Virus record (IMG/VR): IMGVR_UViG_3300048606_000166
Location: 1 to 64,000 of that record
DNA length: 64,000 nucleotides
Origin: a virus
Lineage: Duplodnaviria > Caudoviricetes
Strand: one strand, 5' to 3'
In this document: positions 1-64,000 of the stretch, in pieces
How the letters are laid out: each line of letters opens with the position of its first letter
Position numbering within the stretch: position 1 is the stretch's first letter
Program-made: the position numbers and the translations under genes
The notes under the pieces: model-generated
What the model saw: the letters and a program-made list of their open reading frames with translations, nothing else
What the model was told of the DNA's origin: nothing
Databases searched by the model: none

Positions 1-2
1 TC

Positions 3-218
3 AAGATCGCTGCGAAGCCCGTCAACTTCGCCGCAGGAGACGACGTCATCACGGAGACCGACGAGATCGCGATCTTCAGGGCTAAGCCTTTGGACAAGCG
101 CGTCACACTGCACGGGATCACCGTCATGCACTTCGAGGACGGCAAGATCGCCAAACAGTGGCAGTACGCGAATTCCCTTGAGCTTCTGGCCCAGCTCGGC
201 ATGATGCCCCCCAAATAG
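3..218 (+). CDS. Ester cyclase / SnoaL-like protein, 3' part (host gene, 5' truncated by window)
   Basis: Open frame from base 3 to TAG at 216-218 reads ...VTLHGITVMHFEDGKIAKQWQYANSLELLAQLG, a typical SnoaL-like C-terminus. Confidence 0.6.
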   Translation, partial: KIAAKPVNFAAGDDVITETDEIAIFRAKPLDKRVTLHGITVMHFEDGKIAKQWQYANSLELLAQLGMMPPK

Positions 219-228
219 AGCGTCCTTT

Positions 229-378
229 AGATACGCGCGACGCCGCTTCGTCACGATGATCGTCGACCATAAGAACAAGCGGCTCATGGAAGTCGTCGAA
301 GGCACAGAGGGTGCGGTTCTGCGCGCAGCGCTTGATCACATCCCAGGCAGGGAAAACGTGCAATGGGTGGCGCCTACT
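229..378 (+). pseudogene. ISL3-family transposase remnant
   Basis: FVTMIVDHKNKRLMEVVEG...AALDHIPGRENVQWV resembles the DDE_Tnp_ISL3 core; similarity stops after ~50 codons. Confidence 0.55.
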
Positions 379-418
379 TCTTCTGCAGGCTCACCAAGCC
401 GCGGCAGAGCCGGTCGAT

Positions 419-457
419 GGAGCCAAAAAAAACCGCCTCGGCGGGTTTTTTGGCTCC
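419..457. terminator. Bidirectional intrinsic terminator
   Basis: ggagccAAAAAAAAccgcc-tcg-gcgggTTTTTTggctcc: GC hairpin with A-tract on one side and T-tract on the other, directly 3' of the tRNA-end fragment. Confidence 0.75.
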
Positions 458-475
458 AGCGCCAGGACTCGAACC
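451..475 (-). other. Prophage attachment junction: 3' end of a tRNA-Asn (T-loop, acceptor strand, CCA)
   Basis: Minus strand GGTTCGAGTCCTGGCGCTGGAGCCA; the acceptor strand implies U1-C2-C3 and G73 (Asn-type); tRNA pairing breaks down 5' of the T-loop. Confidence 0.75.
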
Positions 476-735
476 CGCTGAACGACGACGACCCTCCACT
501 TCCCACCGGTACCCCAAGCACTTCGTCATTGCCGGAAGTGACGGGAGAAGTGGTAGCAGTCGCTCAGCAGTCGGACCTGGACCCCGTGGTCAACGCGCTG
601 CGGATGGGGCTCGAGAAGGCCATTGCTGAGGGTCTTATCCCAGAGGCCGCCGAGATAGCAACCGCCCTCGCCGCGCGCGCGCAGAGCAAGCAGGCCCCCA
701 ACGTGGTCAAGCTCTCGACGCGGCGGCCGCGATGA
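451..735 (+). pseudogene. Severed 3' tail of a phage gene spanning attP (probable integrase C-terminal extension)
   Basis: Frame reads through the att core (WLQRQDSNP), has no own start, and its TGA overlaps the next ATG (732-735). Confidence 0.5.
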
Positions 736-941
736 GCGCGCACGACGAGCTTCGAAGGATCTTCGCGAACGTCGACGAATCGCGCCTGGACCCCGAGCCG
801 GATCCCTGCTGCGGCCACTGCCACAAGCACGTCACCGTCGATTTCCCACGGGAGTGGAACGACGGCGATCTCTGCCCTGACTGCCTCCTGGTCGTCGCCG
901 AGTTCGCGCGCGCTCTCGTCACCCAGGAGCCCGGCCAATGA
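732..941 (+). CDS. Hypothetical protein, CxxC...CxxC
   Basis: ATGA overlaps at both ends; CGHC and CPDC motifs. Confidence 0.65.
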   Translation: MSAHDELRRIFANVDESRLDPEPDPCCGHCHKHVTVDFPREWNDGDLCPDCLLVVAEFARALVTQEPGQ

Positions 942-1174
942 GCGCGCTGCCAGACACCCTTGGTCCCTTGGTCGCGGCAGCCGAAAAGCTGGTCGAGCTT
1001 GTCCAGGGCGCGCCGGTCATGCTGGCGTTCGCGAAGGATGGCGCCGGCCCGTTTCAGGCCATCGAGGACGACCACCTTCTCGGCGGTGAGGGCCGCATCC
1101 GTCGGGCCGCTGAGCAGCTTCGTCAAAGGCTGCTCGACCACGACCGCGCCGAACTCTTGAGGGGCGGACGATGA
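938..1174 (+). CDS. Hypothetical protein
   Basis: ATGA-coupled chain, phage-like codon usage. Confidence 0.6.
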   Translation: MSALPDTLGPLVAAAEKLVELVQGAPVMLAFAKDGAGPFQAIEDDHLLGGEGRIRRAAEQLRQRLLDHDRAELLRGGR

Positions 1175-1410
1175 CACCGCGGCATCTCGCTACCGCGGTC
1201 GCCCAATGGCGCGCGCAACCGCTCCGCGCGCGCCGCGAAGCTATCGCGTTCTTCCGGGCCGAGGCCGAGCAGTCGCGCGAATGGGCCAATGATCCGCCCA
1301 ACTTTGAGGCCGCCCACCATCTCGAAGACGCGTCGGCGCTGGATGCCGCGATCCAGCTCCTCACCAACGCTGCGACCCGCAAGCCGCCGCAGCGCAAGAG
1401 GGGCCGATGA
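1171..1410 (+). CDS. Hypothetical protein
   Basis: ATGA-coupled chain. Confidence 0.6.
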   Translation: MTPRHLATAVAQWRAQPLRARREAIAFFRAEAEQSREWANDPPNFEAAHHLEDASALDAAIQLLTNAATRKPPQRKRGR

Positions 1411-1673
1411 GCGGCTGGGCCTCCAAGCGCTGGGAAGCCTTCGCGCACTACATCGACGCCGACGGCGCGCCCGCCTGCTCGAAGATGCGCCGGTCCGACG
1501 GCACGCCACACCTCGCGCCGTTCCTGTGCGACTGGGTCGAGCTGCGCCCGAGGAATCACCTTTGCGCATACTGTCGGCGCCTTCGCGGCGGGCATTGCGT
1601 CTGCGGTAAGTGCACGGCCGCGCGCGCCGATCGGAAAGCGGCCGTCGCGCGCCGCTCGGGGGTGCGCGCATGA
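1407..1673 (+). CDS. Hypothetical Cys-rich protein
   Basis: ATGA-coupled; CAYC and HCVCGKC motifs. Confidence 0.6.
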   Translation: MSGWASKRWEAFAHYIDADGAPACSKMRRSDGTPHLAPFLCDWVELRPRNHLCAYCRRLRGGHCVCGKCTAARADRKAAVARRSGVRA

Positions 1674-3097
1674 TGCCCGCCGCCGCCACCCGCGAGCCGA
1701 AGCAACTGATGCCCGCGCAGGGGCGTATCCCGCCGCACGACCTCGAGGCCGAGGCGGCATGCATCTCGGCGTCGCTCCTCGAGCTCGAGGCCTACGTCAC
1801 CAGCGCCAATATCCTTATCCCCCAGCACTTCTACTCGGAGGCGAACCGCTGGATCTACGAGGCCATCGGCCTCGTCTACCAGGCCGGCACGCCTGTCGAT
1901 GTGGTCAGCGTGAAGCATCAGCTCGAGGTGATGGGCCGCATCCAGCAAATCGGCGGCAGCTCCTACCTCGCCCAGCTCGTCGACTCCGTCCCCGCCGTCG
2001 CCCACATCGAGAACTACGCCAAGATCGTTCGCGACCATGCGCGCACCCGCGCCGTGATCGTCAAGTGCCAGGAGCTCGTCGCCGAGGCCTACGTCGGCGT
2101 GGCCGGCGAGCAGGGGGAAGCCTTCCTCGATCGGTGTCAGACCGAGATCGCCGAGGCCTGCGACGTCGAAGAGCGCTCGCCGATCGTGAGCGCGTACGAG
2201 CTGACCGACGCGTTCATGAAGTCGCTCCACGCGACTGACATCGACACGCTCGGGCTGAAGCTCGGCTACATCGACCTCGACAAGATCCTCTCGCTTCGCA
2301 TGGGCGAGGTGACCGTCATCGCCGCCCGCCCCGGCATGGGCAAAACGTCCTTCATGATGGGCGCGATCATCAACCTCGCGTGGCCCCAGCAGCGCGACCC
2401 GGAGGATGCCGAGCTGCCGACGGCGGCCGGCGTCTTCTCGATCGAGATGCCAAAGGAGCAGCTTTGGGCGCGCGCCGCCTGCGCCCATGGATACGTCGAC
2501 TACGGCAAGCTGCAAAAGCGAGAGCTCGACGGCGACGACCACGGGCGGCTCGCCCGCGCCTGCGAGGACCTCGCCCACCTGCCGATCTGGATGGACGAAA
2601 CCCCGAGCCTATCGATCGGCGCCTTCCGCACGAAGCTGCGCTTGATGAAGCACAAGGCCGCGCGCGCCGGGTACAAGCTGCGCATCGCGGCCATCGACTA
2701 CATGCAGCTCATGATCTCGGGCAAGCGCGGCGTGCCGCGCGAGCAGGAGATCGCCGAGATCAGCCGGAGCTTGAAGCACGCGGCCAAAGAGGAGCGGATC
2801 CACATCCTCGCCGTCGCCCAGTTGAACCGCGACGTCGAGGACCGCTCGCCGCCTATCCCCCAGCTCTCTGACCTTCGCGAGTCGGGCGCCCTCGAGCAGG
2901 ACGCCGACAACGTCCTCTTTCTTTACCGCCAGGAATACTACGAGATTCTGCGGCAAAAAGAGGTCACCGAAGAGACGAAGGGCACGGCCCAGGCCATCCT
3001 CGGCAAGCAGCGCAACGGCACCACCGGATCGGCGCGCCTGAAATTCTGGGCGGCCATGACCCGGTTCGACAACTTCACCGACCGCGATTGGCAATAG
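1670..3097 (+). CDS. dnaB: Replicative DNA helicase DnaB
   Basis: PPHDLEAE N-terminus, Walker A AARPGMGKT, FSIEM, IDYMQL, QLNR, LSDLRESGALEQDAD, KQRNG. Confidence 0.96.
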   Translation: MMPAAATREPKQLMPAQGRIPPHDLEAEAACISASLLELEAYVTSANILIPQHFYSEANRWIYEAIGLVYQAGTPVDVVSVKHQLEVMGRIQQIGGSSYLAQLVDSVPAVAHIENYAKIVRDHARTRAVIVKCQELVAEAYVGVAGEQGEAFLDRCQTEIAEACDVEERSPIVSAYELTDAFMKSLHATDIDTLGLKLGYIDLDKILSLRMGEVTVIAARPGMGKTSFMMGAIINLAWPQQRDPEDAELPTAAGVFSIEMPKEQLWARAACAHGYVDYGKLQKRELDGDDHGRLARACEDLAHLPIWMDETPSLSIGAFRTKLRLMKHKAARAGYKLRIAAIDYMQLMISGKRGVPREQEIAEISRSLKHAAKEERIHILAVAQLNRDVEDRSPPIPQLSDLRESGALEQDADNVLFLYRQEYYEILRQKEVTEETKGTAQAILGKQRNGTTGSARLKFWAAMTRFDNFTDRDWQ

Positions 3098-3168
3098 CCG
3101 ACCGCGCTCGGGGGGAAAGTAGCACCTAGATAGCGTCTAGTTAGTTCCGGCAGTCGAAAGGGGGGGAC

Positions 3169-3999
3169 ATGCGTAGAGACACGTGGACACAGATCTTGCC
3201 GTGCGACCTGAACGAGGTCGAGCGCGACGAGCGCGCGCGCGCCGGCATGGGGACCGTGCGCCAGCTGGTGCTGATGAAGGAAGAGCACTCGGTCAAACAC
3301 GCCGAGATGAAAGCGGGGGAAAAGGAGCTCGAAAAACGGATCAAGGCGCTCGCCGTAGCCGCGGAGACCGGGCGCGAAGAGCGCGTCGTCGAATGCTACG
3401 AGAGCCCGAACCTCGCGACGTTCCGCGTCGAGTTCATTCGGATGGACACTGGCGAGTCGTTCGACACCCGTGAGATGGACGAGGACGAGCGCAAGAAAGC
3501 CAAGCAGCGCTCTTTCGAATACTCGCCCGAGATTGTGTCGGCCGCCGAAGCCGAGCGCAGGGTGCAGGCCAACCGCAAGAAGGTGACCGAGCTGAAAAAC
3601 TGGGAGCGCCGGCGCGACGTCAACCGAATGGACGCCGAGCGCGAGCACGGCATCGAACGCGCGGCGGCGCCGCCACCGGCGGAAACCCCGGCGGATTTCG
3701 AAGGCCCGGGTGTGCTCGCCGGTGCGTTGCTCGATGCCGAGCCGCCGCCTGCCAGGCACCCGACCGATCCGGCCCCGCCCCCCTTCCACCGCGACCCGAC
3801 CGCCAAGCCCGGATCGATGGCGAATCCGCGCGACCTTCCCGATCCGGTGCGGTTCGACGACGATGCGCCGCCCGAGCGCCCGGGCGCCGACCTCACCGAT
3901 GACGAGCTCGAAGTCGAGAAGCGCACGGAAGAGGCGCGGCTCGGCAGCGCTGACAACCCGAGGCCCATCGGCCCGCCGCCGCAGGGCGAGAGGCATTGA
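3169..3999 (+). CDS. Hypothetical phage protein (coiled N-terminus, Pro-rich C-terminus)
   Basis: 276 aa ORF with GGGG RBS; TGATG overlap with next gene. Confidence 0.75.
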   Translation: MRRDTWTQILPCDLNEVERDERARAGMGTVRQLVLMKEEHSVKHAEMKAGEKELEKRIKALAVAAETGREERVVECYESPNLATFRVEFIRMDTGESFDTREMDEDERKKAKQRSFEYSPEIVSAAEAERRVQANRKKVTELKNWERRRDVNRMDAEREHGIERAAAPPPAETPADFEGPGVLAGALLDAEPPPARHPTDPAPPPFHRDPTAKPGSMANPRDLPDPVRFDDDAPPERPGADLTDDELEVEKRTEEARLGSADNPRPIGPPPQGERH

Positions 4000-4346
4000 T
4001 GTTTCGCTCTCATCGCCCAGCATCGTTGTCGGAGCGGCTTACGGCATGGCGCACGCGCATTCGGTTCGCGCGCGTGCGTCTTCTGCGCCTGCTCGGCATC
4101 GCCGCGCTCGCCCTCGGATGCAGGCGCGACGCGAGCGTCACCCTCAAGATCGAGACGAGGCTTGGCCCCTCGGAAGACGGGCCGTGCCGCGACTGGGGCA
4201 TTCGTGACTACGAAGGCCAGCCTCCGCGGCCCTACGAGGTCATCGTCTGTCGACGAGATCAGCAGATGGGCGCAACGTACGGCGTCGTTTTCTGCCGGTG
4301 CCTCATCGACCCCGAGATCCTCGAGCACGCGAGGGCCTTCGAATGA
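3999..4346 (+). CDS. Putative lipoprotein
   Basis: Basic N-terminus, hydrophobic LLRLLGIAALALG-C lipobox; coupled at both ends. Confidence 0.55.
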   Translation: MFRSHRPASLSERLTAWRTRIRFARVRLLRLLGIAALALGCRRDASVTLKIETRLGPSEDGPCRDWGIRDYEGQPPRPYEVIVCRRDQQMGATYGVVFCRCLIDPEILEHARAFE

Positions 4347-4840
4347 TCGCGCTATCGCTGCGCCAACCGTGGTGCGCCGCTTGCGTCTATTCGAACGGCA
4401 ACGCGCTCGGCCCGAAGGGGATCGAAAATCGCGTCTGGTCGCCGCAAAGTAAAGGCCGGCGCCCCCCCTTCGATGTCCTCCTGCACGCAGCGCAGGGCAT
4501 GACGAAGGTCGAGCACCGCGAGGCGATCGCCTGGATGTTGCGATCGGGCCTGCGCCCTCCCTCGAAAGAGCAGCTCGAGCTCGGGGGCCTGGTCGGCGTC
4601 ACGACCGTCGCGGATGTCATCGCACCGATCGAGTCGGAGTACGACCAGAAGCAGGGCATCAAGATCGCCAACCGCAACGGCGTCGACATCCGCTGGCACA
4701 TGACCGGGCAATACGGATTTGTGCTGAAGGGCACGCGCCGAAAGCCCTTCCTCGCGTGGAAGGGCAATACGGGCTTCTTCGAGATCCCCGACGAGGTCGC
4801 CGAGCGGTTTCTCGCAGAGCCGACCATGGAGGACCCGTGA
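4343..4840 (+). CDS. ASCH domain protein
   Basis: ALSLRQPW...GPKGIENRVW...LLHAA...GGLVG...KGNTGFF, the ASCH GxKxxExR signature. Confidence 0.85.
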   Translation: MIALSLRQPWCAACVYSNGNALGPKGIENRVWSPQSKGRRPPFDVLLHAAQGMTKVEHREAIAWMLRSGLRPPSKEQLELGGLVGVTTVADVIAPIESEYDQKQGIKIANRNGVDIRWHMTGQYGFVLKGTRRKPFLAWKGNTGFFEIPDEVAERFLAEPTMEDP

Positions 4841-5535
4841 CCGCTCGACTCTGCGCAGAGTGTGGTCATACGCCCGGCGACCACGGCTTGCTCATTCACG
4901 AGCCGCGCACCTGCGACGTGTCCGGTTGCGATTGCCAAGGTTTCGTCGCGTACTCCATTCAGCCCGGTAACCACGCCGCGCCGCCCGGCCCCTTCGAAAA
5001 GATGCAGCTGCTCGCGTCTTTCGTGATGCCGTCATCGACGCAACCGCCGGCGGCCGACGAGGCGCCGGTCGACCCGCGCGAGGACGGCATCTACTTCCGC
5101 GGCGTGACGACCGAGACGGGCGACCGCGATGCGCTCTGCGCGGTCGTCGAGAACGGCCAGCTCATTTCCGAGCAGTCGCTGCGCGTCGACGAGTACAGCT
5201 TCTCGGGCATTCACGTGCGTCACCTTCCGGACTTCGGCCCGAACGCGCACGTGCGATCGACCTGGGGTCTCGCGCACGCGTTCATGCGGCTCACGGTCCC
5301 GGACGCGAGCGCGAGCGCGCACATCGATGTCATGTCCGAATTTGTGCGCCAGCTGCCCCCGCAATGGAGCTTCGCGGGCGAAGAGCTCCGCCGGTTTCTC
5401 CTCGCGCGCGAGTTCTACAAGCAGGCCCTCTTCGCCTTTCGCGAGGCCATCAACGTCGACACGGTCGTCTATCTCGCCCGGGTCCAGAAGCCTTTTCCCA
5501 ATGAAATGTTCGCCCCGAAAGTGAGGACCGAATGA
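4837..5535 (+). CDS. Hypothetical protein with N-terminal Zn-binding motif
   Basis: GTG start overlaps upstream TGA; CAECGH...H...C...CDC. Confidence 0.7.
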   Translation: MTARLCAECGHTPGDHGLLIHEPRTCDVSGCDCQGFVAYSIQPGNHAAPPGPFEKMQLLASFVMPSSTQPPAADEAPVDPREDGIYFRGVTTETGDRDALCAVVENGQLISEQSLRVDEYSFSGIHVRHLPDFGPNAHVRSTWGLAHAFMRLTVPDASASAHIDVMSEFVRQLPPQWSFAGEELRRFLLAREFYKQALFAFREAINVDTVVYLARVQKPFPNEMFAPKVRTE

Positions 5536-5891
5536 GGCTCTTTCGCGCCGTCGCCCCAACGCTGCTCGTCATTTTCATCGCCGTCGTTTCGGCCCTCGCG
5601 GTCGTCAGCATCATCACGAGCTGCGATCAAAAGCCCATCCCCGTGAACGCGACCCCGGGCTACCCCTGCGGCAAAGCGGGCTACTACTTCGAATGCCACA
5701 AGGGGTGCTGCTGGCGCGGCACGCGGTGCGGCGTGCTCGGCCACGCCTGCGGCCTCGGCGAGTGCTGCTACATCGGCGACGAGTACGGCGGCGCCCCCGA
5801 TGCCGCGCGCGGCGCCGCTCGCTCCGCCGGCCACGAGCTCACGCCCGAAGAGGCCCGCCAGCGCGAGCAGCACTCGGGGGACGGCCGATGA
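5532..5891 (+). CDS. Cys-rich putative lipoprotein
   Basis: Signal-like hydrophobic stretch ending ITS-C, followed by eight more Cys. Confidence 0.65.
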   Translation: MRLFRAVAPTLLVIFIAVVSALAVVSIITSCDQKPIPVNATPGYPCGKAGYYFECHKGCCWRGTRCGVLGHACGLGECCYIGDEYGGAPDAARGAARSAGHELTPEEARQREQHSGDGR

Positions 5892-7630
5892 GCAAGCTCG
5901 CCATCGCGAACGGCGTCTCTTTGCCGCTCGACACCGTGACCCAGGCGATCGGGATTCTCGCCAAGCGACGGGCGGGTAAGAGCTACCTCGCGCGCCGCCT
6001 GGTCGAGCAGCTCCTTCGCGCTGAGCAGCAGGTGGTCATCGTCGATCCGAAGGGCGACTGGTGGGGCATTCGGTCGGCGGCCGATGGCAAAGGCCCCGGC
6101 CTGAAGGTGACCATCCTTGGCGGCGAGCATGCCGACGTCCCGCTCGAGCACACGAGCGGCGAGCTCGTCGCCCACCTGGTCGTCGAAGAGCGGGTCAGCA
6201 TCCTGCTCGACCTCTCGCTCTTCAGCAAAGCGCAGGTCGCGACGTTCATGGCCGCGTTTCTCGAGACGGTCTACCGCTTGAAGGCGCAAGAGCAGTACCG
6301 CACCCCCGTGATGCTCGTCATCGACGAAGCCGACGCGATCGCGCCGCAAAAGCCGATGAAGGGCACGTCCGAGGAACGCATGCTCGGCGCGGCCAACGAC
6401 ATCGTGCGCCGCGGCGGCCAGCGCGGCATCGGCTGCATCATGGTGACGCAGCGCTCGGCCGTTCTCAGCAAAAACGTGCTGACGCAAATCGAGCTTCTCA
6501 TCACGCTGAAGACGATCGCGCCGCAGGATCTTGCCGCCATCAACGATTGGATCGATGTCCACGGCACCAAAGAGCAGCGCGATTTGTTGATGGAGACGCT
6601 CCCAGCGCTACCCGTCGGCACGGCGTGGTTCTGGTCGCCGGCGTGGCCGACCGACAAGGGGATCTTCCAGAAGGCGGAAGTTCTGCCCATCGAGACCTTC
6701 GACTCGGGCGCGACCCCGAAACCCGGCCACAAGCAATCGAAGCCGAAGACGATGGCAGACGTCGACCTCGACGCTTTCCGAAAGCGCATGGTCGCCACGA
6801 TCGAGAAGGCAAAACAGGAAGACCCCCGCGAGCTCCGCAAGGAAATCGCGGACTTGAAGGGGCAGCTCAAGAAGCTGCAGGCGACGGCGGCGCCCCCCCC
6901 CGTCGTCGAGAGGATCGAAGTGCCCGTCCTCACCAAGGAGGATCGGACGCTCGTGTGCGACCTCGGCGCGGACATCGAAGACATCGTCGCCAAGTGGAAA
7001 AAGGCGGAGCAGATGTTGGTCGCGGCCGCGGAGAAGATGCTCAAGGGTGTCGCGAGCAGCGGCAGCGCCAACGGCATCCTCCGAGCCGATCACGTTCTAC
7101 GGTCCCGGCCGGCCACGCTGCCCAAGAAGGCGGCGGCGGCGAAGGCGCCGGCGGCCCTCGAGCCGGACGACGGCGGCGAGCTGCCGACGATGGACCGGCG
7201 GTTTCTCGTCGCCCTCGCCCAGCAACCCTGGGGCCGCACCAAAAAGCACCTGCTCGCGATCGCCGGCTACCGCGATGGCGGCGCAACGAGTCGATCGCTC
7301 TCGCGCCTGAAGCGCTTGAACCACATCGTCGTCGAGAACGACCTCTACAACATCACACATGCGGGCCTCGCCGCGCTCGGCTCCTACGAGCAGCTACCGA
7401 CCGGCGCCGCCCTCTTCGACTACTGGTCACAGAAGGTGCCCATCATGCCGCGCGCGATGCTCTGCGCGCTGCGCGAAGCGGGCCCGCTCTCGAAGCGCGA
7501 TCTGCTCGGCGTCTGCAACTACCAGGACGGCGGCGCGACGAGCCGCGCGCTCCGCCTTTTACGCGCGCTCAACCTGGTCGTGCCGCCGAAGGGCGATCCC
7601 ATCGACCTTAACCGCGAGCTCTTCGCATGA
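5888..7630 (+). CDS. HerA/FtsK-like (DUF87-type) ATPase with two C-terminal winged-helix-like repeats
   Basis: Walker A AKRRAGKS, VIVDPKGDWW, Walker B LVIDEAD, TQRSA motif; coiled linker; repeated Y.DGGATSR.L..L. Confidence 0.82.
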   Translation: MSKLAIANGVSLPLDTVTQAIGILAKRRAGKSYLARRLVEQLLRAEQQVVIVDPKGDWWGIRSAADGKGPGLKVTILGGEHADVPLEHTSGELVAHLVVEERVSILLDLSLFSKAQVATFMAAFLETVYRLKAQEQYRTPVMLVIDEADAIAPQKPMKGTSEERMLGAANDIVRRGGQRGIGCIMVTQRSAVLSKNVLTQIELLITLKTIAPQDLAAINDWIDVHGTKEQRDLLMETLPALPVGTAWFWSPAWPTDKGIFQKAEVLPIETFDSGATPKPGHKQSKPKTMADVDLDAFRKRMVATIEKAKQEDPRELRKEIADLKGQLKKLQATAAPPPVVERIEVPVLTKEDRTLVCDLGADIEDIVAKWKKAEQMLVAAAEKMLKGVASSGSANGILRADHVLRSRPATLPKKAAAAKAPAALEPDDGGELPTMDRRFLVALAQQPWGRTKKHLLAIAGYRDGGATSRSLSRLKRLNHIVVENDLYNITHAGLAALGSYEQLPTGAALFDYWSQKVPIMPRAMLCALREAGPLSKRDLLGVCNYQDGGATSRALRLLRALNLVVPPKGDPIDLNRELFA

Positions 7631-8487
7631 GCGGCATCGAGGTAAAGGCCCCCGAGGACGTCACCAGTCGGGAGGACTTTATCTCGTGTGAGCCGTACAG
7701 CTGCCGCCTCAAGGCCGCGGCCTGCGTCGGCCGACGCTCGCTCGTCATGGCCCGTAACCAAACGATGAGCGCGTGTTTCAACTGCCCGGTCGGCCCCGTC
7801 GTCGAGAAAAACTCGGGCGGCGCGCTTCCCTCGGCCGTGCTCGAACGCGCGGCCAAGAGCCCCGGTTTCAACTGGGGGTTTCAAGGCTTCGCGCGCGGCC
7901 TCGCCAAGAGCAAGGCGAAGGCGAAGAGCGCCCCCGTCGTCGTCAAGAGCACCCCGAAGAAGAAGAGCCAATTCATCGCGAACTTGAATACCGCCAAGCG
8001 TTTGCCCGCCCCGCCGCCTCTCACAGCACAGGAGAAGGAAATGAATGAGTGCAAGAAGTGCAATCGCCAGCTCCGAAAGCGCCGTCTCGACACGCCCGTG
8101 CCGGTCGGAACCGAGGGGCTCTGCAACGAATGCCGGCGCAAGATCACGCGACGTAAACCATCGCCGCAGATCGGCCCCGCCCTGCTCGAGCCCGAGCCGG
8201 CCGCCGCCGCCGAGCCGAAGTCGGCCAAGATCCTCAAGCCGAAGACAAAGCCCAAAAAGAAGAAGAAGCACGGGCCGCCGCCGGCGAGCGGGATCCTGAA
8301 GGCGCGCGAGCCCGAGGTGCGCACGGCCGCCTACGTCGCGCGCGCCTCGGCCGACGACCGCACCCTCGCCGAGCTGAAAGAAGCGATCGATCTTGTCGAC
8401 GCCATCGGCTGGGACGAGGCGCGCGCTCTTGCTCGGCGGTTTCAGTTTCAGCAGGGGGCACGACCGCTGCGGAGCGTGTCGCTATGA
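7627..8487 (+). CDS. Hypothetical protein, Cys clusters and Lys/Pro-rich
   Basis: Coupled ORF; CKKC...CNEC motifs. Confidence 0.65.
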   Translation: MSGIEVKAPEDVTSREDFISCEPYSCRLKAAACVGRRSLVMARNQTMSACFNCPVGPVVEKNSGGALPSAVLERAAKSPGFNWGFQGFARGLAKSKAKAKSAPVVVKSTPKKKSQFIANLNTAKRLPAPPPLTAQEKEMNECKKCNRQLRKRRLDTPVPVGTEGLCNECRRKITRRKPSPQIGPALLEPEPAAAAEPKSAKILKPKTKPKKKKKHGPPPASGILKAREPEVRTAAYVARASADDRTLAELKEAIDLVDAIGWDEARALARRFQFQQGARPLRSVSL

Positions 8488-8705
8488 CCTCGACCATGCC
8501 GCCGGTGCTCGAGGTCTACGATGGACAGTCGGTCGTCTGCCCGCACTGCCGCCACCGACACACCGACCCGGACGAATACTTCAAGACGCGCGATAGCACC
8601 GAGATCCAATGCACGGGCGATGGGTGCGGCCGCACCTTTTTCGCCGAGCGCCAGGTGAGCGTGACCTACATGACCGCGCCGCTTGAGACGAGGGCAAAGC
8701 GGTGA
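8484..8705 (+). CDS. Zinc-ribbon protein
   Basis: CPHC...CTGDGC motif; coupled. Confidence 0.7.
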   Translation: MTSTMPPVLEVYDGQSVVCPHCRHRHTDPDEYFKTRDSTEIQCTGDGCGRTFFAERQVSVTYMTAPLETRAKR

Positions 8706-9325
8706 GCGCGCTGGGGGGTCTTCTGCCTGAGGAAGAAAATGCGCGCTTCATGCGCGAGCTGTTCGAGCTTCTGCGCTCCGCCGGCGCGAAGCTGACGATC
8801 CGCTGCCCTAAGTGCAAGTGGAAGGACGGCGAGGTCGTCGAGCACGCGCCCGATTGCCTCTCGCTCCTGCCGCCGGCTTTCCTGCCGCTCTTGCACCGCC
8901 TGGTCGATTCGCGAAGCCATTACAAAGAGGAGCGCGACCGGTTCGAGCTCGCGCTACAGGGCACGGCGCAAAGCCTGCACCTTCTCGACCGGCCGACGCA
9001 TTTCATGCTCGACCGCTGGAAAAGGCTCGAGGCGCTGGCGCAGCGCGTGAAGCGGCTCATGGCCGCCTACGCCGAGTTTCCGAAAGACCCGGCATGCTGG
9101 CCGATCGAGGAACTCGACCAGGCCTACGAGGCGCTCGATCCGCAGAGCCCCTTCGTCGAGTTTCACAGGCTTTGGACGGCGACGGTCGGCACGACGAAAT
9201 ACAACGCGATCGACTGGACGCAGCTCGAAGCGCGTCTGCTCTTCGCGATGCGCAGCGCGGATCGAGAAACGGTGAACCAGGTGTTGGGCGAGGCGTACTT
9301 CCTCGCCCCTGAGCACATGCACTGA
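8702..9325 (+). CDS. Hypothetical protein
   Basis: GTG start coupled to upstream stop; CPKC motif. Confidence 0.65.
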   Translation: MSALGGLLPEEENARFMRELFELLRSAGAKLTIRCPKCKWKDGEVVEHAPDCLSLLPPAFLPLLHRLVDSRSHYKEERDRFELALQGTAQSLHLLDRPTHFMLDRWKRLEALAQRVKRLMAAYAEFPKDPACWPIEELDQAYEALDPQSPFVEFHRLWTATVGTTKYNAIDWTQLEARLLFAMRSADRETVNQVLGEAYFLAPEHMH

Positions 9326-9336
9326 AGGGGGCCCCG

Positions 9337-9678
9337 ATGACGTCTCTCAACGCCTATGAACAAGCTTTTGGCGAGCGCCCGCTTGCGACCGCGCCGGTCT
9401 GGGTCTTCGCCCTCATCGAGAGGAGCGCGATTGAAGTCGGCCGCCGCTACGGTCTCGAGCCGAGCCGGATCCTGACCGTCGACCGAAGCCATGTCGACCG
9501 GCGCCTGGCGACCGCCCGCGAGCAGCTCGCCGCACGCATTTACGAGGCCTTCCCCCACCGCGCCATGCTCGCGCGCGCGTTCGGCATCTCGCGCGACACC
9601 CTGCGCGATTGGCTCCGGCGCGCCGAGGATTCGGGCTGGGTGAGGCCGAGGGCAAACCAAGACGAGGTCGCCGCATGA
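9337..9678 (+). CDS. Helix-turn-helix protein
   Basis: RAMLARAFGISRDTLRDWL HTH pattern. Confidence 0.7.
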   Translation: MTSLNAYEQAFGERPLATAPVWVFALIERSAIEVGRRYGLEPSRILTVDRSHVDRRLATAREQLAARIYEAFPHRAMLARAFGISRDTLRDWLRRAEDSGWVRPRANQDEVAA

Positions 9679-9920
9679 AGCCGGAGCCGAAGATGACCGC
9701 GCATGTCTTTCTCTGCGGCCGCAAGCGCCGGCCGCGCTGCACGGGCCCGGGGTGTGGCGTCGCGAGCATCACCGAATGCGCCTACGTCGTGAACCGCCCT
9801 TCGGGCAAAGGCACATGCGATCGCGCCCTCTGCCGGCACTGCGCGAGGCGCCGCCCCGAGCTCGGCCCGGACGCCTTCTACTGCGCCACGCACCACCGGA
9901 TCGCAGGGGGCCAAGCATGA
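9675..9920 (+). CDS. Small Cys/His-rich hypothetical protein
   Basis: C...C...CD..LC..CA...DAFYCATH; coupled. Confidence 0.7.
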   Translation: MKPEPKMTAHVFLCGRKRRPRCTGPGCGVASITECAYVVNRPSGKGTCDRALCRHCARRRPELGPDAFYCATHHRIAGGQA

Positions 9921-10738
9921 CCTGGCGCAACCTTCGAGAGGAGCTCTACGAGGTCCTCGCCGAGACCATCGAGGCGCGCGTCCCGCTGGGCTCGTTCCAC
10001 CCTAACCAGTCGGTCCACGTCGAGACCGGCGGCCGGACGAAGTTCGGAGCGCGTCCCGAGCGCTCGACGTGCCGAGAGTGCAAGACGATCTTCACGCAGT
10101 ATTACAAGGGCAAGATCGCGAAGTTCTGCTCGCGATCCTGCCGGCTGCGCGTGTGGAAGCGTAAGCGCATCGCCGAACTGACGCAGGAGATCCGAGCCTT
10201 TCGTGCCTCGACGACCAAGTGCCCATGCGGCAAAGCGGCTCGATCGACTGGACGCAATACCGGATCTCTGGCGACTTACTGCAGCCGGCAGTGCGGTCAG
10301 CGCCAGCGCGCGCATCGAAAGCGTTGCATTGAATGCGTCTACCGCGGAGCACGGGCGTGCAAGTTTCCGAGCCGAAAGCCACCGGCGAGTGCGTTTTGGC
10401 GAGCCGGCCGATTGAAGCTGACCGAGGCTGATCTTCACAGCGCCCGCATGATGCGCGCGGAAGGCGCGTTGGGAACGGAGATAGCGGCCCGATTCGGGAT
10501 CAGCGCGCGATATGCGCTGGTCATTACCAGGGGCTCCGCGCCCTACCGCGAAGTGCGAAAACGCAAGCCTTGGGGCAGTGGCCCGCGAGGTGCCGCCGGC
10601 GGCCTGAAGCTCACGGGGGCGCAGGTCGAAGAAGCGCGGCAATTGCGTGCCTCTGGCGCCATCCTCAAGGTCCTCGCCGCTCGTTTCGGGATCAGCGGCG
10701 CGCACGCGAGCCGCATCTGCCGGAGTTCCGACAGATGA
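9917..10738 (+). CDS. Zn-finger protein with two tandem HTH repeats
   Basis: CREC...FCSRSC and CPC...YCSRQC; two KLT...AR..RA.G......AARFGIS repeats. Confidence 0.7.
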   Translation: MTWRNLREELYEVLAETIEARVPLGSFHPNQSVHVETGGRTKFGARPERSTCRECKTIFTQYYKGKIAKFCSRSCRLRVWKRKRIAELTQEIRAFRASTTKCPCGKAARSTGRNTGSLATYCSRQCGQRQRAHRKRCIECVYRGARACKFPSRKPPASAFWRAGRLKLTEADLHSARMMRAEGALGTEIAARFGISARYALVITRGSAPYREVRKRKPWGSGPRGAAGGLKLTGAQVEEARQLRASGAILKVLAARFGISGAHASRICRSSDR

Positions 10739-11358
10739 AACGGCACAGGAAAACGAGGGTGCTCGCGCCGGCAGCACCCGACCTTTCGTCGACGGCGCGG
10801 CTCACGCCTGCGCAGCTCGACGACATTCTTGCGCTGCAACTTGCGGTTGCATGGGCCGGTGAAACCGCGGGCGATCCACCTCGACTCGGCTGGTGGAAGA
10901 CGGACCTCGTGGACAAGGAAGGGGGTGGCGATTTATGGGCGCGCCTCGTTCCGAAGAGCGCAACTTGGGCGAGCCTCGCGCTTGTGCGGATGGCGGCGCG
11001 CACGATCGACGAGAGGGCGCGCGCGAAGTCGGCGCGAGGCGACGCGATGTGGACGCCGTTCCACTGCGGGTTCGACGTGAATGAGCAGCTCGATGACCGG
11101 CTCGTCGATCACCGTCGTCACGAGGACATCCCCGCCAATGTATTCGGATCGAAGTGGTTGCTCGATCGACCCTGGAACAAGGCGGCGTTAGAGACCCTTC
11201 TGAAGGCCCTGCCCTGTTCATTCGTTGAAGTGACGCCGGCCGGCAGGTCGGTCACCGCACACGTGACCTCAGTGGTTGACGCGGCCCCGCTGCTGTTCGC
11301 CGCGCTCTTGCCGCTCGGGCCGCGGTACCCGCTTCCCTACATCGAGAGGCCCGCATGA
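10735..11358 (+). CDS. brxE: BrxE-like protein (BREX type 6 accessory), orphan
   Basis: LDDILALQLAVAWAGE...PPRLGWWKTDLVD..GGGDL.ARL.P....WASL..VR.AA...D...R and C-terminal YPLPY match BREX-6 BrxE sequences as recalled; not database-verified. Confidence 0.72.
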   Translation: MKRHRKTRVLAPAAPDLSSTARLTPAQLDDILALQLAVAWAGETAGDPPRLGWWKTDLVDKEGGGDLWARLVPKSATWASLALVRMAARTIDERARAKSARGDAMWTPFHCGFDVNEQLDDRLVDHRRHEDIPANVFGSKWLLDRPWNKAALETLLKALPCSFVEVTPAGRSVTAHVTSVVDAAPLLFAALLPLGPRYPLPYIERPA

Positions 11359-11912
11359 CGAAGGCGAAGAAGGCCGCCCGCGAGAAGACTCCGCGGGAGA
11401 TACAAATGGCTGAACTGCGGCGGAGGCGCGCGAATTGGAAGACAGGCCCCCGTGTGCCGGTCGGCACAGGACCGGGCGAGCATCCGCGCGACGCCGATGG
11501 CGGAGCGCGGATATTCGTTCGTGAGGTATTGCCTGCAAGCCCAGCGCGCTTCTGCTGGTTCTGTTTCGAGAGCGACCGGGAATTGCACGTTGCCGACATC
11601 ACTGGCGTCTGTTTCTGCAAGGAGTGCGCATCCTCGCTGTTGGAGCTCGCGACTTACTACGTGCCCGACCAGGACGAACTGATCGGGCCGCTCGTGAACG
11701 CGTGCGCGGCAGCACTGCCGATCGTCGAGGCCGGCCCCCATCCGCTGATTGCCGCCCAACTGAAGTTCGCCATTCAGCTCACGGCCGAGTGGTTCGACGG
11801 CGCTTGCCCAGAAGCCGATCCCGCATGGTCCGAGGCGGACGCAGCGGAGATGTCTCGCGAGCCGCGTCAGCCCGAATTGCCGCTTGAAGACCTGAAAGGA
11901 CCGGCGACGTGA
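11355..11912 (+). CDS. Protein with ClpX-type C4 zinc finger
   Basis: CWFC-x17-CKEC, resembling the ClpX N-terminal Zn-binding domain. Confidence 0.5.
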   Translation: MTKAKKAAREKTPREIQMAELRRRRANWKTGPRVPVGTGPGEHPRDADGGARIFVREVLPASPARFCWFCFESDRELHVADITGVCFCKECASSLLELATYYVPDQDELIGPLVNACAAALPIVEAGPHPLIAAQLKFAIQLTAEWFDGACPEADPAWSEADAAEMSREPRQPELPLEDLKGPAT

Positions 11913-13141
11913 CCGAGCTTCTACGAGCCCCATTCCCGTGGTTCGGCGGAAAGCGCCGCGTCGCCGACGTCGCGTGGCGCGCGCTCGGGGCCGATGTAGC
12001 GAACTACGTCGAGCCCTTCGCCGGCTCGTTAGCGGTGCTCCTCGGGCGGCCCGGCGGCGCCGGCAAGATCGAGACGGTCAACGACATCGACCGCTACCTC
12101 GCGAACTTCTGGCGCGCCATCCAGCACGCCCCGGGCGAGGTCGCCGAGTGGGCCGACGGCCCCGTGAACGAAGCCGACATGCACGCGCGCCACCTCTGGC
12201 TCGTCAACCAAAAGGAGTTTCGGGAGCGCATGCACACCGACCCCGACTTCTTCGATGCGAAGATCGCCGGCTGGTGGGTGTGGGGGATCTGCCAGTGGAT
12301 CGGCGGCGGCTGGTGCACGGTGCCCTGGCAGCGGAAGCGGCCACGTATGGATGCCGCCCCGGGCACTGGTGTGCACGGCAGCGGCCGCGAGCGCGCGCAT
12401 TGGCAACAGCGCCCAGCGATGACGGGCGATCATCCGGGCAACGGCGTGCACTCCGAAGCGGCCTATTCGCCAGGCCGGCGGCCCTCGCTAGGCAGCGAGG
12501 GGCAGGGTGTGCATCTAAGCCGACAGATGCCGGAGCTCCGCATTTACGGCAATGGCGACGGCGCAACCGGCAAGGGAATCCATAGCGGAGGTTTCCTGCG
12601 AAAACATGAGGCCGGCGCTCGCCTCCCCTCGCTCGGCAACGACCGCGGCATCAGCGGCGTCGCCGCCCCACCGTGCCTCGATTGGTTCCTCGCCCTGCAG
12701 GAACGCCTGCGCCGCGTGCGCGTGGCGTGCGGCGACTGGAAGCGCGTGCTCGGCCCCTCCGTGCTCGGCAAGGGCAAGAACGTCGGCGGCCGCCGGCCCT
12801 GCGGCGTCTTCCTCGATCCGCCGTACAGTCACGAGCTCCGCGACAACCACCTCTACTCGGAGGACGATGTCGGCATCGCCGAGGCGGTGCGCACCTGGGC
12901 GATCGAGCACGGCGACGATCCCGATCTGCGCATTGCCTTTTGCGGCTACGAGGACGGCCGCGAGATGCCGCCTGGCTGGACCGCCCACGCCTGGAAGGGC
13001 GCGCGCGGCTACGCCGGCCAAGACAACACAAACCGCGAGCTCGAGCGGATCTGGCTAAGCCGCCACTGCCTGCCGCTCGAGCCGGAGACAGAGCGCCAGG
13101 GTTTGCTTTTCGGGTCCGTTGTCGCCGGGGGGGCGCCATGA
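11909..13141 (+). CDS. DNA adenine methyltransferase (Dam/D12-like)
   Basis: PFPWFGGKRR, YVEPFAGS, ETVNDID, VFLDPPY. Confidence 0.9.
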   Translation: MTELLRAPFPWFGGKRRVADVAWRALGADVANYVEPFAGSLAVLLGRPGGAGKIETVNDIDRYLANFWRAIQHAPGEVAEWADGPVNEADMHARHLWLVNQKEFRERMHTDPDFFDAKIAGWWVWGICQWIGGGWCTVPWQRKRPRMDAAPGTGVHGSGRERAHWQQRPAMTGDHPGNGVHSEAAYSPGRRPSLGSEGQGVHLSRQMPELRIYGNGDGATGKGIHSGGFLRKHEAGARLPSLGNDRGISGVAAPPCLDWFLALQERLRRVRVACGDWKRVLGPSVLGKGKNVGGRRPCGVFLDPPYSHELRDNHLYSEDDVGIAEAVRTWAIEHGDDPDLRIAFCGYEDGREMPPGWTAHAWKGARGYAGQDNTNRELERIWLSRHCLPLEPETERQGLLFGSVVAGGAP

Positions 13142-13764
13142 GCTGGCACGAGGACATCTCGTTCGAGGTAGAGCTGGAGTTTCTGCGCTTCATGCCGCAC
13201 TGGGAGCGGCTCGAGGGCGCGCTCTGGTTCGCCCGCCACGCAAAGCACATCCACTGGGCCGCGTGCGGAAAGCTGTTTCGGCAGACCGCTCTAGGCCGGC
13301 AGAAAAACCGCGAGTGCACCAAGAAACGGCACGAACTCCTGAAGGCCATTCCAGATGGGTGGATCAAGTGCAAAGCGTGCGGCGACCAGTTCGAGGTAAC
13401 GGTGATGCAGCGACGGAAGGGCCGCTCGGTCTGCTCGCTCAAGTGCGCCGGCGAATTGCGTCATCGCACTGATCGCGAACCGAGCGCGCGGCGGCCGGAG
13501 ACGTCTTCGCAGAAGCAACGGCGCAACCAGGTCCGGAGCGGGCGCTATCGACAGTGTCAGGCAACACCAGACGGGCAATCCATCTGCCTAGCATGCGGCG
13601 CTTCGTTTGCCGTTAGTCTGCAGCAGCGACGCAAAGGCAACACGAAGGTCTGCGGCTACGCGTGCGCCGGCCTTCTATCGAGCCGCGTTCGAGAGACGCT
13701 CCGGTCGGCCGGACGGTGGCCGCTTGCAAAAGCCCGTAATGTGACCAGCGAGGGCTCCCAATGA
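13138..13764 (+). CDS. Zn-finger repeat protein
   Basis: CKAC...F...CSLKC and CLAC...F...CGYAC; coupled. Confidence 0.65.
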   Translation: MSWHEDISFEVELEFLRFMPHWERLEGALWFARHAKHIHWAACGKLFRQTALGRQKNRECTKKRHELLKAIPDGWIKCKACGDQFEVTVMQRRKGRSVCSLKCAGELRHRTDREPSARRPETSSQKQRRNQVRSGRYRQCQATPDGQSICLACGASFAVSLQQRRKGNTKVCGYACAGLLSSRVRETLRSAGRWPLAKARNVTSEGSQ

Positions 13765-14048
13765 GAGTCAGGCCGACGCCCTGTAAGCCGCTCCTCTCGT
13801 GGTGCGAGGACGAGGCCGCTCGAGCTCTCGAGCGGATCGTTCTTGAGCGCATTGGAAAGCCGGAAAGCAAGCACCCTCTCAACGGCGCCGAGCGGATCGA
13901 CATGAGCCACTGCGTCATTGGGTGTGGACGGTGCGGAGGCGTCCATGGCGGCGACGGAATCGTGTCGCGAGAAGGCGTCGAGAAGGGGCGCTGCCCGACG
14001 AAACGCTGCACGTGCAGTCGCAAGCAACGCGGGGGAGGCGCCACATGA
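13761..14048 (+). CDS. Hypothetical Cys-rich protein
   Basis: ATGA-coupled at both ends. Confidence 0.55.
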   Translation: MRVRPTPCKPLLSWCEDEAARALERIVLERIGKPESKHPLNGAERIDMSHCVIGCGRCGGVHGGDGIVSREGVEKGRCPTKRCTCSRKQRGGGAT

Positions 14049-14425
14049 CGGGCGAAAGCGACATCGCCAGCATCATCATCAAGGTGCGAGCGCTCATCGA
14101 ATCGAAGCACTTCACCTACCAAAATGAGCACGAGCTGCAGCTCGGCATCGAGACGACGCTCGGCGGCGCGCTCATCCCCTACGAGCGGGAGTTTCGGTTG
14201 ACGGCGACAGAGCGCCCCGACTTCCTCGTCTGGGGGTGCCTCGCCATCGAGGTGAAGGTCGACGGCGGACCGTCGACCGTCCTGCGCCAGCTCGAGCGCT
14301 ACGCCAGGTACGAAGTCGTCGAAGGGATCATGCTCGTCACGCGTCGGATGCAGCACCTGACGCTCCCCGCCACCATCCTCGACAAGCCCTTGTCGATCGT
14401 GCCGCTGACCCAGGGATCCCTTTGA
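14045..14425 (+). CDS. PD-(D/E)XK family nuclease
   Basis: E...RE..L....RPDFL....AIEVK....QLERY motif. Confidence 0.8.
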   Translation: MTGESDIASIIIKVRALIESKHFTYQNEHELQLGIETTLGGALIPYEREFRLTATERPDFLVWGCLAIEVKVDGGPSTVLRQLERYARYEVVEGIMLVTRRMQHLTLPATILDKPLSIVPLTQGSL

Positions 14426-16167
14426 TGCAGAAGCTCGGGACCATCCGCCGGATGGTCGAGCGCGCGAGCGGCAAGGCCGAGCGCGCCCTCTGGCGTGTCG
14501 AATGCTCACCCCATATCGGCCTTCGTATGCGCCGCATCTTTGGCAAGCTGACACGCGAAGACCGAGGCGTGCTCGTCCTCGGCGACAACATCGAAAACTG
14601 CCGCGATCTGGCATGGTTTTTGGACCGCTACCCACTCGGCATCAGCCCCGAAGACCGCGCCTACCTGCTCGATCGCGAGCGTGCCCACATGCTCCAGGGG
14701 GAGGACGTCGACGCCATCCTGAAGGGCCGCTACAACGGGCACGCCTTCGAGCTCGCCATCCCCGCGCGCGACTACCAGAAGCAAGCCGCGGCGATTCTCC
14801 TTCGGACCGGCGCGCTCCTTCTCGCCGACGACCTCGGCATCGGTAAGACCGTCAGCGCCATCTGTGCGCTCACCGATCCGGGCACGCGGCCCGCGCTCGT
14901 CGTCACCATGACCCACCTGCCCCGCCAGTGGGAGGGGGAGATCAAGAAGTTCGCGCCGGGCCTTCGCGTTCACTGCCTTCGCAAGGGCACGCCCTACGAC
15001 ATCTGTCGCCCGCCTCGGGTGAAGCGCTCCGATCCCGAGGAAAAATACGACGCCTTGCCCGACGTCATCATCTCGAACTACCACAAGCTCGCTGGCTGGG
15101 CGGGCGCCTTGGCCCCGATCATCAAGACCGTCATCTTCGACGAGGCGCAAGAGCTCCGACGCGTCGATAGCCTTAAATATGAGGCTGCGCAGACCATCTC
15201 GGACGGCGCCTCCTATCGGATGGGTCTCACGGCGACGCCCGTCTACAACTACGGCGGCGAGATCTTTTCGGTCCTCGACTGCATCAAGCCGGGCGCCCTT
15301 GGAACGCGCGAGGAATTCAAGCTCGAGCACTGCACCGACCATGGTAACCACCTGCTCATATCGGACCCGCGCGCCTTCGGTTCCTACATGCGCGAGGAGG
15401 GGCTGCTGCTCCGGCGCACGCGCGCGGACGTCGGCCACGAGCTCCCACCTCTTACCAAGATCCCCCACTACATCGACATCGACGGTACGCAGCTCGACTA
15501 CGCGACGCAGGGGTGCGCCGAGCTTTGCCGCTTCATCCTGTCGACCGCGAACGAAGGCCGGGGCGCGAAGATGCGCGCCGGCGGCGAGCTCGACTACAAG
15601 CTCCGGCAAGCGACCGGCATCGCCAAGGCCAAGTACGTCGCGCAGTTCTGCCAGATGCTGCTCGAGGGCGGCGAGAAGAACCTCGTGCTCTTCGGCTGGC
15701 ATCACGAGGTGTACCGGATTTGGTGCGAGTGGTTTCAGAAGCTCGGGATCTCCTTCGCGATGTACACGGGCAAAGAGCCCGCTCGAAAAAAGGAGCTGGC
15801 GAAAGCGGCCTTTCTGGCCGGCGAAGCGAAGGTGCTCGTCATGTCGCTGCGAGCGGGCGCCGGCCTCGACGGTCTCCAAGAGGTCTGCCGCACCGGCGTC
15901 ATCGGTGAGCTCGATTGGAGCCCGCAAGTCATGGACCAGGACGTCGGGCGCCTGCACCGGTTCGGGCAGGAGCAGAGCACCATCGCCTACTACCTGATTG
16001 CCGAATCGGGCAGCGATCCGGTGATCGCCGACGTGCTCGGTCTGAAGCGCTCGCAGAGCGAGCCGCTCGTCAACCCGGGCGCCGCCCTCGTCACCGAAGG
16101 CGAGGTCGATCCCGAGCGCATCACCCGCCTCGCCGAGGCGTTCATGAAACAGAGGGGGTTGCAATGA
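14425..16167 (+). CDS. SNF2-family helicase
   Basis: RDYQ, LLADDLGIGKT, IFDEAQ, LTATP, LRRTR, AGAGLDG, QDVGRLHRFGQ. Confidence 0.92.
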   Translation: MQKLGTIRRMVERASGKAERALWRVECSPHIGLRMRRIFGKLTREDRGVLVLGDNIENCRDLAWFLDRYPLGISPEDRAYLLDRERAHMLQGEDVDAILKGRYNGHAFELAIPARDYQKQAAAILLRTGALLLADDLGIGKTVSAICALTDPGTRPALVVTMTHLPRQWEGEIKKFAPGLRVHCLRKGTPYDICRPPRVKRSDPEEKYDALPDVIISNYHKLAGWAGALAPIIKTVIFDEAQELRRVDSLKYEAAQTISDGASYRMGLTATPVYNYGGEIFSVLDCIKPGALGTREEFKLEHCTDHGNHLLISDPRAFGSYMREEGLLLRRTRADVGHELPPLTKIPHYIDIDGTQLDYATQGCAELCRFILSTANEGRGAKMRAGGELDYKLRQATGIAKAKYVAQFCQMLLEGGEKNLVLFGWHHEVYRIWCEWFQKLGISFAMYTGKEPARKKELAKAAFLAGEAKVLVMSLRAGAGLDGLQEVCRTGVIGELDWSPQVMDQDVGRLHRFGQEQSTIAYYLIAESGSDPVIADVLGLKRSQSEPLVNPGAALVTEGEVDPERITRLAEAFMKQRGLQ

Positions 16168-16817
16168 GCAAACGGATTGCCAAAGACGAGAGTGCGGGCG
16201 GCAAGAACGAGAACTTCGCGACCCCCCCGTGGTGCGTCGACCGGCTTCTCGACGGCATGGTCGGTAACGAAATCCGCCTGCCCATCCAAGGGCGATGGCT
16301 CGAGCCTTCGGCCGGCACCGGCGCCATCATCGTGAGCGCAAGCGCGCGCTACCCCGCCGCGCATTGGACGGCCTGCGAGATCCGCAAGAGCTGCGAGCGC
16401 CACCTCGCCATGGCCGACGAGGTCGTGATGGGCGACTTCTTCACCACCTCGCGCCGGTTCGGCACCGGCCCCTGCCCGGGGGGCAAGTGGCCCTTTGATC
16501 TGGTCGTCATGAATCCCCCCTTCACGCTCTGCCACGACTTCGTCGTGCGCTCTCGCGAGCTCGCGCCGGTCGTGATCTGTTTGACCCGGCTCAACTGGTT
16601 CGCGAGCGCCGAGCGGCAGCCGTGGTTTCAGACGAACATGCCCGCCCAGACGCTCGTCTTACCCGACCGCCCTTCGTTCACGCGCGACGGGCGAACCGAC
16701 GGCACGGAATACTGCTGGGCGATCTGGACTCCCGGGCCGCGCCATCACACGCGGATGTCGGTCCTCGCGCTCACTTCGGTCACCGTCCGCAAGTCCTACT
16801 ACCGGTCGGCGGCATGA
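16164..16817 (+). CDS. DNA N6-adenine/N4-cytosine methyltransferase
   Basis: F.TP.W, WLEPSAGTGAI motif I, VVMNPPF motif IV. Confidence 0.88.
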   Translation: MSKRIAKDESAGGKNENFATPPWCVDRLLDGMVGNEIRLPIQGRWLEPSAGTGAIIVSASARYPAAHWTACEIRKSCERHLAMADEVVMGDFFTTSRRFGTGPCPGGKWPFDLVVMNPPFTLCHDFVVRSRELAPVVICLTRLNWFASAERQPWFQTNMPAQTLVLPDRPSFTRDGRTDGTEYCWAIWTPGPRHHTRMSVLALTSVTVRKSYYRSAA

Positions 16818-17428
16818 ATCTGACGCCCCAAGAATTGCGCATGATCCGGCACGCGGTTTTGGCGACGTACGAGGAGCCCCGGTCGGAACTTCTCGCCAAG
16901 CTCGACGCCGAGATCTCAGCTCAAGCCGTGGGGCAGCTCGTCTTTCGGCTCGAGCTCGCCCTCTGGTCGACGGTCGCGACCGCGCGAAGGCAGAAGCGCC
17001 GCGGCGATGAGATGCCCGCGCCGCCGCGGCTCTGGGCCCCGACGATGAACGAATACAAGGGCATCGCGAGCTTCGAGGTGACGAAGCTGAAGAAGGCCAT
17101 CGACGAGGCCATCTTGCGCACGAAGGCGCTTTACCCGCGCTGGGGGTGCGGTGTGACAGAGAACGCCAGGCTCGAACGGGGTAAGCCCGTCGTCAGGCGG
17201 CACGGCGGCCGCCCGCGCCTCGTCGTCGTCGAGCGGGAATCGAACCGCCCGCCCGACGAGCTTTCGGCTGATGCCATAGGGGGAAAGGTGCCGATCGACC
17301 GGCTCGTCGCGGCCTGCATCTTGCGCGACGATAACCGCGAGTGGTGCCTTCGCTACGCGAAGTGGACGCCGGTGCCGAGGGGCGCCGGCCGTGTCATCGT
17401 TTCTGTTTACGAGCTGCTCGAAAAGTAG
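16814..17428 (+). CDS. RusA-like Holliday junction resolvase (C-terminal half)
   Basis: PDE....GGK.PID.L....IL.DDN acidic motif pattern. Confidence 0.65.
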   Translation: MNLTPQELRMIRHAVLATYEEPRSELLAKLDAEISAQAVGQLVFRLELALWSTVATARRQKRRGDEMPAPPRLWAPTMNEYKGIASFEVTKLKKAIDEAILRTKALYPRWGCGVTENARLERGKPVVRRHGGRPRLVVVERESNRPPDELSADAIGGKVPIDRLVAACILRDDNREWCLRYAKWTPVPRGAGRVIVSVYELLEK

Positions 17429-17660
17429 CCTCGATGTGGCGTCTGACCGCTTCAGGCTCCCACCAGTAACTGGGGATTCCATAGATGGCTTCAATGAGGC
17501 TTCGCTCTGCCGCTCGTGGCGCCTCGATTCCGGCCTCCCAGCGCGAGACGGTGGCTTGTGCCACACCGATAATGGCCGCGCAGTCCCTTTGCAGATGCGC
17601 CTTGACCTTGCGTCGTTTTGGCAGCTCTCGGGCACCCTTCGTAAGCTCGCGTTCGGCCAT
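17394..17660 (-). CDS. XRE-family HTH repressor (Cro/CI-like, 88 aa)
   Basis: QRDCAAIIGVAQATVSRWEAG HTH_3 signature; own promoter upstream. Confidence 0.8.
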   Translation of the reverse strand: MAERELTKGARELPKRRKVKAHLQRDCAAIIGVAQATVSRWEAGIEAPRAAERSLIEAIYGIPSYWWEPEAVRRHIEATFRAARKQKR

Positions 17661-17669
17661 CTCCGCGCA

Positions 17670-17698
17670 AGCATACGGCAACGCATGTGTTTTGACAA
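17670..17698 (-). promoter_or_regulatory. Sigma70-type promoter for the XRE gene with operator copy 1
   Basis: TTGTCA-17-TATGCT on minus strand; ATACG-GCAA-CGCAT at 17673-17686. Confidence 0.7.
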
Positions 17699-17713
17699 TC
17701 TTCACTGCCAGCC

Positions 17714-17742
17714 TTGTCGATATGGATACGAAACCGTATATT
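17714..17742 (+). promoter_or_regulatory. Sigma70-type promoter for the recombination operon with operator copy 2
   Basis: TTGTCG-17-TATATT; ATACG-AAAC-CGTAT at 17726-17739; AAGGAG RBS downstream. Confidence 0.72.
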
Positions 17743-17765
17743 ATCAAAGAAGGAGCAACGTCACC

Positions 17766-19031
17766 ATGAGCCTCACCCTGCCCGGCGGAAACGACAAAGG
17801 TAAGCCGCTTTCCGAGTGTTCCGAAAAGTCCCTCAAGTTCTGGCGCGACCGTATCGAGACGAACATCGCCGACGGCAAATCGCGCGGCAACGACACTCAG
17901 CTGCTCGCCGCCATCAAGGCGGAGCTCGCTACCATCGAGACGGACAAGGCGGAGATGAAGAATGCCGGCGCGCACGCGGCGCACGTTGGAGGCCGCGCCC
18001 TCGAGCAGCAGGGGGCCGTGCCCGACGACTGGCTCACCGACATCCAGTCGAGCTTTCGCAAGAGCGGACACGCGACGAGCATGCTGCAGCTCGCGCGAGA
18101 GCGCGCGAACCTCATCACCCCCGCGACCGCCTGCGGTCACCTGCCCGAGGGGTGCGCCGTCGCGTTCTCGGTCGTCCACGTCGACGCCCGGCCGGCCAAA
18201 GAAGGCGGCGAGGTCTACCCGACCGGCGGGGGCAAGTTCGGCATCGTCGGCAGCGCGCTCAACCGCATCGCCGCCGCGGCGGGTGTCAGCTGGGATCCCG
18301 AGCTCACCTGCACGCTCGACGACCGTAGCGATCCGCTCTTCTGTCAGTTTCGCGCGGTCGGCGAGGTGCGCCACTTCGATGGCACCGAGCAGATCGTAAC
18401 CGGCACGGTCGAGCTCGATCTTCGCGAAGGCTCGGCCCAGCTCGCCGCCATCCGGGGGCGCTCGCAAGGCGATCCCGAGGTGCAGATCCGCGACATGCGC
18501 CTTTTCATCGTGCGCCACGCCGAGAGCAAAGCCAAAAACCGCGCCATCCGGTCGCTCGGGATGAAGAACGGCTACACCCAGGCCGAGCTCTTTCGGCCCT
18601 TCGTCGTCGCGAAGCTCATGTTCACGGGGCAGAGCGACAACCCCGAGATCGCCTACCGCTTTGCCGAGATGAACGCCGTCCGCATGCTCGCGGGAAAGCG
18701 CGCGCTCTACGGCTCCGGCCCCGCCCAGATGGAGCCGCACCGTTCGGCGGCCGGTCTTCTCAAGCCGCCGCCGGTAGGCTCGGTCGGCGCGGATGAAGAC
18801 GAGTGGGAGGGCGATGGCGACGCCATCGACGCGAGCGGCTCGAGCGTGCCGGCGTCGCTGCCCGAGCAAACCGCCCGCTCGGCGGCCGAGTCGCTCGGCC
18901 TCGCGGGCGGCGCTGAAGTCGGCGAAACGGTCGGCCAGAAGCCCGCGGCCGCGCCCGCGGAAACCACCGCCACGAAACCCGGCGGCCCGGCTCCCCAAGG
19001 CGAGCAGCTACCCCTCGGCGGAAAGTATTGA
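17766..19031 (+). CDS. Candidate single-strand annealing protein
   Basis: 421 aa with RBS; central domain ending AESKAKNRAIRSLG reminiscent of Rad52/Sak-type proteins; acidic disordered tail; adjacent to SbcD. Confidence 0.5.
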   Translation: MSLTLPGGNDKGKPLSECSEKSLKFWRDRIETNIADGKSRGNDTQLLAAIKAELATIETDKAEMKNAGAHAAHVGGRALEQQGAVPDDWLTDIQSSFRKSGHATSMLQLARERANLITPATACGHLPEGCAVAFSVVHVDARPAKEGGEVYPTGGGKFGIVGSALNRIAAAAGVSWDPELTCTLDDRSDPLFCQFRAVGEVRHFDGTEQIVTGTVELDLREGSAQLAAIRGRSQGDPEVQIRDMRLFIVRHAESKAKNRAIRSLGMKNGYTQAELFRPFVVAKLMFTGQSDNPEIAYRFAEMNAVRMLAGKRALYGSGPAQMEPHRSAAGLLKPPPVGSVGADEDEWEGDGDAIDASGSSVPASLPEQTARSAAESLGLAGGAEVGETVGQKPAAAPAETTATKPGGPAPQGEQLPLGGKY

Positions 19032-19033
19032 CC

Positions 19034-20305
19034 ATGCGCCGCCTGACGATCGGACAGCTCGGCGATAGCCACGTGCACCTGCACTCGCGCTTTGCCGAAT
19101 GCATGCGCCTACACGAGTGGATCGTCGACGACATGGCCCGCCGCGGTGTCGCTCTCGTCGCCCACACCGGCGATCTCTACGAGCAGAAATCCGTGCCCGA
19201 GGAGCGCAACGCCGCCGAGCGCATCATCTCGAAGTGTGCCGACTTCGCCCCGTTCGTCATCATCCGAGGCAACCACGATGTGCCAGGCGATCTCGCCATC
19301 ATGCGCCGCCTTCGGACCCGTTACCCGGTCATCGTCGAGGAGGGCGCTGGCACAGTTCTCGTCGCCGCCTCGGCCGCGTCCGGCGCGCCAAATCAACCGA
19401 TCGGCGTCGCGTGCCTGTCGTGGCCACGCAAGGCGAACCTACTGGCACAACTGGCGCAGCCTGTGTCGCCCGAGCAATCGAGCGAAGTGGCACAAGAGGC
19501 GCTGCGCGATGTGCTGCGGGGGCTCGGCCAAGAGCTCGACCAAATGGGACGCGAGAAGCCGAACCTTCTGCTCGCGCACGCGATGATGCGCGGTGCGGTC
19601 ACTTCCGCCGGCCAGCCGCTCGTCGGCCGCGACATGGAGCTCGACCTGACCGATCTCGGGCTGGTGCGCGCCAAGTACGTCGGCCTGGGACACATCCACA
19701 TGCCGCAGGAATGGAAATTCGGCGGGGCGTGGAACGTCTTTGCCGGGAGCCCCCGCCGTACGGCCTACGGCGAAAACGAAGACAAGGGCTACGTCCTCGT
19801 CCACTTCGACGAGGCCTCGGACGGCTGGCACTGCGCCGGATTCGAGCGGATCACCGTGCCGGCGACGCCGATGCTCGACGTCGTCTCGGCCTGGAAGGGC
19901 GAAGGCGAAGGCCTCACCTCCGATGTGGGCGGTTGGGACAACCCCGCCTTTCTGGCGACGCTCCGCGGCGCCGACGTCCGGTTCCGGTACGCGGTCCCCG
20001 CCGACGCGCGCGAGCCCGCACGCCTCGCCGCCGAGGCCCTGCGCCAGCGCTTTCTCGATGCCGGCGCCGTGAACGTCACCTCGGAGCCGGAGGCCATCTC
20101 GCAGACCCGCGCGCGCGCCCCCGAAATCGTCGAGGCGCTGACCACCTGGGACAAGCTCCAAACCCTCTGGCGCCTGCGCCAGGTGACACACCCTGACGCC
20201 CGCGTCGCTCGGTTGAAGGACAAGGTCACCGAGCTCGAAAACGAGTCACACGCCGTCTTCTACACTGACGGCGCCGGAAAGCCCGCCGTCGCCCGGTACG
20301 CATGA
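19034..20305 (+). CDS. sbcD: SbcD/Mre11-like metallophosphoesterase nuclease
   Basis: GDSH, HTGDLY, GNHD, LAH, LGHIH, AGSP motifs. Confidence 0.9.
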   Translation: MRRLTIGQLGDSHVHLHSRFAECMRLHEWIVDDMARRGVALVAHTGDLYEQKSVPEERNAAERIISKCADFAPFVIIRGNHDVPGDLAIMRRLRTRYPVIVEEGAGTVLVAASAASGAPNQPIGVACLSWPRKANLLAQLAQPVSPEQSSEVAQEALRDVLRGLGQELDQMGREKPNLLLAHAMMRGAVTSAGQPLVGRDMELDLTDLGLVRAKYVGLGHIHMPQEWKFGGAWNVFAGSPRRTAYGENEDKGYVLVHFDEASDGWHCAGFERITVPATPMLDVVSAWKGEGEGLTSDVGGWDNPAFLATLRGADVRFRYAVPADAREPARLAAEALRQRFLDAGAVNVTSEPEAISQTRARAPEIVEALTTWDKLQTLWRLRQVTHPDARVARLKDKVTELENESHAVFYTDGAGKPAVARYA

Positions 20306-20320
20306 GGCGCCGCGTTGCTT

Positions 20321-20515
20321 TCAATCTGACGCGCTCCTCCATCCAAGCTTTCCGCACCATTTGCAGCGCGCGTAGTCGAGCCTCGGCCCGAAGATTTCCC
20401 AGAGGGGTCGATCGGCTGGGCAGGCCACCGACCGCCAAGCGTGCGCCCCGCGCGAGCATCGCCGTGCGGCCCGGTCCGCCCGCATCCACCGGAACCGCTC
20501 GAGAAGGCTGGCCAT
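20321..20515 (-). CDS. Small hypothetical protein downstream of the tRNAs
   Basis: 64 aa, C...HAW...CKWCG motif; same strand as tRNAs. Confidence 0.4.
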   Translation of the reverse strand: MASLLERFRWMRADRAARRCSRGAHAWRSVACPADRPLWEIFGPRLDYARCKWCGKLGWRSASD

Positions 20516-20530
20516 CCGTCACCCCGTTTG

Positions 20531-20602
20531 AGGCGCGGATGGGATTCGAACCCACGTTGGACGGTTTTGCAAACCGTTGCCTAGCCACTTGGCGACCGCG
20601 CC
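20531..20602 (-). tRNA. tRNA-Cys (GCA), CCA not encoded
   Basis: GGCGCGG/CCGCGCC acceptor stem, ACGGT-TTGCAAA-ACCGT anticodon arm, GGTTCGAATCC T-loop, U73. Confidence 0.92.
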
Positions 20603-20610
20603 AAAAACTG

Positions 20611-20682
20611 CTCCGGTGCGAGGGCTCGAACCTCGGACCCGGCGGTTAACAGCCGCCTGCTCTACCACTGAGCTACACCGGA
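20611..20682 (-). tRNA. tRNA-Asn (GTT), CCA not encoded
   Basis: TCCGGTG/CACCGGA acceptor stem, GGCGG-CTGTTAA-CCGCC anticodon arm, GGTTCGAGCC T-loop, G73. Confidence 0.93.
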
Positions 20683-20713
20683 ATTGGGTTGATGTGCGTT
20701 GTTGAGGTGCAGC

Positions 20714-20741
20714 ATCATGCACGCACGCCACGCCGCGTCAA
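20714..20741 (-). promoter_or_regulatory. Candidate promoter for the tRNA pair
   Basis: TTGACG-16-CATGAT on minus strand, ~30 nt upstream of tRNA-Asn. Confidence 0.45.
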
Positions 20742-20758
20742 GAACGACCGGAGGATAA

Positions 20759-21025
20759 GTGTCCGCGACCCCGAACATCGTCACGCTCTACGCCGACGCC
20801 GACGGCGCACTGTCGTTTTACCCCTCCGACGGTGCGAGCGCCGTACCGTTCGAGCTCGCCGAGGGGTACCGCCTCGAAGGCGGACTCGTCGGCGGACGCG
20901 TCGCCATCTTCGGCAAGCCGGGCAAGCTCGGTATGCAGGTCGACGAGGCCCTCACCGCGGGCGTTCTCAAGCCGGTCTTCGACAAGCGGCTCGCGAGCGT
21001 CGACGACGAGGAGCGAGACCCATAA
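20759..21025 (+). CDS. Hypothetical protein
   Basis: GGAGGA RBS before GTG; 88 aa. Confidence 0.7.
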   Translation: MSATPNIVTLYADADGALSFYPSDGASAVPFELAEGYRLEGGLVGGRVAIFGKPGKLGMQVDEALTAGVLKPVFDKRLASVDDEERDP

Positions 21026-21067
21026 AAGTCTGCTCGCCTCGTCGGCGAGGTTTGTTAGGCCTCCGGT

Positions 21068-21096
21068 TTGATATTCGACATACGCGACCGTATACT
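21068..21096 (+). promoter_or_regulatory. Sigma70-type promoter for sbcC with operator copy 3 (probably leaderless)
   Basis: TTGATA-17-TATACT; ATACG-CGAC-CGTAT at 21080-21093; ATG 6 nt after the -10. Confidence 0.75.
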
Positions 21097-21102
21097 AACG
21101 GT

Positions 21103-23526
21103 ATGCCTACGCTCACCGATCTACGCATTCGCGGCATCGGCTGCTTTACCGAAGAGATTCACGTGGATCTCACGAAGCTCGAGGGCCCGCTCGTCGCCCT
21201 CGTCGGCGAGAACGGCGAAGGCAAGACCATGTTCTGCGAGAGCTGGCCGGCAGCCATGTATCGCAAGTTCCCAGCCCGCGGCAAGCTGAAGGAAGTCGCC
21301 ACCGCCAGGGACGCCTTCATCGAGGCGCTCATCGTCAACAATGGTCACACCTACCGCATCCGGCAGACCATCGACGCCCAGTCGGGCGACGGCGAGTCGC
21401 TCGTCGTCGACCCGGCCCACCCGAAGGTTCCGCTCACGAAGTCCGGCAAGGTGAGCGAGTACGACGTCTGGGCCAAGCGCCACCTCCCCTCTCCCGAGGT
21501 GCTCTACTGCTCGATCTTCGGTGTCCAGGGTAGCCTCGGGTTTCTCGACTTGGACCCCGCCCCACGCAAGGGCGTGCTGCTCCGCGTGCTCGGCCATGAG
21601 CACCTCGAGAAAAAAGCGTCGTGCGCGGGCAGGCATGCCGACAAGCTCGACACGGATCTGCAAAAGTTCGCGGCCCGCCTCGGCGATGAACGAAAGCGCT
21701 CGGGCGACTTCGACGCGCTGGTCAACCGTCTGCAGGAGCTTCAGGGCGCTTTGCCGGCGGCCGAAGCCGCGCTTGCCGCGGCGCGAACCGCGAAGGAAGG
21801 CGCGAGCGCCCAGCTCGCCCGGGCCGAGCTTCAAGAGAAAGCCGCGCAGCAAGCGGCTCTACGCCGCTCCGCCCTCGAGCAGAAGATCGCCGAGCTGCAA
21901 AAAGCAATCGCCGACATCGAAGAGCGCCTCGCCAGTAACCGCAAGGTGCTCGGCAACGCCGAGAAGATCCGCGCGGCCGAAGCGCGCATGCCCGTCGCAG
22001 CTGCCGAGCAGGCCGAAGCGCGCGCGGCGCTGCAGACGATCGACGAGACGATCCGCGCCCTCGAGCTTGAGAAGAAGCAGCTCATCGACGCGCGCCTGAA
22101 AGCCGTCGCCGCCTTCGACGGTTGGCGCAAGACGATCGCCGAGCAGGAGAAACGCCTCTCGATGCGCGCCGCGGTCGAAGCGGCCACGGCGGCCCTGCCC
22201 GCCCTCGAGGCCGCGTTTTTGGCACGCAAGCAAACCGCGGACGCCGACGCCCACGCGCTCGAGGAGCTGAAGCGAGCCGCGCTTCACGGCGCGGGCGGCC
22301 GCATCACGTCGCTCCGCACGGCGCACGAGACGATTGCCGCGGGCGCCGACGCTCCCCGCGCCATCTCGCGCGAGGCCATTGAAGCCGACGACGTCCACAA
22401 GAAAGCGGGCGACGAAGCCCCGGAGCGCATCGCCGAGCTCACCCGAAAGCTCACTGGCGAGCGCCAGGAACTCGACCGCATCGCGCGCGAGATCGCCGCG
22501 ATCGAGCGCACCGCCGCGAGGAAAGAGGAGCTCGACGCGATCGACGAGGCTCTGGTAACGATGCGCACGGCGGCCGCCGGGGTAGAAGCCGATGTTGCCC
22601 GGCTTGATGTCGCGATCGCCGATGTGCCGGCCCCACCCTCGCGCGCCGATGGCAAGGCGAAGCTCGATGCGCTCAGCGAGGAGATCGCCCGGCTCGCGAA
22701 GCTCGCCCCGCTCGCCACCCCCCTCTCGAATGCAGAGACCCGCCTGGCCGAACTCGCCCCCCAGCTCGAGGAGCGCCGCGCCAGGGTCGCCACCGCGCGC
22801 GCCGAGCTTCTGGCGATCGAGCCGGTCGAGCTACCGGTACGCCCCGACGTGACCGCGATCGATCGCCGTCTCGCGGCCAGCGAGGCGGCCGACCGAAAGC
22901 TCCGCGCCGACATCGCCGCCGCCAATGCGGGGCTCGAAGCGTCGGAGGTAAGTCGCGCGCGCGCCGACGAGCTCGCCGAGGAGGTTCGCCGAGCCGAGGA
23001 GGAGATGACCGACTGGCGTCTGCTTCAGCAGGACCTCGGACGCGACGGCGTCCAGGCGCTCGAGATCGATGGCGTCGGTCCGGAGCTCACCGAGATCGCG
23101 AACGAGCTTTTGCGCACCTGCTACGGCACCAGGTTCATGGTGGAGATCACGACGACGAGGCCGCGCGCCGTCGGCGAGGGCGACACGGAAGGCTGCTGGG
23201 TGCTCGTGACCGACAACCTGAAGCAGCGAACGAGCGAGGCCAAGACCTTCTCTGGCGGCGAACGCGTGATGATTTCGGAGGCCATCAACCTCGCCATCCT
23301 GGCCCTCGTCTGCAAAAGGACGGGCGACCGCGAGCCGACCATCGTGCGCGACGAGACCGCGGCTGCGCTCTCGGCCGGTAACGCACCCAGGTACATCGCC
23401 ATGCTCCGCCGCGCGGCCGCGATGATCGGCGCCTCGAAGGTGCTCTACGTGTCGCACGACCCCGAGAGCCAAGCGCTCGCCGACTCGCGCCTTGTCTTCT
23501 CGAGCGGCATGATCCGGGCGGCCTGA
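21103..23526 (+). CDS. sbcC: SbcC/Rad50-like SMC ATPase
   Basis: Walker A GENGEGKT, long coiled coil, FSGGE signature, IVRDE Walker B, VSHD. Confidence 0.9.
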   Translation: MPTLTDLRIRGIGCFTEEIHVDLTKLEGPLVALVGENGEGKTMFCESWPAAMYRKFPARGKLKEVATARDAFIEALIVNNGHTYRIRQTIDAQSGDGESLVVDPAHPKVPLTKSGKVSEYDVWAKRHLPSPEVLYCSIFGVQGSLGFLDLDPAPRKGVLLRVLGHEHLEKKASCAGRHADKLDTDLQKFAARLGDERKRSGDFDALVNRLQELQGALPAAEAALAAARTAKEGASAQLARAELQEKAAQQAALRRSALEQKIAELQKAIADIEERLASNRKVLGNAEKIRAAEARMPVAAAEQAEARAALQTIDETIRALELEKKQLIDARLKAVAAFDGWRKTIAEQEKRLSMRAAVEAATAALPALEAAFLARKQTADADAHALEELKRAALHGAGGRITSLRTAHETIAAGADAPRAISREAIEADDVHKKAGDEAPERIAELTRKLTGERQELDRIAREIAAIERTAARKEELDAIDEALVTMRTAAAGVEADVARLDVAIADVPAPPSRADGKAKLDALSEEIARLAKLAPLATPLSNAETRLAELAPQLEERRARVATARAELLAIEPVELPVRPDVTAIDRRLAASEAADRKLRADIAAANAGLEASEVSRARADELAEEVRRAEEEMTDWRLLQQDLGRDGVQALEIDGVGPELTEIANELLRTCYGTRFMVEITTTRPRAVGEGDTEGCWVLVTDNLKQRTSEAKTFSGGERVMISEAINLAILALVCKRTGDREPTIVRDETAAALSAGNAPRYIAMLRRAAAMIGASKVLYVSHDPESQALADSRLVFSSGMIRAA

Positions 23527-23531
23527 TCCCC

Positions 23532-23560
23532 TTGCGCGCCCCCGAGAATTGTATTACAAT
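23532..23560 (+). promoter_or_regulatory. brnTA promoter with palindromic operator
   Basis: TTGCGC-17-TACAAT; perfect palindrome ATTGTA-T-TACAAT at 23548-23560. Confidence 0.7.
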
Positions 23561-23566
23561 AGTCTG

Positions 23567-23848
23567 GTGAAGCAGCACTACGAATGGGACGAAGCGAAGG
23601 CCGCCGCGAACCTGAAAAAGCACGGCGTCTCGTTCGTTGATGCCGCCTCGGCGTTCGATGACGTGAACGCCGTTTTCGCGGCCGACTACATCGACCCCGC
23701 TCGAACGCTGATGATCGCCTATGCCAAGGTCGGCGACCGCCTGCTGGCGATCATTTTCACCGAAGTCGCTTCGGACCTCCTCCGGATCATCAGCGCCCGC
23801 CCCGCAACCAAAGCCGAAAGGAAACGTTATGAAGAAAAAGACCGCTAA
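23567..23848 (+). CDS. brnT: BrnT family toxin
   Basis: YEWDEAKAAANLKKHGVSF.DA..AF...IISARPATKAERKRY. Confidence 0.92.
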   Translation: MKQHYEWDEAKAAANLKKHGVSFVDAASAFDDVNAVFAADYIDPARTLMIAYAKVGDRLLAIIFTEVASDLLRIISARPATKAERKRYEEKDR

Positions 23849-24176
23849 CGTCGCCGAGCCTTCGAAGGCGTCGCTCCGCGCGATGCCAGAATTCGACATG
23901 AGCAAGGCGAAGTTCGTACGCCGTAACCCTTACGCCGAACGCATCCGCAAAGCCGGCGGCTACATGGTTTCTGTCGACGGTAAGAAGCCGTATTTCGTGC
24001 GCGTCGGCGCCGGCCGACCCAAAAATGGCGAGGACGTCGGGCCGAGCTCCGTTCGATCGGTCCGACTGCCCGACGCCTTTTGGAAGGAGCTTGCAACCCG
24101 CGCCGCCGCGCACTCGGTCACCTTGCACGCCGAGCTACGCGCCGCCATCGCCAAGCACCTGCGGCGCGCGAGCTGA
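23829..24176 (+). CDS. BrnA-like antitoxin with RHH-like C-terminus
   Basis: Overlaps brnT; GRP...SVRL motif; MPEFD N-terminal motif. Confidence 0.75.
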   Translation: MKKKTANVAEPSKASLRAMPEFDMSKAKFVRRNPYAERIRKAGGYMVSVDGKKPYFVRVGAGRPKNGEDVGPSSVRSVRLPDAFWKELATRAAAHSVTLHAELRAAIAKHLRRAS

Positions 24177-24313
24177 CGTTTCCTCGGACGACGTCCGATT
24201 CTTTGAGGTAACGTTTTTTGCGGCGTCCGCTGCTTTGTCGTCCGCGTCATTCTTGGGGTGGCCGCGGCCGGGGGGGTTGGCGGGCGCCACCTTTTATCGG
24301 GGAGGTGGCCGCC

Positions 24314-24712
24314 ATGCTGACGAAAGACGAATACGAGAACCGGTACCAAGAGAACCAGGCGCTGAGCGGCTTTGGGCTCGAGGTCAAGACACATCTGCCG
24401 TGCCCCTTCTGCGCCGCACCGGAGTTTCTCGTCTATCCGATCTGGCCGCCCGACGAGCACCAGAAGGCCCTCGAGAAGGGCGCCGACTGCAAAGAGTGCG
24501 GCCGCGGGATGCGCGTCGTCTACACGGCCAATACGCAGAGCATGCTGGCCTTCAAGATGGTGCAGACGAAGGGCGACGACCCGCCTGACTACATTCTCAT
24601 CGGCCGCGAGGAGCGCGCCGAGGCGGTGCGACCGCCGCCGCCGCTCGACCTCGACCTCGAGCCGGAGTCGAAGCCCAAAGGCGAAGTCGTACGCATCGAG
24701 AAGGACGAGTGA
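24314..24712 (+). CDS. Hypothetical Zn-ribbon protein
   Basis: GGAGGT RBS; CPFC...CKEC. Confidence 0.75.
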   Translation: MLTKDEYENRYQENQALSGFGLEVKTHLPCPFCAAPEFLVYPIWPPDEHQKALEKGADCKECGRGMRVVYTANTQSMLAFKMVQTKGDDPPDYILIGREERAEAVRPPPPLDLDLEPESKPKGEVVRIEKDE

Positions 24713-24718
24713 GGGGCG

Positions 24719-25057
24719 ATGACGCTTGACGAACTCGAGAGCCTGGTCGCCAAGGTCGAGCTTCGGAACTTTCCTTTCCAGGTCCGCATCGCAACACGGT
24801 GGTTTTATGTCGGGCAGCGAAAGACTCTCGTCATTGCCATCCAAGCCAAGATCAAAGACCGCGACACGGGCTTGCCCTCGTACGTGGACTTTGAGCAAAG
24901 CTATTCGGAAGCCCAGATCGACCCCTGGGACGAAGACGCCGCAATGGAGCTCGCCTTGTATCGACCGCTTCGGGACATGGCGATCCACGAGGTGGCCGAG
25001 GCCCTCCACTTCAAGGGCGTGAGGATTTACGACCCGCACCGCGACGAGAAGACTTAG
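24719..25057 (+). CDS. Hypothetical phage protein
   Basis: GAGG RBS; HE..E.LHF.G.RIYDPH C-terminal motif. Confidence 0.75.
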   Translation: MTLDELESLVAKVELRNFPFQVRIATRWFYVGQRKTLVIAIQAKIKDRDTGLPSYVDFEQSYSEAQIDPWDEDAAMELALYRPLRDMAIHEVAEALHFKGVRIYDPHRDEKT

Positions 25058-25791
25058 TCGTGCTTGCCCTGCGCGAACTCGCGACGGTACTCGGCCTCTT
25101 CGTCTTCCAGCACGCTCCGAACGAACTCGGGAAAGTGCGTCTGAAATACCGCTATCTCCGCGGCGATGTCGGCGTCGGTAAGCACCGAGTGCGCCACGCC
25201 CTCGGCGTCGAGGCCGAGCTGGGTTTTGTCGGGTTGCTCGGGGCGCGTCGGCTCGGGCATGTGCGGTTCGACGACCTTGCCGAAGTAGCTGACGAACGAC
25301 TGCATCGCCGTCGCGTAGGGGGCGGGCTTGGCCGTGAAGTAGTTGAGGCGGCCGAGCTCGAAGGCCGCCTTGCTCACCTCGAGCTCTTCAAAAAACTCGA
25401 GGCACTTCTTGTAGCGGCCGCCCATGAGCGCGAAGTAGCCGGCGGCGCCGAGGGCCGCCCGCTGGCTGCTCGACTGGTCGATCGCGCCGTACGAGCGGAA
25501 CTTCAAGTCCATGTTTTTCCACTCGTCGACGCCGTCGATTTCGAGTTTCTTGACGCGCTCGGCCACGTGCAGAACGAAATGGTCGCCGCCCCAACCCTTG
25601 CCGGCCGTCACATTTCCGACGCAGTACTGGTCTAAGGCGAGGCCCCGGCGATTCTCGAGCGCCACCTGCGCCCATGCGCACGCGAGCCGGTTGGGACTGC
25701 ACGGCGCTCCGAAGGCAAGTATGTGGCCCTTGCGCAGCGCGGTAGCGACCTCGACCTCACTGAGGGGCGTGCGGATTCGGGGAACTTCCAT
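25054..25791 (-). CDS. Glucosaminidase (GH73)-like peptidoglycan hydrolase, candidate endolysin
   Basis: AQVALE...GN...FRSY...GAAGY...Y...L....YFTA...YA pattern of lysozyme-like GH73 enzymes. Confidence 0.65.
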   Translation of the reverse strand: MEVPRIRTPLSEVEVATALRKGHILAFGAPCSPNRLACAWAQVALENRRGLALDQYCVGNVTAGKGWGGDHFVLHVAERVKKLEIDGVDEWKNMDLKFRSYGAIDQSSSQRAALGAAGYFALMGGRYKKCLEFFEELEVSKAAFELGRLNYFTAKPAPYATAMQSFVSYFGKVVEPHMPEPTRPEQPDKTQLGLDAEGVAHSVLTDADIAAEIAVFQTHFPEFVRSVLEDEEAEYRREFAQGKHD

Positions 25792-26434
25792 GTAGTTGAG
25801 AGTACCGCTCGCTAGCGGCAAGCTCCGCCCAAATGACCGGCGGCTTACCGCCAACACGCGACGAAGCGCGGTTCACCATCCGGCGAAAGAGGCGCACGCG
25901 CCGCGCGCTTTCTTTGACCGCCTGCTCGCTCGAGCACCCCCCCGAGAGGTAGTTGACGAACTCCCCCTCGGGAATGTCCGGACAAGCGACGAAGGAACGG
26001 CGAAGCCGTCGTAGGGTCATCCGCAGGCAAAGCTCGCGGTCGGCGACGAGCTCGGCACCGGTGTGCCCTTCCTCGGTCACGCCCTCGTCATTCGTGAGGA
26101 GCTGCCCGAGGCACCAGCTCTTGCCCTTGTCGCCTTGCCCGTGCGCGAGGCCGAAATCGCTCGAGCGATGCCAACCGCTTTCGGCGTGCGTCGCGGTGAG
26201 GATGGCGACCGCGGTATACAAACGTATATCAAGCCCGAGCAGCGGCACCGGCTCGATCGCTGCGAGCGGCTTCTCGTCAAGCGCGACCACGACGACCGCC
26301 TCGCTGATGCCGTGGTAGCGCTCGCCGCGCTGCTCGATGGTTTCGATGTTCTCGGGGAAGCCGCGACGCGTTGTCACCGAAAGCGGGATCGCCCAGACCA
26401 TCAGCCCAAACACCCAAAGCGCTAGTGTGTTCAT
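25757..26434 (-). CDS. Lytic transglycosylase-like protein with N-terminal hydrophobic segment
   Basis: AILTATHAESGW (catalytic ES), GDKGKSWCLGQL; weak TM/SAR-like N-terminus. Confidence 0.65.
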   Translation of the reverse strand: MNTLALWVFGLMVWAIPLSVTTRRGFPENIETIEQRGERYHGISEAVVVVALDEKPLAAIEPVPLLGLDIRLYTAVAILTATHAESGWHRSSDFGLAHGQGDKGKSWCLGQLLTNDEGVTEEGHTGAELVADRELCLRMTLRRLRRSFVACPDIPEGEFVNYLSGGCSSEQAVKESARRVRLFRRMVNRASSRVGGKPPVIWAELAASERYSQLHGSSPNPHAPQ

Positions 26435-26545
26435 ACTGCCCAACGCTACCGGCCGTTAGCGCCGACTCCACCCCCGGGACCGTACGATGCCTTTCCGGTT
26501 GACGCGGTGTGCAATTCGGCCCAGCCGCGCCCACGGCGCGCCGTG

Positions 26546-26577
26546 AACCTATCGGCAAAGAGCCGTGCATCCGTCAA
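26546..26577 (-). promoter_or_regulatory. Late-type promoter candidate upstream of the hydrolase pair
   Basis: GATAGGTTC element shared with other late promoters; TTGACG lies 20 nt upstream (non-canonical spacing). Confidence 0.45.
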
Positions 26578-26629
26578 CTTAAGGGCCGCTTTTCGTCGGA
26601 TCCTTTTTGCCCAATTCGCCCCATAGAGG

Positions 26630-26728
26630 TCAGTTTGACGATTTGGTCAATTCGCGAATGCCGTCGGCCGCGATCGCGATGAGCCCGGCGACAACGACCG
26701 CGAACCATATCCACTCGAAAGCGCTCAT
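26630..26728 (-). CDS. 32-aa single-TM peptide
   Basis: MSAFEWIWFAVVVAGLIAIAADG; ATGA-coupled to upstream gene. Confidence 0.5.
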   Translation of the reverse strand: MSAFEWIWFAVVVAGLIAIAADGIRELTKSSN

Positions 26729-27063
26729 TCGCGGTCGCCCGGCCGCGCTGGCGGCGAGGGCGCGTCCGGGCCGATGAGCTCCGTCCAGAATTCTTTCATG
26801 AGCTCTCGGTTCTCGGTCTGAAGCCGAAGACGCGTCGCCAGCATCGCCGGCATCCACCCGCGCACGTGAAGGCCCTCGGCAAAGCCCGAGATAAAGGAGG
26901 AGCCGTAGCCCATGGCGCCGTCGAGACGAAGCTCGACCGCGTCCTCGCTCGCGAGCGCGAGGTGGACGCGGTGAGCGAGCGCCTCGCCCGAGAACGGCCC
27001 GTCGCCGAAGAGACGGCCGGCCGGGTGCGGCGAAAAGTCTGTGGCCACATCGATGCTCTTCAT
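26725..27063 (-). CDS. STAS-like domain protein (DUF4325-like)
   Basis: I.VA.DFS..P.GR...DGP.SGE...LDG..GYGSSF. Confidence 0.75.
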   Translation of the reverse strand: MKSIDVATDFSPHPAGRLFGDGPFSGEALAHRVHLALASEDAVELRLDGAMGYGSSFISGFAEGLHVRGWMPAMLATRLRLQTENRELMKEFWTELIGPDAPSPPARPGDRE

Positions 27064-27353
27064 GGCTTGCCTCCGCAAATGCGCGCGAGCTGGCGCGCGC
27101 TCTCGTCGTCGCTTTCGCGGTTCAGGCGCAGGCGCTCCCCGGCCCGGATGTCGCGGATGATCTCGGCCGTCTGAAGGACCACAAGGACGCGGCCGACGCT
27201 GCCCCCGGGCGTTTTCTGCATCGCCTCAATGGTGCCGACCAGTTGGACGGCGAGGTCCTCGTCGCTCGCCTCTGCGCAAAGCTCCGCCATCTTCGCACGG
27301 CGTTCGGGCGTGCCCACCTCCGGGAATTGCTCGGTGGGTTTCCTTGTCGTCAT
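27060..27353 (-). CDS. Hypothetical protein
   Basis: ATGA-coupled at both ends. Confidence 0.6.
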   Translation of the reverse strand: MTTRKPTEQFPEVGTPERRAKMAELCAEASDEDLAVQLVGTIEAMQKTPGGSVGRVLVVLQTAEIIRDIRAGERLRLNRESDDESARQLARICGGKP

Positions 27354-27544
27354 GGCGTTTTGATGAGGATGCGATCGCCAACGAGTGAGACGTCGCAGGT
27401 GACGCCGGCGTCACTCGCCATCTGTTGAAGGATCTCGACGCGGCGAGCCGGGGAGAACGGCGCGAGCATGGTTGCGAGCCGCCGGATGGAGCGTAGGGTC
27501 TCCGGGCTCGGAGCCTTTCCAAGCTGGTGACGGCAGCAAAGCAT
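27350..27544 (-). CDS. Hypothetical protein
   Basis: TAATG overlap with upstream gene; ATGA with downstream gene. Confidence 0.55.
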   Translation of the reverse strand: MLCCRHQLGKAPSPETLRSIRRLATMLAPFSPARRVEILQQMASDAGVTCDVSLVGDRILIKTP

Positions 27545-27879
27545 TACCTCGTGCACCCATTCTGCCGCGCCGCCTCGGTCGCCGCGCAATTGGGGTCGTT
27601 CTCGATGCGAAGGATGCAGATCTCGTGCATCGAGATCGCCTGCGCGTTCGCGTTGCGGCAGACGTCGGCCCATGTCCCTCCCCCCCTCGGCTCGGGCGGG
27701 GGGCACCGGAGCTCGATCATGTGCTCATAGGCGCGGAGGCAAAGATCCGCGCCCGCCTCCATCGGCGTCGGCGTCGGCGGCCGCGGCCGCTCGGGAGGCG
27801 GACCCGGACCGGGGGCAGGAGAAACGACGCAACCGGATAGAGCGAGCGCCAGAGCCACGACGGCAAGCGGCTTGTGCAT
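27544..27879 (-). CDS. Pro-rich lipoprotein (o-spanin-like candidate)
   Basis: Lipobox LALSG-C, Pro-rich linker, Cys-containing C-terminus. Confidence 0.65.
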   Translation of the reverse strand: MHKPLAVVALALALSGCVVSPAPGPGPPPERPRPPTPTPMEAGADLCLRAYEHMIELRCPPPEPRGGGTWADVCRNANAQAISMHEICILRIENDPNCAATEAARQNGCTR

Positions 27880-27886
27880 GCGGGCC

Positions 27887-28774
27887 TCACTGGAAAATGG
27901 GGACGTGCTCGATGATGGAAACGTGGCTGACCATGGGCGAGCAGAAGAGCTCGGCGGTGAGGATGCCGTAGCCGTCGAAGCCCCAGTCGAGCCACCAGTT
28001 ATCGACCTGCACGAGCGTCGGCATCGCCGGAAAGCCCTGCACGATTGGACGCCAGATCTTGGCGACTGTCTGCATGTGACCGCCGATGATGGCGCCCGGG
28101 TCGACCGCCTCGATCGGGCTCTCGCCGACGTGCTCTTCGTAAGCGTGATCGACCTGGATGCCGAACTCGACCGGGAGGCGCCGCCGCATCGCCGCCGCGG
28201 CTATGACGAGCCGCTCAGGGCCGAGGGGATCGATGCGCGCGTATTTGAGCCCGCGTTGGCTGAAGGCGGTGACGTACAGATCGCCGGGCGGCTGCTGCTT
28301 GATGAACTTCGCATCGTCGGAGTAGGGATATTGGTCCCACGGAATAAAGCCGAGCTCCTCTTCGCTCATGAGGAGGTTCACGGGCTGACACCCGACGTCC
28401 TCCGGCAGTGGCAGCGTCTCGAGGTCGACGCCGCGCGTCCCGTCGTCGCGCGCGATGCCGAGGTAGCGAGCGACGAGCGCGCGCCGCCGCGCGTTCCAAT
28501 AGCTGAAACCGGGAGCGCCGAGCGGCTGGTCCTCGATGCCGTTCGCCTCGTAGAAGAGATTGCGCGAGCGTGTACGCGCGAAGGCGACGCACGCGCCGGC
28601 GTTGCCCTGGTAGATGCGCGGCCCCCGAAATGGCGTGTGGTCGGCCCTCTCGAGCAGGCGGAAGGTCGGAAGACGAAGCCGACCGAAGAGCTCCTCGGGC
28701 GGCGGGTGCACGACGCCCAGCGGATCCGCCTCGAATCCGCGGCCGCGCCCAGGGAGCTCGCGAATGGTCGGCAT
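27887..28774 (-). CDS. Papain-like (C1A-type) cysteine peptidase
   Basis: QGNAGACVAFA (Gln, Cys), GGHMQ (His), DNWW...WGFDGY (Asn); start probably at MPTIREL. Confidence 0.8.
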   Translation of the reverse strand: MPTIRELPGRGRGFEADPLGVVHPPPEELFGRLRLPTFRLLERADHTPFRGPRIYQGNAGACVAFARTRSRNLFYEANGIEDQPLGAPGFSYWNARRRALVARYLGIARDDGTRGVDLETLPLPEDVGCQPVNLLMSEEELGFIPWDQYPYSDDAKFIKQQPPGDLYVTAFSQRGLKYARIDPLGPERLVIAAAAMRRRLPVEFGIQVDHAYEEHVGESPIEAVDPGAIIGGHMQTVAKIWRPIVQGFPAMPTLVQVDNWWLDWGFDGYGILTAELFCSPMVSHVSIIEHVPIFQ

Positions 28775-28775
28775 C

Positions 28776-29723
28776 TTACGGTGAGCGCGCAAAGGAGAGC
28801 GCGAGCGGCGGCGGTATGGTCGGCGCGCGGTAGCCGCCCACGGTTGCGGCGAAGGTGCCGTCCGGCTGCGTCACACCGAACTCGGTGAGAAGCGCTTGCA
28901 GCTCGGTCCATGCCTTCTGGAAATTGGTGAAGGCGGCCGCGGTCTGGTTGTCCGAAAGCGCCTCTGCCCCGTGCGCCGTCCGGATGGCCACGCCGACCGC
29001 GAGGCGCGACCGATCGATGGCTTGCTGGATCTTGGCGTGCGCCTCGGGCGGCTTGGTGCTCGGCGTCTGCGCGAAGAACACATTGACCGCTGCCTGCACG
29101 ATGTCGAGCACGAGCTGCGCGTCGTCGATGCCGGCCGCGATCTTCGAGAGGGCGGGCCCCGCGCTCCGGAAGCACCCGAGCGGCGTGAGCGCGAGCGCTG
29201 CTGCAAAGACGAGCATCATGGTCGACCCTGGGGGCCGGCGCCGATCGCCCGGCGGGCGAATGCCGGAGCGCTGCGCCCGGCGCATGTCGCCGCCGAGCGG
29301 GCCCGAGCCGACGACGCCCCCGGCGCCGTTCGGCGCGCCCGGCTTCATGAGAAACGGAAGCGGGATCTCTTTGCCGCTCCGGAGCTTCTCAACGAAGACG
29401 CGGTGAGCGAGCACGGGAAGCGACGCCGACATCGCAAAGTTCATCACCGCCTGGACCCACGTTCCGCCGGCCACGAATTTCGTGAGGCATCCGGCCGCAA
29501 AGGCGAGCCCGAAGGCGAGCGGCTTGCGGTAGCGATGCGGCAAACACCCTGGGATCTTCGTGTCCGCTTTCAGGGCGCGCACGATGAGCCACACCCAGAC
29601 CGGCGCGAGCGTGAGAAGCGTCTGCGGCTTCGATGGGTCAACCGGGCCGAGCAGCTCGAGCGCGGGCGAGAAGATGTCGCCGACGGTTTCTTGCAGGGCG
29701 ATGCAGAGCGCTTGGAATCTCAT
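28776..29723 (-). CDS. Holin-like membrane protein fused to a lipobox-bearing helical domain
   Basis: About three hydrophobic segments in the N-terminal ~125 aa, then MMLVFAAALALTPLG-C and an amphipathic helical domain. Confidence 0.55.
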   Translation of the reverse strand: MRFQALCIALQETVGDIFSPALELLGPVDPSKPQTLLTLAPVWVWLIVRALKADTKIPGCLPHRYRKPLAFGLAFAAGCLTKFVAGGTWVQAVMNFAMSASLPVLAHRVFVEKLRSGKEIPLPFLMKPGAPNGAGGVVGSGPLGGDMRRAQRSGIRPPGDRRRPPGSTMMLVFAAALALTPLGCFRSAGPALSKIAAGIDDAQLVLDIVQAAVNVFFAQTPSTKPPEAHAKIQQAIDRSRLAVGVAIRTAHGAEALSDNQTAAAFTNFQKAWTELQALLTEFGVTQPDGTFAATVGGYRAPTIPPPLALSFARSP

Positions 29724-29730
29724 GCCTCGG

Positions 29731-29759
29731 AACCTATCGAGCGAGAGCCGCGCGCACAA
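29731..29759 (-). promoter_or_regulatory. Late-type promoter (leaderless) for the holin-like gene
   Basis: TTGTGC-17-TAGGTT, ATG 7 nt downstream. Confidence 0.55.
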
Positions 29760-29906
29760 ACCGCCCGGGCGCCGCTTGGCGGCTAGCGGTTGGTAACGTC
29801 CGATTTGCCTCGAGGGCGTCGGAATAGTTTCCCGCGTACGCGCGGGCGGCCAAGACGCCGAAGCCCTCGGGGCCCCTTGGCTATCGCTCGCTGATGATGT
29901 CCTCAC

Positions 29907-30617
29907 TCAGTGACGACCTTCCGCCTTGGCTTTTGGCCCGAGCGAGGCGGGCGGTGTTTGCTTCCGAAAGCGGGTGAGCTCTCCATGGACATGCCTATTG
30001 ATTTCGTCCTGCTTGTCCCAGTTGTCCCCGGCTTGCGCGCCAGCGTCGGCGACTTCCGCCCGCAAGGCGCCGACGTCCGCCTGGTCGGCCTTGGATTTGA
30101 CGAGCTCGCCGCACGCCTTGAATTTGGCGTCGAGCTCCTCTGCGCTCGGCCTCGTCGCATACCAGCGGTAGGCCGCCTCGCCCCCCTTGTACAGCGCGGT
30201 CGCGACGCCCGTGAGAGCCCCGCCGATGCCGACGACCGCGATCACGATCTTCTGCGCGTGCCCGAGCGTCTCGGCCCAGTCCTTGACCTGCTGGGTCCAG
30301 GTGCGCCGCGGCCGTATGGTCATGTCCGGCCCGAGCTCGACCATGCGCGCGCGCGCGAACCGAGGGACGCTCGTCTCGACCTCCGGTGGATCGCTCTCGC
30401 TCTCGGGCGGCTCGCTTTCAGGCGGCGGCTCGCTCGGCGGATCGCTAAGCGGCATCGCCTCGCCGGCGACGTAGGCACGCACCATCTCGGCCCGCTTCTC
30501 GTCGAGCCTCGGGCGCGACCGGTCCGGCCGGGGCGGTGGTGGCGGCGGCTGGATGCGCGGACGGGTTTCTCGAAACGGATCGGGTCCCGCCGGCGGCCGC
30601 TTGGGTCGGTCAGCCAT
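29907..30617 (-). CDS. Single-TM protein with C-terminal coiled coil (i-spanin-like candidate)
   Basis: IVIAVVGIGGALTGVATALY TM; helical C-terminus; Pro-rich N-terminus; GGGAG RBS. Confidence 0.6.
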   Translation of the reverse strand: MADRPKRPPAGPDPFRETRPRIQPPPPPPRPDRSRPRLDEKRAEMVRAYVAGEAMPLSDPPSEPPPESEPPESESDPPEVETSVPRFARARMVELGPDMTIRPRRTWTQQVKDWAETLGHAQKIVIAVVGIGGALTGVATALYKGGEAAYRWYATRPSAEELDAKFKACGELVKSKADQADVGALRAEVADAGAQAGDNWDKQDEINRHVHGELTRFRKQTPPASLGPKAKAEGRH

Positions 30618-30645
30618 ACGGCAGACGATACAGCTCCCTTACCGG

Positions 30646-31263
30646 CTACGCTTCCACACCCCAGCAGACGACGCGCAGTTCCCCCGCAGTGCAAGGATTC
30701 GTGGCGTGGGTATTATAGACTGAGAAGCTCATTTGAGTGAATGGCAGCCCCCCCGCACTCACGTTGAGTGAATTGACGCCAAGTGGGATAGGCGTCAACG
30801 GAGCGTTCGATTGGGCATGGTTGAGGGAGCTCACGACGAAGCGCGCACCAGTCGAGAGCGTTACGTTCGTTGAGGTCCAGATGGTTGAGAGGTCTGTATC
30901 GGGAGGGCTGCTCGCATTAAGGCCGAACTGCACATTCACGATGCCCGCCGGAGGCTCGACGCCGAGGTACGAATTTCCGCCAATGACGCAGACACCGATC
31001 GGTAGGAAGAATTGCCGAATCGCCTGCAGCGTGATCGCATCATAGAAGAGCATCAGTTCGCACGACCAGAGGGACATCGGGTCGACCGCAGGAACAACGA
31101 CATCTGCCGTGAGTACAACGAGCCCACCCACATTGGTGAGCGGTCGGGGCGGCGGCATAGCGACGCCGTCGCCCACGCGCCCGTATCCCTGAAAGTTCGG
31201 TTGACCGCTATCCATAAACCAGCGGTAGTCGTCCTCTTTGCCGCCCCTCGTTCGTCGACTCAT
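30646..31263 (-). CDS. Hypothetical beta-rich protein, lower GC
   Basis: 205 aa ORF with GGGG RBS; visibly more A/T-rich than neighbours. Confidence 0.65.
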   Translation of the reverse strand: MSRRTRGGKEDDYRWFMDSGQPNFQGYGRVGDGVAMPPPRPLTNVGGLVVLTADVVVPAVDPMSLWSCELMLFYDAITLQAIRQFFLPIGVCVIGGNSYLGVEPPAGIVNVQFGLNASSPPDTDLSTIWTSTNVTLSTGARFVVSSLNHAQSNAPLTPIPLGVNSLNVSAGGLPFTQMSFSVYNTHATNPCTAGELRVVCWGVEA

Positions 31264-31272
31264 CGGCCCCCC

Positions 31273-32343
31273 CTAGATGCGCGCCGCCGCGCTCCACACT
31301 ATCTCGGTCGCGCTGAGCGGGCGGCCGACGTAGAAATCCCACGTGTCGGCGTTTTCGTTGCCCGGCTGCAGGTATTGATCGCTGCCGTCGAACCGGCTCA
31401 AGATGCCGCCGGTCGCGCTGATGGCGAGCTTTTGCAGGTTGCTGTAGGCCGTTCGCTTGATCGCGATGCGGTACTCGGCCCCGAACCGGAAGGTGCCCGC
31501 GTTGAAGTTCAGGGTGAGCGTGCTCGAGACGCCCGTGTAGGTCGAGCAGTCGAAGATCCGGTACATCGAATTCCACGAGAGGTTCTGGGTCGCGAGCGCG
31601 CCCGAGCCCGTGATGTTCGACGTGGTCGCGTTGTATTTCAGGGTATCGACCGAGATGTCGGTGAAGGCCTGCAGCGAGTTCCAGATGTGGGGATTGGCAA
31701 GGCCGAGGACGTGGTTATTGAGGAGCCCGAGCATGGCCGAAATCGCGCCAATCGGGTTACCCGCCCGGATCGACGCCGGCACGCCGGCGATTGCAAAGAC
31801 GTCCTGCCGGCGCGTCACCGCGATGTCGGCGGCCAGGATCTCCGTCTGCCCGTAGCTGCGGGTGACGTCCGCCAAAAGGACACAGTAGACATCGGGCGGG
31901 CCGGGGGCCGTCGGTGAGAGCGACTCGCCCCCCTGCACAACGCGGAAGGTAAAGGTTTCGTTGCGCTCGAAGTAGACCGTGTCGGTATTGCCGTCGATGC
32001 GAGGATCGGAAAGGACCCGGTCGGCCTTGATGAAGATGGCGACCTTTTTGAGGTTGCCCGGCGTCACGACCGCGGTCGACGAGCCGAGGTAATCGGTCGT
32101 GAGGGGAAGGACGAGCCCGCTCGTGACGCGGATGCGCTGGCCAAAGGCGTCGTAGGCGACCCCTGCCCCGATGTCGACCGAGATGTTCTGCGGCGTGTGC
32201 TCGACCACGCCGAGGCCGGCGACCACACCGTAGATCGCCAGATCGCTCATGATGGCGCGATCGGCGAGCTCCGCCTGCTCGAAACCATCGTCGAGCTCGG
32301 ATTCGGAAAGCGGCTGCAGGTAGTAGTAGTCGCGTCGGTTCAT
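31273..32343 (-). CDS. Tail fibre / baseplate-attached fibre protein
   Basis: Follows the tail-I-like gene; N-terminal GVVAGLGV.E...ISVDIGAGVAYD.FGQRI baseplate-anchor pattern. Confidence 0.65.
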   Translation of the reverse strand: MNRRDYYYLQPLSESELDDGFEQAELADRAIMSDLAIYGVVAGLGVVEHTPQNISVDIGAGVAYDAFGQRIRVTSGLVLPLTTDYLGSSTAVVTPGNLKKVAIFIKADRVLSDPRIDGNTDTVYFERNETFTFRVVQGGESLSPTAPGPPDVYCVLLADVTRSYGQTEILAADIAVTRRQDVFAIAGVPASIRAGNPIGAISAMLGLLNNHVLGLANPHIWNSLQAFTDISVDTLKYNATTSNITGSGALATQNLSWNSMYRIFDCSTYTGVSSTLTLNFNAGTFRFGAEYRIAIKRTAYSNLQKLAISATGGILSRFDGSDQYLQPGNENADTWDFYVGRPLSATEIVWSAAARI

Positions 32344-34265
32344 GGCTCCTCGATGCGCCAATGGCAGCGGCTGTCTTTCATGTAGTCGATGATCCTGTTC
32401 ATGCGGCTTCTCGTCGTGTCGTCGAGCGGCACGGGTGACTCGACGACGAAGGTATAGAGATCGGCCTGCCGGGTCGAACCGAGCACGAAAGTGCCCCCGA
32501 GGGTGCCGGTCCCGAGCGCCGTGCCCGATTGCACCGGCGTCGTGATGGTCACCTCGATGCTCAAAAAGAGCCGGATGGTATTGATGATGCCGGGATCGGT
32601 GCCCTTCTGCCGGTAGACGGGCACGAGCAAGGGGACGAGCCGGCGCTTATCGTTCAGCGAGAGCTCGAAGTCGAAGGGGTTGCCGAGATCGGCAAGCATC
32701 GCGTCGACGAAGGCCTCGGGCGCGACGTCCGAATCGAGGATGTCGGCCATCGAGTCGATTTCGTAAAGCTCGAGCTCCTCGACCTCCTGGATGATGCCGA
32801 GCAGCTTGTCGAGATCGCCGGTCTCGTCCTCGTCGATGTTCATCTGCGGCACGAGGTCTTTGACGTCGAACTCGCGCCCCGCTGGGATCGCCGGCTGGTA
32901 GCCGAGAAAAGACGCCGCGTTGGTCGGCGGGATCGCCGAGTTACCCCCCGGATCCTTGACCCACGCCGTCAGCGTGTAAACCGCCCGGGGGGTGAGCTCG
33001 ATGTCGGCCGTCACGTCGAACTCGCTTTCGGAGACCTTGGTGATGCTGGCGATCGCCGGCGTCACGGCGGGGAGCCGCGTCGCCTCCGGGTGCAGCGCGA
33101 GCTCCCAGCTGGCCGGGTTGAGCGCGTCGGCCGTACCCGCCTCGCTCTCGGAAAGCACGTCCTCGTCGAACGTCGCGCGGACTATTTTGAGGTTGCTGGC
33201 GACCGCGCTCGAGAGGACTGGCCCCGCCGTGTCGGCGACCGTGAAGGTGTAGGTCTCGTCGATGGTGAGGGGCGAGCCGGCGGTCGTTTGAGAGACGACC
33301 CGGACCGAGACGACCTGCTCGCTCTCGAGCAGGAATGTCGGGTCGATGGTGACGTGGAGGTTGCCCGCGCCGATGGTGTGACTCTCGGACCCAGGGCCAT
33401 CGAAGCCGGCCTGAAAGACGCCCCCGTCGAAGGCGAGCACGCCGTCGACATAGATCGCGGTTACGCCCGTCGCGATGCCGCTGCCGCCGACGTCGAGGAT
33501 CTCGAGCGCGATGTGGCCATCGGCCGGCGCGCCGGTGTCGTTCGGCTCGGGATCACGGTTGGCGAGCACCGGCGTGACGAGAGGCAGCCCGACGAGAACG
33601 ACCGAGTCGACGTACGCCGCCGGCAGTTCGAGATCGTAGTGGGCGACTTTCCAAGCGATGGATCCGTTGTTGGCCTCGATCGTCGTCGCCGCGCCGTTCA
33701 AGATCTTGACGCTCGTCGCCGAGACGAAATCGGTCACATGAAAGAGGCCGTTGTTCGCCGCCTGGGCGGCGCCGGAAACGAGGATCCCCCTGCCCCGCAT
33801 GGCGAGCGTCGCGCCGGTGAGGCCGATGAGCGTCGCCTTTTTCGTGAGCGCCTCGTAGCTGTTGACGGCAAGCGTCGTGCCGCTCTGGCCGCCGGTCAGG
33901 AGGAGCCGAAACGCGATGGCGTGGCTGCCCGAGAGGGCGGAGATGTCGGCCGCGAGATCGACGCGCGTGCGCGCGCGTTCGATGTTTTGCCCCGCGTACT
34001 CGACGCCATCGACGAGGATGGAAAAGCGCCAGACGAGCCCCGCCGGCAAGGGCGCGGGCGGCCGAAGCCGGAACGACCCCCGGATGAGATGCAGTCCCGT
34101 GAGGTCGCCGGTCTGCTCGACCTTCGCGAAGTCGCCGACGCGAACCGGCTCGACGACGCCCGCCGCGTCACTGCCAAGCAGAAAGACATAGCCCGGGCCT
34201 GCCCCCTCTGGGACGATGCGGCCTTCGGTCAGGCCGAGCTCGCCGGTCCATGCCGTGAGACCCAC
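32340..34265 (-). CDS. Phage tail protein I-like (baseplate wedge) with Ig-like domains
   Basis: C-terminal D.APEAFVDAML.DLG...KRRL...VYRQKGT..GI; N-terminal Ig-like modules. Confidence 0.72.
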   Translation of the reverse strand: MGLTAWTGELGLTEGRIVPEGAGPGYVFLLGSDAAGVVEPVRVGDFAKVEQTGDLTGLHLIRGSFRLRPPAPLPAGLVWRFSILVDGVEYAGQNIERARTRVDLAADISALSGSHAIAFRLLLTGGQSGTTLAVNSYEALTKKATLIGLTGATLAMRGRGILVSGAAQAANNGLFHVTDFVSATSVKILNGAATTIEANNGSIAWKVAHYDLELPAAYVDSVVLVGLPLVTPVLANRDPEPNDTGAPADGHIALEILDVGGSGIATGVTAIYVDGVLAFDGGVFQAGFDGPGSESHTIGAGNLHVTIDPTFLLESEQVVSVRVVSQTTAGSPLTIDETYTFTVADTAGPVLSSAVASNLKIVRATFDEDVLSESEAGTADALNPASWELALHPEATRLPAVTPAIASITKVSESEFDVTADIELTPRAVYTLTAWVKDPGGNSAIPPTNAASFLGYQPAIPAGREFDVKDLVPQMNIDEDETGDLDKLLGIIQEVEELELYEIDSMADILDSDVAPEAFVDAMLADLGNPFDFELSLNDKRRLVPLLVPVYRQKGTDPGIINTIRLFLSIEVTITTPVQSGTALGTGTLGGTFVLGSTRQADLYTFVVESPVPLDDTTRSRMNRIIDYMKDSRCHWRIEEP

Positions 34266-34268
34266 GGG

Positions 34269-34994
34269 TTAAAGCTGCCTGTCGACGGTCAGGTGGTCCC
34301 AGTAGGCGCGCCGCGAGACGTCCGACACCTGCATGCCGAAGCCGACGCGGCCCGAGGTGAGAGGCAAGGTGCCGCTATTGACGCCCATCGCGTCGTCAAT
34401 GAAGGCCGTCGCCTCGAGCCCGTTCGGATAGTCGCTCATCCCCGGGATCTTGACCCACGCGGGCGTGATGACCGGATTGGCGGTGAGCTCTGACCGGTAA
34501 GCGTTGATGACGACGTCGCCGCTCGTATTGACGACGACGTCGAGCCGGAGGTGCACCCAAGTTCCTTGGATGACGCTCGCCGTCGAGCGCGCGAGCACGC
34601 CCGACGAGCCCGGGGGCACATCGGGAATGCCGAGCGCGAGCTGCCCTTTTCGAAGCACGATGTGCGAGGGGTCGGCGTCGGAAAGCCCGAGGATGTAGGC
34701 GTTGTCGGTCACGGTGTTGCCGCCGAGCGCGAGGAAGATGAAGGGCGCGACGCCCGCCCCGCCAGCCGACGGCCCGCGCCGAATGGCCCCGGTGATGCGC
34801 CCGCCCTTCAGCATCGGATTGAAGTTCGGCAAGTCGACGTAGCGGCCGACGACGCCCGGGTTATTGAGAATGCTCGCCGCCCCGTAGACGAAGGACCCGC
34901 CGCCCGAAGCGGGCGTCGTTCCGCCGGTCACGCCCTGAAGGACGGAAGACGAGCCGAGCGCGTTGATGAGAGCTGCCCAATCAGAGGAGGCCAT
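34269..34994 (-). CDS. Hypothetical structural protein
   Basis: Beta-rich ORF within baseplate operon. Confidence 0.65.
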   Translation of the reverse strand: MASSDWAALINALGSSSVLQGVTGGTTPASGGGSFVYGAASILNNPGVVGRYVDLPNFNPMLKGGRITGAIRRGPSAGGAGVAPFIFLALGGNTVTDNAYILGLSDADPSHIVLRKGQLALGIPDVPPGSSGVLARSTASVIQGTWVHLRLDVVVNTSGDVVINAYRSELTANPVITPAWVKIPGMSDYPNGLEATAFIDDAMGVNSGTLPLTSGRVGFGMQVSDVSRRAYWDHLTVDRQL

Positions 34995-35007
34995 GGCGCG
35001 ATTCCTT

Positions 35008-36261
35008 TCAGATGACGTCGACCCAGAAGAGGGATGGATCGCCAAACACTTTGAGCTGCCCGCTGCCGTAGTCGCCGATCACAATGACCGCGCCCCCGAG
35101 CGCCTGCGAGATCTGAAACCCGAGCGTCGTCGGGTTGACAACGTAGAAGAGGATGCCGTCGGAGATGCCGAGGGGAAACGCGCCGCTCGTCGAGAAGCCG
35201 CACCTGTCGTCGGCAAAAAACGGGTGCCCCTCCCAACCGAGCTCGCTCGCCGGCGCCGGCGAGACCGCGACCGCGACCGGTCCGAAGACACGCTCGAAGC
35301 CCTCGGCCGGATCCGCGTTCGTTCCGGCGAAGAGGGCCGTCTCGACGGCGAAGAGCCCGAGGGTGTAGCCCTCATCCCAGCCGAGCGGATCAAAGCTCTC
35401 GATGCCGAAGACTGCCGCCTCGACGCCCGGGAAGTCGAGCGCGTAGGGGCCGAGTTGCTCGAAGTCCTCGTAGCTTCTGGCAGGCCCTGGATCCGAATCG
35501 AAGCTCGCCTCGGCGGTTGCGGCGAGACCGCGCAAGAAATCATCCCAGTCAACCTCGAAGCCCTCGAAGAGCAAGGCGCCGAACGACGCCGACCCGAGCG
35601 CGAGCGCGTAAGGTTCGAGGTCGTAGTAGAAATTGCCCCAGCGCCGTTCGAAGTCTTCGACATCGATCTGGTCGCGCTGGGCGATCCAGGAGTAAACGCC
35701 CCACTCCGTCTCGACGACGCCTGGCAGGCCGAGCACGTACCCGACGCGCGGCATGCCGACCATGGCCGTCTTCGCAGCCGCGGTGACCGTGCCGTTGCCA
35801 CTCGCCGCGCCGGCAACAGAGAGCGTGCGCCCGGTCGCGAGGTGCTTGGCGGTGAAGGTCATCACCGTCGACGCTGTCCACGTGAGCGGCGCTGAAAGGA
35901 GATTCACCCCGCCAATGCGGAGAATGATCTGCTGGGTGCTGACGTCATAGAAAAGCCGATTGCTCGCATCGAAGTAGACGAGGTTGTGCTCGATGCCTGG
36001 GTCGTAGGCGAGCGACGCCGCCGTCGCGATGGTCTCCATGACGAAGCTGAAGAAGCCGTTCGGCGCGACCACCTCGGGCACGAACCGGCCGAGCTGCCCG
36101 ATGCCGGTGACATCGGTCCAATCGGCCCCGACCGAGACGAAAGCGGCCGCGCCAAACCCCGCCTTTTCATACGCCGCGGAAAGCGACGTGAGCGTCCAGC
36201 CCTCGGCAAGCCCCGGCTGCTCGGCGGGTGTCTCGAAACTGAGGTTGCCGGGCGCAGGCAT
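35008..36261 (-). CDS. Hypothetical structural protein with acidic/aromatic repeats
   Basis: PGNLSFE N-terminus; repeated E.FE..W-like motifs. Confidence 0.7.
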   Translation of the reverse strand: MPAPGNLSFETPAEQPGLAEGWTLTSLSAAYEKAGFGAAAFVSVGADWTDVTGIGQLGRFVPEVVAPNGFFSFVMETIATAASLAYDPGIEHNLVYFDASNRLFYDVSTQQIILRIGGVNLLSAPLTWTASTVMTFTAKHLATGRTLSVAGAASGNGTVTAAAKTAMVGMPRVGYVLGLPGVVETEWGVYSWIAQRDQIDVEDFERRWGNFYYDLEPYALALGSASFGALLFEGFEVDWDDFLRGLAATAEASFDSDPGPARSYEDFEQLGPYALDFPGVEAAVFGIESFDPLGWDEGYTLGLFAVETALFAGTNADPAEGFERVFGPVAVAVSPAPASELGWEGHPFFADDRCGFSTSGAFPLGISDGILFYVVNPTTLGFQISQALGGAVIVIGDYGSGQLKVFGDPSLFWVDVI

Positions 36262-36269
36262 CGCTCGGC

Positions 36270-37856
36270 CTAGAGGGGCAGGCTCGTGTCGGCATCGATG
36301 ATGACGACCGTGCCGAGGACAGGGAACGCGAAATTGGAGATGACGACGTCGGAGCGCAGGCCGTTCAGAAGAAAATCGGTCTGGCCCGCCCCGAGCTTGC
36401 GGAGCTCGGCGACGTCCCGGACCACGTTGTAGACGTCGGAGAAGGGCAGCTCGCCGGTCGGGTTGCCGTCGGCATCCTTGAAGTGCCAGCCGAAGTCGAC
36501 GCGCGGGTTTTGCACAAGCGCGTCGCCGTCGGCCGCCGTGACACCGATGGACGCCGCGAGCTCGGGCGCTGTTGCCAGGAGATCCGACGCCCTCACCTGG
36601 ATGGCGAAGAACGTCTCGAGCGCGTTCAGCACCGCGGCCTTGGCCTGCGCGCCCGTGACCCCTGGCCGCTTGTACGCGAGCAGCGTCACGTCGACGGTCG
36701 CGTAAGGGGCGGTCTGGGTGATGAGGTTGAGCGTGTTGGTCTTCGGGTAGTCCGCGGTAGGACCAGCGAAACGGGCGCCAATCTCCGTCACGAGCGCCGG
36801 CGAGGCCTGCCCGCCGCCGATCGGAACGATAAAAAGGCGGCCCGTGTTCTCGGGTACGGCGGGATCCTCGTTCTTCGTGAGGTAGAGCGCGCGCGCTACG
36901 CCCGTCGTCAGCTCGGCCACGATTTCGAAGTCCTCACGGGCGACCGCGCGCGAGAGCACGCGCAGCTGCCGAGGGGCGTTCTGCTTGATCTGCGCGTTCG
37001 ATTCGCGGTTGGTCCCGCCGATCGATTTCACGAGGTTCTCGGCCGAGAGCGCGACCGGGTTGCCGAGCGAGTCGCGGTAGACGCCCTCGAGCACGCGCAC
37101 GCTGCCCACCTCGAGCACGCCGATGTCGCCCCCTCCGGTCTTGTAAGTGACCGTGAGGGTGCCGGTCGGGATGGCGCCGTTGATGCCGTTGCCGAACCGG
37201 AGCTGGCAGCGGCCGAGCGCGTCGACCGACTCGACGTAGTGGCGCTCGGTCGAGTCGGAGTCGAGGAAGTTGCCGACCTGGGTGTAGGCGCCGTTGCCGG
37301 CCGTGACGATGGACGAGTCGTCGAGAAAGGGCGCCTTCGTCAGCTGAAACGTCTGGTCGGGTACGCCCTGCTGCGGGATGAAGGCCTCGGTGGTTCTGAC
37401 CGAATTTTCGAGGGTGAGCGTCACGCTCGTCTGCCCCGCGGCGAGCTCCTCGTCGTCCTCGACCTCGAAGCGGATGGCGTTGGTGACCTCGGGCGTTTTG
37501 ACGCCGTTGCCCTTCGCGATGGGCACTGGATTCGCGAGGGGCGCGGGAAGACTAAAGCGCACGTCGACCGTCGCCGCCGTCGCCCCCCCGGGCTGGTAGG
37601 CGAGAAGCTTCGCGTGCGCCATGACGCTGCGCCGGAGCTGCGCGCTGACGAGGCGCGATTCGCGCGCCCACTTGTCGATGTAGAAGGCCTTGAGGTCCGC
37701 GAGGTGCGCCTCGAGCTCGATGAGGAGGTTGCCGAAATTGGCGACGTTTTCTTCCGTCCACTTCGGGAAGACCGAGCGGATGAGGTTTCTCATCCGCGCG
37801 AGCACGTTCGCGAAATCCTTGTCGGTCTTGTCGAGGACGATCGGCAGAAGGGCCAT
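36270..37856 (-). CDS. Baseplate J/gp47 family protein
   Basis: DKDF...FP.WT....NFG..L.E; FGNG.NG.IP; GG...ES...IK..AP..LR...RAV..EDFE. Confidence 0.88.
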   Translation of the reverse strand: MALLPIVLDKTDKDFANVLARMRNLIRSVFPKWTEENVANFGNLLIELEAHLADLKAFYIDKWARESRLVSAQLRRSVMAHAKLLAYQPGGATAATVDVRFSLPAPLANPVPIAKGNGVKTPEVTNAIRFEVEDDEELAAGQTSVTLTLENSVRTTEAFIPQQGVPDQTFQLTKAPFLDDSSIVTAGNGAYTQVGNFLDSDSTERHYVESVDALGRCQLRFGNGINGAIPTGTLTVTYKTGGGDIGVLEVGSVRVLEGVYRDSLGNPVALSAENLVKSIGGTNRESNAQIKQNAPRQLRVLSRAVAREDFEIVAELTTGVARALYLTKNEDPAVPENTGRLFIVPIGGGQASPALVTEIGARFAGPTADYPKTNTLNLITQTAPYATVDVTLLAYKRPGVTGAQAKAAVLNALETFFAIQVRASDLLATAPELAASIGVTAADGDALVQNPRVDFGWHFKDADGNPTGELPFSDVYNVVRDVAELRKLGAGQTDFLLNGLRSDVVISNFAFPVLGTVVIIDADTSLPL

Positions 37857-37872
37857 CAGCGCACCGAACCTC

Positions 37873-38400
37873 TCACGCCGTCAGGCCGACCGGCAAACTG
37901 ACGGTAACGTCGCGCTCGATGACCCGCTGGCCAGCCGACGCGTCGACGAGGTCGTAGCGGACGTGCACCTGGGAGCCGCGCTTGGTTCCGCTTTCGAGGC
38001 GCTCGAGCTCGACCCTTTTGATGCGCGCGCGCGGCTCCCAGCGCCGCACCGGATCGACCACGTAGAGGCGCGCGAGCTCCTGAAAGGCCGGGTTATTCGA
38101 AGCGTGCCGCAGGGTGTGCAGCTGCGAGCCGAACCGGCTCCGCCACCTCACCTCACCCGGCCGCCGGTCGGTGCCACCCTTGGTGCCGAGGATTTGCCGG
38201 AGGTTACTCGACACGAGATCGGCGCCGGTGCCGGACGCGAAATCGCTCTTCAGGTCGCGGCGAAAGGGGTGCAAGAGCCCGATGCCGAGAAAGGCGTCGG
38301 TCGCGAGGATAGCGGCCGCATCGGACTGGCCCGCCCCGCCGCTCGATGGCGGCGCCGGCGTCGACGAGGGAAGGAGCGGAAAGACGGCTACTTGCGGCAT
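37873..38400 (-). CDS. GPW/gp25-like baseplate wedge protein
   Basis: G.GL..PF...V...L.QILGT..GE...R..FGS.L...WEPRARI. Confidence 0.85.
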   Translation of the reverse strand: MPQVAVFPLLPSSTPAPPSSGGAGQSDAAAILATDAFLGIGLLHPFRRDLKSDFASGTGADLVSSNLRQILGTKGGTDRRPGEVRWRSRFGSQLHTLRHASNNPAFQELARLYVVDPVRRWEPRARIKRVELERLESGTKRGSQVHVRYDLVDASAGQRVIERDVTVSLPVGLTA

Positions 38401-39371
38401 TACTCGGCCTCGTTTCCTTTCAGATCGATCGCAAAGACCTCGAAGGATGGCGTGGCTGGCCATCCCCCGAAACGCGCCACGTCGTAAGCGAAGCCGCCCG
38501 GCACGATCGTCCGGCTCGATTCTGCGGCGTAGAGGCCCTTGTACCTGACCCCGTCGTGCACGACGTCGCACGCGCCCGTCGCCTCGAAGGTGACGATGAT
38601 GATGACGCGCCGAAAAGCCCCCTGGTCGTCGGTCACCGTGATGCCGATGTGATCGAAGCGGGCGATGTCGGTGAGGCTCGGCGGATCGTAGACGACGGTC
38701 GGGGGCGTCGAATCGAAGCCCGTGTCGGCGCTTCGCTCGACGGTGTTGGCGTCGCGGTTGCCGGCCTCGTCGCGCGCGCGAACGACGAAGTAGTAGGTCG
38801 TATTCGGCGAGAGCCCCCCGACGGCGAGCACCGTCGCGCCGGGCGGCGAGATGTAGGCGGGGGGGTCGAGAAAGTTCTGCCCTCCGGGAGTGGTCGAGAC
38901 GTACACGTCGTACTCGATCGCCTGCGGCAAGGAGTTGTCATCGCTCGCCGGATCCCAGCTGAGAAGCGCGCTCGCGCCGCTCACCGCGACCGCCGCGTCG
39001 AGCCCCCCAAAGACCGGCGGCGTCGTGTCGTCGAGCGTGCTTGCCGAGAGCTCGACCGTGTTCTCGTCGCGGTTCTGCGCCTCGTCTCGCGCCCGCACGA
39101 CCACGAAATAGGGCGTGCCGACGAGCCGATCCGGGATGACGAAGGAGGTTTCGCCCGGATCGGTCGAGTACATGAGCTCGAAGTCTTGCCCCGCCGCCGC
39201 GTGCACCGAGAGGTCGTAAACGATGCGCGGCTGCGGCGTGATGTCGTCGGTCGCGGGGGCCCAGTGGGCCGTCAGCGTGTGCACGGTCGCCGCATCGAGC
39301 GCCGTGATACCCGCGAACGTTGGCGGAACTGGGTCCCGCCTCCCCCCCCACGCGCCCGAGCCGTACGGCAT
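38400..39371 (-). CDS. Fibronectin type III domain structural protein
   Basis: Two repeats P.F.G....W..A.DD...YD...YFVVRARDEA.NRD.N. Confidence 0.8.
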   Translation of the reverse strand: MPYGSGAWGGRRDPVPPTFAGITALDAATVHTLTAHWAPATDDITPQPRIVYDLSVHAAAGQDFELMYSTDPGETSFVIPDRLVGTPYFVVVRARDEAQNRDENTVELSASTLDDTTPPVFGGLDAAVAVSGASALLSWDPASDDNSLPQAIEYDVYVSTTPGGQNFLDPPAYISPPGATVLAVGGLSPNTTYYFVVRARDEAGNRDANTVERSADTGFDSTPPTVVYDPPSLTDIARFDHIGITVTDDQGAFRRVIIIVTFEATGACDVVHDGVRYKGLYAAESSRTIVPGGFAYDVARFGGWPATPSFEVFAIDLKGNEAE

Positions 39372-39374
39372 CGC

Positions 39375-39950
39375 CTAGCTCGCGACCGCGCGCCCGTTGG
39401 TCGCCGTCGGCTTGATGGCGTCGGGGATTGGCTTCAATGGTTTTTTGACCGCCACCTTCTCGGCCTTCGGCTGTTGGCCGCCGGGTTTTTGCTTGCCCTT
39501 CGGCTTCTGCTTCGCGTCCGCCTTGGCCTCGGCCTTGATCTGCTCAGCGACCGCTTGCGTGCCCTTCTCGGAGACGGCTTCGAGGTACGGGAGAAAGTCG
39601 CCCCCCCCGACGAGGTACTCCCCGATGACGACCTCTTTGCCGTCGCGGTCAGTGCCCGTCTGCGAAAAGACGCCCCACTTGCCGGTCCTTTTGTCCTGCT
39701 CGGGGCCGTGAGGTTCCTCCATCACGTCGTGCAAGAGCTTCCAGTTCGGCTCGTCGAGCGTCGCCCGATCGCCCGGCTTTTTGCCCTTCATCTCGGCCTT
39801 GATCTCGGCGCCGGCGCGGATGCCGTTACCGTTGTCGTTGAACCGATGATCGGTGCGGATGAGGAAGTCGACGCACTCGACGAACGGGTACGGGAGGTTG
39901 CCGAGTATTTTCACGGTCTCGGGGATCTCGATGTGTCGTAGTTCAGCCAT
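39375..39950 (-). CDS. Hypothetical protein (possible fibre assembly factor)
   Basis: GGAG RBS; position after fibre genes; Lys-rich tail. Confidence 0.6.
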   Translation of the reverse strand: MAELRHIEIPETVKILGNLPYPFVECVDFLIRTDHRFNDNGNGIRAGAEIKAEMKGKKPGDRATLDEPNWKLLHDVMEEPHGPEQDKRTGKWGVFSQTGTDRDGKEVVIGEYLVGGGDFLPYLEAVSEKGTQAVAEQIKAEAKADAKQKPKGKQKPGGQQPKAEKVAVKKPLKPIPDAIKPTATNGRAVAS

Positions 39951-40064
39951 GGCTTTTCTCTCCTCGAAGCGGAAGGCCAAGAGGCCGCTGCTCAGCGTCG
40001 TTCGACCGCTCCGCACGCCTTCTCAGGTAACAGAAGCCCATCGCAAGCGCCCACCCCCCCCGGC

Positions 40065-40913
<849 letters not shown>

Positions 40914-40926
40914 TTCCCCCCCCCGC

Positions 40927-43900
40927 CTATTGAATGAACCAGTTGGTGCCGTTCGATCGGACCGTCCACGCGCCCCAGTTGGTCGAGAAAACGTAGGAGG
41001 CGGCGATCCCCATGATCTGCTCGGCCGCGGCGCGAACGAGGGTGATGTTGTTCGTCCCGCACAAGCCCGAGATGTCGATGAGGACGACCGTGCGCGCAGC
41101 GGCGGGCGTCGGCAGCGTGATCGCGCGCGGCACTGTCGTGTCGACGAAGACGATGTAGTCGGCGCCATTGCTGATGGTGACTGGCGTCGTCGTGACCGTG
41201 AGCGTCTGAAAGCCGCCCCCGCCGAGCTGCACCCACGCGCCGTTCGTGCGCACGTAGATCGAGCCGTTCGGCGAGCCGCTGCGAAAGTAGGCCGAGCCGT
41301 CCACCTCGGCCGCGGAGGGCACGGCCGTTCCCTCCGTGATGGTGACGACGCCGGTTCCGATCACGAGGCCGACGGTCACCTTCGCGCTGCCGATGACATC
41401 GAGTGCGAAGGCGGGTGTGGTCGCTGCACCAATCTTGAGGCCCACATCATTGAGGCGCGCGATGCCGACGCCCGATCGGACGAAGTCGATGACGCCAGCG
41501 CCTGGAACGCTAAGGCGCGTGTCGGTGTTGCCGTTGCCCCAAAGCGTGGTGTTGGTTGCAGACGGCGTGATGTTGCCGAACCAGATCGCGCCATGCGTCG
41601 TGGCCGAGCCGGTGAGGTTATCGGCGAAGACCTTGCCTGTGGCGGAACCGGCCGTCACGCGGCCTCCAATGATCGCGCTACCGACCACCTCGAGCATCGC
41701 GGTCGCCGCCGACTCCGCTCCAATCTTGAGGCCCGTTGAGTCCCAATACCCGCGACCGGTGTTGGCCGTGCGAAACCGGATGTTGGCCGGCCCATTGATC
41801 ATCGTGTAGGTCGTGCCGTCCCCGCGAAGCGAACCGTTCGTTCCCGATGGCGTAATGGGGCCGAACCAGATTGTGGCATCGGACGACGGAAAGGTGATGT
41901 CGCTGTCGATGACGACCTTGCCCGCACCGACGCCGATCTTCGCGCGACCGATGACGTCGAGCATCGCCGTTGCAGCAGTGTTGTCTCCAACGCGAAGACC
42001 TGTCGTTCTCCAAGTTCCAATCTCGCTATTGCTGATCGTGAATCGAAGATAGGTCGTGCTGTTCAGCGACGTGTCACCACCATCTGAACCGTACAGCGCG
42101 TAATTCGCCGCACCAAGCACGGCCTGCGTGCCTAAGTAGATAACCCCGTGCGATGTTGGTGCCGACGGGTGACTGTCCAGAACTACCTTCCCCCCGCTGA
42201 CCCCGAACTTCGCACGGCCGACCACGTCTAGCTTCTCGGTCGCGGCCGTCGAGTCGCCGATGCGGAGGCCCGTCGCGTTCCACGTCCCCTTGTACGTGCC
42301 AGCTGTGGTGATAACCCGAAGGATGTCTGCATTCAGAAAAATGCCGTTGATGGTTCCACCGGTGATGCTCACATAATTATCGTTCGTGGCGACAGGGTTC
42401 TCCGCCCTCAGAAACTCGTGCGTGCCGCGCTTGAGGACGAAAGGCCCTGCCTGCGTGGTGCCGGCGCCCGCCTGGAGAACGAGCGAGCCGCCCGTGCTGG
42501 TCGTGCCGGTGGCGTTCTGCGCTTGGATGGTGAGCGTTGCCCCGGTCGCGCCGTTGGTCGTGACGTCGCGCTGGTAGAACTTCGGCGTGACCGTCGCGGC
42601 ATCGATGCAGATGCTGCCGACGACGTGCAGCTTTTCCGCTGGGTTATTGCCGGACCCGAGCCCAACACCAAACCCGCTAGCCCGGGCGAGACCGATGACA
42701 GCCCCGCCAATAATGAAGAGGGTTTCCACTGCCGAGTTGAGTACCGCTACGGAATTGCCGCCGTAGAGCGTGTAATTCGTGCTGCTCGGGGTGATGTTGC
42801 CGAGCCAGAGCCCACCGAAAGCCGTCTCGCTGCCGATGAGACTGCCGATGACCGCCCGGCCCGTCGAGCTCGTGGTGCTTGCCACCGTGAGCCCGATTGC
42901 GCTGATGGTTCCAATCGTGACGCCGCCCCTCTGAAGGTTGAGAGCACCAGGCGCCGTCGTGCCCGTGCCGGAGGTCAGATTGAGGGCACCGCCCGTCGAG
43001 GTGGTGCCGGTCGCATTTGCGGCCTGGATCGTGAGGGCGGCCGCCGTCGCGGCGTTGGTGACGTTGTCGGCCTGAAAAAACTTCGGCGTCGTGGTCGCTG
43101 TGTCGATTTTGATGTTTCCGAGCACCTCGAGCCGCTCGGTCGCCGCCGTGTTGTCGCCAATCCTAAGTCCAAATGAATTCCAACGGCCAGCTGACACCTG
43201 ATTGACGACGAAGCGCAGCGGACCGTTGCCGGGCACTTGCAGCTGGACGTCCGCCGTCCCATTGCTGTAGAGGATCGAGTTCGTCGCGGTGGGGGTGACG
43301 TTGCCCATCCAGATCGCACCGAATGTGGCTTCGGACCCGATGAGGCTGCCGATGACCGCGCGGCCGCCTGCCGGGCTGACTGTGCTGCCCACCGTCAGCC
43401 CGATCGCGCTGATGGTTCCAATCGTAACGCCTCCCCTCTGCAGGGTGAGAGCACCGGGCGCGGTGGTTCCGGTGCCGGAGGTCAAGTTGAGCGCGCCGCC
43501 CGTCGACGTGGTGCCCGTCGCGTTCGCCGCCTGAATCGTGAGGGGCTGCCCGGTCGCGCCGTTCGTCGTGTTGTTAGCCTGCTTGATGGTCGGCGCCACA
43601 ACCGCCGCGCCCCACTCGATGACCGCCGCATCCCCCGAGACGCGGAGGGCGACCGTCGCGTCGCTCCGCCGGAACTCGACCAGGTTCGCCGTCTGCGCGG
43701 CGTTCGCGACGATGACGACCCCTTGGGTGTCCGCCGCGCCGCCGACCGTGATCCTGCCCGTCGTCGTCAGGTTCTGCGCGGAGAAGTTTGTCGAGGGGAC
43801 CCACTTGCCCGAGTGGTTGATGAGCGCCTGGCCCTCGGCCCCGCCCGACAGGCCGATGCTGCCCGCCGTGAAGGTGCGCAGGACCCAGCGCCCCGCCTCG

Positions 43901-44493
43901 CTCGTGTAGGCGGCCGGCTTGAAGACGAGCTCGTCATCGTCGGCCGCGATGCTCGCCGCGTCCCAATCGAGGATCCCGAGCCCAGGGACGAAGCACGCCT
44001 TCTGGCGGTTGCCGATGTGCGCGCGCAGCTCGGTCTTGTCGGCAAAGGTAGGATAGAGGGCGTCTATCCACGCGCGCGCCCGGTAGTCCCACCCCTTGCT
44101 CGTGTCGGCGCCTTCCTTCTGCTCTTCGCCGAAGGCGGGCTCGGTGTGCCCTCCGTCGACGATGTGGCCTAGCTCGTCGCGGGTGACATTGAAGACGAGT
44201 CTGCGGCGGTTACCGGCGGCGACATCGGCATTTCGGACGCGGACCTCGACCTCGTATGGTCCGAAGGCGTCGGGCGTGACGTCCGCCGGCGTGAAATCGC
44301 CGATGACGTGGTGACCGAGCAGCGTCGAGCCCGCCGGGGCGTCGAGGTAGAGGATCTCGCAATTGGCCTCGGGCCCGTCCGCATCGACGACGAGCGTGAG
44401 GGGGTGCCCCTTCCAGATGTCGTCTCGCCCGGTGTCGACCGTGCCGGCCGGCACCGGGTTAGCCGCTTGGTTAAACCGAAAGTGTGCCCCCAT
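40927..44493 (-). CDS. Long tail fibre protein with internal repeats (1188 aa)
   Basis: Gly/Thr/Ala-rich, repeated TLTIQAANATGTTSTGG and AIW.GNITP modules. Confidence 0.78.
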   Translation of the reverse strand: MGAHFRFNQAANPVPAGTVDTGRDDIWKGHPLTLVVDADGPEANCEILYLDAPAGSTLLGHHVIGDFTPADVTPDAFGPYEVEVRVRNADVAAGNRRRLVFNVTRDELGHIVDGGHTEPAFGEEQKEGADTSKGWDYRARAWIDALYPTFADKTELRAHIGNRQKACFVPGLGILDWDAASIAADDDELVFKPAAYTSEAGRWVLRTFTAGSIGLSGGAEGQALINHSGKWVPSTNFSAQNLTTTGRITVGGAADTQGVVIVANAAQTANLVEFRRSDATVALRVSGDAAVIEWGAAVVAPTIKQANNTTNGATGQPLTIQAANATGTTSTGGALNLTSGTGTTAPGALTLQRGGVTIGTISAIGLTVGSTVSPAGGRAVIGSLIGSEATFGAIWMGNVTPTATNSILYSNGTADVQLQVPGNGPLRFVVNQVSAGRWNSFGLRIGDNTAATERLEVLGNIKIDTATTTPKFFQADNVTNAATAAALTIQAANATGTTSTGGALNLTSGTGTTAPGALNLQRGGVTIGTISAIGLTVASTTSSTGRAVIGSLIGSETAFGGLWLGNITPSSTNYTLYGGNSVAVLNSAVETLFIIGGAVIGLARASGFGVGLGSGNNPAEKLHVVGSICIDAATVTPKFYQRDVTTNGATGATLTIQAQNATGTTSTGGSLVLQAGAGTTQAGPFVLKRGTHEFLRAENPVATNDNYVSITGGTINGIFLNADILRVITTAGTYKGTWNATGLRIGDSTAATEKLDVVGRAKFGVSGGKVVLDSHPSAPTSHGVIYLGTQAVLGAANYALYGSDGGDTSLNSTTYLRFTISNSEIGTWRTTGLRVGDNTAATAMLDVIGRAKIGVGAGKVVIDSDITFPSSDATIWFGPITPSGTNGSLRGDGTTYTMINGPANIRFRTANTGRGYWDSTGLKIGAESAATAMLEVVGSAIIGGRVTAGSATGKVFADNLTGSATTHGAIWFGNITPSATNTTLWGNGNTDTRLSVPGAGVIDFVRSGVGIARLNDVGLKIGAATTPAFALDVIGSAKVTVGLVIGTGVVTITEGTAVPSAAEVDGSAYFRSGSPNGSIYVRTNGAWVQLGGGGFQTLTVTTTPVTISNGADYIVFVDTTVPRAITLPTPAAARTVVLIDISGLCGTNNITLVRAAAEQIMGIAASYVFSTNWGAWTVRSNGTNWFIQ

Positions 44494-44509
44494 GCACCCC
44501 CCCGGCCGG

Positions 44510-44518
44510 AACCTATCA
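44510..44518 (-). promoter_or_regulatory. Extended -10 late-type promoter for the long fibre gene
   Basis: TGA-TAGGTT on minus strand, 16 nt before ATG with G-run RBS. Confidence 0.5.
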
Positions 44519-44576
44519 TGGTGCGGCTAAGCGCCCACAACTCCGGCCGGTTGCGAATGTGAGAGACTTTCCTTAG

Positions 44577-44647
44577 GGCACGTTGGAGCAGCGGCAGCTC
44601 ATCGGGCTCGTACCCCGAAGGCGGTGGTTCGAATCCATCACGTGCCC
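44577..44647 (+). tRNA. Atypical tRNA, anticodon CGT (Thr), initiator-like arms
   Basis: Acceptor GGCACGT/ACGTGCC, D-stem GAGC/GCTC, anticodon arm TCGGG-CTCGTAC-CCCGA, T-arm GGTGG-TTCGAAT-CCATC; no CCA. Confidence 0.8.
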
Positions 44648-44650
44648 TTT

Positions 44651-45424
44651 TCAGCAGGGCGGGTCGGTCGAAAGCGGCACCGGCCGAGGGAGTTTCGGAA
44701 AGCCCGGGATCGCGTCGCGGATGCTCTGCAAGAACTTGATGGCGTCGTCGAACGGCTCGATGGCCTCGATGGCGATGCTCGCGATGGGATCGATCGGGAT
44801 CTTGATGCACTTCTGGCCGATGAGCTCGAGCAGGGTGTTCACCATCATCACGAGGCGGGCGATCGGCTTGACCGAGTCGTTGAAGTTGATGAGCTGGATC
44901 GCGAGGTTCTGCTTCGAGCAGATGAGCGCCGCGGCAAGCGCCGTATTGTTGAGCTTCTGCGCCTTCAGCTCGAGGTTCACGATGCGCGCCTGCTGGACGA
45001 TGAGGGCTTGCATCTCGTCGCGAAGGCCGACGAGCGCGACGATGATGGCCTCGAGAAGGGTCTTCACCATGACCGGCACCGAGCGCGGCGGGAATGCCTC
45101 GGTCAGCTTGTCGAGCTTCGCCCCGAGCTTCTCCAGCAGCGCGAGCAGCTTCGCCGGGTTAGGAGGGGGCCCCAAGATCCCCGGCACCGCCTTGATGCAA
45201 TCGACGAGCGCCTGCACGACGTCCATGATGTTGAAAATCGGCGTGAGCGGCGCGAGCGCCGAATTGGCCTGCGCCATGAGCCCGCGCGTCGCGGCCGCAG
45301 CCGAGCCGAGGTGAAGGTGGTCGACCGCGAAGAGCTCGGCGCCGCCCGGAAGGAGCAGCCGGAGCTCGCCAGGTCCGGGGTTGAGATCCGCGCAGTTGCC
45401 TTCGATGAGCGGTATCGGCTCCAT
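44651..45424 (-). CDS. Hypothetical helical protein in baseplate cluster
   Basis: 257 aa, coupled to the spike gene. Confidence 0.7.
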   Translation of the reverse strand: MEPIPLIEGNCADLNPGPGELRLLLPGGAELFAVDHLHLGSAAAATRGLMAQANSALAPLTPIFNIMDVVQALVDCIKAVPGILGPPPNPAKLLALLEKLGAKLDKLTEAFPPRSVPVMVKTLLEAIIVALVGLRDEMQALIVQQARIVNLELKAQKLNNTALAAALICSKQNLAIQLINFNDSVKPIARLVMMVNTLLELIGQKCIKIPIDPIASIAIEAIEPFDDAIKFLQSIRDAIPGFPKLPRPVPLSTDPPC

Positions 45425-46014
45425 CAGATCTGGTCCTTCGAGGGGCGCACGATGCGCCCGTTGATTTGGATTTGTGCCGCCTCGAGCGAGAGAATGCCGT
45501 CGGCTTTGAGATTGAGCAGCGAGGTTGCCGCGATCTCGATGCCGTGGCTCTCGAGATCCATAGTGATGTGGTCACCCGAGACGGTGTTCTCGACGACGAC
45601 CAGCTGGCCGACCTTGCCCTTGCGAGGGCGCTCGTCGACCGTGATGACGACCGTGCCGAGCTGCAACACCTGCACGTCGTGCGCGTCCTTGCCGGCATCC
45701 TTCGCCGTGCCCGGCATCTCGCTGCCCTCCTTCGGCCGCACCCCCCAGTTGCTGGCGGCGTAGGCCGGGCGCTCGACGTCGCCGCCAAGAAACCAGACGA
45801 TGCAGTCGGCCCCGAGCGCGGGAACGATGTGGCCGCCCCGCTGAGGGGCGCCGCCGCCCATGGTGATGGGCACCGCCCACGCGGAAGGATCGATGATGCC
45901 CGGCACCGCGAGCCGAACGCGGTGAAGCCCCATCGGGTCCGCGCGGTCGACGACGGTAGCCGGCCAGGCCGAGAAATAGCGAACGTCGTCAGCGTGCTCT
46001 TGGGGGGTCGGCAT
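45424..46014 (-). CDS. Baseplate assembly protein V / Gp5-type OB-fold spike
   Basis: ATVVDRADP...RVRL.VP...WA......P.LG..C.V.F.GGD...P. Confidence 0.85.
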   Translation of the reverse strand: MPTPQEHADDVRYFSAWPATVVDRADPMGLHRVRLAVPGIIDPSAWAVPITMGGGAPQRGGHIVPALGADCIVWFLGGDVERPAYAASNWGVRPKEGSEMPGTAKDAGKDAHDVQVLQLGTVVITVDERPRKGKVGQLVVVENTVSGDHITMDLESHGIEIAATSLLNLKADGILSLEAAQIQINGRIVRPSKDQI

Positions 46015-47492
46015 TAGGGAATCGTCCTCGAAACGCCTGCTTGGTTGTCCTCGACTCCGCTCGATGCGCGCGACATGCCCGCCCCGACATCCGCGACCCC
46101 GCCGGAACTGACGGCGATTTGTCGGCCCGCGGTGTCGCGGTAGACCGTCGACGAGCGCCCGCTTTCTCGGTCGACCGACTCGAGCGGGGTCACCGCCGCG
46201 GTGCCGCCGCTCGCTGCGCCGCCCTTCTGGGCGTTGGTCGCGGCCGCCGCTTTGACGCCCTTGCCCTGGCCCGGCAGCTCGTCGAAGGCGGTCCCCGTGG
46301 CGAGGTTACGCCCGTCGCGCCGGAGCTTGAGGACGCACTTGTAGCTCGAGCCGTCGAGGTCGTGATGGCAGCTGGTGATGTAGTAATTGCCCGAGACCGT
46401 CGGCCCGATGCGCTCGACCGAGACCACCGATTTGCCGACGAGGCGCGGATCGCCCCACACCGTCATCGTCAGCTTGACGGCGAGCAGCTGCGCCCGCTTG
46501 TACGCGCCGTCGGCATGGCGCTTGGCCGACTCGGCATTCGCTTCGGTACTCGGATGAATGGCGGCCGTCGCCGTCGTCTTCGCGAGCGGCTCACTGTGCG
46601 TGGTGCCGTCCTCGCGATTGACGATATCGATCACCGGCGCGAGGGCCGTGCGCTCGGTGTTTTTATTGTTGGCGGTGTAAGAGAAGTCCTGCTTGGTGAT
46701 GGCATCGCGCCCCATCGCCTTCACCTCGCCCGGCTTTGCCGCCGAGATGTCGTTCTCGATGTCCCAATCGATGATGTCGCCCGCGTCGGGGCCCGAGTAA
46801 TAGATGAAGGTTCGGATCGGTTTTTGCCGCAGTTGCCGCTCGTGAAAGTGAAAGCCGTCGAAGTCGATGTACCAATCGAAGCCCTCGCGCTTGGCCATGT
46901 CGCGTAGGAGCTGCGCGTCGGTCATGCGCGCCTGGCAGACGTGAGGCTGTACGACTTTGGTGTCTTGGATGAAGACGCGCTCGCCCTCGAAGCCGTACTC
47001 GAGCGCGACGCGCCGGGCGACGTCGCTTCGCCGCACGTTGTCCCAGGTCCGGATCCGGTGCTCTCTGTGAAAGAGGATTCCCTTGTCGTAGGCCTCGACC
47101 TTCAGCTGCTTGGCCCCGACGACCTTGTGAATGACGGCCTCGCGCGTCGGCGCCATGAGCCCCGGGTAGCCCCAGCTTGCCTCGATGATGTTGCCCTTGC
47201 GCCAGAGGGGCGAGTCGATGAGCGAGAGGTCGAAGTTGTCGACGACGAGCTCGATTTTGTCGACCTTCGATTCCTCGTCCTCGTACTTGAAAGAGGTAAT
47301 CCGGTCGGACTGGTCGACGCGCACGCCCTTGCCATCAGGCGCGCGCACTTTGACGGTATAGATCGGGCTATCGCGCCGCTGCCCGATAGGCACGCTCACA
47401 TGCGTCACCCTCGGATCGGGCGGCAGCACCGTGAGAAACTGCCCGGCAGGTCCGCCTTTCTTCTTCCTGCCGCCCCCCCGCCCGCGCGCCAC
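46014..47492 (-). CDS. Baseplate hub (late control D / gp27-like) protein
   Basis: S.D.I.L..DN...GN.I...WGY; Q...TD...L...A.REG; GDP.L.....V..IG...SGNYYI. Confidence 0.82.
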   Translation of the reverse strand: MARGRGGGRKKKGGPAGQFLTVLPPDPRVTHVSVPIGQRRDSPIYTVKVRAPDGKGVRVDQSDRITSFKYEDEESKVDKIELVVDNFDLSLIDSPLWRKGNIIEASWGYPGLMAPTREAVIHKVVGAKQLKVEAYDKGILFHREHRIRTWDNVRRSDVARRVALEYGFEGERVFIQDTKVVQPHVCQARMTDAQLLRDMAKREGFDWYIDFDGFHFHERQLRQKPIRTFIYYSGPDAGDIIDWDIENDISAAKPGEVKAMGRDAITKQDFSYTANNKNTERTALAPVIDIVNREDGTTHSEPLAKTTATAAIHPSTEANAESAKRHADGAYKRAQLLAVKLTMTVWGDPRLVGKSVVSVERIGPTVSGNYYITSCHHDLDGSSYKCVLKLRRDGRNLATGTAFDELPGQGKGVKAAAATNAQKGGAASGGTAAVTPLESVDRESGRSSTVYRDTAGRQIAVSSGGVADVGAGMSRASSGVEDNQAGVSRTIP

Positions 47493-47842
47493 TAGAGATG
47501 CTCCGCCCGCCGCGACTCGGAGAAGATGTCCTCAAGCACCGTGCGCACCGAGGGGATGTGCATGACCCGGCCGATCTCGAGCTTGATGGTCGGATCGAAC
47601 ACTGGATCAGGCTGGAATTCGGCGATGACCCACCAAAGCTCGGCCGGGTTGTCGATGCCATGCACGTCGAAATAGCGGCTTGCGAGCGCCCAGAGATTAT
47701 CGCCCTCGACGACCTTGTGGCGTTGGTTGTCGGGCAAATCCTCGTAGCCGAATGGCTCGGGGTCCGTGAGAAAAACCGTGCCGTCCTCGTCGGTCACGGC
47801 CGAGCAGAAGCGGTAACGCGAGAGCCGCCCGGGCGCCGCCAT
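47492..47842 (-). CDS. LysM-domain baseplate protein (gpX-like)
   Basis: H.VVEGDNLWALA..Y......WWVIAEF. Confidence 0.8.
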   Translation of the reverse strand: MAAPGRLSRYRFCSAVTDEDGTVFLTDPEPFGYEDLPDNQRHKVVEGDNLWALASRYFDVHGIDNPAELWWVIAEFQPDPVFDPTIKLEIGRVMHIPSVRTVLEDIFSESRRAEHL

Positions 47843-47843
47843 G

Positions 47844-48413
47844 TCAGCCGCTCCCCTGCACGACGTCGTCGAATTCGAGGCCGAACTGCAGCATGTCCTC
47901 GAAGGTGATGCGCCGGCCCCAGTCGATCTCGAACGAGAGCTTCGCCGAAAAGAGCGTCGGGGCGCCCTCCTTCGAGAAGCGCTTGTGCCCGAAACTCGTG
48001 CCTGTCAGCTTGCCGACGATCGAATACATCCGCGGCCAGAAGATGAGAATTCGGGAGGGCGCGCCGGAAAGAACGTCCTGCGCCCCCCGCACCGGGTAGT
48101 TGCACGCGATGAGAAATCGCCGCGCGAGCTCCGGACGGACCTTGCCGTCTGGCGCAAGGTCGGTGATGGGCCCCGAGCTCGCGATGTCGCGAAGACTCTT
48201 TTGGTCGAAGCCGAGGTCGAAGGAAATCTTGGGGTTCGCGGTGTGGCTGAACTGCATCGGCTCGTACGACTGGCCGAGGATGGCGAGCTTGCCATAGACG
48301 GCGGCGAACTCCTCGCTCACCTCGTTCGGGTTGAACTGCGCCGAGATCATCGACCCGCTCTTCAAGTGCGTCAGCGTGATGCGCTCTGGTTTCAGGTCGG
48401 GATCAGCCGGCAT
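47844..48413 (-). CDS. Tube-initiator protein (CIS tube / Afp7-like N-terminal domain)
   Basis: AQFNPNE.......P.QF.......SF.L.FD...P......W...F...G.P. Confidence 0.7.
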   Translation of the reverse strand: MPADPDLKPERITLTHLKSGSMISAQFNPNEVSEEFAAVYGKLAILGQSYEPMQFSHTANPKISFDLGFDQKSLRDIASSGPITDLAPDGKVRPELARRFLIACNYPVRGAQDVLSGAPSRILIFWPRMYSIVGKLTGTSFGHKRFSKEGAPTLFSAKLSFEIDWGRRITFEDMLQFGLEFDDVVQGSG

Positions 48414-48418
48414 CGGGC

Positions 48419-51100
48419 TTACCCCTCGCTGCTCATGCTGACCGGCAGCGAGCTGCGGTCGGCGTTCGAGCGCCCCATGCTGGCGTTTAGCTCCCCGATC
48501 GCGCGGCCATCGACGACGAGCGTCGCTCGCACGATCTGAGGGGCGGAGGACGATACCGGCCCGCCGCCAGACATGATCGGCTCCGGCGCGCCCGCAGCAG
48601 CGGCGACGGCCGGCGCGGTCGCGGGCGTCGGCCCCGCGGGGCTAAAGTTCGGCTGCGGTCCGAGGTCGTTGAAGTTCGGCGAAAAGGCATCGGCCGCTAC
48701 GCGATCCGCCTCCGTCACACCGAAGGTCGATCGAAGCGCGTTCTCGGTTACCGGCCGATGAGCGGTCAGATCGCTCAAGAGCTTCGAGGCGCCGATGTCG
48801 ACATTGAAGATCCGCATGATGGTGTCGGCGAGACCGACGACCAGCTTCATGACGCTCTCCATGGCCTTGTAGATGGTGAAAATGACGCCGAAGACGATTT
48901 CCTTCATACCGAACCAAGCGCGCGTCCAGTTGTCGAACAAGGCCCCGCCGACGAGGTTACCGATGCCGCTCAAGATGGTCATGACGCCCACCAGCACATC
49001 CCAAAGGCTGTAAGCGACGCCGATGACCGCATTCAGGGCGGCGAGCCCGGTGCCGCTCAAGATCTCGCCGAACGTCGTCCAGCCGCTCTTCGCACTCTCG
49101 ACCTCGATGGTCTGCGAGTGAAGCGATTCCTTCAGGTCTTTGAACTGGGTATTGAGCCCCTTCAAGAGCTCGGTGTCGCCCGTCATGCCCTCCCAAAATT
49201 TGTTCCATCCTTTGATGAGGCCGGTGAAAATGTCGGTGAGCGCGGTGATTGTCTTCGTGATGATCTCGATGGCGTCGACGATGAGTGCGCCGGCCGTCTT
49301 GCCGGCATTGCCCCACTTGTCGAAGGAGTTCTTGGCCGCCGCGTGATCGATCGCCCCCTCGGTCAGGCCAAGGGCCTCTGCCAGCCTGAAGAATGCGTTC
49401 TTCAGGCTCTCGAAGGCGGGCGCAACGCTGCCGATGTTTTCCTTGATGCCGCTGACGACACCCTCGAAAAAATTCTGGATGCGCGCGACCACGAGAAAGA
49501 GGTTGATCGCAAACTTTTTGATCCCCGAGTTGCCCGCTTCGTTGAGCTCGTCGCGCACGGCGCCCGAGAAGCCGCCGTCGGTAAATAGCTGGACGATGGC
49601 GCGAAAGCCGAGCCGAACCTTCGTGAAAACGTTGTGCAGCATGTCGGCAATGCCGCCGACGTTCTGCGTGTAGGCTTGGCGCAAAGCGTAGAAAATCCCG
49701 ATCAAGACGCCGATCGTCGCGATGACCGGCAGCATCACGAGCAGGACTTTACCGAACGAAATGGCAATGCCGCCGAGGCTGATGCCGAGTAGCATCATGG
49801 CGGACTTGACCATGAGAACGGTGCCGACGAGCGACAAGAACGCGCCCGCCCCGAGCACGATCTGACCGACGAAGGCCTTGACCGGCTTTGGCACGGCCTG
49901 AAGCGCGCGGTTCAGCGAATTGATCCCGCTGACCGCCAGGGAAACGATGGGCTTGAAGACAGCCGCGAACGCCTCGCCGCCGAGAATTTGAGCGGTTTCC
50001 TTGGCGCCCTTCAAGAGAATGAGCTGGCCCTGGTAGGTGTCGAGAAGAGCGTGCCGGAATTCCTCGGCCGAGCCCGCCGCGCCGCTCATTTCCTTGCGCA
50101 TCGCCGCGATCGCGTCGCGGCCCTTCAGCGTCACGTCGATGCCGTTCTTGCTCTGGGTGAAGGAAGCTTTCTGGATCGATGCGAAGGCGAGAAGCCCTCG
50201 AGCACCGAAGGCGTCGACGACGAGGGCATTGCGCTTTTGCTCGGTCCAGTCCTTCGTCTTGTCGATGAGGTCGCCGGTGATGTCGAGCACCGGGCGCATC
50301 TTGCCCGTGAGGTCGTCGAAGATTTTGACGTCTGCGGCGAGCACGGCCTTCTGCGCGCCCGCGTCCGAGCCGAGCCGCCGCATCGATTCGCGTAGCGCCG
50401 TCGCCGAGGAGGACGCGTCGATGTTGCGGTTTCGGAGCAGGCCCATCGTGATGAGGGTGTCGTCGAGAGTCTGATTGAAGACGCCGGCCGAGGCGGCCGC
50501 GGTCGAGAGCCCCGCCTCGAAGTCGCCGAAAGAAAAGTTCGTGAGGTTCGTCGTCTTCACGAGCTTGTCGACCAGGACCGTTGAATCGCTCGCCGCCATG
50601 CCGAACGAGTTGAGCGTGCCGACGACCGCGCCCGCGGCGCCCTCGACGGAAAGCTTGCCGAACGACGCGCCGGCGAGGTCGAGCACCGGCACCAGGGTGG
50701 AGACGGCTTCCTTCGCCGTCTGGCCCGCGGTGGTGAGCGTGTTCAAGCCCTCGACCGCGGCCGTCGGGGAAAACTCCGTCTTCATGCCAGCTTCGAGCGC
50801 CGCATTGCGGAGCATCTCGAGCTCGGCGGTGGTCGCCTTGGTGACGGCGCCGACCGCCGCCAAATTGAACTCGAAGGCCGTGAACTTCTCCGCTGCCTTC
50901 ATGCCGATGGCGAGCGTCGCCGCCCCGGCGCCGAGCGACAAGAGGCCGATCTTGGCCGCCGACAAGCCGCTCGACGCAGCGGCCCCGGCGAGCCCCCCCG
51001 CCTTCTCGAGCTGCTTGAAGTGCCCGGTCATCTTGCCGATTGTGTCCGTCGCCATGTCCTTGGCGGTAAACACGAGCCCGAGCCCCAGTGAATTGAGCAC
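48419..51100 (-). CDS. Tail tape measure protein (TP901 family)
   Basis: [15 protein letters not shown]...LR..AL..G..T.FS...A.EG...L..AG. Confidence 0.92.
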
Positions 51101-51119
51101 TTCCCCCCTCCCCGCCGGC

Positions 51120-51506
51120 TTAGGTTTTCGCGCCCTTCGCCCTTTGGATGGCCTCGGCCATCTGCCTGTTCGCGAGCTCCGCCCGCTTGATAAACCACTC
51201 TATCTCGTCGCAAGGCATCGCCAAAACTTCGCTCCTCGAGAAGCCGTATCCGCTGCCGCCGTACGTCTGAAACGTGAGGGTGTGCATCCACTCGAGCAGC
51301 GTCTGGCGATGCGCCCAGGGGAAGAGCTGGCGCAGGAAGGCCGCGTGAACGCTTACGCGTCCGCCTCCCCCTCCCCCTGCGAGGCGGAGCTCGTCGTCGT
51401 CTTCGCGTTCGTCTTCCGCTCCTCCGGGACCGTCCCCTCCATCTCCATCTGCTTCTCGGATCGGTCGGAGCGTTTTCGAGGATCCAAGAAGCTCCTGCCC
51501 AAAGGG
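51120..51506 (-). CDS. Tail assembly chaperone extension (probable -1 frameshift product)
   Basis: 129-codon open -1 frame from slippery C CCT TTG to TAA; ...GFSRSEVLAMPCDEIEWFIKR resembles gpT/gpE'-like tails. Confidence 0.55.
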   Translation of the reverse strand, partial: PFGQELLGSSKTLRPIREADGDGGDGPGGAEDEREDDDELRLAGGGGGGRVSVHAAFLRQLFPWAHRQTLLEWMHTLTFQTYGGSGYGFSRSEVLAMPCDEIEWFIKRAELANRQMAEAIQRAKGAKT

Positions 51507-52258
51507 AGGTCAATCTCCTGCAGGTGTTTGCAGTGTGGGCATCGAGCGTCGATCATCGTGTCGTAGCCGCCCGACTGCGCGTCGAACTGGTCGATGAGGC
51601 TGTAGAGATCATCGAGCTCGAGGTCGCGCGCCCACTTCCATGCGCGAATCGGGTCGAGCTGGGTGAGGCCCTCGACGCTAACGATCATCATCGCGAGCTG
51701 ATCGATGATGTTCGTCGTGTCGTTCGCGCGCTCCTTACGCCTGACGAGCTGCTTACGGATCTTGGCATGGGCAATGTCGTCGCCCATGGTCGTGAGGCGG
51801 AACTTGACCGCGCGCCCATCGACAAGCTTGGCCGAGAGTGCCGCACCGCTCTTCAGCGCTTCCAGCGTCGTCTCCGGTATGGGGTTGGCTTTGTCGAGGA
51901 TGACTTTCTGCATATCGATGTCGCAGTCGTAGCGCTTCTTGCAGGCCGGGCACTGCGTCGTAAACGTGTAGAGGTGCCCGTCCCGAAAGGACCCCACCCG
52001 CACCTGAAAGAGCGCGCCGATGACGTCGGCCTTGACCATCCGAAGCCAGTCGGGCGTCGTCGTGTCCGACGCCGTCATGAAGCTGTACGGGCCCGGGTCG
52101 GTGGTCTCGAGCCATACGCCGCTGAGCAGCGGCGCGATGGTCGTGCCGCCGTCGCTGATGGTGGAATCTTCTTCGATGCGATCCGCCATCGTCTGAAGTT
52201 CCGAGCCGCGGAGCTTACGGGCCTGTCCGGAAAAGCCGCTTGGGCAAACGATACGCAT
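51353..52258 (-). CDS. Tail assembly chaperone (T4 gp26-like)
   Basis: CPACKKR and CPHCKH Zn motifs, KFRL.T.GD; between tube and tape measure. Confidence 0.75.
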   Translation of the reverse strand: MRIVCPSGFSGQARKLRGSELQTMADRIEEDSTISDGGTTIAPLLSGVWLETTDPGPYSFMTASDTTTPDWLRMVKADVIGALFQVRVGSFRDGHLYTFTTQCPACKKRYDCDIDMQKVILDKANPIPETTLEALKSGAALSAKLVDGRAVKFRLTTMGDDIAHAKIRKQLVRRKERANDTTNIIDQLAMMIVSVEGLTQLDPIRAWKWARDLELDDLYSLIDQFDAQSGGYDTMIDARCPHCKHLQEIDLPLGRSFLDPRKRSDRSEKQMEMEGTVPEERKTNAKTTTSSASQGEGEADA

Positions 52259-52324
52259 GGGGTGTGTCCTCCGTGCCCGAAGGTACCCCAGCCGCCCGAA
52301 AGGACGCCAACCGCGGGGGGTCGG

Positions 52325-52801
52325 CTACTTCTTGTCGATCCGCTCGAACCGCTTGTAAGTGAGCGTCATCTCTTCGATGACGTTCTCTTCTGCCCCGGCG
52401 TCGAACTCGCCCGCGAAGTACTTCGAGGGCCACGCCTCGAAGAGGTTATAGCGGCGCTTTTCCTTGCCGTTACGGTCGAGCACGAGGACCGCGACGTTGC
52501 GCTTGTACTCGGCATCGGGCTGCCCCGAGTCGGCCGTCGTGTCGATCACCTGCTGGCGCCAGTTGTAGAGCTCGATGTTGTCCGTCGCGCCGACCGAAAG
52601 CGTGACCGGCGTGAACTTCACCCGGCCCGGCGACTGGTCGGCGACGTTGTGGTTGCCCCCTTCGTACTGCTCGATGACGGTCGACTCGTTCTCGAGCGCT
52701 GAGATCTTGAAAAACCACGAGACCTGAAGCCCTGCGATCTCGATCGCGAACAGGAACTTCTTGTCGTACCGTCGCGGGTGCCCCTGGACTGTGGTGGTCA
52801 T
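52325..52801 (-). CDS. Tail tube protein (T4 gp19-like)
   Basis: F..EI.G....F..ISAL.....V..YEGG......PGR.KF..VTL..G...YNL.EAWPSKY. Confidence 0.9.
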   Translation of the reverse strand: MTTTVQGHPRRYDKKFLFAIEIAGLQVSWFFKISALENESTVIEQYEGGNHNVADQSPGRVKFTPVTLSVGATDNIELYNWRQQVIDTTADSGQPDAEYKRNVAVLVLDRNGKEKRRYNLFEAWPSKYFAGEFDAGAEENVIEEMTLTYKRFERIDKK

Positions 52802-52818
52802 CGCTCCCCTGCTCCTTC

Positions 52819-55062
52819 TTAGGCCGCCAACGCCGCGAGCTCTGCTTCGAGCGCTTCGTTGTCCGGTCCGATGAGGATGTTGATGAACTCGGCTGGCACC
52901 GAAGTCGCGAGACCGACGCGCGCCTTGACCGTGCGCTGCGCCTTGACGGAGGCCGGGTTGAGGCCCTCGCCGAAGTCGACCGAGAACGCTTCAGAGGGCA
53001 CCTTCGAGGCGAGCGCGTCGTTCTTGCAGAGCTCCAAGAGAAAGAGCTGCACGGCCATCTTCCCCTCCTCGTAGAGGCGGTTTTTGATGTTGCGGTGCCG
53101 CATGAACGCGAGCCCGGGCCGAAGTCGCTTCTCGACGAACATGACGCCGCGCCGCTGGCCGATGGAGGGCCAGTTGCCCTGGATGTTGAGGTTGCGCGCG
53201 CCGTCGAGGAAGATGGGCAGGCCGTTCTCTTTCGAGATGGGATTGATGTTGTGCGGAAAGATGCGCTCGCGCACCGGCTTCTTCTTGACCTCGTCGGTCT
53301 CGAGCCCGGTCACGTTCTTTGGCAGCACCGAGTCGTCGACGCCGGCCGGCTGCTCGAAGGCGCCGCCCACCTTGCGCCCGTCGTTGCGCGCGTAGATGCC
53401 CGCGATCATCCCCGACGGCGGGATGGTGATGTTCTTGTCGTTGCCGTAAATGGCCGTCTGAGGGTTGGCGACCTTGATGCGCGGCCAGTAGATGGCGGCG
53501 TTCTCGGTGAGGCCGAAGAGGCCCGCGGTGTCGGTCGTGTACGTGTCCATCTGCTCGCCCGAGTAGCCCGCCGGCGGATCGAGGACGGCGAAGATGAGCC
53601 CCTCGCGCGTGATGTCGCAATAGGTGATCATCCCGTTGTGCACGGCCGAGGTGGCGCGCCCGGGCACACAAAGGACATCGATGTCGTCGCTCTGGTCGAA
53701 GAGGCGAAGCCCGGTCGAGCCGTTCGACCCTGCGCCCCCCGTAAAGTCCGCGTCGGCCAGGCTCGTGAGCCCGTCGCTTCCCCCTGTCATGGGGCCGAAC
53801 GTGCCGACGGCCGGCACATTGCCCGGCGGGTCGACCGTGCTTTCGAGGTCGGTCACCGTGATGAGGTTCGAGCCGGTCAGGGGGTCGTTGATGACGGTCT
53901 CGACGTAGCGCTTGGAAGTCGGGTCGAAGTTCACGCTCGGCCAGCGCTCGGTGGCGACGCCGTTTTTCAGCACGTTCAGATTGAAGTCGGTCGCCGCGCT
54001 CGATGCGGCCGCTGCGATCTGGATGGTGAGCGCGCCCGTGTAGCTGCCGTCGGTCTTGCCGTCGATCGTGAGCGTGCTTTGGGCGCCCGCGGCCGCGCCC
54101 GCGTGCGAGGCGTTGTCGAGCCCGAACTCGTCGTCGGCGGTCGAGGACGCGTTCACCTGCACGGCGCCGCCAGCTCCTGCCGTCGTGGTCGCGATCCTGA
54201 GCCGGCCGCTCGAACTCGTGACCAACGTGCCGACGACCGCCGCCTCGATGATGGCCTTCGCTTCGGCGAAGGTCACGGCGGCGATCCTGGCGACGTTGCC
54301 CGTCCCGTTGACCACGGCCGTCGCGAAGCCGAGCGCGCCGTTGGCCGTGCCGCCCGTCACCTCGACGTGCGATGCGGTGCCGACGGTCTCGCTCGTGATG
54401 CGCGGCGCGTTCGCGTTCACGTCGACGAGCGCCCCCGCGAGGCCGGCGGAGATGACCGCCGCCACCTCGGCCGCGGTCGCTGCACCGATGGCGACGAAAT
54501 TGCCCGTCGCGAAGGTGATGGTCTGCACCGCGCCGCCGTCGATCTTGACCGTAAGCGTCTGCCCGTTCGAAAGCGCGTAGGGGCCCGTGGTCGCTGCCGT
54601 CCTCACGGCGGCCGCCGCGTTGAAGGTCGCCGACGCTGGCGCCCCCCCGTTGACCACAACGTCGAGATCGTCGCCCGGCATAAGCGCCCATGGGCCGCTC
54701 GTCGTGCCCGTCACTTGTCCGCTCGTCGCCCCCGCCGCGGCGGTAAGCAAGGTGAGCGTGCCCGCCGCGCTCGTTTTGGTCGTAGGATCGGACACGTCCG
54801 TGAAATGCACAGTGCGACCGACGAGCAGGCGCGCGCCGCCATTGTCGAAAAAAGACTTCGCGTTCGTGGCGACGTCGCTGTTCAGCGTGTAGCCGCCGAA
54901 GACGGCGCCGTACTCCGTGAAGTCGACGACCATCTGCGCGGTGGTGAGGGGGCCGCGCTCGGTCACGCCGAGCATCGCGAGCGTGAGAATCGCACCAGCT
55001 GGGATGCGGCGAACGACTCGCTGCTCCTGCTGCGTCGTGACTTCGGACGTCAAACCGGGCAT
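52819..55062 (-). CDS. Contractile tail sheath protein
   Basis: FF.NGG..L.V.R N-terminus; YWPRIKV, PPSGMIAG.YAR.D, INPI, RR...F.EK; inserted Ig-like domains. Confidence 0.93.
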   Translation of the reverse strand: MPGLTSEVTTQQEQRVVRRIPAGAILTLAMLGVTERGPLTTAQMVVDFTEYGAVFGGYTLNSDVATNAKSFFDNGGARLLVGRTVHFTDVSDPTTKTSAAGTLTLLTAAAGATSGQVTGTTSGPWALMPGDDLDVVVNGGAPASATFNAAAAVRTAATTGPYALSNGQTLTVKIDGGAVQTITFATGNFVAIGAATAAEVAAVISAGLAGALVDVNANAPRITSETVGTASHVEVTGGTANGALGFATAVVNGTGNVARIAAVTFAEAKAIIEAAVVGTLVTSSSGRLRIATTTAGAGGAVQVNASSTADDEFGLDNASHAGAAAGAQSTLTIDGKTDGSYTGALTIQIAAAASSAATDFNLNVLKNGVATERWPSVNFDPTSKRYVETVINDPLTGSNLITVTDLESTVDPPGNVPAVGTFGPMTGGSDGLTSLADADFTGGAGSNGSTGLRLFDQSDDIDVLCVPGRATSAVHNGMITYCDITREGLIFAVLDPPAGYSGEQMDTYTTDTAGLFGLTENAAIYWPRIKVANPQTAIYGNDKNITIPPSGMIAGIYARNDGRKVGGAFEQPAGVDDSVLPKNVTGLETDEVKKKPVRERIFPHNINPISKENGLPIFLDGARNLNIQGNWPSIGQRRGVMFVEKRLRPGLAFMRHRNIKNRLYEEGKMAVQLFLLELCKNDALASKVPSEAFSVDFGEGLNPASVKAQRTVKARVGLATSVPAEFINILIGPDNEALEAELAALAA

Positions 55063-55077
55063 GGGCGCTCCTTTTGG

Positions 55078-55614
55078 CTACGCGGACTTCGATCGTTTCG
55101 CAGGAGCCGCGCTTTCGGCTTGGCTTCGAAGCGCATCCTCCGACGCCGCGCGGGCAGCGCCGGGATCCGTCGCCTGCGAAGGCGCTTCCTCGCCGCCGAT
55201 GCCAGCCTTGCGCCGGCGCTTTTCTTCGAGAAACGCCGCCGTTTGCTTGGCCGTCTCGGCGTCCTTCTTTTCCGCTTCTTGGCGCTTGGCGGCCTGCTTG
55301 GCCGTTTGATCGGCGTCGAGCCTCGTGATCTCGATGCTCGCGCGGTTGGCGACGACGTCAGGGCTCATCTCGACCGACGCGGGCAAGCCCTCGAGCCGCC
55401 CGAGCGCGAGCAGGGTGAAACTCTTCGGAATGCGCTTTTTGCCGCCCTTCACGTGCCGCGTGCCCTCGACCCCGTCGTAGCGGATCGAGCCGTGCAGCTC
55501 GCGGCTGCAATGGCACTCCTCGTCGCTACAACAAAGGTCGTGCGGAAGGCTTATCGTGAGCGCCGCCCGCGAGCGGCTCGTGATTGTAACCGAACCTTTG
55601 GTCGTGTCCGCCAT
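55078..55614 (-). CDS. Hypothetical protein with Cys/His cluster
   Basis: HDLCCSDEECHC; charged C-terminus; own promoter upstream. Confidence 0.65.
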   Translation of the reverse strand: MADTTKGSVTITSRSRAALTISLPHDLCCSDEECHCSRELHGSIRYDGVEGTRHVKGGKKRIPKSFTLLALGRLEGLPASVEMSPDVVANRASIEITRLDADQTAKQAAKRQEAEKKDAETAKQTAAFLEEKRRRKAGIGGEEAPSQATDPGAARAASEDALRSQAESAAPAKRSKSA

Positions 55615-55644
55615 CAGCCGCCCCCCGATTGCCCCACGGCACGA

Positions 55645-55679
55645 CCCTATCAAAGGTGGCACACCGGTCAAGGTGTGCC
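55645..55679 (-). promoter_or_regulatory. Late-type promoter with inverted repeat around -35
   Basis: TTGACC-16-TAGGGT; GGCACACC/GGTGTGCC flank the -35 hexamer. Confidence 0.6.
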
Positions 55680-55692
55680 GCTCGCTCGCGGC

Positions 55693-56928
55693 TTAGGCTG
55701 GTTTCTTGACGATCTCGACCTCGATGGTCTCGGCGGTTTTGCCAATGCTGATGACGCTCTCGCCCGCGACGGCTTCCGGCACACCTGGCACACTTTCGGT
55801 CGGCACGCCCGGCATCTGCTCGAGCCGAATGCCAACCACCCGAAACTCGCCCGAGAAATATTGGACGTTGGTCTCGTCGCCGACGGGCTGCACCCGGGCG
55901 CCGCCGGCGCCCATCGAGGCGCGCATCTCGTACTCGACATACCCGAGGGACACGTCGCCGTAGCGCCGCGGCACGCGAAGAACGGTGTTCTTTTTGAAGA
56001 AGAGCTTCACCGCTTGGAGCAGGTTCAAGAGCTCGGCGTCGTTGTCGCTCGCGCCGACGATGTTGCCAACGAAGTCGACGACGACCGGGGGCCGCGAGGT
56101 GATGAACGTGTCCGGCGAGCTCGCCTCGGAGTCTTCGGCGGGGAGTTGCCGCACCTCCTCGCTATCCGGAAAAGACACCCCTGCGAGCACGATCCCAGGC
56201 AACCGCGAGAGGTAGACGATGTTGAGCGAATCGCCCGTCGTGTCGTCGTAATCGGTGTGCGTCGTCCACGCGACGTTATCGAGCACCTGCCGCCGGAGCT
56301 CGAGCACGAACTGCCCGACCGTCGTCGTCAGATGCCCCTCGACCGAGAGATCGGGGCGCACCGGCGTGAACGCGCGCGCAAGCGTGCCGAGCTGGTCGTC
56401 GATCGGCTCGCCGCTCTGGTCGAGGTTCTGCACCGTCACGTCGTAAGCGCCCGAGGACACGACCAGGTGCGCGCCCGTGCCCGCCGTCGTCAGCGCGACC
56501 ACGGCGCCGCCCGGCGACTCCGCGAGCGAGAAGTGCCCCGCGTCGACCGAGACGACGTAGTAAGCCTTGTCGAGCTTGAGAGGCGCCGGCAGCGTGCCGC
56601 TCGTCTTCATCTCGACGCGCCGGCCCGCGGCGAGATGGTGGTTTGGGCGCGCGAAGACGTTGCCGAGGACGGTGACCGCCTGCTCGAGCTGGATCGGGTC
56701 GAGGATGGGCGACTGGCAGTAAATCAGCTGCTCGCTCCACACCTCGACCTCGAGCGCCGCGGCGTCGCCGAAGTAGACCGCAACGTCGGGATTTCTCACC
56801 GGCACCGGCACGACGCCCGCCGGCGGCTTCGGCGGCAAGGGGAAGTTGCCGCCAGAAATCTCGATGAGCTGCCGGCCGCCGGTATGGCCGCTCTCGGGCA
56901 GAACGCGGGTAACGATCGGCGAGGGCAC
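55693..56928 (-). CDS. Tail terminator-like protein (Pvc16-like C-terminus) with N-terminal IPT/TIG domain
   Basis: P.VT.V.P.SG.T.G....I.G.NF IPT/TIG start; position between neck and sheath. Confidence 0.6.
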   Translation of the reverse strand: MPSPIVTRVLPESGHTGGRQLIEISGGNFPLPPKPPAGVVPVPVRNPDVAVYFGDAAALEVEVWSEQLIYCQSPILDPIQLEQAVTVLGNVFARPNHHLAAGRRVEMKTSGTLPAPLKLDKAYYVVSVDAGHFSLAESPGGAVVALTTAGTGAHLVVSSGAYDVTVQNLDQSGEPIDDQLGTLARAFTPVRPDLSVEGHLTTTVGQFVLELRRQVLDNVAWTTHTDYDDTTGDSLNIVYLSRLPGIVLAGVSFPDSEEVRQLPAEDSEASSPDTFITSRPPVVVDFVGNIVGASDNDAELLNLLQAVKLFFKKNTVLRVPRRYGDVSLGYVEYEMRASMGAGGARVQPVGDETNVQYFSGEFRVVGIRLEQMPGVPTESVPGVPEAVAGESVISIGKTAETIEVEIVKKPA

Positions 56929-56934
56929 GGCGGC

Positions 56935-57282
56935 TTACGGAGTCGGCGGATTCGGCTTACGGTACCAGCCGACCCAGAGCGAGCCCCCGCCGACGGCGGA
57001 AATGCGCTCGTAGGAGGCATGGTGCCACTGGCCTGCTTTGTAGGGCATGAGCGCGATGCTCGCCGGGTCGTCTGCCGCACGGCCGGTCACCGTCGTGTCG
57101 ATGCTGAGCAAAATCGCATCGCAGGGCCCCTCGTCGAGCGCCGCGTCGGCCGGCGTATGCGCGCGAAAATACCCGAGCGTCGTGCGCACGTACTGGTTGC
57201 CGCGCTTGTCGCCCCAGCTGTAGCCGCGCTCGTCGCCTTCCTTCAAGTCGTCGTCGCCTGCCTTCGGCACGCGTTGTCGCAT
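56935..57282 (-). CDS. Hypothetical protein
   Basis: GGAGG RBS; 115 aa in neck region. Confidence 0.65.
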   Translation of the reverse strand: MRQRVPKAGDDDLKEGDERGYSWGDKRGNQYVRTTLGYFRAHTPADAALDEGPCDAILLSIDTTVTGRAADDPASIALMPYKAGQWHHASYERISAVGGGSLWVGWYRKPNPPTP

Positions 57283-57309
57283 GGTGGCCCCCTCCCCGCG
57301 CGGCCCAAT

Positions 57310-57912
57310 CTATCCCAGATGCGGCAGCGAGAGCTTGCGGATGCGCTCGAGCACCCGCTCGCGCACGAGCGCCGGCGAGGCGTGCTTTTTGAAAATCGGC
57401 TCGAGAAAGGGGCGCGCTGGGATCTTGATGCCCATGCCGCCCTTCTTGCTGCCGTCGGGTTTCATACCGCCCTTGCGCAGCATCGCGAAGAACCACTTGC
57501 GCTGCTTCGCGCTCATGGGATGAGGCCCCGAGCCCTTCTCTTGCCGCTTGGCGATGTCGACGAGGTTCTTGCCCTCGCGGTTGCGCGCGCCGCGCTTCAC
57601 GCCGACCCACACCCCGCCCGACGGCGCTTGGATGACGACGACGTTGCCGACGAGGTCGCCGCCTCGCATCATGATCTTCGTGCCGCCGAAGCCCTGCGCG
57701 CGCCGGATCGCGAGCGTCGCTTTACTGTGCGGCTTGAAGGGAACGCCCCCCGGGGCCCCCGAGAGGATGCCCTTCACCACCTCGGCGCGCATGTGCTCGC
57801 CCTCCTGCAGAACCGCCTGCCGGATGACGCCCCCATACTTGGCCGACAGAAACACCATCGCGCGGCTCGCCGCATCCCACGAGCCGACCTTGCGCATCAT
57901 CGTCGTGCTCAT
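57310..57912 (-). CDS. Virion morphogenesis / neck protein
   Basis: FKP.SKATL..R...G..K..GDL...IPARPFL motif. Confidence 0.8.
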   Translation of the reverse strand: MSTTMMRKVGSWDAASRAMVFLSAKYGGVIRQAVLQEGEHMRAEVVKGILSGAPGGVPFKPHSKATLAIRRAQGFGGTKIMMRGGDLVGNVVVIQAPSGGVWVGVKRGARNREGKNLVDIAKRQEKGSGPHPMSAKQRKWFFAMLRKGGMKPDGSKKGGMGIKIPARPFLEPIFKKHASPALVRERVLERIRKLSLPHLG

Positions 57913-58082
57913 TTGGCCTGCCTCCGCCTCTCGTCGCGCCTCCGTCTCTCGTCGCGCCAGCGCAGGATCGCCGGGCCCGTGAGCTTCGCGAGGAGCACGC
58001 CGAGCAATTGCGACAGGGCCACGATGGCAATCGCTTCGCACACAACCCCGCAGACGAAGTGCCAGGTGAGCGGCGGGGTCAT
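57909..58082 (-). CDS. 57-aa single-TM protein with Arg-rich C-terminus
   Basis: ATGA overlaps at both ends; FVCGVVCEAIAIVALSQLLGVLLA hydrophobic segment; not in the supplied ORF track. Confidence 0.6.
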   Translation of the reverse strand: MTPPLTWHFVCGVVCEAIAIVALSQLLGVLLAKLTGPAILRWRDERRRRDERRRQAK

Positions 58083-58591
58083 GGCGCCTGCGTCAGACCC
58101 TGCACGCGGTCGTCGAACGTGACGAGCAAGAGGTTTTTGCGGCCGCCGATGCCGAAGGCGATCGGCCGCGCCTCGACGCAGTACATGCCCGGCGGATCAG
58201 CGAACCGGCGCTCGAGCGCGCCCGTCTTCGTGTAGATGGCGTCGAGCCTGTCGTTCACCCGGAGCTTGGCGTCGCCGTTCGCGTCGACGAGCCCGAGCAC
58301 TTCGAGGGCGGAGAAGTGAAAGACGAGCCAGATCTTGCCGTCCGGCATGTTGCCGCCCGGCCCCTGCCGCTGCTTTTCGACGTTCTCGGTTTCGACCTGG
58401 CAAGGAAGGCGGATCTCGGCGAGCTCGCGCCGCGACCCCTTGCGCGCCCCCTCGGGCCCGACGGGCCGCTGGACGGTCGGCGCTCGGAACCGCTTGTCGT
58501 AGCCGACGGCCTCGGTGCCCGCGGTGTCGAGCCGGTAGAGCCCAGCGAGAAACGGGAAGATGAGCCGACCGCGCATGTCACGTATGGCCAA
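58079..58591 (-). CDS. Head closure / head-tail joining protein
   Basis: Position after adaptor; EIRLPCQVE...LVFH..L beta-rich pattern. Confidence 0.6.
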   Translation of the reverse strand: MAIRDMRGRLIFPFLAGLYRLDTAGTEAVGYDKRFRAPTVQRPVGPEGARKGSRRELAEIRLPCQVETENVEKQRQGPGGNMPDGKIWLVFHFSALEVLGLVDANGDAKLRVNDRLDAIYTKTGALERRFADPPGMYCVEARPIAFGIGGRKNLLLVTFDDRVQGLTQAP

Positions 58592-59345
58592 TGACGAGAG
58601 GGCGCATGAAGTGCTCGAGGATCTGGTCGACTTCCTCGTCGCCGGTCAGGTAGCCGCTCGCGCCGCCCATTCGGACCCCTGCCCCTGCGTCGCCGAGCCG
58701 GTAGGACTGATCGCGCGTCCTTTCCTCCATGACGCGGTTACGCGTGAACTCGGCGCGCCGCGCGTCGCGATCGGCCATCTTCGGCAGCTGCTTCATCACG
58801 AGAAGCTTGCACGCGTGCTTGATGAGGAGGGGAGTCAATCCCTCGACCGATGTGCCGGCCGGATCGGGATCGGTGTAGCCGAAGGTGCCCTCAACGACGA
58901 CGTTCTGCTGGCCCTGCGGCCACCGGCGGGCCCACCATGTGGGCACGTAGACGCCACCTGTCGAAAGCCAATTCGACCCGCGGCGCATGAACTCGATGCG
59001 CGGGTCGTGCCTGTCGTCGGGCGCGAGAAGCCCCTGCACGAGGTGGCGGTTATAGACGATGTATTCCGCGGGATCGACCGTGAACCTGTCCGGATCGGCC
59101 TGCAGCGCCTCCCACGTATCGAAGAAGCGCACGGCCGCGATCGCGACGATGGGCACGTCGAACTGCAGGCGCCGCACACCGTCGGAGTCGAGCGTCAGCA
59201 CGAGCTCGCGCGGCTCGAAGAACTGCCGCGTGACCCGATCGATGCGCGCCGTCTCGAGCGCGATGAGGGAAACAAGCCGCGGGTCTGCGGCCATCTCTGT
59301 GGTCACGCCCTCGTCGCGTAACTCCTCAACAGAGCAATACCCCAT
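58578..59345 (-). CDS. Head-tail adaptor protein
   Basis: Y.SVEELR.EG...A..ID..T.QFF...V.V.G.FGY...P..IK.AC..L. Confidence 0.75.
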   Translation of the reverse strand: MGYCSVEELRDEGVTTEMAADPRLVSLIALETARIDRVTRQFFEPRELVLTLDSDGVRRLQFDVPIVAIAAVRFFDTWEALQADPDRFTVDPAEYIVYNRHLVQGLLAPDDRHDPRIEFMRRGSNWLSTGGVYVPTWWARRWPQGQQNVVVEGTFGYTDPDPAGTSVEGLTPLLIKHACKLLVMKQLPKMADRDARRAEFTRNRVMEERTRDQSYRLGDAGAGVRMGGASGYLTGDEEVDQILEHFMRPLVIGHT

Positions 59346-59351
59346 CGGCCG

Positions 59352-59360
59352 AACCTATCA
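59352..59360 (-). promoter_or_regulatory. Extended -10 late-type promoter (leaderless) for the adaptor gene
   Basis: TGA-TAGGTT with ATG 6 nt downstream. Confidence 0.55.
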
Positions 59361-59389
59361 CCCGCTCGAGCGGGGCGACCCCCGCGACG

Positions 59390-60019
59390 TTACCGGTCGC
59401 GTCGCTTGCTGCCCTCGTGACCCTGCTCGGTGCGCTTCGTTGGGTCGAGCGGCTCTTTCTCGGCCTCTTGGCCAAGCGGCTGCGCCGGGCGCCCGGGGGC
59501 GCCGGGTTGGCCGACGAGGTGCGGCTGGCCCTGCTGCTCGGGTTGCCCAGGCAAGTTCTCGGGCTCTTTGCGATCGCCGCGGTACCCAGGGCGCCCCGGC
59601 TGCGGCGGCTGGCCCGGATTGGCAGGCGGCTGCTCGCCGGGCTGCGGCGGCTGCTGCGGATAGGGCGGATGCGGCCCCGGTTGTTGCGGCTGCCCCGGCC
59701 CCTGCTGCTGCACCACCTGACGACGCACGGCGGCGTAGTCGGCGATGCTTCGGGGGTTGTCGGGCGTGCCGGCCGGATCGGCCAGGCGCTTTTCGCGAAG
59801 GTCGATGTCTTTCGCCTGCTCGCGCTCGGCCACCTCGAAGACGCGTTCGCTGCTCTCGGGATTCAAGTCGTTCTCAGCGTGGTCGCGCAGGCGCTTCGCG
59901 AGATCTTCGGGGCAGTTGTACCACCCGCCGGCCTTCGTGAACGTGCGGCCCTCGACGACTTGAGTGGACCTGCCGGAGCTCGGCCTGATGCGCACCAAGT
60001 ATTTCGATTCGGTTGCCAT
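59390..60019 (-). CDS. Hypothetical protein with Pro/Gln/Gly-rich tail
   Basis: GGGGGA RBS; globular N-terminus plus QPG-type repeats. Confidence 0.7.
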   Translation of the reverse strand: MATESKYLVRIRPSSGRSTQVVEGRTFTKAGGWYNCPEDLAKRLRDHAENDLNPESSERVFEVAEREQAKDIDLREKRLADPAGTPDNPRSIADYAAVRRQVVQQQGPGQPQQPGPHPPYPQQPPQPGEQPPANPGQPPQPGRPGYRGDRKEPENLPGQPEQQGQPHLVGQPGAPGRPAQPLGQEAEKEPLDPTKRTEQGHEGSKRRDR

Positions 60020-60093
60020 GGCTGATCCCCCCGCGCTTCCTTTCGCGCCCTTTAGCGGCGCCCGTGCCTGTTTCAGAAAAATGGTCAATTTTT

Positions 60094-60822
60094 TTAACCG
60101 ACGACGAGCCAGTCGAGCGTGCTCGTGTCGGCGACGTTGATGGTGCCCGCGGCGACCTGCGCCTGGATGACGAAAGACCCAGGCGCGCCCGGCGTTTTGG
60201 TCGGCACCGCATATTCGACCGTGTCGGTCGTACCGGCGGAAACCGTTCGGGTGAGAAAGACGCGCGAGCCGGCCGTCACCGTCGCCGGCACCGTGACCGT
60301 GCCGAGCACGAGCGTCGCCGTGCCGGACTGCTCGCCGCCGCTTGCGGTCTGGGCGAAGGTGAGGTTCGTGGTGCCGAGCGTGATGGGCGCGTTCGTGGTG
60401 AGCGCGTAGACCTTGTCGGCATTGGCCGTACCTTCGGCCACCGCCACAAGAACGTTCGGCTGCGCCTCGCCCGCGACATCGAAGTCGCCCGAGCGCGTGA
60501 GGGGCGCGGCCCCGGCCGCCACCGTGCCGACCGTGTAGATACCGTTCTGGCTCGCCGTCGACTGGTTCTTCAAGAGCACGCGGTCGCCGGCGACGAGCGT
60601 GACGCCGTCCATCGTGGTCGACGCCGCGGCAAGGCTCGCGATGTTGGCCGTCGACGCCGCGCGCACGTGGTGCGTCGGCGAAACACCCGCGGCGCTGCCG
60701 CCCTCGAGCACGGCCCTGTGCTCTTCGAGAATGTCGCGAAGGCAAGGCCTGCCCGAGGAGCCATCAGGGGTGAGGCCCGAGCCCCCTTCGCCGAAGTGCT
60801 TCGGTATTGCGGTGAGTCCCAT
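60094..60822 (-). CDS. Head decoration / fibre-like protein
   Basis: DGVTLVAGDRVLLKNQSTASQNGIY motif common in phage fibre proteins. Confidence 0.7.
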   Translation of the reverse strand: MGLTAIPKHFGEGGSGLTPDGSSGRPCLRDILEEHRAVLEGGSAAGVSPTHHVRAASTANIASLAAASTTMDGVTLVAGDRVLLKNQSTASQNGIYTVGTVAAGAAPLTRSGDFDVAGEAQPNVLVAVAEGTANADKVYALTTNAPITLGTTNLTFAQTASGGEQSGTATLVLGTVTVPATVTAGSRVFLTRTVSAGTTDTVEYAVPTKTPGAPGSFVIQAQVAAGTINVADTSTLDWLVVG

Positions 60823-60861
60823 GGATTTCCCCTTACCGGCTCTCGGGCCCCGGGCCCTTGG

Positions 60862-61176
60862 TTACGTCGAGATGACGAGGACTTCGAAGGTCGTGAGGTG
60901 CAGATCGCCCGACGCCTCGGCCCCGGTCGAGGGCACGATGATCTTCAGCTTGTCGAGGTCGTGGTCGTATTCGACCTTGAAATCACCATTCTTCAGGCTG
61001 ATGACGCCGAGGATGGTGCGGTTTGACAGCATCAAGGCGGAAAAGCCCGCCTGAAAGCCGGTCGGCCCGCCGGCCGTGTAGGCCGCCTCGCCGGGAAATC
61101 GGACGCGGTCGGCGAAGAGGGCGTTGGCCCCGACCGCGCCGGCGAACTTCATCAAGGTGAGAATCGGGAGTGACAT
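60862..61176 (-). CDS. Small capsid-associated protein (putative)
   Basis: Directly downstream of major capsid gene; beta-rich. Confidence 0.55.
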   Translation of the reverse strand: MSLPILTLMKFAGAVGANALFADRVRFPGEAAYTAGGPTGFQAGFSALMLSNRTILGVISLKNGDFKVEYDHDLDKLKIIVPSTGAEASGDLHLTTFEVLVIST

Positions 61177-61240
61177 GTCGACGGTCCTTCTGGGCTACCT
61201 GCCCCCTTGGAGCTTTGAGGTTTTGGTCCGGCTCGGCCTG

Positions 61241-62194
61241 TCAGTTGCCGGCGCTTGCGAGCACGTGCGTCGCCTTCACCGTCGCGGGCTCGTGAATGTA
61301 TTTGGCGTCGAGGCGCACCGAGACGACCGTGATGTAGACGCGCGCCGAGATGTCCTTGGCGGTCTCGACCTTGATGTCGCGCTGCATCCCCACCGCCATG
61401 TTTTTGGGGTCGACCAAAACGACGTTGGTCTCGTCGGTCGTGGTCCCGAGGTTCTCGGGGTAGACGGGCACGTCGATGACCGGGATGCCGGCATACTCGT
61501 CCGATGCCGACCGAACATCGGTCGTCAAAGCCTTGTCGCCGATCAAGGTCTGACGACTCGTCAGCGAATCGTGGTAGTCGATCATCGCGTTCTTGCTCGT
61601 CAAGAACATGAAGTTGCGCGAGCCGCGCCAGTAGAGCGACGGCATCGCCTGGATCATTTGCTTCAGGATGCCCTTATTGAGCCGCGCGCCGCCGGCGTCG
61701 ATGGCGTGGCTCGTCGTCTGCTTCAAAAACCCATTGAGGAGCCGGAGGTACGAATCGGCCGACGAGGTGTCACCGGTGATGATGAGCTCCTCGATGTCGC
61801 GGGCGACCGCCTTCGCCATCAGCTGGGTGATGAAGTTGACGAAGGTGTTTTGCAGGATGTTGTCCTCGACGGCCGCGTAGGGGATGTGGATTTCCCCGAC
61901 GAGCTCCTGCGTGTTGAGCGTCACCTTCCCGAAGTCGGGCCGGGCGCGGTCCGCTTCTGAAAGCGCGCGGCTTTCGACGGCCCCGCGGAGCACGCGGCCC
62001 GAGAAGCCAACCTTCGAGAGCTCCATGCTGGGCGACGACATCGGCTTGACGGTCAGCCGCGGCAGCAGGTTGCTCTCGGTGATGGCGATCTCGAAAAACT
62101 GCTTGCTCTGCTCGGGCAACAAGTAGCCACCCTCGTTGATGAGGTCGGCCACAACCATGTCGGCCTTTTGGATGAAGGTCTGATTGGCGGTCAT
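61241..62194 (-). CDS. Major capsid protein (HK97 fold, XkdG-like)
   Basis: GGYL.PEQ...F; V.L...EL.GE..I....VEDNI; A.D.EEL.I.GD; G..RDIKVE. Confidence 0.88.
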   Translation of the reverse strand: MTANQTFIQKADMVVADLINEGGYLLPEQSKQFFEIAITESNLLPRLTVKPMSSPSMELSKVGFSGRVLRGAVESRALSEADRARPDFGKVTLNTQELVGEIHIPYAAVEDNILQNTFVNFITQLMAKAVARDIEELIITGDTSSADSYLRLLNGFLKQTTSHAIDAGGARLNKGILKQMIQAMPSLYWRGSRNFMFLTSKNAMIDYHDSLTSRQTLIGDKALTTDVRSASDEYAGIPVIDVPVYPENLGTTTDETNVVLVDPKNMAVGMQRDIKVETAKDISARVYITVVSVRLDAKYIHEPATVKATHVLASAGN

Positions 62195-62261
62195 CGCTCT
62201 TCCTTTTGCTCGGCGGCTACCGCCGCATTGCCCTGCCCCTCAAAAAGTCTGCGAGTGCTGC

Positions 62262-63458
62262 TTACTTCCCGGTCGTTTGTGCGCGCTGCGATCGGCGTGC
62301 CGACAGATCGGCCGCCATGTCGTCGGGCCAGCTGACGCCAGCGCCCTTCACGACGGGGCCCCCCGTCGGCGAAGCGACGTTCGACGCTGGCACTTCGCGC
62401 GTCAGCGCCGCGAGGTCCTTCAAGGCCTTCTCGGTGAGAGTCTTTTGCTCGGTGAGCTGCTTTTGGACCTCGGGGCTCGGCGTCGCGAGCGCCTTTTGCA
62501 CCGTCTCGCCGATGCCCTTGATGGAGGCGTCGAGCTTCTCGAAGAGCGCCGCGAAGGCATCCGGTTCCGCCGCCTTCGCGGTCGGTGCGGCCGGCTTCGG
62601 GGCGGCCCCTTCGGCCGTCTTTTCCTCGCCGGTGAGCTCCAGGATCACCTCATCGAGCGAGCTTCGCATGGCCTGCAGGCGCTTGAGCCGCTCGCCCGCG
62701 ATCTTGCGCCCGGCCTTGGCGAGCGTGGCGAGTTCGCCGAGCCGCTTGGCGAGGTCGGCGGTGATGGTGGGCGCGGCCTTCGCGGCTTCGACGCCGGCCC
62801 CGCCACTCGCGGCGGCGGCGGCCGCGGCGAGCATATCGCCGACGGCCTGGATTTCGGCGATGCCCTTGGCGGGGTCCTCGCTCATCGTGTTCATGGCGGC
62901 AAACATGCGATCGCGCGCGGCGTTCACCGTCGTCACCATCGCGGTGTAGGCGTCGAGCTCCGCCTTGCGCGTCGCCTCGAGCGCCTTCTGCGCGGCCGGA
63001 TCGGCTGGCGCGCCCTTGTCGGCGTCGGCCGCTGCTGGCGCGCCCCCGGCGGCGAATTGCGAAACGAGGCCAGCCATGACCGCGGCAGACTCCTTCAGCA
63101 TCTCGCCGATGCCGTCAGGCACGGGCACGTTGTCGTCGATCTTCGCGTTCGACACGGCGCTCGCGATCGACTGGACTTTCTCGAGCACCTGCGCGAGCCC
63201 GTCCATGATCGTCTGCTTGGCCGCTGCCGGCATCGCCATCGCGCCCGCATCGGCCGGATCGCCGTCCGCCTTGGCACCCGGTTCGGGCGCGGTCCCTTCG
63301 CCCGCCTTCTTTACCGTCATTTCGCCCCCCGCCCTCTTGATCAAAACCCAGCGCCGGAGATTCGCCGCCATGTCGACGATGCTCACCTCTTGCGTGAGGA
63401 TGCCCGTCAGACGTGCCTTGGCCCCCTTCGGTGCGGGCTCGGCGGCGGGCTGTGCCAT
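62262..63458 (-). CDS. Capsid scaffolding protein (putative)
   Basis: EVSIVD.AAN N-terminus, Ala-rich coiled body, W..DM C-terminus; directly upstream of capsid gene. Confidence 0.65.
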   Translation of the reverse strand: MAQPAAEPAPKGAKARLTGILTQEVSIVDMAANLRRWVLIKRAGGEMTVKKAGEGTAPEPGAKADGDPADAGAMAMPAAAKQTIMDGLAQVLEKVQSIASAVSNAKIDDNVPVPDGIGEMLKESAAVMAGLVSQFAAGGAPAAADADKGAPADPAAQKALEATRKAELDAYTAMVTTVNAARDRMFAAMNTMSEDPAKGIAEIQAVGDMLAAAAAAASGGAGVEAAKAAPTITADLAKRLGELATLAKAGRKIAGERLKRLQAMRSSLDEVILELTGEEKTAEGAAPKPAAPTAKAAEPDAFAALFEKLDASIKGIGETVQKALATPSPEVQKQLTEQKTLTEKALKDLAALTREVPASNVASPTGGPVVKGAGVSWPDDMAADLSARRSQRAQTTGK

Positions 63459-63464
63459 GAGCGG

Positions 63465-63492
63465 AACCTAACAGAGCGGCACAGCCGGTCAA
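63465..63492 (-). promoter_or_regulatory. Late-type promoter (leaderless) for the scaffold-capsid operon
   Basis: TTGACC-16-TAGGTT, ATG 6 nt downstream. Confidence 0.65.
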
Positions 63493-63522
63493 CACCTCAC
63501 ACGGCACACAGTGAGCCGCGGC

Positions 63523-63999
63523 TTAGGCGAGGGGCGTCTTCGTGGCGAAGCCGGCAATCGAGTAGCCGGTAAGCTCGCCCTGTTTAATCTTCTTCCAGAG
63601 CTCGTCGTCCTCGATGCGCGTCTTCATCATCCAGGTGCCCTCGACGATTTTGGTGCCCGCGACGATGAAGTCGACCGGCGCAAGGTAGCTCTCGACGAGC
63701 TTCACAACGCGGTTGATGAGCGCTTTGTGTTGAAGGCCGATGTTGCGGTAATCGGTCATGTAAAGGTGCGCGGTCTGACGCACCTCGTCTTTCGAGTACG
63801 TGTCGCCTTGGGAGTCGACGTCGTCCGGAACGAGCACGACGCCGAGCACGGTCCGTTCCTCCTCCGTGGACTCAGCCTTGACGACCCGGCACACCCGGTC
63901 TGGCACACCGTCTTTGATGATCTCTGGCACATAGGGCGTCGCGTAAGCCGCGCGGAGAAGCACGTCGGTCGCCTTCGCGATTGCATCCATCGCCTTGGC
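63523..63999 (-). CDS. XkdF-like prohead serine protease (5' end outside window)
   Basis: V.G.VLVPD..D.QGD...H....V..VES....GTW......W..IK.GELTGYSI.G. Confidence 0.85.
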   Translation of the reverse strand, partial: AKAMDAIAKATDVLLRAAYATPYVPEIIKDGVPDRVCRVVKAESTEEERTVLGVVLVPDDVDSQGDTYSKDEVRQTAHLYMTDYRNIGLQHKALINRVVKLVESYLAPVDFIVAGTKIVEGTWMMKTRIEDDELWKKIKQGELTGYSIAGFATKTPLA

Positions 64000-64000
64000 G

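Follow-up and report, generated by a model that had tools for sequence, protein, structure and literature searches.

A prophage junction in a Polyangiaceae tRNA-Asn gene and an attachment site that probably lies within the phage integrase gene

Near the left end of the sequence studied here, the 3' end of a tRNA-Asn gene is read in frame into a coding-like stretch whose stop codon overlaps the start of the next gene. This raises the question of which gene the stretch belongs to and what becomes of that gene when the phage integrates. The window that we analyzed comprises bases 1 to 64000 of an IMG/VR virus record of 83,868 bp (CheckV completeness, 82%). Our main reading, to which we give a probability of about 0.9, is that positions 451 to 735 are the attL of a temperate phage of about 99 kb, integrated in the T loop of a tRNA-Asn gene of a member of the Polyangiaceae.

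Both ends of the prophage and the joined integrase gene

The 25-mer at 451-475 (plus strand) is the reverse complement of a tRNA-Asn 3' end, CCA included, and occurs once within the window, where 0 copies are expected by chance. ARAGORN and Rfam called no tRNA at 451-475 but called three tRNA genes elsewhere in the window, Cys and Asn at 20530-20682 (minus strand) and Thr at 44576. A search for an empty site, using a pattern of hairpin plus tRNA end and one genome per species, returned a single contig, DATHES010000114.1 (L002), from a Polyangiaceae metagenome-assembled genome (MAG). In this unoccupied site, the sequence of 451-475 forms the final 25 nt of an intact 76-nt tRNA-Asn(GTT). Window positions 1-475 match L002 2997-2522 with 98.3% identity, and the match ends exactly after 475. 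Thus, 451-475 is the host tRNA-Asn 3' end, foreign DNA starts at 476, and positions 1-450 are host chromosome left of the prophage. An exact 30-nt search of IMG/VR across the phage junction of attL gave no match, and this prophage was not found in 201 genomes of the host's family.

A hairpin that is bidirectional in form occupies 419-456, with folding energies of -35 kcal/mol on the plus strand and -33.7 kcal/mol on the minus strand (z about -3.9; 0 of 200 shuffles as good). It is preceded by a run of eight A and followed by a run of six T, and a simple terminator scan overlooked it because of a bulge in the stem. The empty site has this hairpin too, which identifies it as the terminator of the host tRNA gene. 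The first-pass annotation had described a terminator adjoining the stretch and also acting left to right, which agrees with a hairpin stable on both strands. Between the upstream host gene and this terminator, an open frame with weak coding statistics covers 229-420; visual inspection suggests part of an ISL3-type transposase, and the frame is also found at the empty site.

The frame that reads WLQRQDSNP over the tRNA end is open from 229, with an ATG at 256, and closes at the TGA 733-735, which shares an ATGA with the ATG at 732. Both the in-frame reading of the tRNA end and the overlap with the next gene had been annotated correctly. The stretch had also been said to lack a start of its own, which is not the case, since ATG 256 and, within the phage part, the possible starts GTG 538, GTG 550, and ATG 604 are all in frame. 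The gene caller annotated 256-735 as a chimeric 159-aa "protein," P0001.

No integrase was found among the ORFs at the end of the record. A protein near the record end is also encoded on a 53.5-kb JGI contig, Ga0455850_0000049 (L009), which is 100% identical to record positions 69883-83868 over all 13,986 bases of the overlap fetched and extends past the record. By this identity, L009 carries the far end of the same phage. On its plus strand, about 15.9 kb beyond the end of the record (L009 18944-20626), lies a gene for a tyrosine integrase of 560 aa, here called IntX, which is missing from the source's gene list and reads into the 5' part of the split host tRNA-Asn. The right flank, L009 20599-21101, corresponds to L002 2532-2030 (98.8% identity), that is, to the other side of the same tRNA-Asn. 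Both flanks thus map to one host locus. The prophage totals about 99.3 kb, consistent with a completeness of 82% for the 83.9-kb record. The attL and attR sequences come from two different assemblies, and no single contig with both ends was found. The first-pass annotation had predicted that a plus-strand tyrosine integrase at the far end would run into an intact tRNA-Asn with the same core; the integrase and the core (11 bp) were found as predicted, whereas the tRNA there is not intact.

IntX has a PF00589 domain at residues 230-482 (1.4e-11, above the cut-off), and alignment A1 identifies the invariant residues R258, H441/R444, H467, and Y476 (Arg, His-x-x-Arg, His, and Tyr). The protein ends with ...DSNLGPGG (...DLQRDSNLGPGG), and translation stops at a TAA within the antisense of the tRNA anticodon loop. 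Joining the ends in silico at the core, L009 ...GCAGCGGGACTCGAACC to window 476 onward, gave a predicted attP junction that is in frame and encodes a protein of 641 aa without internal stop (IntP). Residues 1-641 of IntP align with residues 1-639 of P0002, an integrase of related phages, in one BLASTP alignment of 53% identity that runs straight across the junction. No attP junction of this very phage was found, and its uninterrupted IntP is absent from the protein collection searched. In the lysogen, compared with the circle, the last 85 residues of the integrase are replaced by LGPGG, and the last 86 codons of int (stop included) now stand at the left end, at 476-735, directly behind the host tRNA terminator. 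The proposal that integration truncates int is thus upheld (IntX, 560 aa; joined form, 641 aa): with attP inside int, integration cuts off the C-terminal tail of the integrase. From the sequence, such a split integrase appears highly probable.

The att core and the split tRNA-Asn

The core GGACTCGAACC (11 bp; window 465-475) comprises the tRNA-Asn T loop with 2 bp to either side and marks the crossover region; it is the sole stretch common to attL, attR, attB, and the in-silico attP. Exact copies were present only at window 465-475 and at L009 20599-20609, and the core is read in the same frame in IntX (attR) and in the window tail (attL). The shared core had been taken to be the whole 25-nt tRNA end, and this has to be corrected to 11 bp. 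The remaining 14 nt (451-464, minus strand) are the host-derived last nucleotides of the tRNA-Asn left at attL, identical to L002, and attR has phage sequence in their place. They contain the acceptor 3' strand, the discriminator, the CCA, and 3 nt of the T stem. As the phage shares 465-475 alone and 451-464 is purely host, WLQRQ is part of no phage protein. A second copy of the 25-nt tRNA end was not found on the 83.9-kb record; the internal tRNA-Asn at 20610 differs at 6 of the 25 positions and is the phage's own gene.

In the attP joined in silico, CAGCGGG-ACTCGAA-CCCGCTG, the 7 nucleotides of the T loop are flanked by a perfect 7-bp inverted repeat. The corresponding host sequence, CCAGG-ACTCGAA-CCTGG, is the tRNA's T arm. 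The core sites of tyrosine recombinases usually have two inverted half-sites flanking a 7-bp overlap, and the attP palindrome would correspond to two such half-sites with their 7-bp overlap. No arm-type repeats around attP rose above shuffled controls.

The attR remnant of the tRNA gene (L009 20585-20660, minus strand) consists of the 5' two-thirds of the tRNA joined to phage sequence. In this remnant, the T stem is 3 nt short, the GCCA end is absent, and the acceptor stem has a mismatch. Infernal scored it at 42 bits, compared with 67 for an intact tRNA-Asn (the phage's own copy), ARAGORN found no tRNA in it, and its minimum-energy fold is not a cloverleaf. By these sequence measures, the host tRNA-Asn is split and is not rebuilt by integration. 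The phage itself carries a tRNA-Asn(GTT) gene at 20610-20682 (minus strand), called by ARAGORN and scored at 67 bits with Rfam. Its anticodon arm and variable loop are identical to those of the host gene, its D loop has a one-base deletion, and the acceptor and T stems account for the remaining differences through paired changes. In its T loop, GGGCTCGAACC, there is one mismatch to the core, which falls within the 7-nt loop, and hence the 7-bp overlap, and would spare the phage's own gene as a target of the integrase. The phage tRNA-Asn likely replaces the split host gene. In the empty-site assembly (8.4 Mb; one MAG, possibly incomplete), one tRNA-Asn was found, and the other BLAST matches were to tRNAs for Arg, Lys, Met, and Phe.

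This arrangement looks like tRNA-dependent lysogeny outside actinobacteriophages. Mycobacteriophages with this mode of lysogeny have a short core, and their integration does not rebuild the tRNA (Guerrero-Bustamante and Hatfull 2024, PMC10865867). The prophage likewise has a tyrosine integrase, a core of about 10 bp in a tRNA gene that is not rebuilt, and its own tRNA-Asn(GTT) at 20610-20682. It differs in that its host belongs to the Myxococcota rather than the Actinobacteria and in that attP is inside int. At the level of sequence, the prophage matches the definition of tRNA-dependent lysogeny (PMC10865867).

The detached tail and related integrases

The detached 3' end of int has two parts, both on the plus strand. 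Positions 476-558 encode the rest of a disordered linker, in frame with IntX across the core. This linker is not conserved between relatives, and its counterpart in P0002 (residues 513-587) has pLDDT values below 30. Positions 559-735, stop included, encode a conserved helical-hairpin tail that is 70% identical to the C terminus of P0002 and has a basic end (NVVKLSTRRPR). The GC contents by codon position over 478-735 (0.72/0.51/0.74) are coding-like, if weaker than those of the adjacent genes. A HMMER search with the 94 residues translated from 451-732 against 1.84 billion representative proteins gave four matches: P0001 (self), P0002, P0003, and P0004. In P0002 (644 aa; E 1.8e-11, 70% identity) and P0004 (588 aa), both of which have a Phage_integrase domain according to Pfam, it is the extreme C terminus that matches. 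P0003 (E 2.2e-07) is a TPR-repeat protein with TPR and AAA domains by Pfam and without an integrase domain, and we took its match as unrelated to the tail. A Pfam search with the tail itself gave no match. The confinement of the integrase matches to C termini supports that the tail belongs to an integrase, and with the in-frame join to IntX, it bears out the earlier suggestion that the tail is the C terminus of int.

In the AlphaFold model of P0002, the catalytic part is confident, and the residues below a pLDDT of 30 (513-587) include those encoded by the core. They are followed by two helices (586-609 and 612-629), and the block means of pLDDT are 86 to 94 over residues 591-620. According to this model, the stretch of int that contains attP codes for a disordered linker joining the catalytic domain to the tail, and integration removes a small helical hairpin with a basic end. 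Compared with the relative L005, 34 codons of the tail are identical, 6 are synonymous, and 18 are nonsynonymous. As the third codon positions are conserved too, what is conserved may in part be the DNA sequence itself. Starts at GTG 538, GTG 550, or ATG 604 might also yield a free tail peptide in the lysogen.

P0002 is encoded on three metagenome contigs (L004 to L006) with the gene order, on one strand, int (644 aa), 129 aa, 92 aa, DnaB, 259 aa, 258 aa. The DnaB, 92-aa, and 258-aa proteins of these relatives are 55 to 70% identical to products of window genes at 1413-3996, and the genes preceding int run colinear with the prophage's right end. The uninterrupted order from int to DnaB fits the earlier proposal that int arrives directly before the DnaB operon on the circle.

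In most members of the integrase family, only about 10 residues come after a conserved AIPEL motif, which marks the linker and tail as an addition. They occur in 9 of 16 related integrases on IMG/VR phage contigs; eight of the nine are in the tail family alignment (A3; 12 members), and L016, with a long linker and a C-terminal extension, was counted and left out of the alignment. The long C-terminal stretch of L024 reads through a whole tRNA-Ser and may therefore be an integrated form, so it was not counted. T-arm-like palindromes are present in the linker DNA of several tail-bearing integrases. A relative of IntX was found in 86 of the 201 genomes of the host's family (Polyangiaceae) that were searched, and antisense reading into a tRNA gene (tRNA-Ser or tRNA-Thr) was seen at 3 of 8 loci examined. 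The peptide GVGQ recurs in the unconserved linkers of L020, L022, L025, L026, L030, and P0016. In L022, L025, and L023, it is encoded at or beside palindromes with a 7-nt spacer, such as GGTGGGC-CAAGTTG-GCCCACC, and these palindromes may be att cores for a target other than a T loop.

A second integrase, Int1 (505 aa), is encoded outside the window at L009 15555-17072, about 12 to 13 kb beyond the record end, and is 46 to 71% identical to the joined integrase. We considered tandem elements, a big phage with Int1 and a small element with Int2, and rejected them: L004 is colinear throughout and simply lacks Int1, so that the extra Int1 gene is the only difference upstream of int, which indicates one phage and no tandem pair. 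Int1 has CTGGACATAAGCCAT where the att core would match, and this 15-mer recurs inverted 255 bp downstream with 14 of 15 positions identical (L009 17016-17030 and 17286-17300). The segment between the repeats encodes, on the opposite strand, a tail homologue, and flipping its 255 bp in silico fused Int1 in frame to this homologue, giving a protein of 550 aa. Farther on, L009 17403-17807 holds a putative xis gene.

Logan assemblies use k = 31, and three independent 30-nt offsets in contigs of sample SRR35383827 fit this value. In this sample, one contig stops at L009 17045, and another (L034) corresponds exactly to L009 17289-20628. The ends at 17045 and 17289 are the break points expected with k = 31 if reads of the flipped junction are present. 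L034 stops at 20628, exactly 30 nt past the first att-core base, where a break would be expected with both attR (lysogen) and attB (empty site) in the sample. These contig ends are indirect evidence that the tail segment of Int1 inverts and that SRR35383827 holds both occupied and empty sites. The helical tail could even be a recombination-controlled on/off module of this integrase family, with the int at the att site toggled by integration and excision and Int1 by a 285-bp invertible segment; we regard this idea as speculative and rather doubtful. Toggling of the tail by integration and excision would in addition make the replication operon dependent on excision and put the phage tRNA-Asn in place of the host copy. 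If the tail is indeed such a module, switching of the C terminus would be a general, programmable directionality device in myxobacterial phages and not a quirk of Mx8.

The replication operon, rival readings, and known systems

The first gene after the tail (732-941, plus strand; GC3, 0.84) has its ATG in the overlap with the tail stop and encodes a 69-aa protein with a CxxC...CxxC pattern, for which a Pfam search gave no match. It is followed in the early/replication block by a DnaB-type replicative helicase (1670-3097, plus strand; PF03796, 3.4e-72; PF00772, 3.7e-27), which is 70% identical to the DnaB after int in L005. On the circle, int and the replication block are co-oriented and the DnaB operon begins with a gene whose start codon overlaps the int stop, whereas in the lysogen the operon stands directly behind the strong bidirectional hairpin. 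In L005, a 35-nt gap without a terminator-like site follows int, and the ATGA coupling is not conserved.

A scan of window 1-3200 gave no sigma-70-like site, such scans being weak in GC-rich myxobacterial DNA. One sigma-70-like match lies directly before the int ATG; it is conserved in L005 and fits a Shine-Dalgarno AGGA equally well. The motif ACGTTAGGATG is conserved 6 to 7 nt before the int start codon (L009 18929-18937 and L005 802-811); it may serve as a Shine-Dalgarno sequence (AGGA) or, in a leaderless promoter, as the -10 element. A repeated element, tTCTCCCTTGTGCATTGG-N9-CCGTAGGGTAT, occurs in at least 13 plus-strand copies with ATGAAC within a few bases after it, at L003 5660, 7726, 15104, 15841, 19709, and 19856 and in L009 5497-9603 (prophage 69.6 to 88.8 kb). 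We read it as promoter-like (TTGTGC, 17 nt, TAGGGT), placed before small paralogous genes that start with MNSE. All copies are on the plus strand and directed towards int, and none was found in 1-69 kb. Copies of this repeat probably explain the breaks of the record and of a Logan contig at L009 4679-4708. Two minus-strand genes (L009 12846-13640) break the plus-strand flow upstream of int.

From this layout, the replication operon would be read from upstream phage promoters only once excision rejoins the circle. The gene order, the ATGA overlap, and the failure to find a promoter before the operon are consistent with such an uncoupling, and a lysis/lysogeny switch based on it would fit the anatomy; we advance it tentatively, at somewhat short of even odds. 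The split might, however, be real and have no regulatory meaning, with an operon that has its own promoter, an IntX that acts like IntP, and a linker that merely tolerates the site. This we consider a possibility of appreciable weight, if clearly below an even chance. The many family members that end about 10 aa after AIPEL do not need the tail, the core falls within the linker of pLDDT below 30, and promoter scans are insensitive in GC-rich myxobacterial DNA. On the other hand, the tail is conserved across very divergent integrases (A3), the tail of Int1 on an invertible segment points to a regulated on/off state, the tail stop overlaps the start of the next gene, and in Mx8, the change of C terminus alters the specificity of the integrase (PMC6070905).

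Two further readings question the assignment of 476-735 to int. The stretch could be an independent small gene of 43 to 65 aa, starting at GTG 538, GTG 550, or ATG 604 and coupled to the next gene, with its likeness to integrases due to domain shuffling. Besides these in-frame starts, such a gene would have GGGAG just before GTG 550, a GC3 that rises to 0.80 in 601-735, and a product modeled as a self-contained helical hairpin. But GGGAG is spaced just 2 to 3 nt from GTG 550, and the M at 604 is not conserved, being T or V in relatives. Moreover, the search gave no free-standing homologue of that size, as all three significant non-self matches are 588 to 1056 aa long and two of them are integrase C termini. 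With a frame that is continuous with IntX across the core and a join that is colinear with P0002, we consider a small gene improbable. As for P0001, the 159-aa ORF at 256-735 has an open frame with an ATG and an entry in the protein database, but it spans noncoding host DNA, the terminator hairpin of -35 kcal/mol, and the antisense of the tRNA end. Its GC contents by codon position over 256-420 (0.67/0.53/0.60) are not coding-like, and its host part stands at the empty site without the phage part. We therefore give virtually no credence to a real host-phage fusion gene and retain the reading of 476-735 as the detached 3' end of int.

The first-pass annotation had stated that Mx8 and Mx9 carry attP inside int. 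This is stated for Mx8, with a similar principle in Mx9, in PMC6070905, according to which Mx8 integration makes a new int 3' end and alters the specificity of the integrase rather than inactivating it. By analogy with this report, IntX and IntP may differ in activity or directionality. In the Mx8 genome (AF396866), we located a T-arm-like palindrome within int, GAGTACGGG-ACTTGAA-CCCGTACTC, 118 codons before the stop, preceded by the rest of a tRNA 3' end, CCA included. Mx8 int lies in a long same-strand block, with the repressor gene first and the replication genes later. The two phages thus share a myxobacterial host, a T-arm-like palindrome with a 7-nt spacer in the int frame about 85 to 118 codons before the stop, an int that precedes the replication genes within a long early block on one strand, and integration in a tRNA gene that swaps the Int C terminus and leaves the catalytic domain whole (here, IntP to IntX). 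They differ in that the integrases are distant (BLASTP E values of 0.008 to 0.05 over the catalytic motifs), P0002 had no Mx8 match by tblastn against 50,697 phage records, and the tails have no detectable homology (hhalign probability, 0.35%). In addition, Mx8 attP holds the whole tRNA 3' end with CCA, and by standard attP logic its integration would restore the tRNA, whereas here 11 bp are shared and the tRNA is not restored. Mx8 has a genome of 49.5 kb, compared with about 99 kb here, where the host belongs to the Polyangiaceae.

In archaeal viruses and plasmids, SSV-type "suicidal" integrases have their own gene partitioned by integration (PMC8371274). The likeness is a recombination site within the integrase's own gene; the difference is that here only an accessory tail is removed and the whole of PF00589 stays in IntX. 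With its catalytic domain in one piece, IntX is predicted to remain a probably active integrase in the prophage. The inferred uncoupling of the operon has a mere analogy in the circularization-dependent expression of Tn916-type elements and in lambda sib retroregulation. There, integration or excision alters which sequences follow a promoter across the att joint.

What is new here is an Mx8-type attP inside int with a different, tail-bearing integrase family. An attP inside int was previously treated as a peculiarity of Mx8 and Mx9, and the present case indicates that the design reaches further. It also suggests a design rule, in which the DNA site occupies codons of a disordered linker, where the protein tolerates it. 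In this prophage, two rare features occur together, an attP inside int and what looks like tRNA-dependent lysogeny, the latter so far described in actinobacteriophages. The anatomy raises the testable ideas that the replication genes are on only after excision and that the directionality of recombination is set by the tail. Finally, integrases with an 11-bp core could serve as integration tools for Sorangium-type myxobacteria, which are hard to engineer.

Follow-up and report, generated by a model that had tools for sequence, protein, structure and literature searches.

Orphan cas genes carried by viruses act as anti-CRISPRs, either through the formation of defective complexes or through the sequestration of crRNA (Katz et al., 10.1101/2023.06.24.545427). 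Factors that counteract BREX are also known, namely the DNA mimic Ocr of T7 (PMC7261183), the SAM lyase of T3, an enzyme that depletes the cofactor (10.1101/2023.02.27.530186), and OrbA of ICP1, a small inhibitor directed at BrxC (10.1101/2024.05.09.593382); as described, none of them is homologous to a BREX component. A phage-encoded antitoxin mimic that counters DarTG has also been reported (10.1101/2023.12.14.571748). BrxE itself is listed with "unknown function" in the published BREX classification, where it is placed in type 6 only (PMC12839542), and the original prediction, which had assigned it to types 5 and 6, has to be corrected on this point. In the literature searched, BrxE is mentioned in passing in the context of BREX, bacterial defence and microbial genomics, and no phage-borne BrxE is described.

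The locus considered here is a brxE homologue encoding a protein of 207 aa (P0001; positions 10735-11358, plus strand) and located on a stretch of 64,000 nucleotides, hereafter the window, that makes up the first 64 kb of a linear viral contig in IMG/VR (83,868 bp), the completeness of which was estimated at 82% by CheckV. The record belongs to a bona fide tailed phage, with genes for the large terminase, portal, a major capsid-type protein, tail sheath, tape measure and baseplate J, and the likely hosts are myxobacteria of the family Polyangiaceae. The phage also encodes three tRNAs (Cys-GCA, Asn-GTT and Thr-CGT), at 20530-20682 (minus strand) and 44576-44648 (plus strand) of the window.

The orphan viral cas genes are the closest analogy, since in both cases a single host-derived subunit of a multi-protein defence is found on a virus that lacks the remaining components, and by this analogy the phage BrxE would act through a defective complex or through sequestration. 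Unlike viral cas, the phage gene concerns BREX, which has no RNA guide, its activity is putative, and no anti-defence island was recognised around it; searches with Pfam, PHROG and PADLOC profiles detected no recognised anti-defence marker or family beside brxE. With Ocr, the T3 SAM lyase and OrbA the phage protein would share the BREX target and the logic of early expression, whereas it differs from all three in being itself homologous to a BREX component. The antitoxin mimic resembles the phage BrxE in being a phage-borne copy or imitation of the modulatory component of a host system, a parallel that requires BrxE to modulate BREX negatively. The earlier suggestion of a new counter-defence strategy was overstated: a virus carrying one host defence subunit is a known kind of arrangement, from cas and from the antitoxin mimic, and for BREX it would be new. 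A fixed slot after one phage gene and a probable double capture from hosts are additional observations. If the anti-BREX role is true, the principle by which viruses turn a stolen defence subunit against the defence itself would extend from CRISPR-Cas to BREX.

Identity, fold and selection of the phage protein

The brxE reading frame opens with an ATG at 10735, spans 207 codons and closes with a stop codon ending at 11358; a GGAG lies about 10 nt 5' of the start, and ATGA overlaps of start and stop codons join the gene to its neighbours at both ends (9917-10738 upstream and 11355-11912 downstream). The coupled frame of 207 residues had been proposed at these positions as a BrxE homologue, and its coordinates were confirmed, while the recurrent coupling to the upstream Zn-ribbon/HTH gene had been missed. 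The NCBIfam model NF033448 (BREX_6_BrxE) matched the protein over profile positions 3-181 of 182 with an E-value of 1.2e-49 and a score of 168.6 bits, where the curated cut-off is 80 bits; NF033447 (BrxE_fam) gave 112.6 bits (cut-off 40 bits), the PADLOC BrxE model 5.8e-45 over positions 2-194 of 197, and the precomputed Pfam family is PF26412. These profile matches identify the frame as a true full-length BrxE.

All 27 columns that are invariant in the family (alignment A1, 23 sequences) are kept in the phage protein, as are the family blocks LALQ..AWAGE, RLGWW.TDL.D..GGGD and the C-terminal YP.P; the motifs on which the homology had originally been recognised are all present, in the form ALQLAVAWAGE, RLGWWKTDLVDKEGGGD and YPLPY. 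At columns that the host clade conserves, only seven substitutions are specific to the phage lineage (F68W, T75S, R90T, V91I, V143L, G160P and P162S), most of them conservative, and the comparison of conserved columns with the host clade revealed no obvious crippling change of the sort that would mark a dominant negative.

The AF2 model built on the family alignment (pLDDT 85.4, pTM 0.81) is mostly helical with a small sheet and a floppy GGG loop, and the predicted fold is the same as that of BREX-linked BrxE. Foldseek searches of the model against PDB and BFVD returned no match at E ≤ 0.001, the ESM Atlas offered no usable neighbour, PDB sequence searches with BrxE and BrxA-like profiles found nothing, and hhalign showed no relation of BrxE to the BrxA-like and BrxB profiles. 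The top row of a wide VIA-align search (Z 4.3, residues 70-392 of Salmonella PglX) lies below the noise level of the tool. Ranks 1, 2, 7 and 44 of that search (model m10d33ea3762b) were N-terminal regions of the gamma-class adenine methylases PglX, two HsdM and MmeI, all with Z ≤ 4.3, and the likeness probably reflects a common helical arrangement. The possibility that BrxE mimics the PglX N-domain was dropped, as a Z of 4.3 is noise and hhalign against BREX-6 PglX N-termini gave a probability of 0.3%.

The phage protein has a basic N-terminal extension of 20 codons (MKRHRKTR...; 10735-10794, plus strand) that the 189-aa host BrxE lacks in alignment A1, with a pI of 11.7 for the first 20 residues vs. 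6.5 for the core. Its DNA is identical to that of contig L002 at 61 of 63 nt, and no start codon is present at the host-equivalent position of the phage gene. In the AF2 model its first two blocks of ten residues have pLDDT values of 71 and 61, below the core. The extension is common to the phage protein and its twin of 87% identity (P0002), and among the other mobile-element copies P0101 and P0067 have a comparable basic head, which is absent in P0108.

Compared with the L002 copy, which is 87% identical, the phage brxE has a dN/dS of 0.17, a value indicating that the gene is maintained by purifying selection. This bears on the reading of brxE as a functionless passenger brought in by illegitimate recombination, which could draw on the mosaic nature of phage early regions and on the existence of decayed BREX loci with brxE fusions (P0130). 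Apart from the selection estimate, at least four diverged lineages carry the gene as an intact, coupled frame, every invariant BrxE residue is kept, and we disfavour the passenger reading as highly improbable.

Linkage in bacteria and origin of the phage copies

A scan of bacterial genomes, limited to one genome per species, returned 80 brxE loci. In all 77 with enough downstream flank, brxE is followed by a brxA-like gene (about 270 aa, in the BrxA position), brxB and brxC, and pglX comes next wherever the flank extends that far; two of the 80 loci end inside brxE and are uninformative on linkage. Only one locus departs from this pattern, a 5.8-kb contig from a Polyangiaceae MAG (L008 and L004 both denote it), whose copy is 87% identical to the phage gene. 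In the closest host locus (L005), PglX reaches 1879 bits with NF033455, the model for BREX-6 PglX, and pglZ is the next gene. Bacterial BrxE is strictly BREX-linked, heading a BREX operon in every informative locus; never being free-standing in bacteria, the protein has the BREX complex as its only known world. BREX-6 is also common in the likely host family, with BrxE above the curated cut-off in 37 of the 201 Polyangiaceae species genomes sampled, and the weak partial BrxE-like matches in the same sample also head BREX loci in the four out of four cases inspected.

Very divergent BrxE-like genes, matched over only the N-terminal ~100 profile positions with E-values of 1e-5 to 1e-9, are found in Polyangiaceae genomes G002, G045, G084 and G055 (L093-L096). 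They head other BREX loci, in which BrxB and BrxC are 26-33% identical to those of BREX-6, so that the BrxE family seems, from these sequences, to be wider than type 6. Two metagenomic fusions were also encountered. In P0130, a decayed locus, BrxE is fused in frame to residues 372 to the end of a BREX-6 PglX after a deletion that removed brxA, brxB and brxC, and P0131 joins BrxE to a BrxA-like protein, with 520 aa in total; each is a singleton, and the two were set aside as weak functional clues.

On the phage, by contrast with the BREX-6 protein that heads a BREX operon, brxE is an orphan coupled to phage genes, with the basic extension and a long branch, although it resembles the BrxE of Sorangium spp. 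and Polyangiaceae MAGs in full-length homology, invariant residues and predicted fold. It heads no operon of brxA-like, brxB, brxC, pglX (BREX_6_MTaseX) and pglZ, the arrangement that a working BREX-6 component would have. The absence of brxA, brxB, brxC, pglX and pglZ, first stated for the window, extends to the whole 83,868-bp record: profile searches of the record found no PglZ or BrxC, and tblastn queries with the BrxA-like, BrxB, BrxC, PglX and PglZ proteins encoded in the closest host locus had no match below an E-value of 0.3.

The phage protein is homologous to the BREX-linked copies over its full length at 53-68% identity, the closest of them being P0003 (68%). In the maximum likelihood tree it groups with its twin of 87% identity and the mobile-element copy P0067/L098 (support 97/93), inside a clade of 17 rows (98/85) made up of BrxE proteins encoded on metagenome and MAG contigs of Polyangiaceae type, whose members with a checked context (P0003 and L023) head BREX-6 loci. 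This clade is in turn nested in a Polyangiaceae clade of 46 rows (99/97), elsewhere in which branches a second mobile-element pair, P0101 and P0108/L097. The nesting of the phage BrxE inside the Polyangiaceae BREX-6 clade indicates transfer from host to phage, with one origin or two, in line with the capture that had been proposed. As with the viral cas genes, a homologue of a host defence subunit thus stands orphaned on a virus and nested in a host clade.

The phylogeny favours two separate captures of host alleles: the best trees need two origins and a single origin appeared in 0 bootstrap trees, although a tree constrained to a single origin of all phage-context BrxE, 26.6 lnL units worse, is not rejected (p-AU 0.13). 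The branches of the phage-context copies are long in both clades (0.5-0.68 vs. a median of 0.19), and the phage BrxE is fast-evolving yet under purifying selection. Such branches are consistent with an arms-race gene, and are not proof of one. No further viral BrxE was recovered by tblastn against INPHARED, by protein-pattern scans of IMG/VR or by a degenerate DNA-motif scan, with the window's own record lying outside the outputs of these scans.

Partners of brxE on mobile elements

The gene coupled upstream (9917-10738, plus strand) encodes a protein of 273 aa with Zn-ribbon-like repeats of Cys pairs and two HTH motifs of the resolvase type, which gave weak matches to HTH_7 and to PHROG HTH/HNH-region families; its dN/dS against the L002 copy is 0.22. 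This Zn/HTH gene and brxE form a two-gene cassette of 1.45 kb (9917-11359, plus strand) that is shared with Polyangiaceae-MAG and metagenome contigs (L002-L004) at 86.3% nucleotide identity over 1452 nt (blastn), and the similarity stops at the gene borders. The DNA flanking the cassette in these contigs is otherwise unrelated, save for one block of 73% nucleotide identity at 13135-14020 (plus strand; L002:4066-4914), which comprises the gene of a Cys-pair-repeat protein of 208 aa and the first part of the gene that follows. The block lies upstream of the cassette in L002 and downstream of it in the phage, which shows mosaic reshuffling.

A Zn/HTH homologue stands directly 5' of brxE, with overlapping stop and start codons, in L002-L004 (86% aa identity), L098 (47%) and L097 (46%), and the contig of P0101 appears to share the arrangement. 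Zn/HTH homologues are found in phage-like contigs carrying terminase, DnaB or integrases, and in five further lineages (L089, L090, L091, L099 and the P0124 contig; 38-71% identity) the gene is followed by unrelated small genes in place of brxE. Since closely related phages bear the Zn/HTH gene without brxE, brxE is an accessory phage gene, and on mobile elements it occupied this one slot in every context that could be inspected. Downstream, the coupled gene at 11355-11912 (plus strand) encodes a Zn-finger-like protein of 185 aa with a weak RING-type match, a homologue of which (54% identical) holds the same place after brxE in L097, while in L089 the homologue is upstream of the Zn/HTH gene. 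brxE has thus been retained across lineages whose flanking genes are 46-54% identical.

Such constancy could mean that BrxE and the Zn-ribbon/HTH protein, perhaps together with the Zn-finger protein, act on the phage's own DNA transactions, for instance by regulating the neighbouring methylases and replication genes or by excluding competing phages, and that host BREX is not the target. The Zn/HTH protein would then stand in for the DNA-binding BrxA, the neighbour of BrxE in BREX-6. The overlap of the two genes in every inspectable phage context across a range of 46-86% identity, with P0101 looking alike, fits this explanation, and so do the preserved order of the trio in L097, the similar coupling of brxE in BREX-6 to the next gene, which encodes the BrxA-position protein, and the fused BrxE and BrxA-like frame of P0131. 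However, the Zn/HTH gene occurs more often in the absence of brxE than beside it and therefore does not need BrxE, BrxE has never been seen apart from BREX outside the mobile-element copies, and the favoured double acquisition of host alleles fits the tracking of a host system better than phage housekeeping. Overall, we regard a role confined to the phage's own DNA as the main rival explanation, though a rather unlikely one. The phage DNA-binding protein whose gene is repeatedly coupled to brxE is a candidate BrxE partner and as such a second handle on the system.

Genomic setting and proposed action

brxE sits in a long co-directional array of early/replication-type genes, in which stops and starts overlap, within a phage that has a replication/recombination block with DnaB, a HerA-like ATPase, an SNF2 helicase and Mre11/Rad50-like proteins. 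The gene adjoins two methyltransferases and occupies a variable accessory slot 3' of a conserved gene. No consensus sigma-70-type promoter was found from ~4.5 to 17.7 kb of the window, and terminator-like sites on either strand of the same region were not more frequent than in shuffled sequence. The position beside replication genes and two phage adenine methylases agrees with the original prediction, with the second methylase kept as putative.

The first of these is a D12-class (Dam-like) N6-adenine DNA methyltransferase of 410 aa (11909-13141, plus strand; Pfam PF02086, 5.5e-9; phrog_56 DNA methyltransferase, 1.2e-19; PADLOC MTase_II), encoded two genes 3' of brxE and directly after the 185-aa gene. 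Its match to D12 models is limited to the first ~80 of the 410 residues and its DPPY motif lies near the C-terminus, with a long Gly/Arg-rich insert that has no match between the two halves. The second, of 217 aa (16164-16817, plus strand), is a putative adenine methyltransferase with SAM-binding-like and NPPF motifs in its translation and weak PADLOC MTase_II/oMTase matches (~1e-5); it had no Pfam or NCBIfam match.

The location of brxE among DNA-methylation genes would also suit a Ral-like hijack, in which native BrxE biases BREX-6 towards modification and an extra supply of it leads the host PglX to methylate phage DNA as it enters or replicates, yielding BREX-proof progeny. That all conserved residues are kept under purifying selection suggests a native activity that was retained and not lost, and BREX methylation and restriction need overlapping but distinct protein subsets (PMC13326643). 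Against this, the weak structural resemblance of BrxE to PglX, the one to the PglX/HsdM N-terminal region at Z 4.3, is below noise and has no profile support, and we consider such a hijack improbable.

The explanation that we prefer is that the phage brxE is a co-opted defence subunit interfering with host BREX-6. Apart from the mobile-element copies, the protein is known only from BREX-6, the likely hosts often bear BREX-6, the phage copy is host-derived, intact and accessory, and its setting is that of an early gene, and on these grounds our confidence in the interference reading is evenly balanced. A myxophage lineage would have taken a BREX type 6 allele from Polyangiaceae hosts and kept it as an accessory early gene, produced early in infection alongside the replication and DNA-modification genes. 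With its conserved core intact, the phage BrxE may take the place of host BrxE in the BREX-6 machinery and either poison the complex as a mismatched subunit or act as an over-supply of native, possibly modulatory, BrxE activity; under either option restriction of unmethylated phage DNA would fail, and the two phage adenine methylases may act in parallel against other restriction systems. Both the binding to BREX-6 components and the inhibition of BREX are steps that we infer. A co-fold of host BrxA-like and host BrxB with the phage BrxE had a score of 0.00, which counts neither for nor against binding. Counting against interference with BREX-6, an extra BrxE copy may harm the system or may help it, and no PglZ or second BrxE was found in the sole Polyangiaceae MAG with a phage-type cassette, a MAG that may be incomplete. 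The lack of an obvious crippling change in the phage protein, the lack of a recognised anti-defence marker beside the gene and its constant coupling to a phage DNA-binding protein also speak against this reading.

A more specific and tentative proposal is that myxophages repeatedly acquire host brxE into the slot after one DNA-binding gene, and thereby switch BREX-6 off or to a methylation-only mode. If this were true, BrxE would be a regulatory, mode-setting subunit of BREX-6, and its phage copy the first anti-BREX factor derived from BREX itself. A BrxE kept by phages under selection is a natural experiment on the role of the protein in the BREX complex.

The HerA/FtsK-type ATPase encoded at 5888-7630 (plus strand), which carries two C-terminal winged-helix-like repeats, was matched best among the PADLOC models by mad8 of the MADS system (5e-19), with the HerA models ranking lower; a related family is labelled "terminase large subunit" in PHROGs, but the true large terminase is at L092:10558-11967. 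The segment 14030-16167 (plus strand) encodes a protein of 131 aa (phrog_5928, of unknown function, 3e-23) directly 5' of the SNF2-family helicase, whose top PADLOC matches are the DpdE and ZorD helicase domains.

Follow-up and report, generated by a model that had tools for sequence, protein, structure and literature searches.

What is a tRNA gene with the anticodon of a threonine tRNA and the body of an initiator tRNA doing among the tail genes of a bacteriophage, and how did it arise? The gene is part of an IMG/VR virus record of 83.9 kb with 66% GC, which CheckV estimates to be 82% complete; the initial 64 kb of this record are referred to as the window. The phage is a myovirus, and its tRNA-Thr(cgt) gene lies antisense between two minus-strand genes of the baseplate region. 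Only two other tRNA genes were identified in the whole record, for Cys(GCA) and Asn(GUU), at 20530-20682.

The tRNA gene and its surroundings

We identified the gene with two tools. ARAGORN predicts a tRNA-Thr(cgt) at 44576-44648 (+), and the Rfam model RF00005 matches 71 nt at 44577-44647 (+) with 62.4 bits (E 3.8e-11; gathering threshold 29 bits). The surrounding features are as follows.

36270-37856, minus strand: baseplate J gene, tail/baseplate operon
40927-44493, minus strand: 1188-aa gene with no family match, divergent from the tRNA gene
44494-44576, plus strand: 5' intergenic stretch, common to the tRNA gene and the divergent 1188-aa gene
44577-44647, plus strand: tRNA gene (Rfam, ARAGORN)
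44648-44651, plus strand: run of four T directly after C73, the last T belonging to the stop codon of the convergent gene
44651-45424, minus strand: 257-aa gene with no assigned function, convergent with the tRNA gene and following the spike gene
45424-46014, minus strand: gpV-type spike gene, tail/baseplate operon
46014-47492, minus strand: hub gene, tail/baseplate operon
47492-47842, minus strand: gene for a LysM-like protein, tail/baseplate operon
47844-48413, minus strand: gene for a tube-like protein, tail/baseplate operon
48419-51100, minus strand: tape measure gene, tail/baseplate operon
52819-55062, minus strand: sheath gene, tail/baseplate operon

The stop codon of the 257-aa gene (44651-44653) starts 3 nt past C73 of the tRNA, and the ATG of the 1188-aa gene (44491-44493) lies 83 nt from G1. 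A preliminary description of this DNA had placed the tRNA gene convergent with one neighbor and divergent from a fibre promoter. The geometry is as it described, but the name 'fibre' found no backing, as the 1188-aa product has no Pfam or PHROG match and its atlas leads are weak. The 257-aa gene is kept in all relatives examined. The 1188-aa gene co-occurs with the tRNA only in the window phage and in its closest relative (contigs L065 and L345, see below), and is absent at the tRNA locus in the more distant relatives L067, L068 and L189. Within the intergenic stretch, the part near the ATG of the 1188-aa gene is conserved with the closest relative and the tRNA-proximal part is not. A scan for sigma-70-type promoters and terminators around the tRNA gene was empty. 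The TTTT run stands where the tRNA gene of the closest relative has an encoded CCA and a GC-rich hairpin region of about 68 nt.

A plain minimum free energy fold of the tRNA region did not return a cloverleaf, as is common for tRNAs, and the pairing was therefore taken from the covariance-model alignment. The elements of the gene are listed below.

44576, plus strand: G at position -1, able to pair with C73 (C at -1 in the closest relative)
44577-44647, plus strand: G1 to the discriminator C73, with no encoded CCA
44586-44600, plus strand: D arm with stem GAGC/GCUC, including the hallmark initiator pair A11:U24 (44587 and 44599), and the 7-nt loop AGCGGCA; the same as in those bacterial initiators whose D loop has 7 nt
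44602-44618, plus strand: anticodon arm UCGGG-CUCGUAC-CCCGA, with the consecutive G-C pairs 29-41, 30-40 and 31-39
44609-44611, plus strand: anticodon CGU (C34, G35, U36); G35 is the shifted base, with A35 in the orthologue and in every initiator sampled
44613, plus strand: C38, with A38 in the orthologue and in 15 of 15 real threonine tRNAs

The acceptor stem (GGCACGU/ACGUGCC) comprises seven Watson-Crick pairs, including G1:C72, G2:C71 and C3:G70, and is followed by U8 and G9. Beyond the anticodon arm and A26, the gene has a 4-nt variable loop (AGGC), the T stem GGUGG/CCAUC and the T loop UUCGAAU, and it ends in C73. Each of the 21 stem pairs is Watson-Crick or G-U, and the gene retains the conserved bases U8, A14, G18, G19, U33 and A58 as well as GUUC in the T arm. 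The cloverleaf with initiator-type arms, three G-C pairs and a CGT anticodon that the preliminary description had reported is thus exactly present, and both of its acceptor pairs, G1-C72 and G2-C71, appear in the pairing table.

A further claim, of a His-like G-1:C73 pair, stood in part. The G at -1 can pair with C73, which places the ARAGORN register one base off. In the closest relative, however, position -1 is a C; the pair thus lacks conservation, and the correct register is that of Rfam. As judged from the two sequences, the G-1:C73 pair is an accident of the flank. A conserved tRNA-His-type acceptor of 8 bp is not supported, given the C at -1 in the orthologue and the anticodon CGU, not GUG.

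An initiator-type body with a threonine anticodon

The motif of D and anticodon arms in the window tRNA equals the consensus of more than 230 sampled initiators except for A26, G35 and C38, and 36 of the 39 nucleotides at positions 8-46 agree with that consensus. Each of these initiator-type arms, more than 230 in total, carries CAU, and the combination GGG/CCC at 29-31/39-41 is found in none of 139 unique reference tRNAs with other anticodons. The resemblance to threonine tRNAs is more restricted. All 15 reference threonine tRNAs start with G1-C2 and have U8-A9 and A38. The window tRNA has G35, U36 and G1:C72 as they do, but its second pair is G2:C71, not C2:G71, and its loop positions 32 and 38 are unlike those of all 15. 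C73 is unusual for methionine and threonine tRNAs alike.

We scored these relationships with two home-made covariance models, R1 (36 initiators) and R2 (14 threonine tRNAs), both of which are small. The initiators used to train R1 were collected with a search pattern that was itself based on the window tRNA; Pseudomonas initiators, which lie outside the training set, score 89 bits on this model. The scores were as follows.

Window tRNA: R1 72.3 bits, R2 39.5 bits
tRNA of the closest relative (L065): R1 87.4 bits, R2 54.9 bits
True initiators: R1 89-99 bits, R2 51-53 bits
Real threonine tRNAs: R1 about 44-56 bits, R2 88-94 bits
Best elongator: R1 66.9 bits, R2 not applicable

On R2, the window tRNA scores lower than nearly every other type I tRNA tested. 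Its nearest neighbors in the complete set of 56 Pseudomonas tRNAs are the three initiator copies (alignment score 30), compared with a score of 13 for Thr(CGU). A comparison of isotype-model scores, of the kind proposed in the preliminary description, came out against an ordinary threonine tRNA, the R2 score being far below the range of real threonine tRNAs and the R1 score above that of any elongator tested. We also searched for this anticodon arm in combination with CGU. One genome each of 185,579 prokaryote species yielded 10 matches, and two IMG/VR scans yielded 18 and 2 matches, none of which is a tRNA. The candidate explanation of an ordinary threonine tRNA of the host clade was rejected on the basis of these scans.

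A CAU orthologue and the direction of change

The closest relative identified is a Logan contig (L065), with a sheath protein 82% identical to that of the window phage and gene-for-gene synteny. ARAGORN predicts a tRNA-Met(CAT) in this contig at L065:20582-20656(-), again antisense, between its 256-aa gene and its large gene. The coding sequences flanking the two tRNA genes align, and the tRNA genes are therefore orthologues. Thus, the CAT version that the preliminary description had suggested looking for in relatives does exist, at the syntenic site. The two tRNAs are identical at 64 of 71 positions, including the whole acceptor stem, D loop and anticodon stem. The orthologue has the anticodon loop CUCAUAA, the variable loop AGGUC, the T stem GGCGG/CCGCC, and C73 followed by an encoded CCA. 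Its Rfam score is 63.5 bits, versus 62.4 bits for the window tRNA. Contig L345, from a second run of the same study, carries a tRNA sequence identical to that of L065; we rejected it as a third lineage, as it represents the same genotype in a sister run.

In more distant relatives (sheath identity 53-59%), both the tRNA and the large gene are absent from the locus, and no tRNA accompanies the relatives of the hub protein (33-42% identity). Neither the locus nor the hub protein had a BLAST match among 50,697 GenBank phages. The sheath has relatives in that set only at about 25% identity, and it has many metagenomic relatives. No relatives of the 257-aa protein were found in IMG/VR. Exact-pattern scans for close relatives of the tRNA found none in viral contigs and, with the acceptor stem included in the pattern, none in metagenomes.

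Bacterial initiators served as the reference for the direction of change. We scanned metagenomes for the D and anticodon arms together, allowing any base at position 35, and obtained at least 120 loci, all of which are bacterial initiators of the CGCGGGG...CCCCGCA-ACCA type with CAU and A38. Among bacterial initiators, 115 of 119 are mismatched at 1x72 and 118 of 119 have A73. A comparable scan of IMG/VR found this arm at no fewer than 111 loci on viral contigs. All of these have CAU (A35), mostly with A38 and in a few cases U38, and none has C38. Among these viral loci, at least 111 in number, G1:C72 occurs only in L259 and L326, both of which also have C73. Positions 8-65 of the L065 tRNA are identical to those of initiator L081 except for C25U. 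Among 201 genomes from the phylum of Streptomyces, and likewise among 61 from the phylum of a 'Deltaproteobacteria' MAG, no initiator with a D loop of 7 nt was found.

With initiators as the outgroup, G35, C38, A26 and the loss of U47 are derived in the window lineage, and U25 is derived in L065. The T stems differ by C51:G63 versus U51:A63, a compensatory change, and by C64 versus U64; with two lineages known, these changes cannot be polarised.

Given the CAU orthologue at the same site, the window gene is a Met-to-Thr anticodon-shifted copy (A35G). The 'anticodon-switched tRNA', one of several readings in the preliminary description, is hence the right one, borne out by the syntenic CAU gene. 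A Met-to-Thr alloacceptor anticodon shift (tRNA gene recruitment) on an initiator-derived body with an elongator-type end, in a phage, is well supported by these sequence comparisons. As reconstructed from them, an ancestor shared by the phage and its closest relative carried a tRNA(CAU) gene antisense between two baseplate-region genes. Positions 8-65 of this ancestral tRNA were those of a bacterial initiator tRNA, and its acceptor stem had already been remodelled to the fully paired GGCACGU/ACGUGCC with C73. In the window lineage, A35 changed to G, converting CAU to CGU. Further substitutions, of G26 by A and of A38 by C, and the deletion of U47 affect positions whose identity is tuned to the anticodon; other changes lie in the T stem and keep its pairing.

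Is the shifted gene still maintained as a tRNA? The window and L065 tRNAs show eight differences, of which four are in stems and each of these keeps pairing. No universally conserved base is altered. When seven random substitutions were simulated, 3.9% of trials left all 21 pairs intact, and 0.6% left both the pairs and 12 conserved bases intact. Which bases are conserved at positions 26/44 and 32/38 is known to depend on the anticodon, and these positions change together with alloacceptor shifts (PMC3923123). The non-stem changes that accompany the anticodon shift fall at 26, 38 and the variable loop, which are such anticodon-covarying positions. This pattern, drawn from eight differences between two sequences, favours continued selection as a tRNA.

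Alternatively, the anticodon mutation may have ended the methionine function, leaving a gene that drifts while unexpressed, uncharged or useless to the phage. The empty scan for sigma-70-type promoters is in line with such a relic, as are the loss of the encoded CCA and 3' hairpin seen in the orthologue and the position of the gene directly against a stop codon. The derived changes are piled up on the window lineage (A26, G35, C38 and the U47 deletion), and the distant relatives manage without any tRNA. However, 21 of 21 pairs and the conserved tertiary bases are intact, with one compensatory double change, for which the probability under random substitution is 0.006-0.04. The Rfam score has also not changed relative to the orthologue, and the non-stem changes are found at positions known to co-vary with the anticodon. 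We consider a relic unlikely.

Predicted function and comparison with known systems

We predict that the window tRNA is a working elongator tRNA-Thr(CGU); this is the most likely reading of the sequence evidence and, in our judgement, a probable one. The pair G1:C72 would keep the tRNA from the formyltransferase and let EF-Tu bind, committing it to elongation. G35 and U36, together with G1:C72, would make it a substrate of ThrRS and remove it from MetRS. The tRNA would then add decoding capacity for ACG, the most used threonine codon of the phage. ACG accounts for 50% of the threonine codons of the phage and for 31 per 1000 codons overall, compared with 18 per 1000 for ATG.

Published work on these enzymes is consistent with this prediction. 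The formyltransferase needs a 1x72 mismatch, aided by A73, G2:C71, C3:G70 and G4:C69 (PMC9976931), and an initiator with a Watson-Crick 1-72 pair is a poor Fmt substrate and can enter elongation (PMC6393288). The ThrRS determinants in E. coli are G35, U36, G1:C72 and C2:G71, with A73 not needed (PMC8092322). The same paper, citing Schulman and Pelka 1990, states that an anticodon change in E. coli tRNA-Met increased its affinity for ThrRS approximately 10^4-fold and reduced that for MetRS more than 10^5-fold. In yeast, an elongator tRNA-Met changed from CAU to CGU rescues deletion of the sole tRNA-Thr(CGU) gene, and natural CAU to CGU shifts are described in Xenopus and six other species (PMC8092322).

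Some features count against threonine identity. The ThrRS determinant C2:G71 is replaced by G2:C71, and C38 is found in 0 of 15 real threonine tRNAs. A38 may help the formation of t6A37.

Alternatively, the tRNA could be mischarged or have a dual identity, charged with methionine if MetRS tolerates CGU on a Met-type body, or with histidine if RNase P leaves the G-1:C73 pair, and would then insert the wrong residue at ACG. The acceptor has G2:C71 and C3:G70, which are Met-type pairs, and G-1 and C73, the main HisRS determinants, are both present in the window. In addition, MetRS can mismethionylate E. coli tRNA-Thr(CGU) (PMC9976931), and some methionine charging of the window tRNA may therefore occur. 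Against this stand the loss of MetRS affinity, more than 10^5-fold, that PMC8092322 cites for the E. coli anticodon change, and the lack of conservation of G-1 in the orthologue. Furthermore, systematic miscoding would carry a high cost, since 3% of all codons are ACG. A role based on mischarging thus appears very doubtful.

The initiator features of the body raise a different possibility, namely that the tRNA is a private start-codon reader whose three G-C pairs and A11:U24 serve to initiate translation at ACG. The anticodon stem and D stem are indeed still of the initiator type, and engineered initiators can begin at non-AUG codons (PMC11744186). However, G1:C72 and C73 replace the C1xA72 mismatch and A73 needed by the formyltransferase. 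The gene starts also argue against this role: of 22 starts alignable with L065, 18 are ATG or GTG, the other four have one of these within a few codons, and no coding ORF in the 84-kb genome shows a coding-like extension upstream of its first canonical start. We thus rejected ACG start codons, with no ACG-start gene among the aligned starts, and initiation at ACG, which the preliminary description had raised, gained no support. Taken together with G1:C72, the lack of ACG starts makes an initiator role unlikely, and we regard a private start-codon reader as highly improbable.

A further explanation accepts a working tRNA-Thr(CGU) but attributes its value to escape from host toxins directed against tRNA-Thr, by means of its non-threonine acceptor stem and odd anticodon loop. 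Such toxins would include toxSAS enzymes that read the acceptor stem, and nucleases or modifiers that act on the anticodon loop. FaRel2, a toxSAS enzyme, selects tRNA-Thr and tRNA-Gly by G1-C72, C2-G71, G4-C69 and R5-Y68 (bioRxiv 10.1101/2024.07.05.602228), and the window tRNA has only G1-C72 of these four determinants. Its loop positions 32 and 38 differ from those of all 15 threonine tRNAs. Phage tRNAs with altered anticodon loops have been proposed to escape tRNases (PMC10264068), and an ADP-ribosylating toxin of the threonine anticodon loop exists (PMC13617354). However, we found no anti-defence context around the tRNA gene, and the CAU orthologue carries the same acceptor stem, which implies that the stem was not acquired for threonine decoding. 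We therefore view escape from toxins as a rather improbable basis for retention of the gene. The broader form of this idea, in which an initiator-derived 'orthogonal' threonine tRNA would be invisible to tRNA-Thr toxins or tRNA-sensing defences and would keep ACG decoding going during infection, is likewise given a small chance.

Anticodon shifts that alter identity have been described in the nuclear and organellar genomes of eukaryotes and have also been obtained by selection in the laboratory. To our knowledge, clear natural shifts with a syntenic 'before' copy are rare in bacteria. In the literature searched, we found no natural tRNA identity switch in a phage, nor one from an initiator-type body. 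The CAU and CGU orthologues, with their eight differences, provide a ready experimental pair for determining which changes a Met-to-Thr switch needs, on a scaffold that has three G-C pairs and a non-threonine acceptor stem. The locus also points to a small class of phage tRNAs that combine initiator bodies with G1:C72 and C73 ends. If escape from defence were the true reading, the escape isoacceptor would have arisen by a switch of identity and not by mutation of the loop in the cognate tRNA. The practical consequences appear modest unless the tRNA is a defence-escape device.

Compared with bacterial tRNA-fMet, the window tRNA shares A11:U24, the three G-C pairs, C32, U33 and G46, and it differs in CGU, the paired G1:C72, C73 in place of A73, C38 in place of A38 and the 4-nt variable loop. 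R11:Y24 is a named initiator feature (PMC9976931). Compared with an elongator tRNA-Thr(CGU), it shares the CGU anticodon with G35/U36, G1:C72 and a type I cloverleaf of normal size. Unlike that tRNA, it has G2:C71, G9 rather than A9, R11:Y24 rather than Y11:R24, three G-C pairs in the anticodon stem, and C38 rather than A38.

Among previously described alloacceptor shifts, recruitment of E. coli tRNA-Arg as tRNA-Thr was reported by Saks et al. 1998, as cited in PMC3923123, and a survey of eukaryotes found no anticodon shifts involving initiators (PMC3923123). The present case is unlike the known ones in that it is found in a bacteriophage, in that the donor body is of initiator type, and in that the threonine function is predicted. 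It is like the CAU to CGU shifts of tRNA-Met, in the yeast EMT2 suppressors and in Xenopus, in that a single A35G change moves a Met-type tRNA to ACG. As in other known alloacceptor shifts, the body resembles the donor isotype more closely, the earlier anticodon survives in a syntenic orthologue, and additional changes affect position 26, the variable loop and the anticodon loop on its 3' side.

The tRNA and its neighboring gene as a possible single insertion

The 1188-amino-acid gene and the tRNA with the CGU anticodon occur together (window positions 40927-44650) only in this phage and in its closest relative, L065, together with L345, a sister run of the same genotype. In the more distant relatives L067, L068 and L189, the 257-amino-acid gene is followed directly by a gene of ~325 amino acids, and this in turn by the gp25 and baseplate J genes. 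Given this restricted distribution and the gene order of the distant relatives that lack the pair, the 1188-amino-acid gene and the tRNA look like a single, lineage-specific insertion. The N-terminal ~80 amino acids of the 1188-amino-acid protein recur, at 52-84% identity, in large proteins that otherwise differ from it, as would be expected if this part were an exchangeable module of a tail fibre or receptor-binding protein.

In L065, the stretch beyond the tRNA (L065 positions 20505-20581) contains an encoded CCA as well as ~68 nt of GC-rich inverted repeat, which may terminate transcription of the two convergent genes from both directions. Both the CCA and the inverted repeat have been lost from the window (44648-44650), leaving just 3 nt between the end of the tRNA and the stop codon of the adjoining gene.

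Phage clade, putative attachment site and host

Two further features of the window are:

52819-55062: sheath gene, matching PHROG 15814 (‘unknown function’; E 1.8e-165)
425-475: A-run/T-run hairpin, then a tRNA 3' end, CCA included, in reverse complement

The sheath has hundreds of metagenomic relatives, on contigs of 80-100 kb, and its best matches in named GenBank phages share only ~25% identity. These relatives constitute a large, mostly uncultured myovirus clade. The partial tRNA at 425-475 looks Asn-type from its discriminator G and an acceptor starting UCC, and fits the attachment site that the preliminary description had assigned to a gene for tRNA-Asn. A complete tRNA-Asn is encoded by the phage itself as well (20610-20682).

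Across the whole record, CTC (53 per 1000) greatly exceeds CTG (17.5 per 1000) and GTC (43 per 1000) exceeds GTG (24 per 1000), which is unusual relative to many high-GC bacteria, and this bias could help to narrow down the host. Among 201 genomes sampled from the phylum of Streptomyces, none yielded an initiator with a 7-nt D loop like that of the tRNA body.

Other viral initiator-type tRNAs with possible pairing at 1:72

Among the matches listed, 1:72 pairing is possible in 24 of 103 viral initiator-type tRNAs (a tally containing some duplicate entries), mostly as U:A or A:U, but in only 4 of 119 from metagenome samples. Two IMG/VR contigs, L259 and L326, encode tRNAs with a full initiator body and a CAU anticodon, yet with G1:C72 and C73, an end common to these tRNAs and the window tRNA family.
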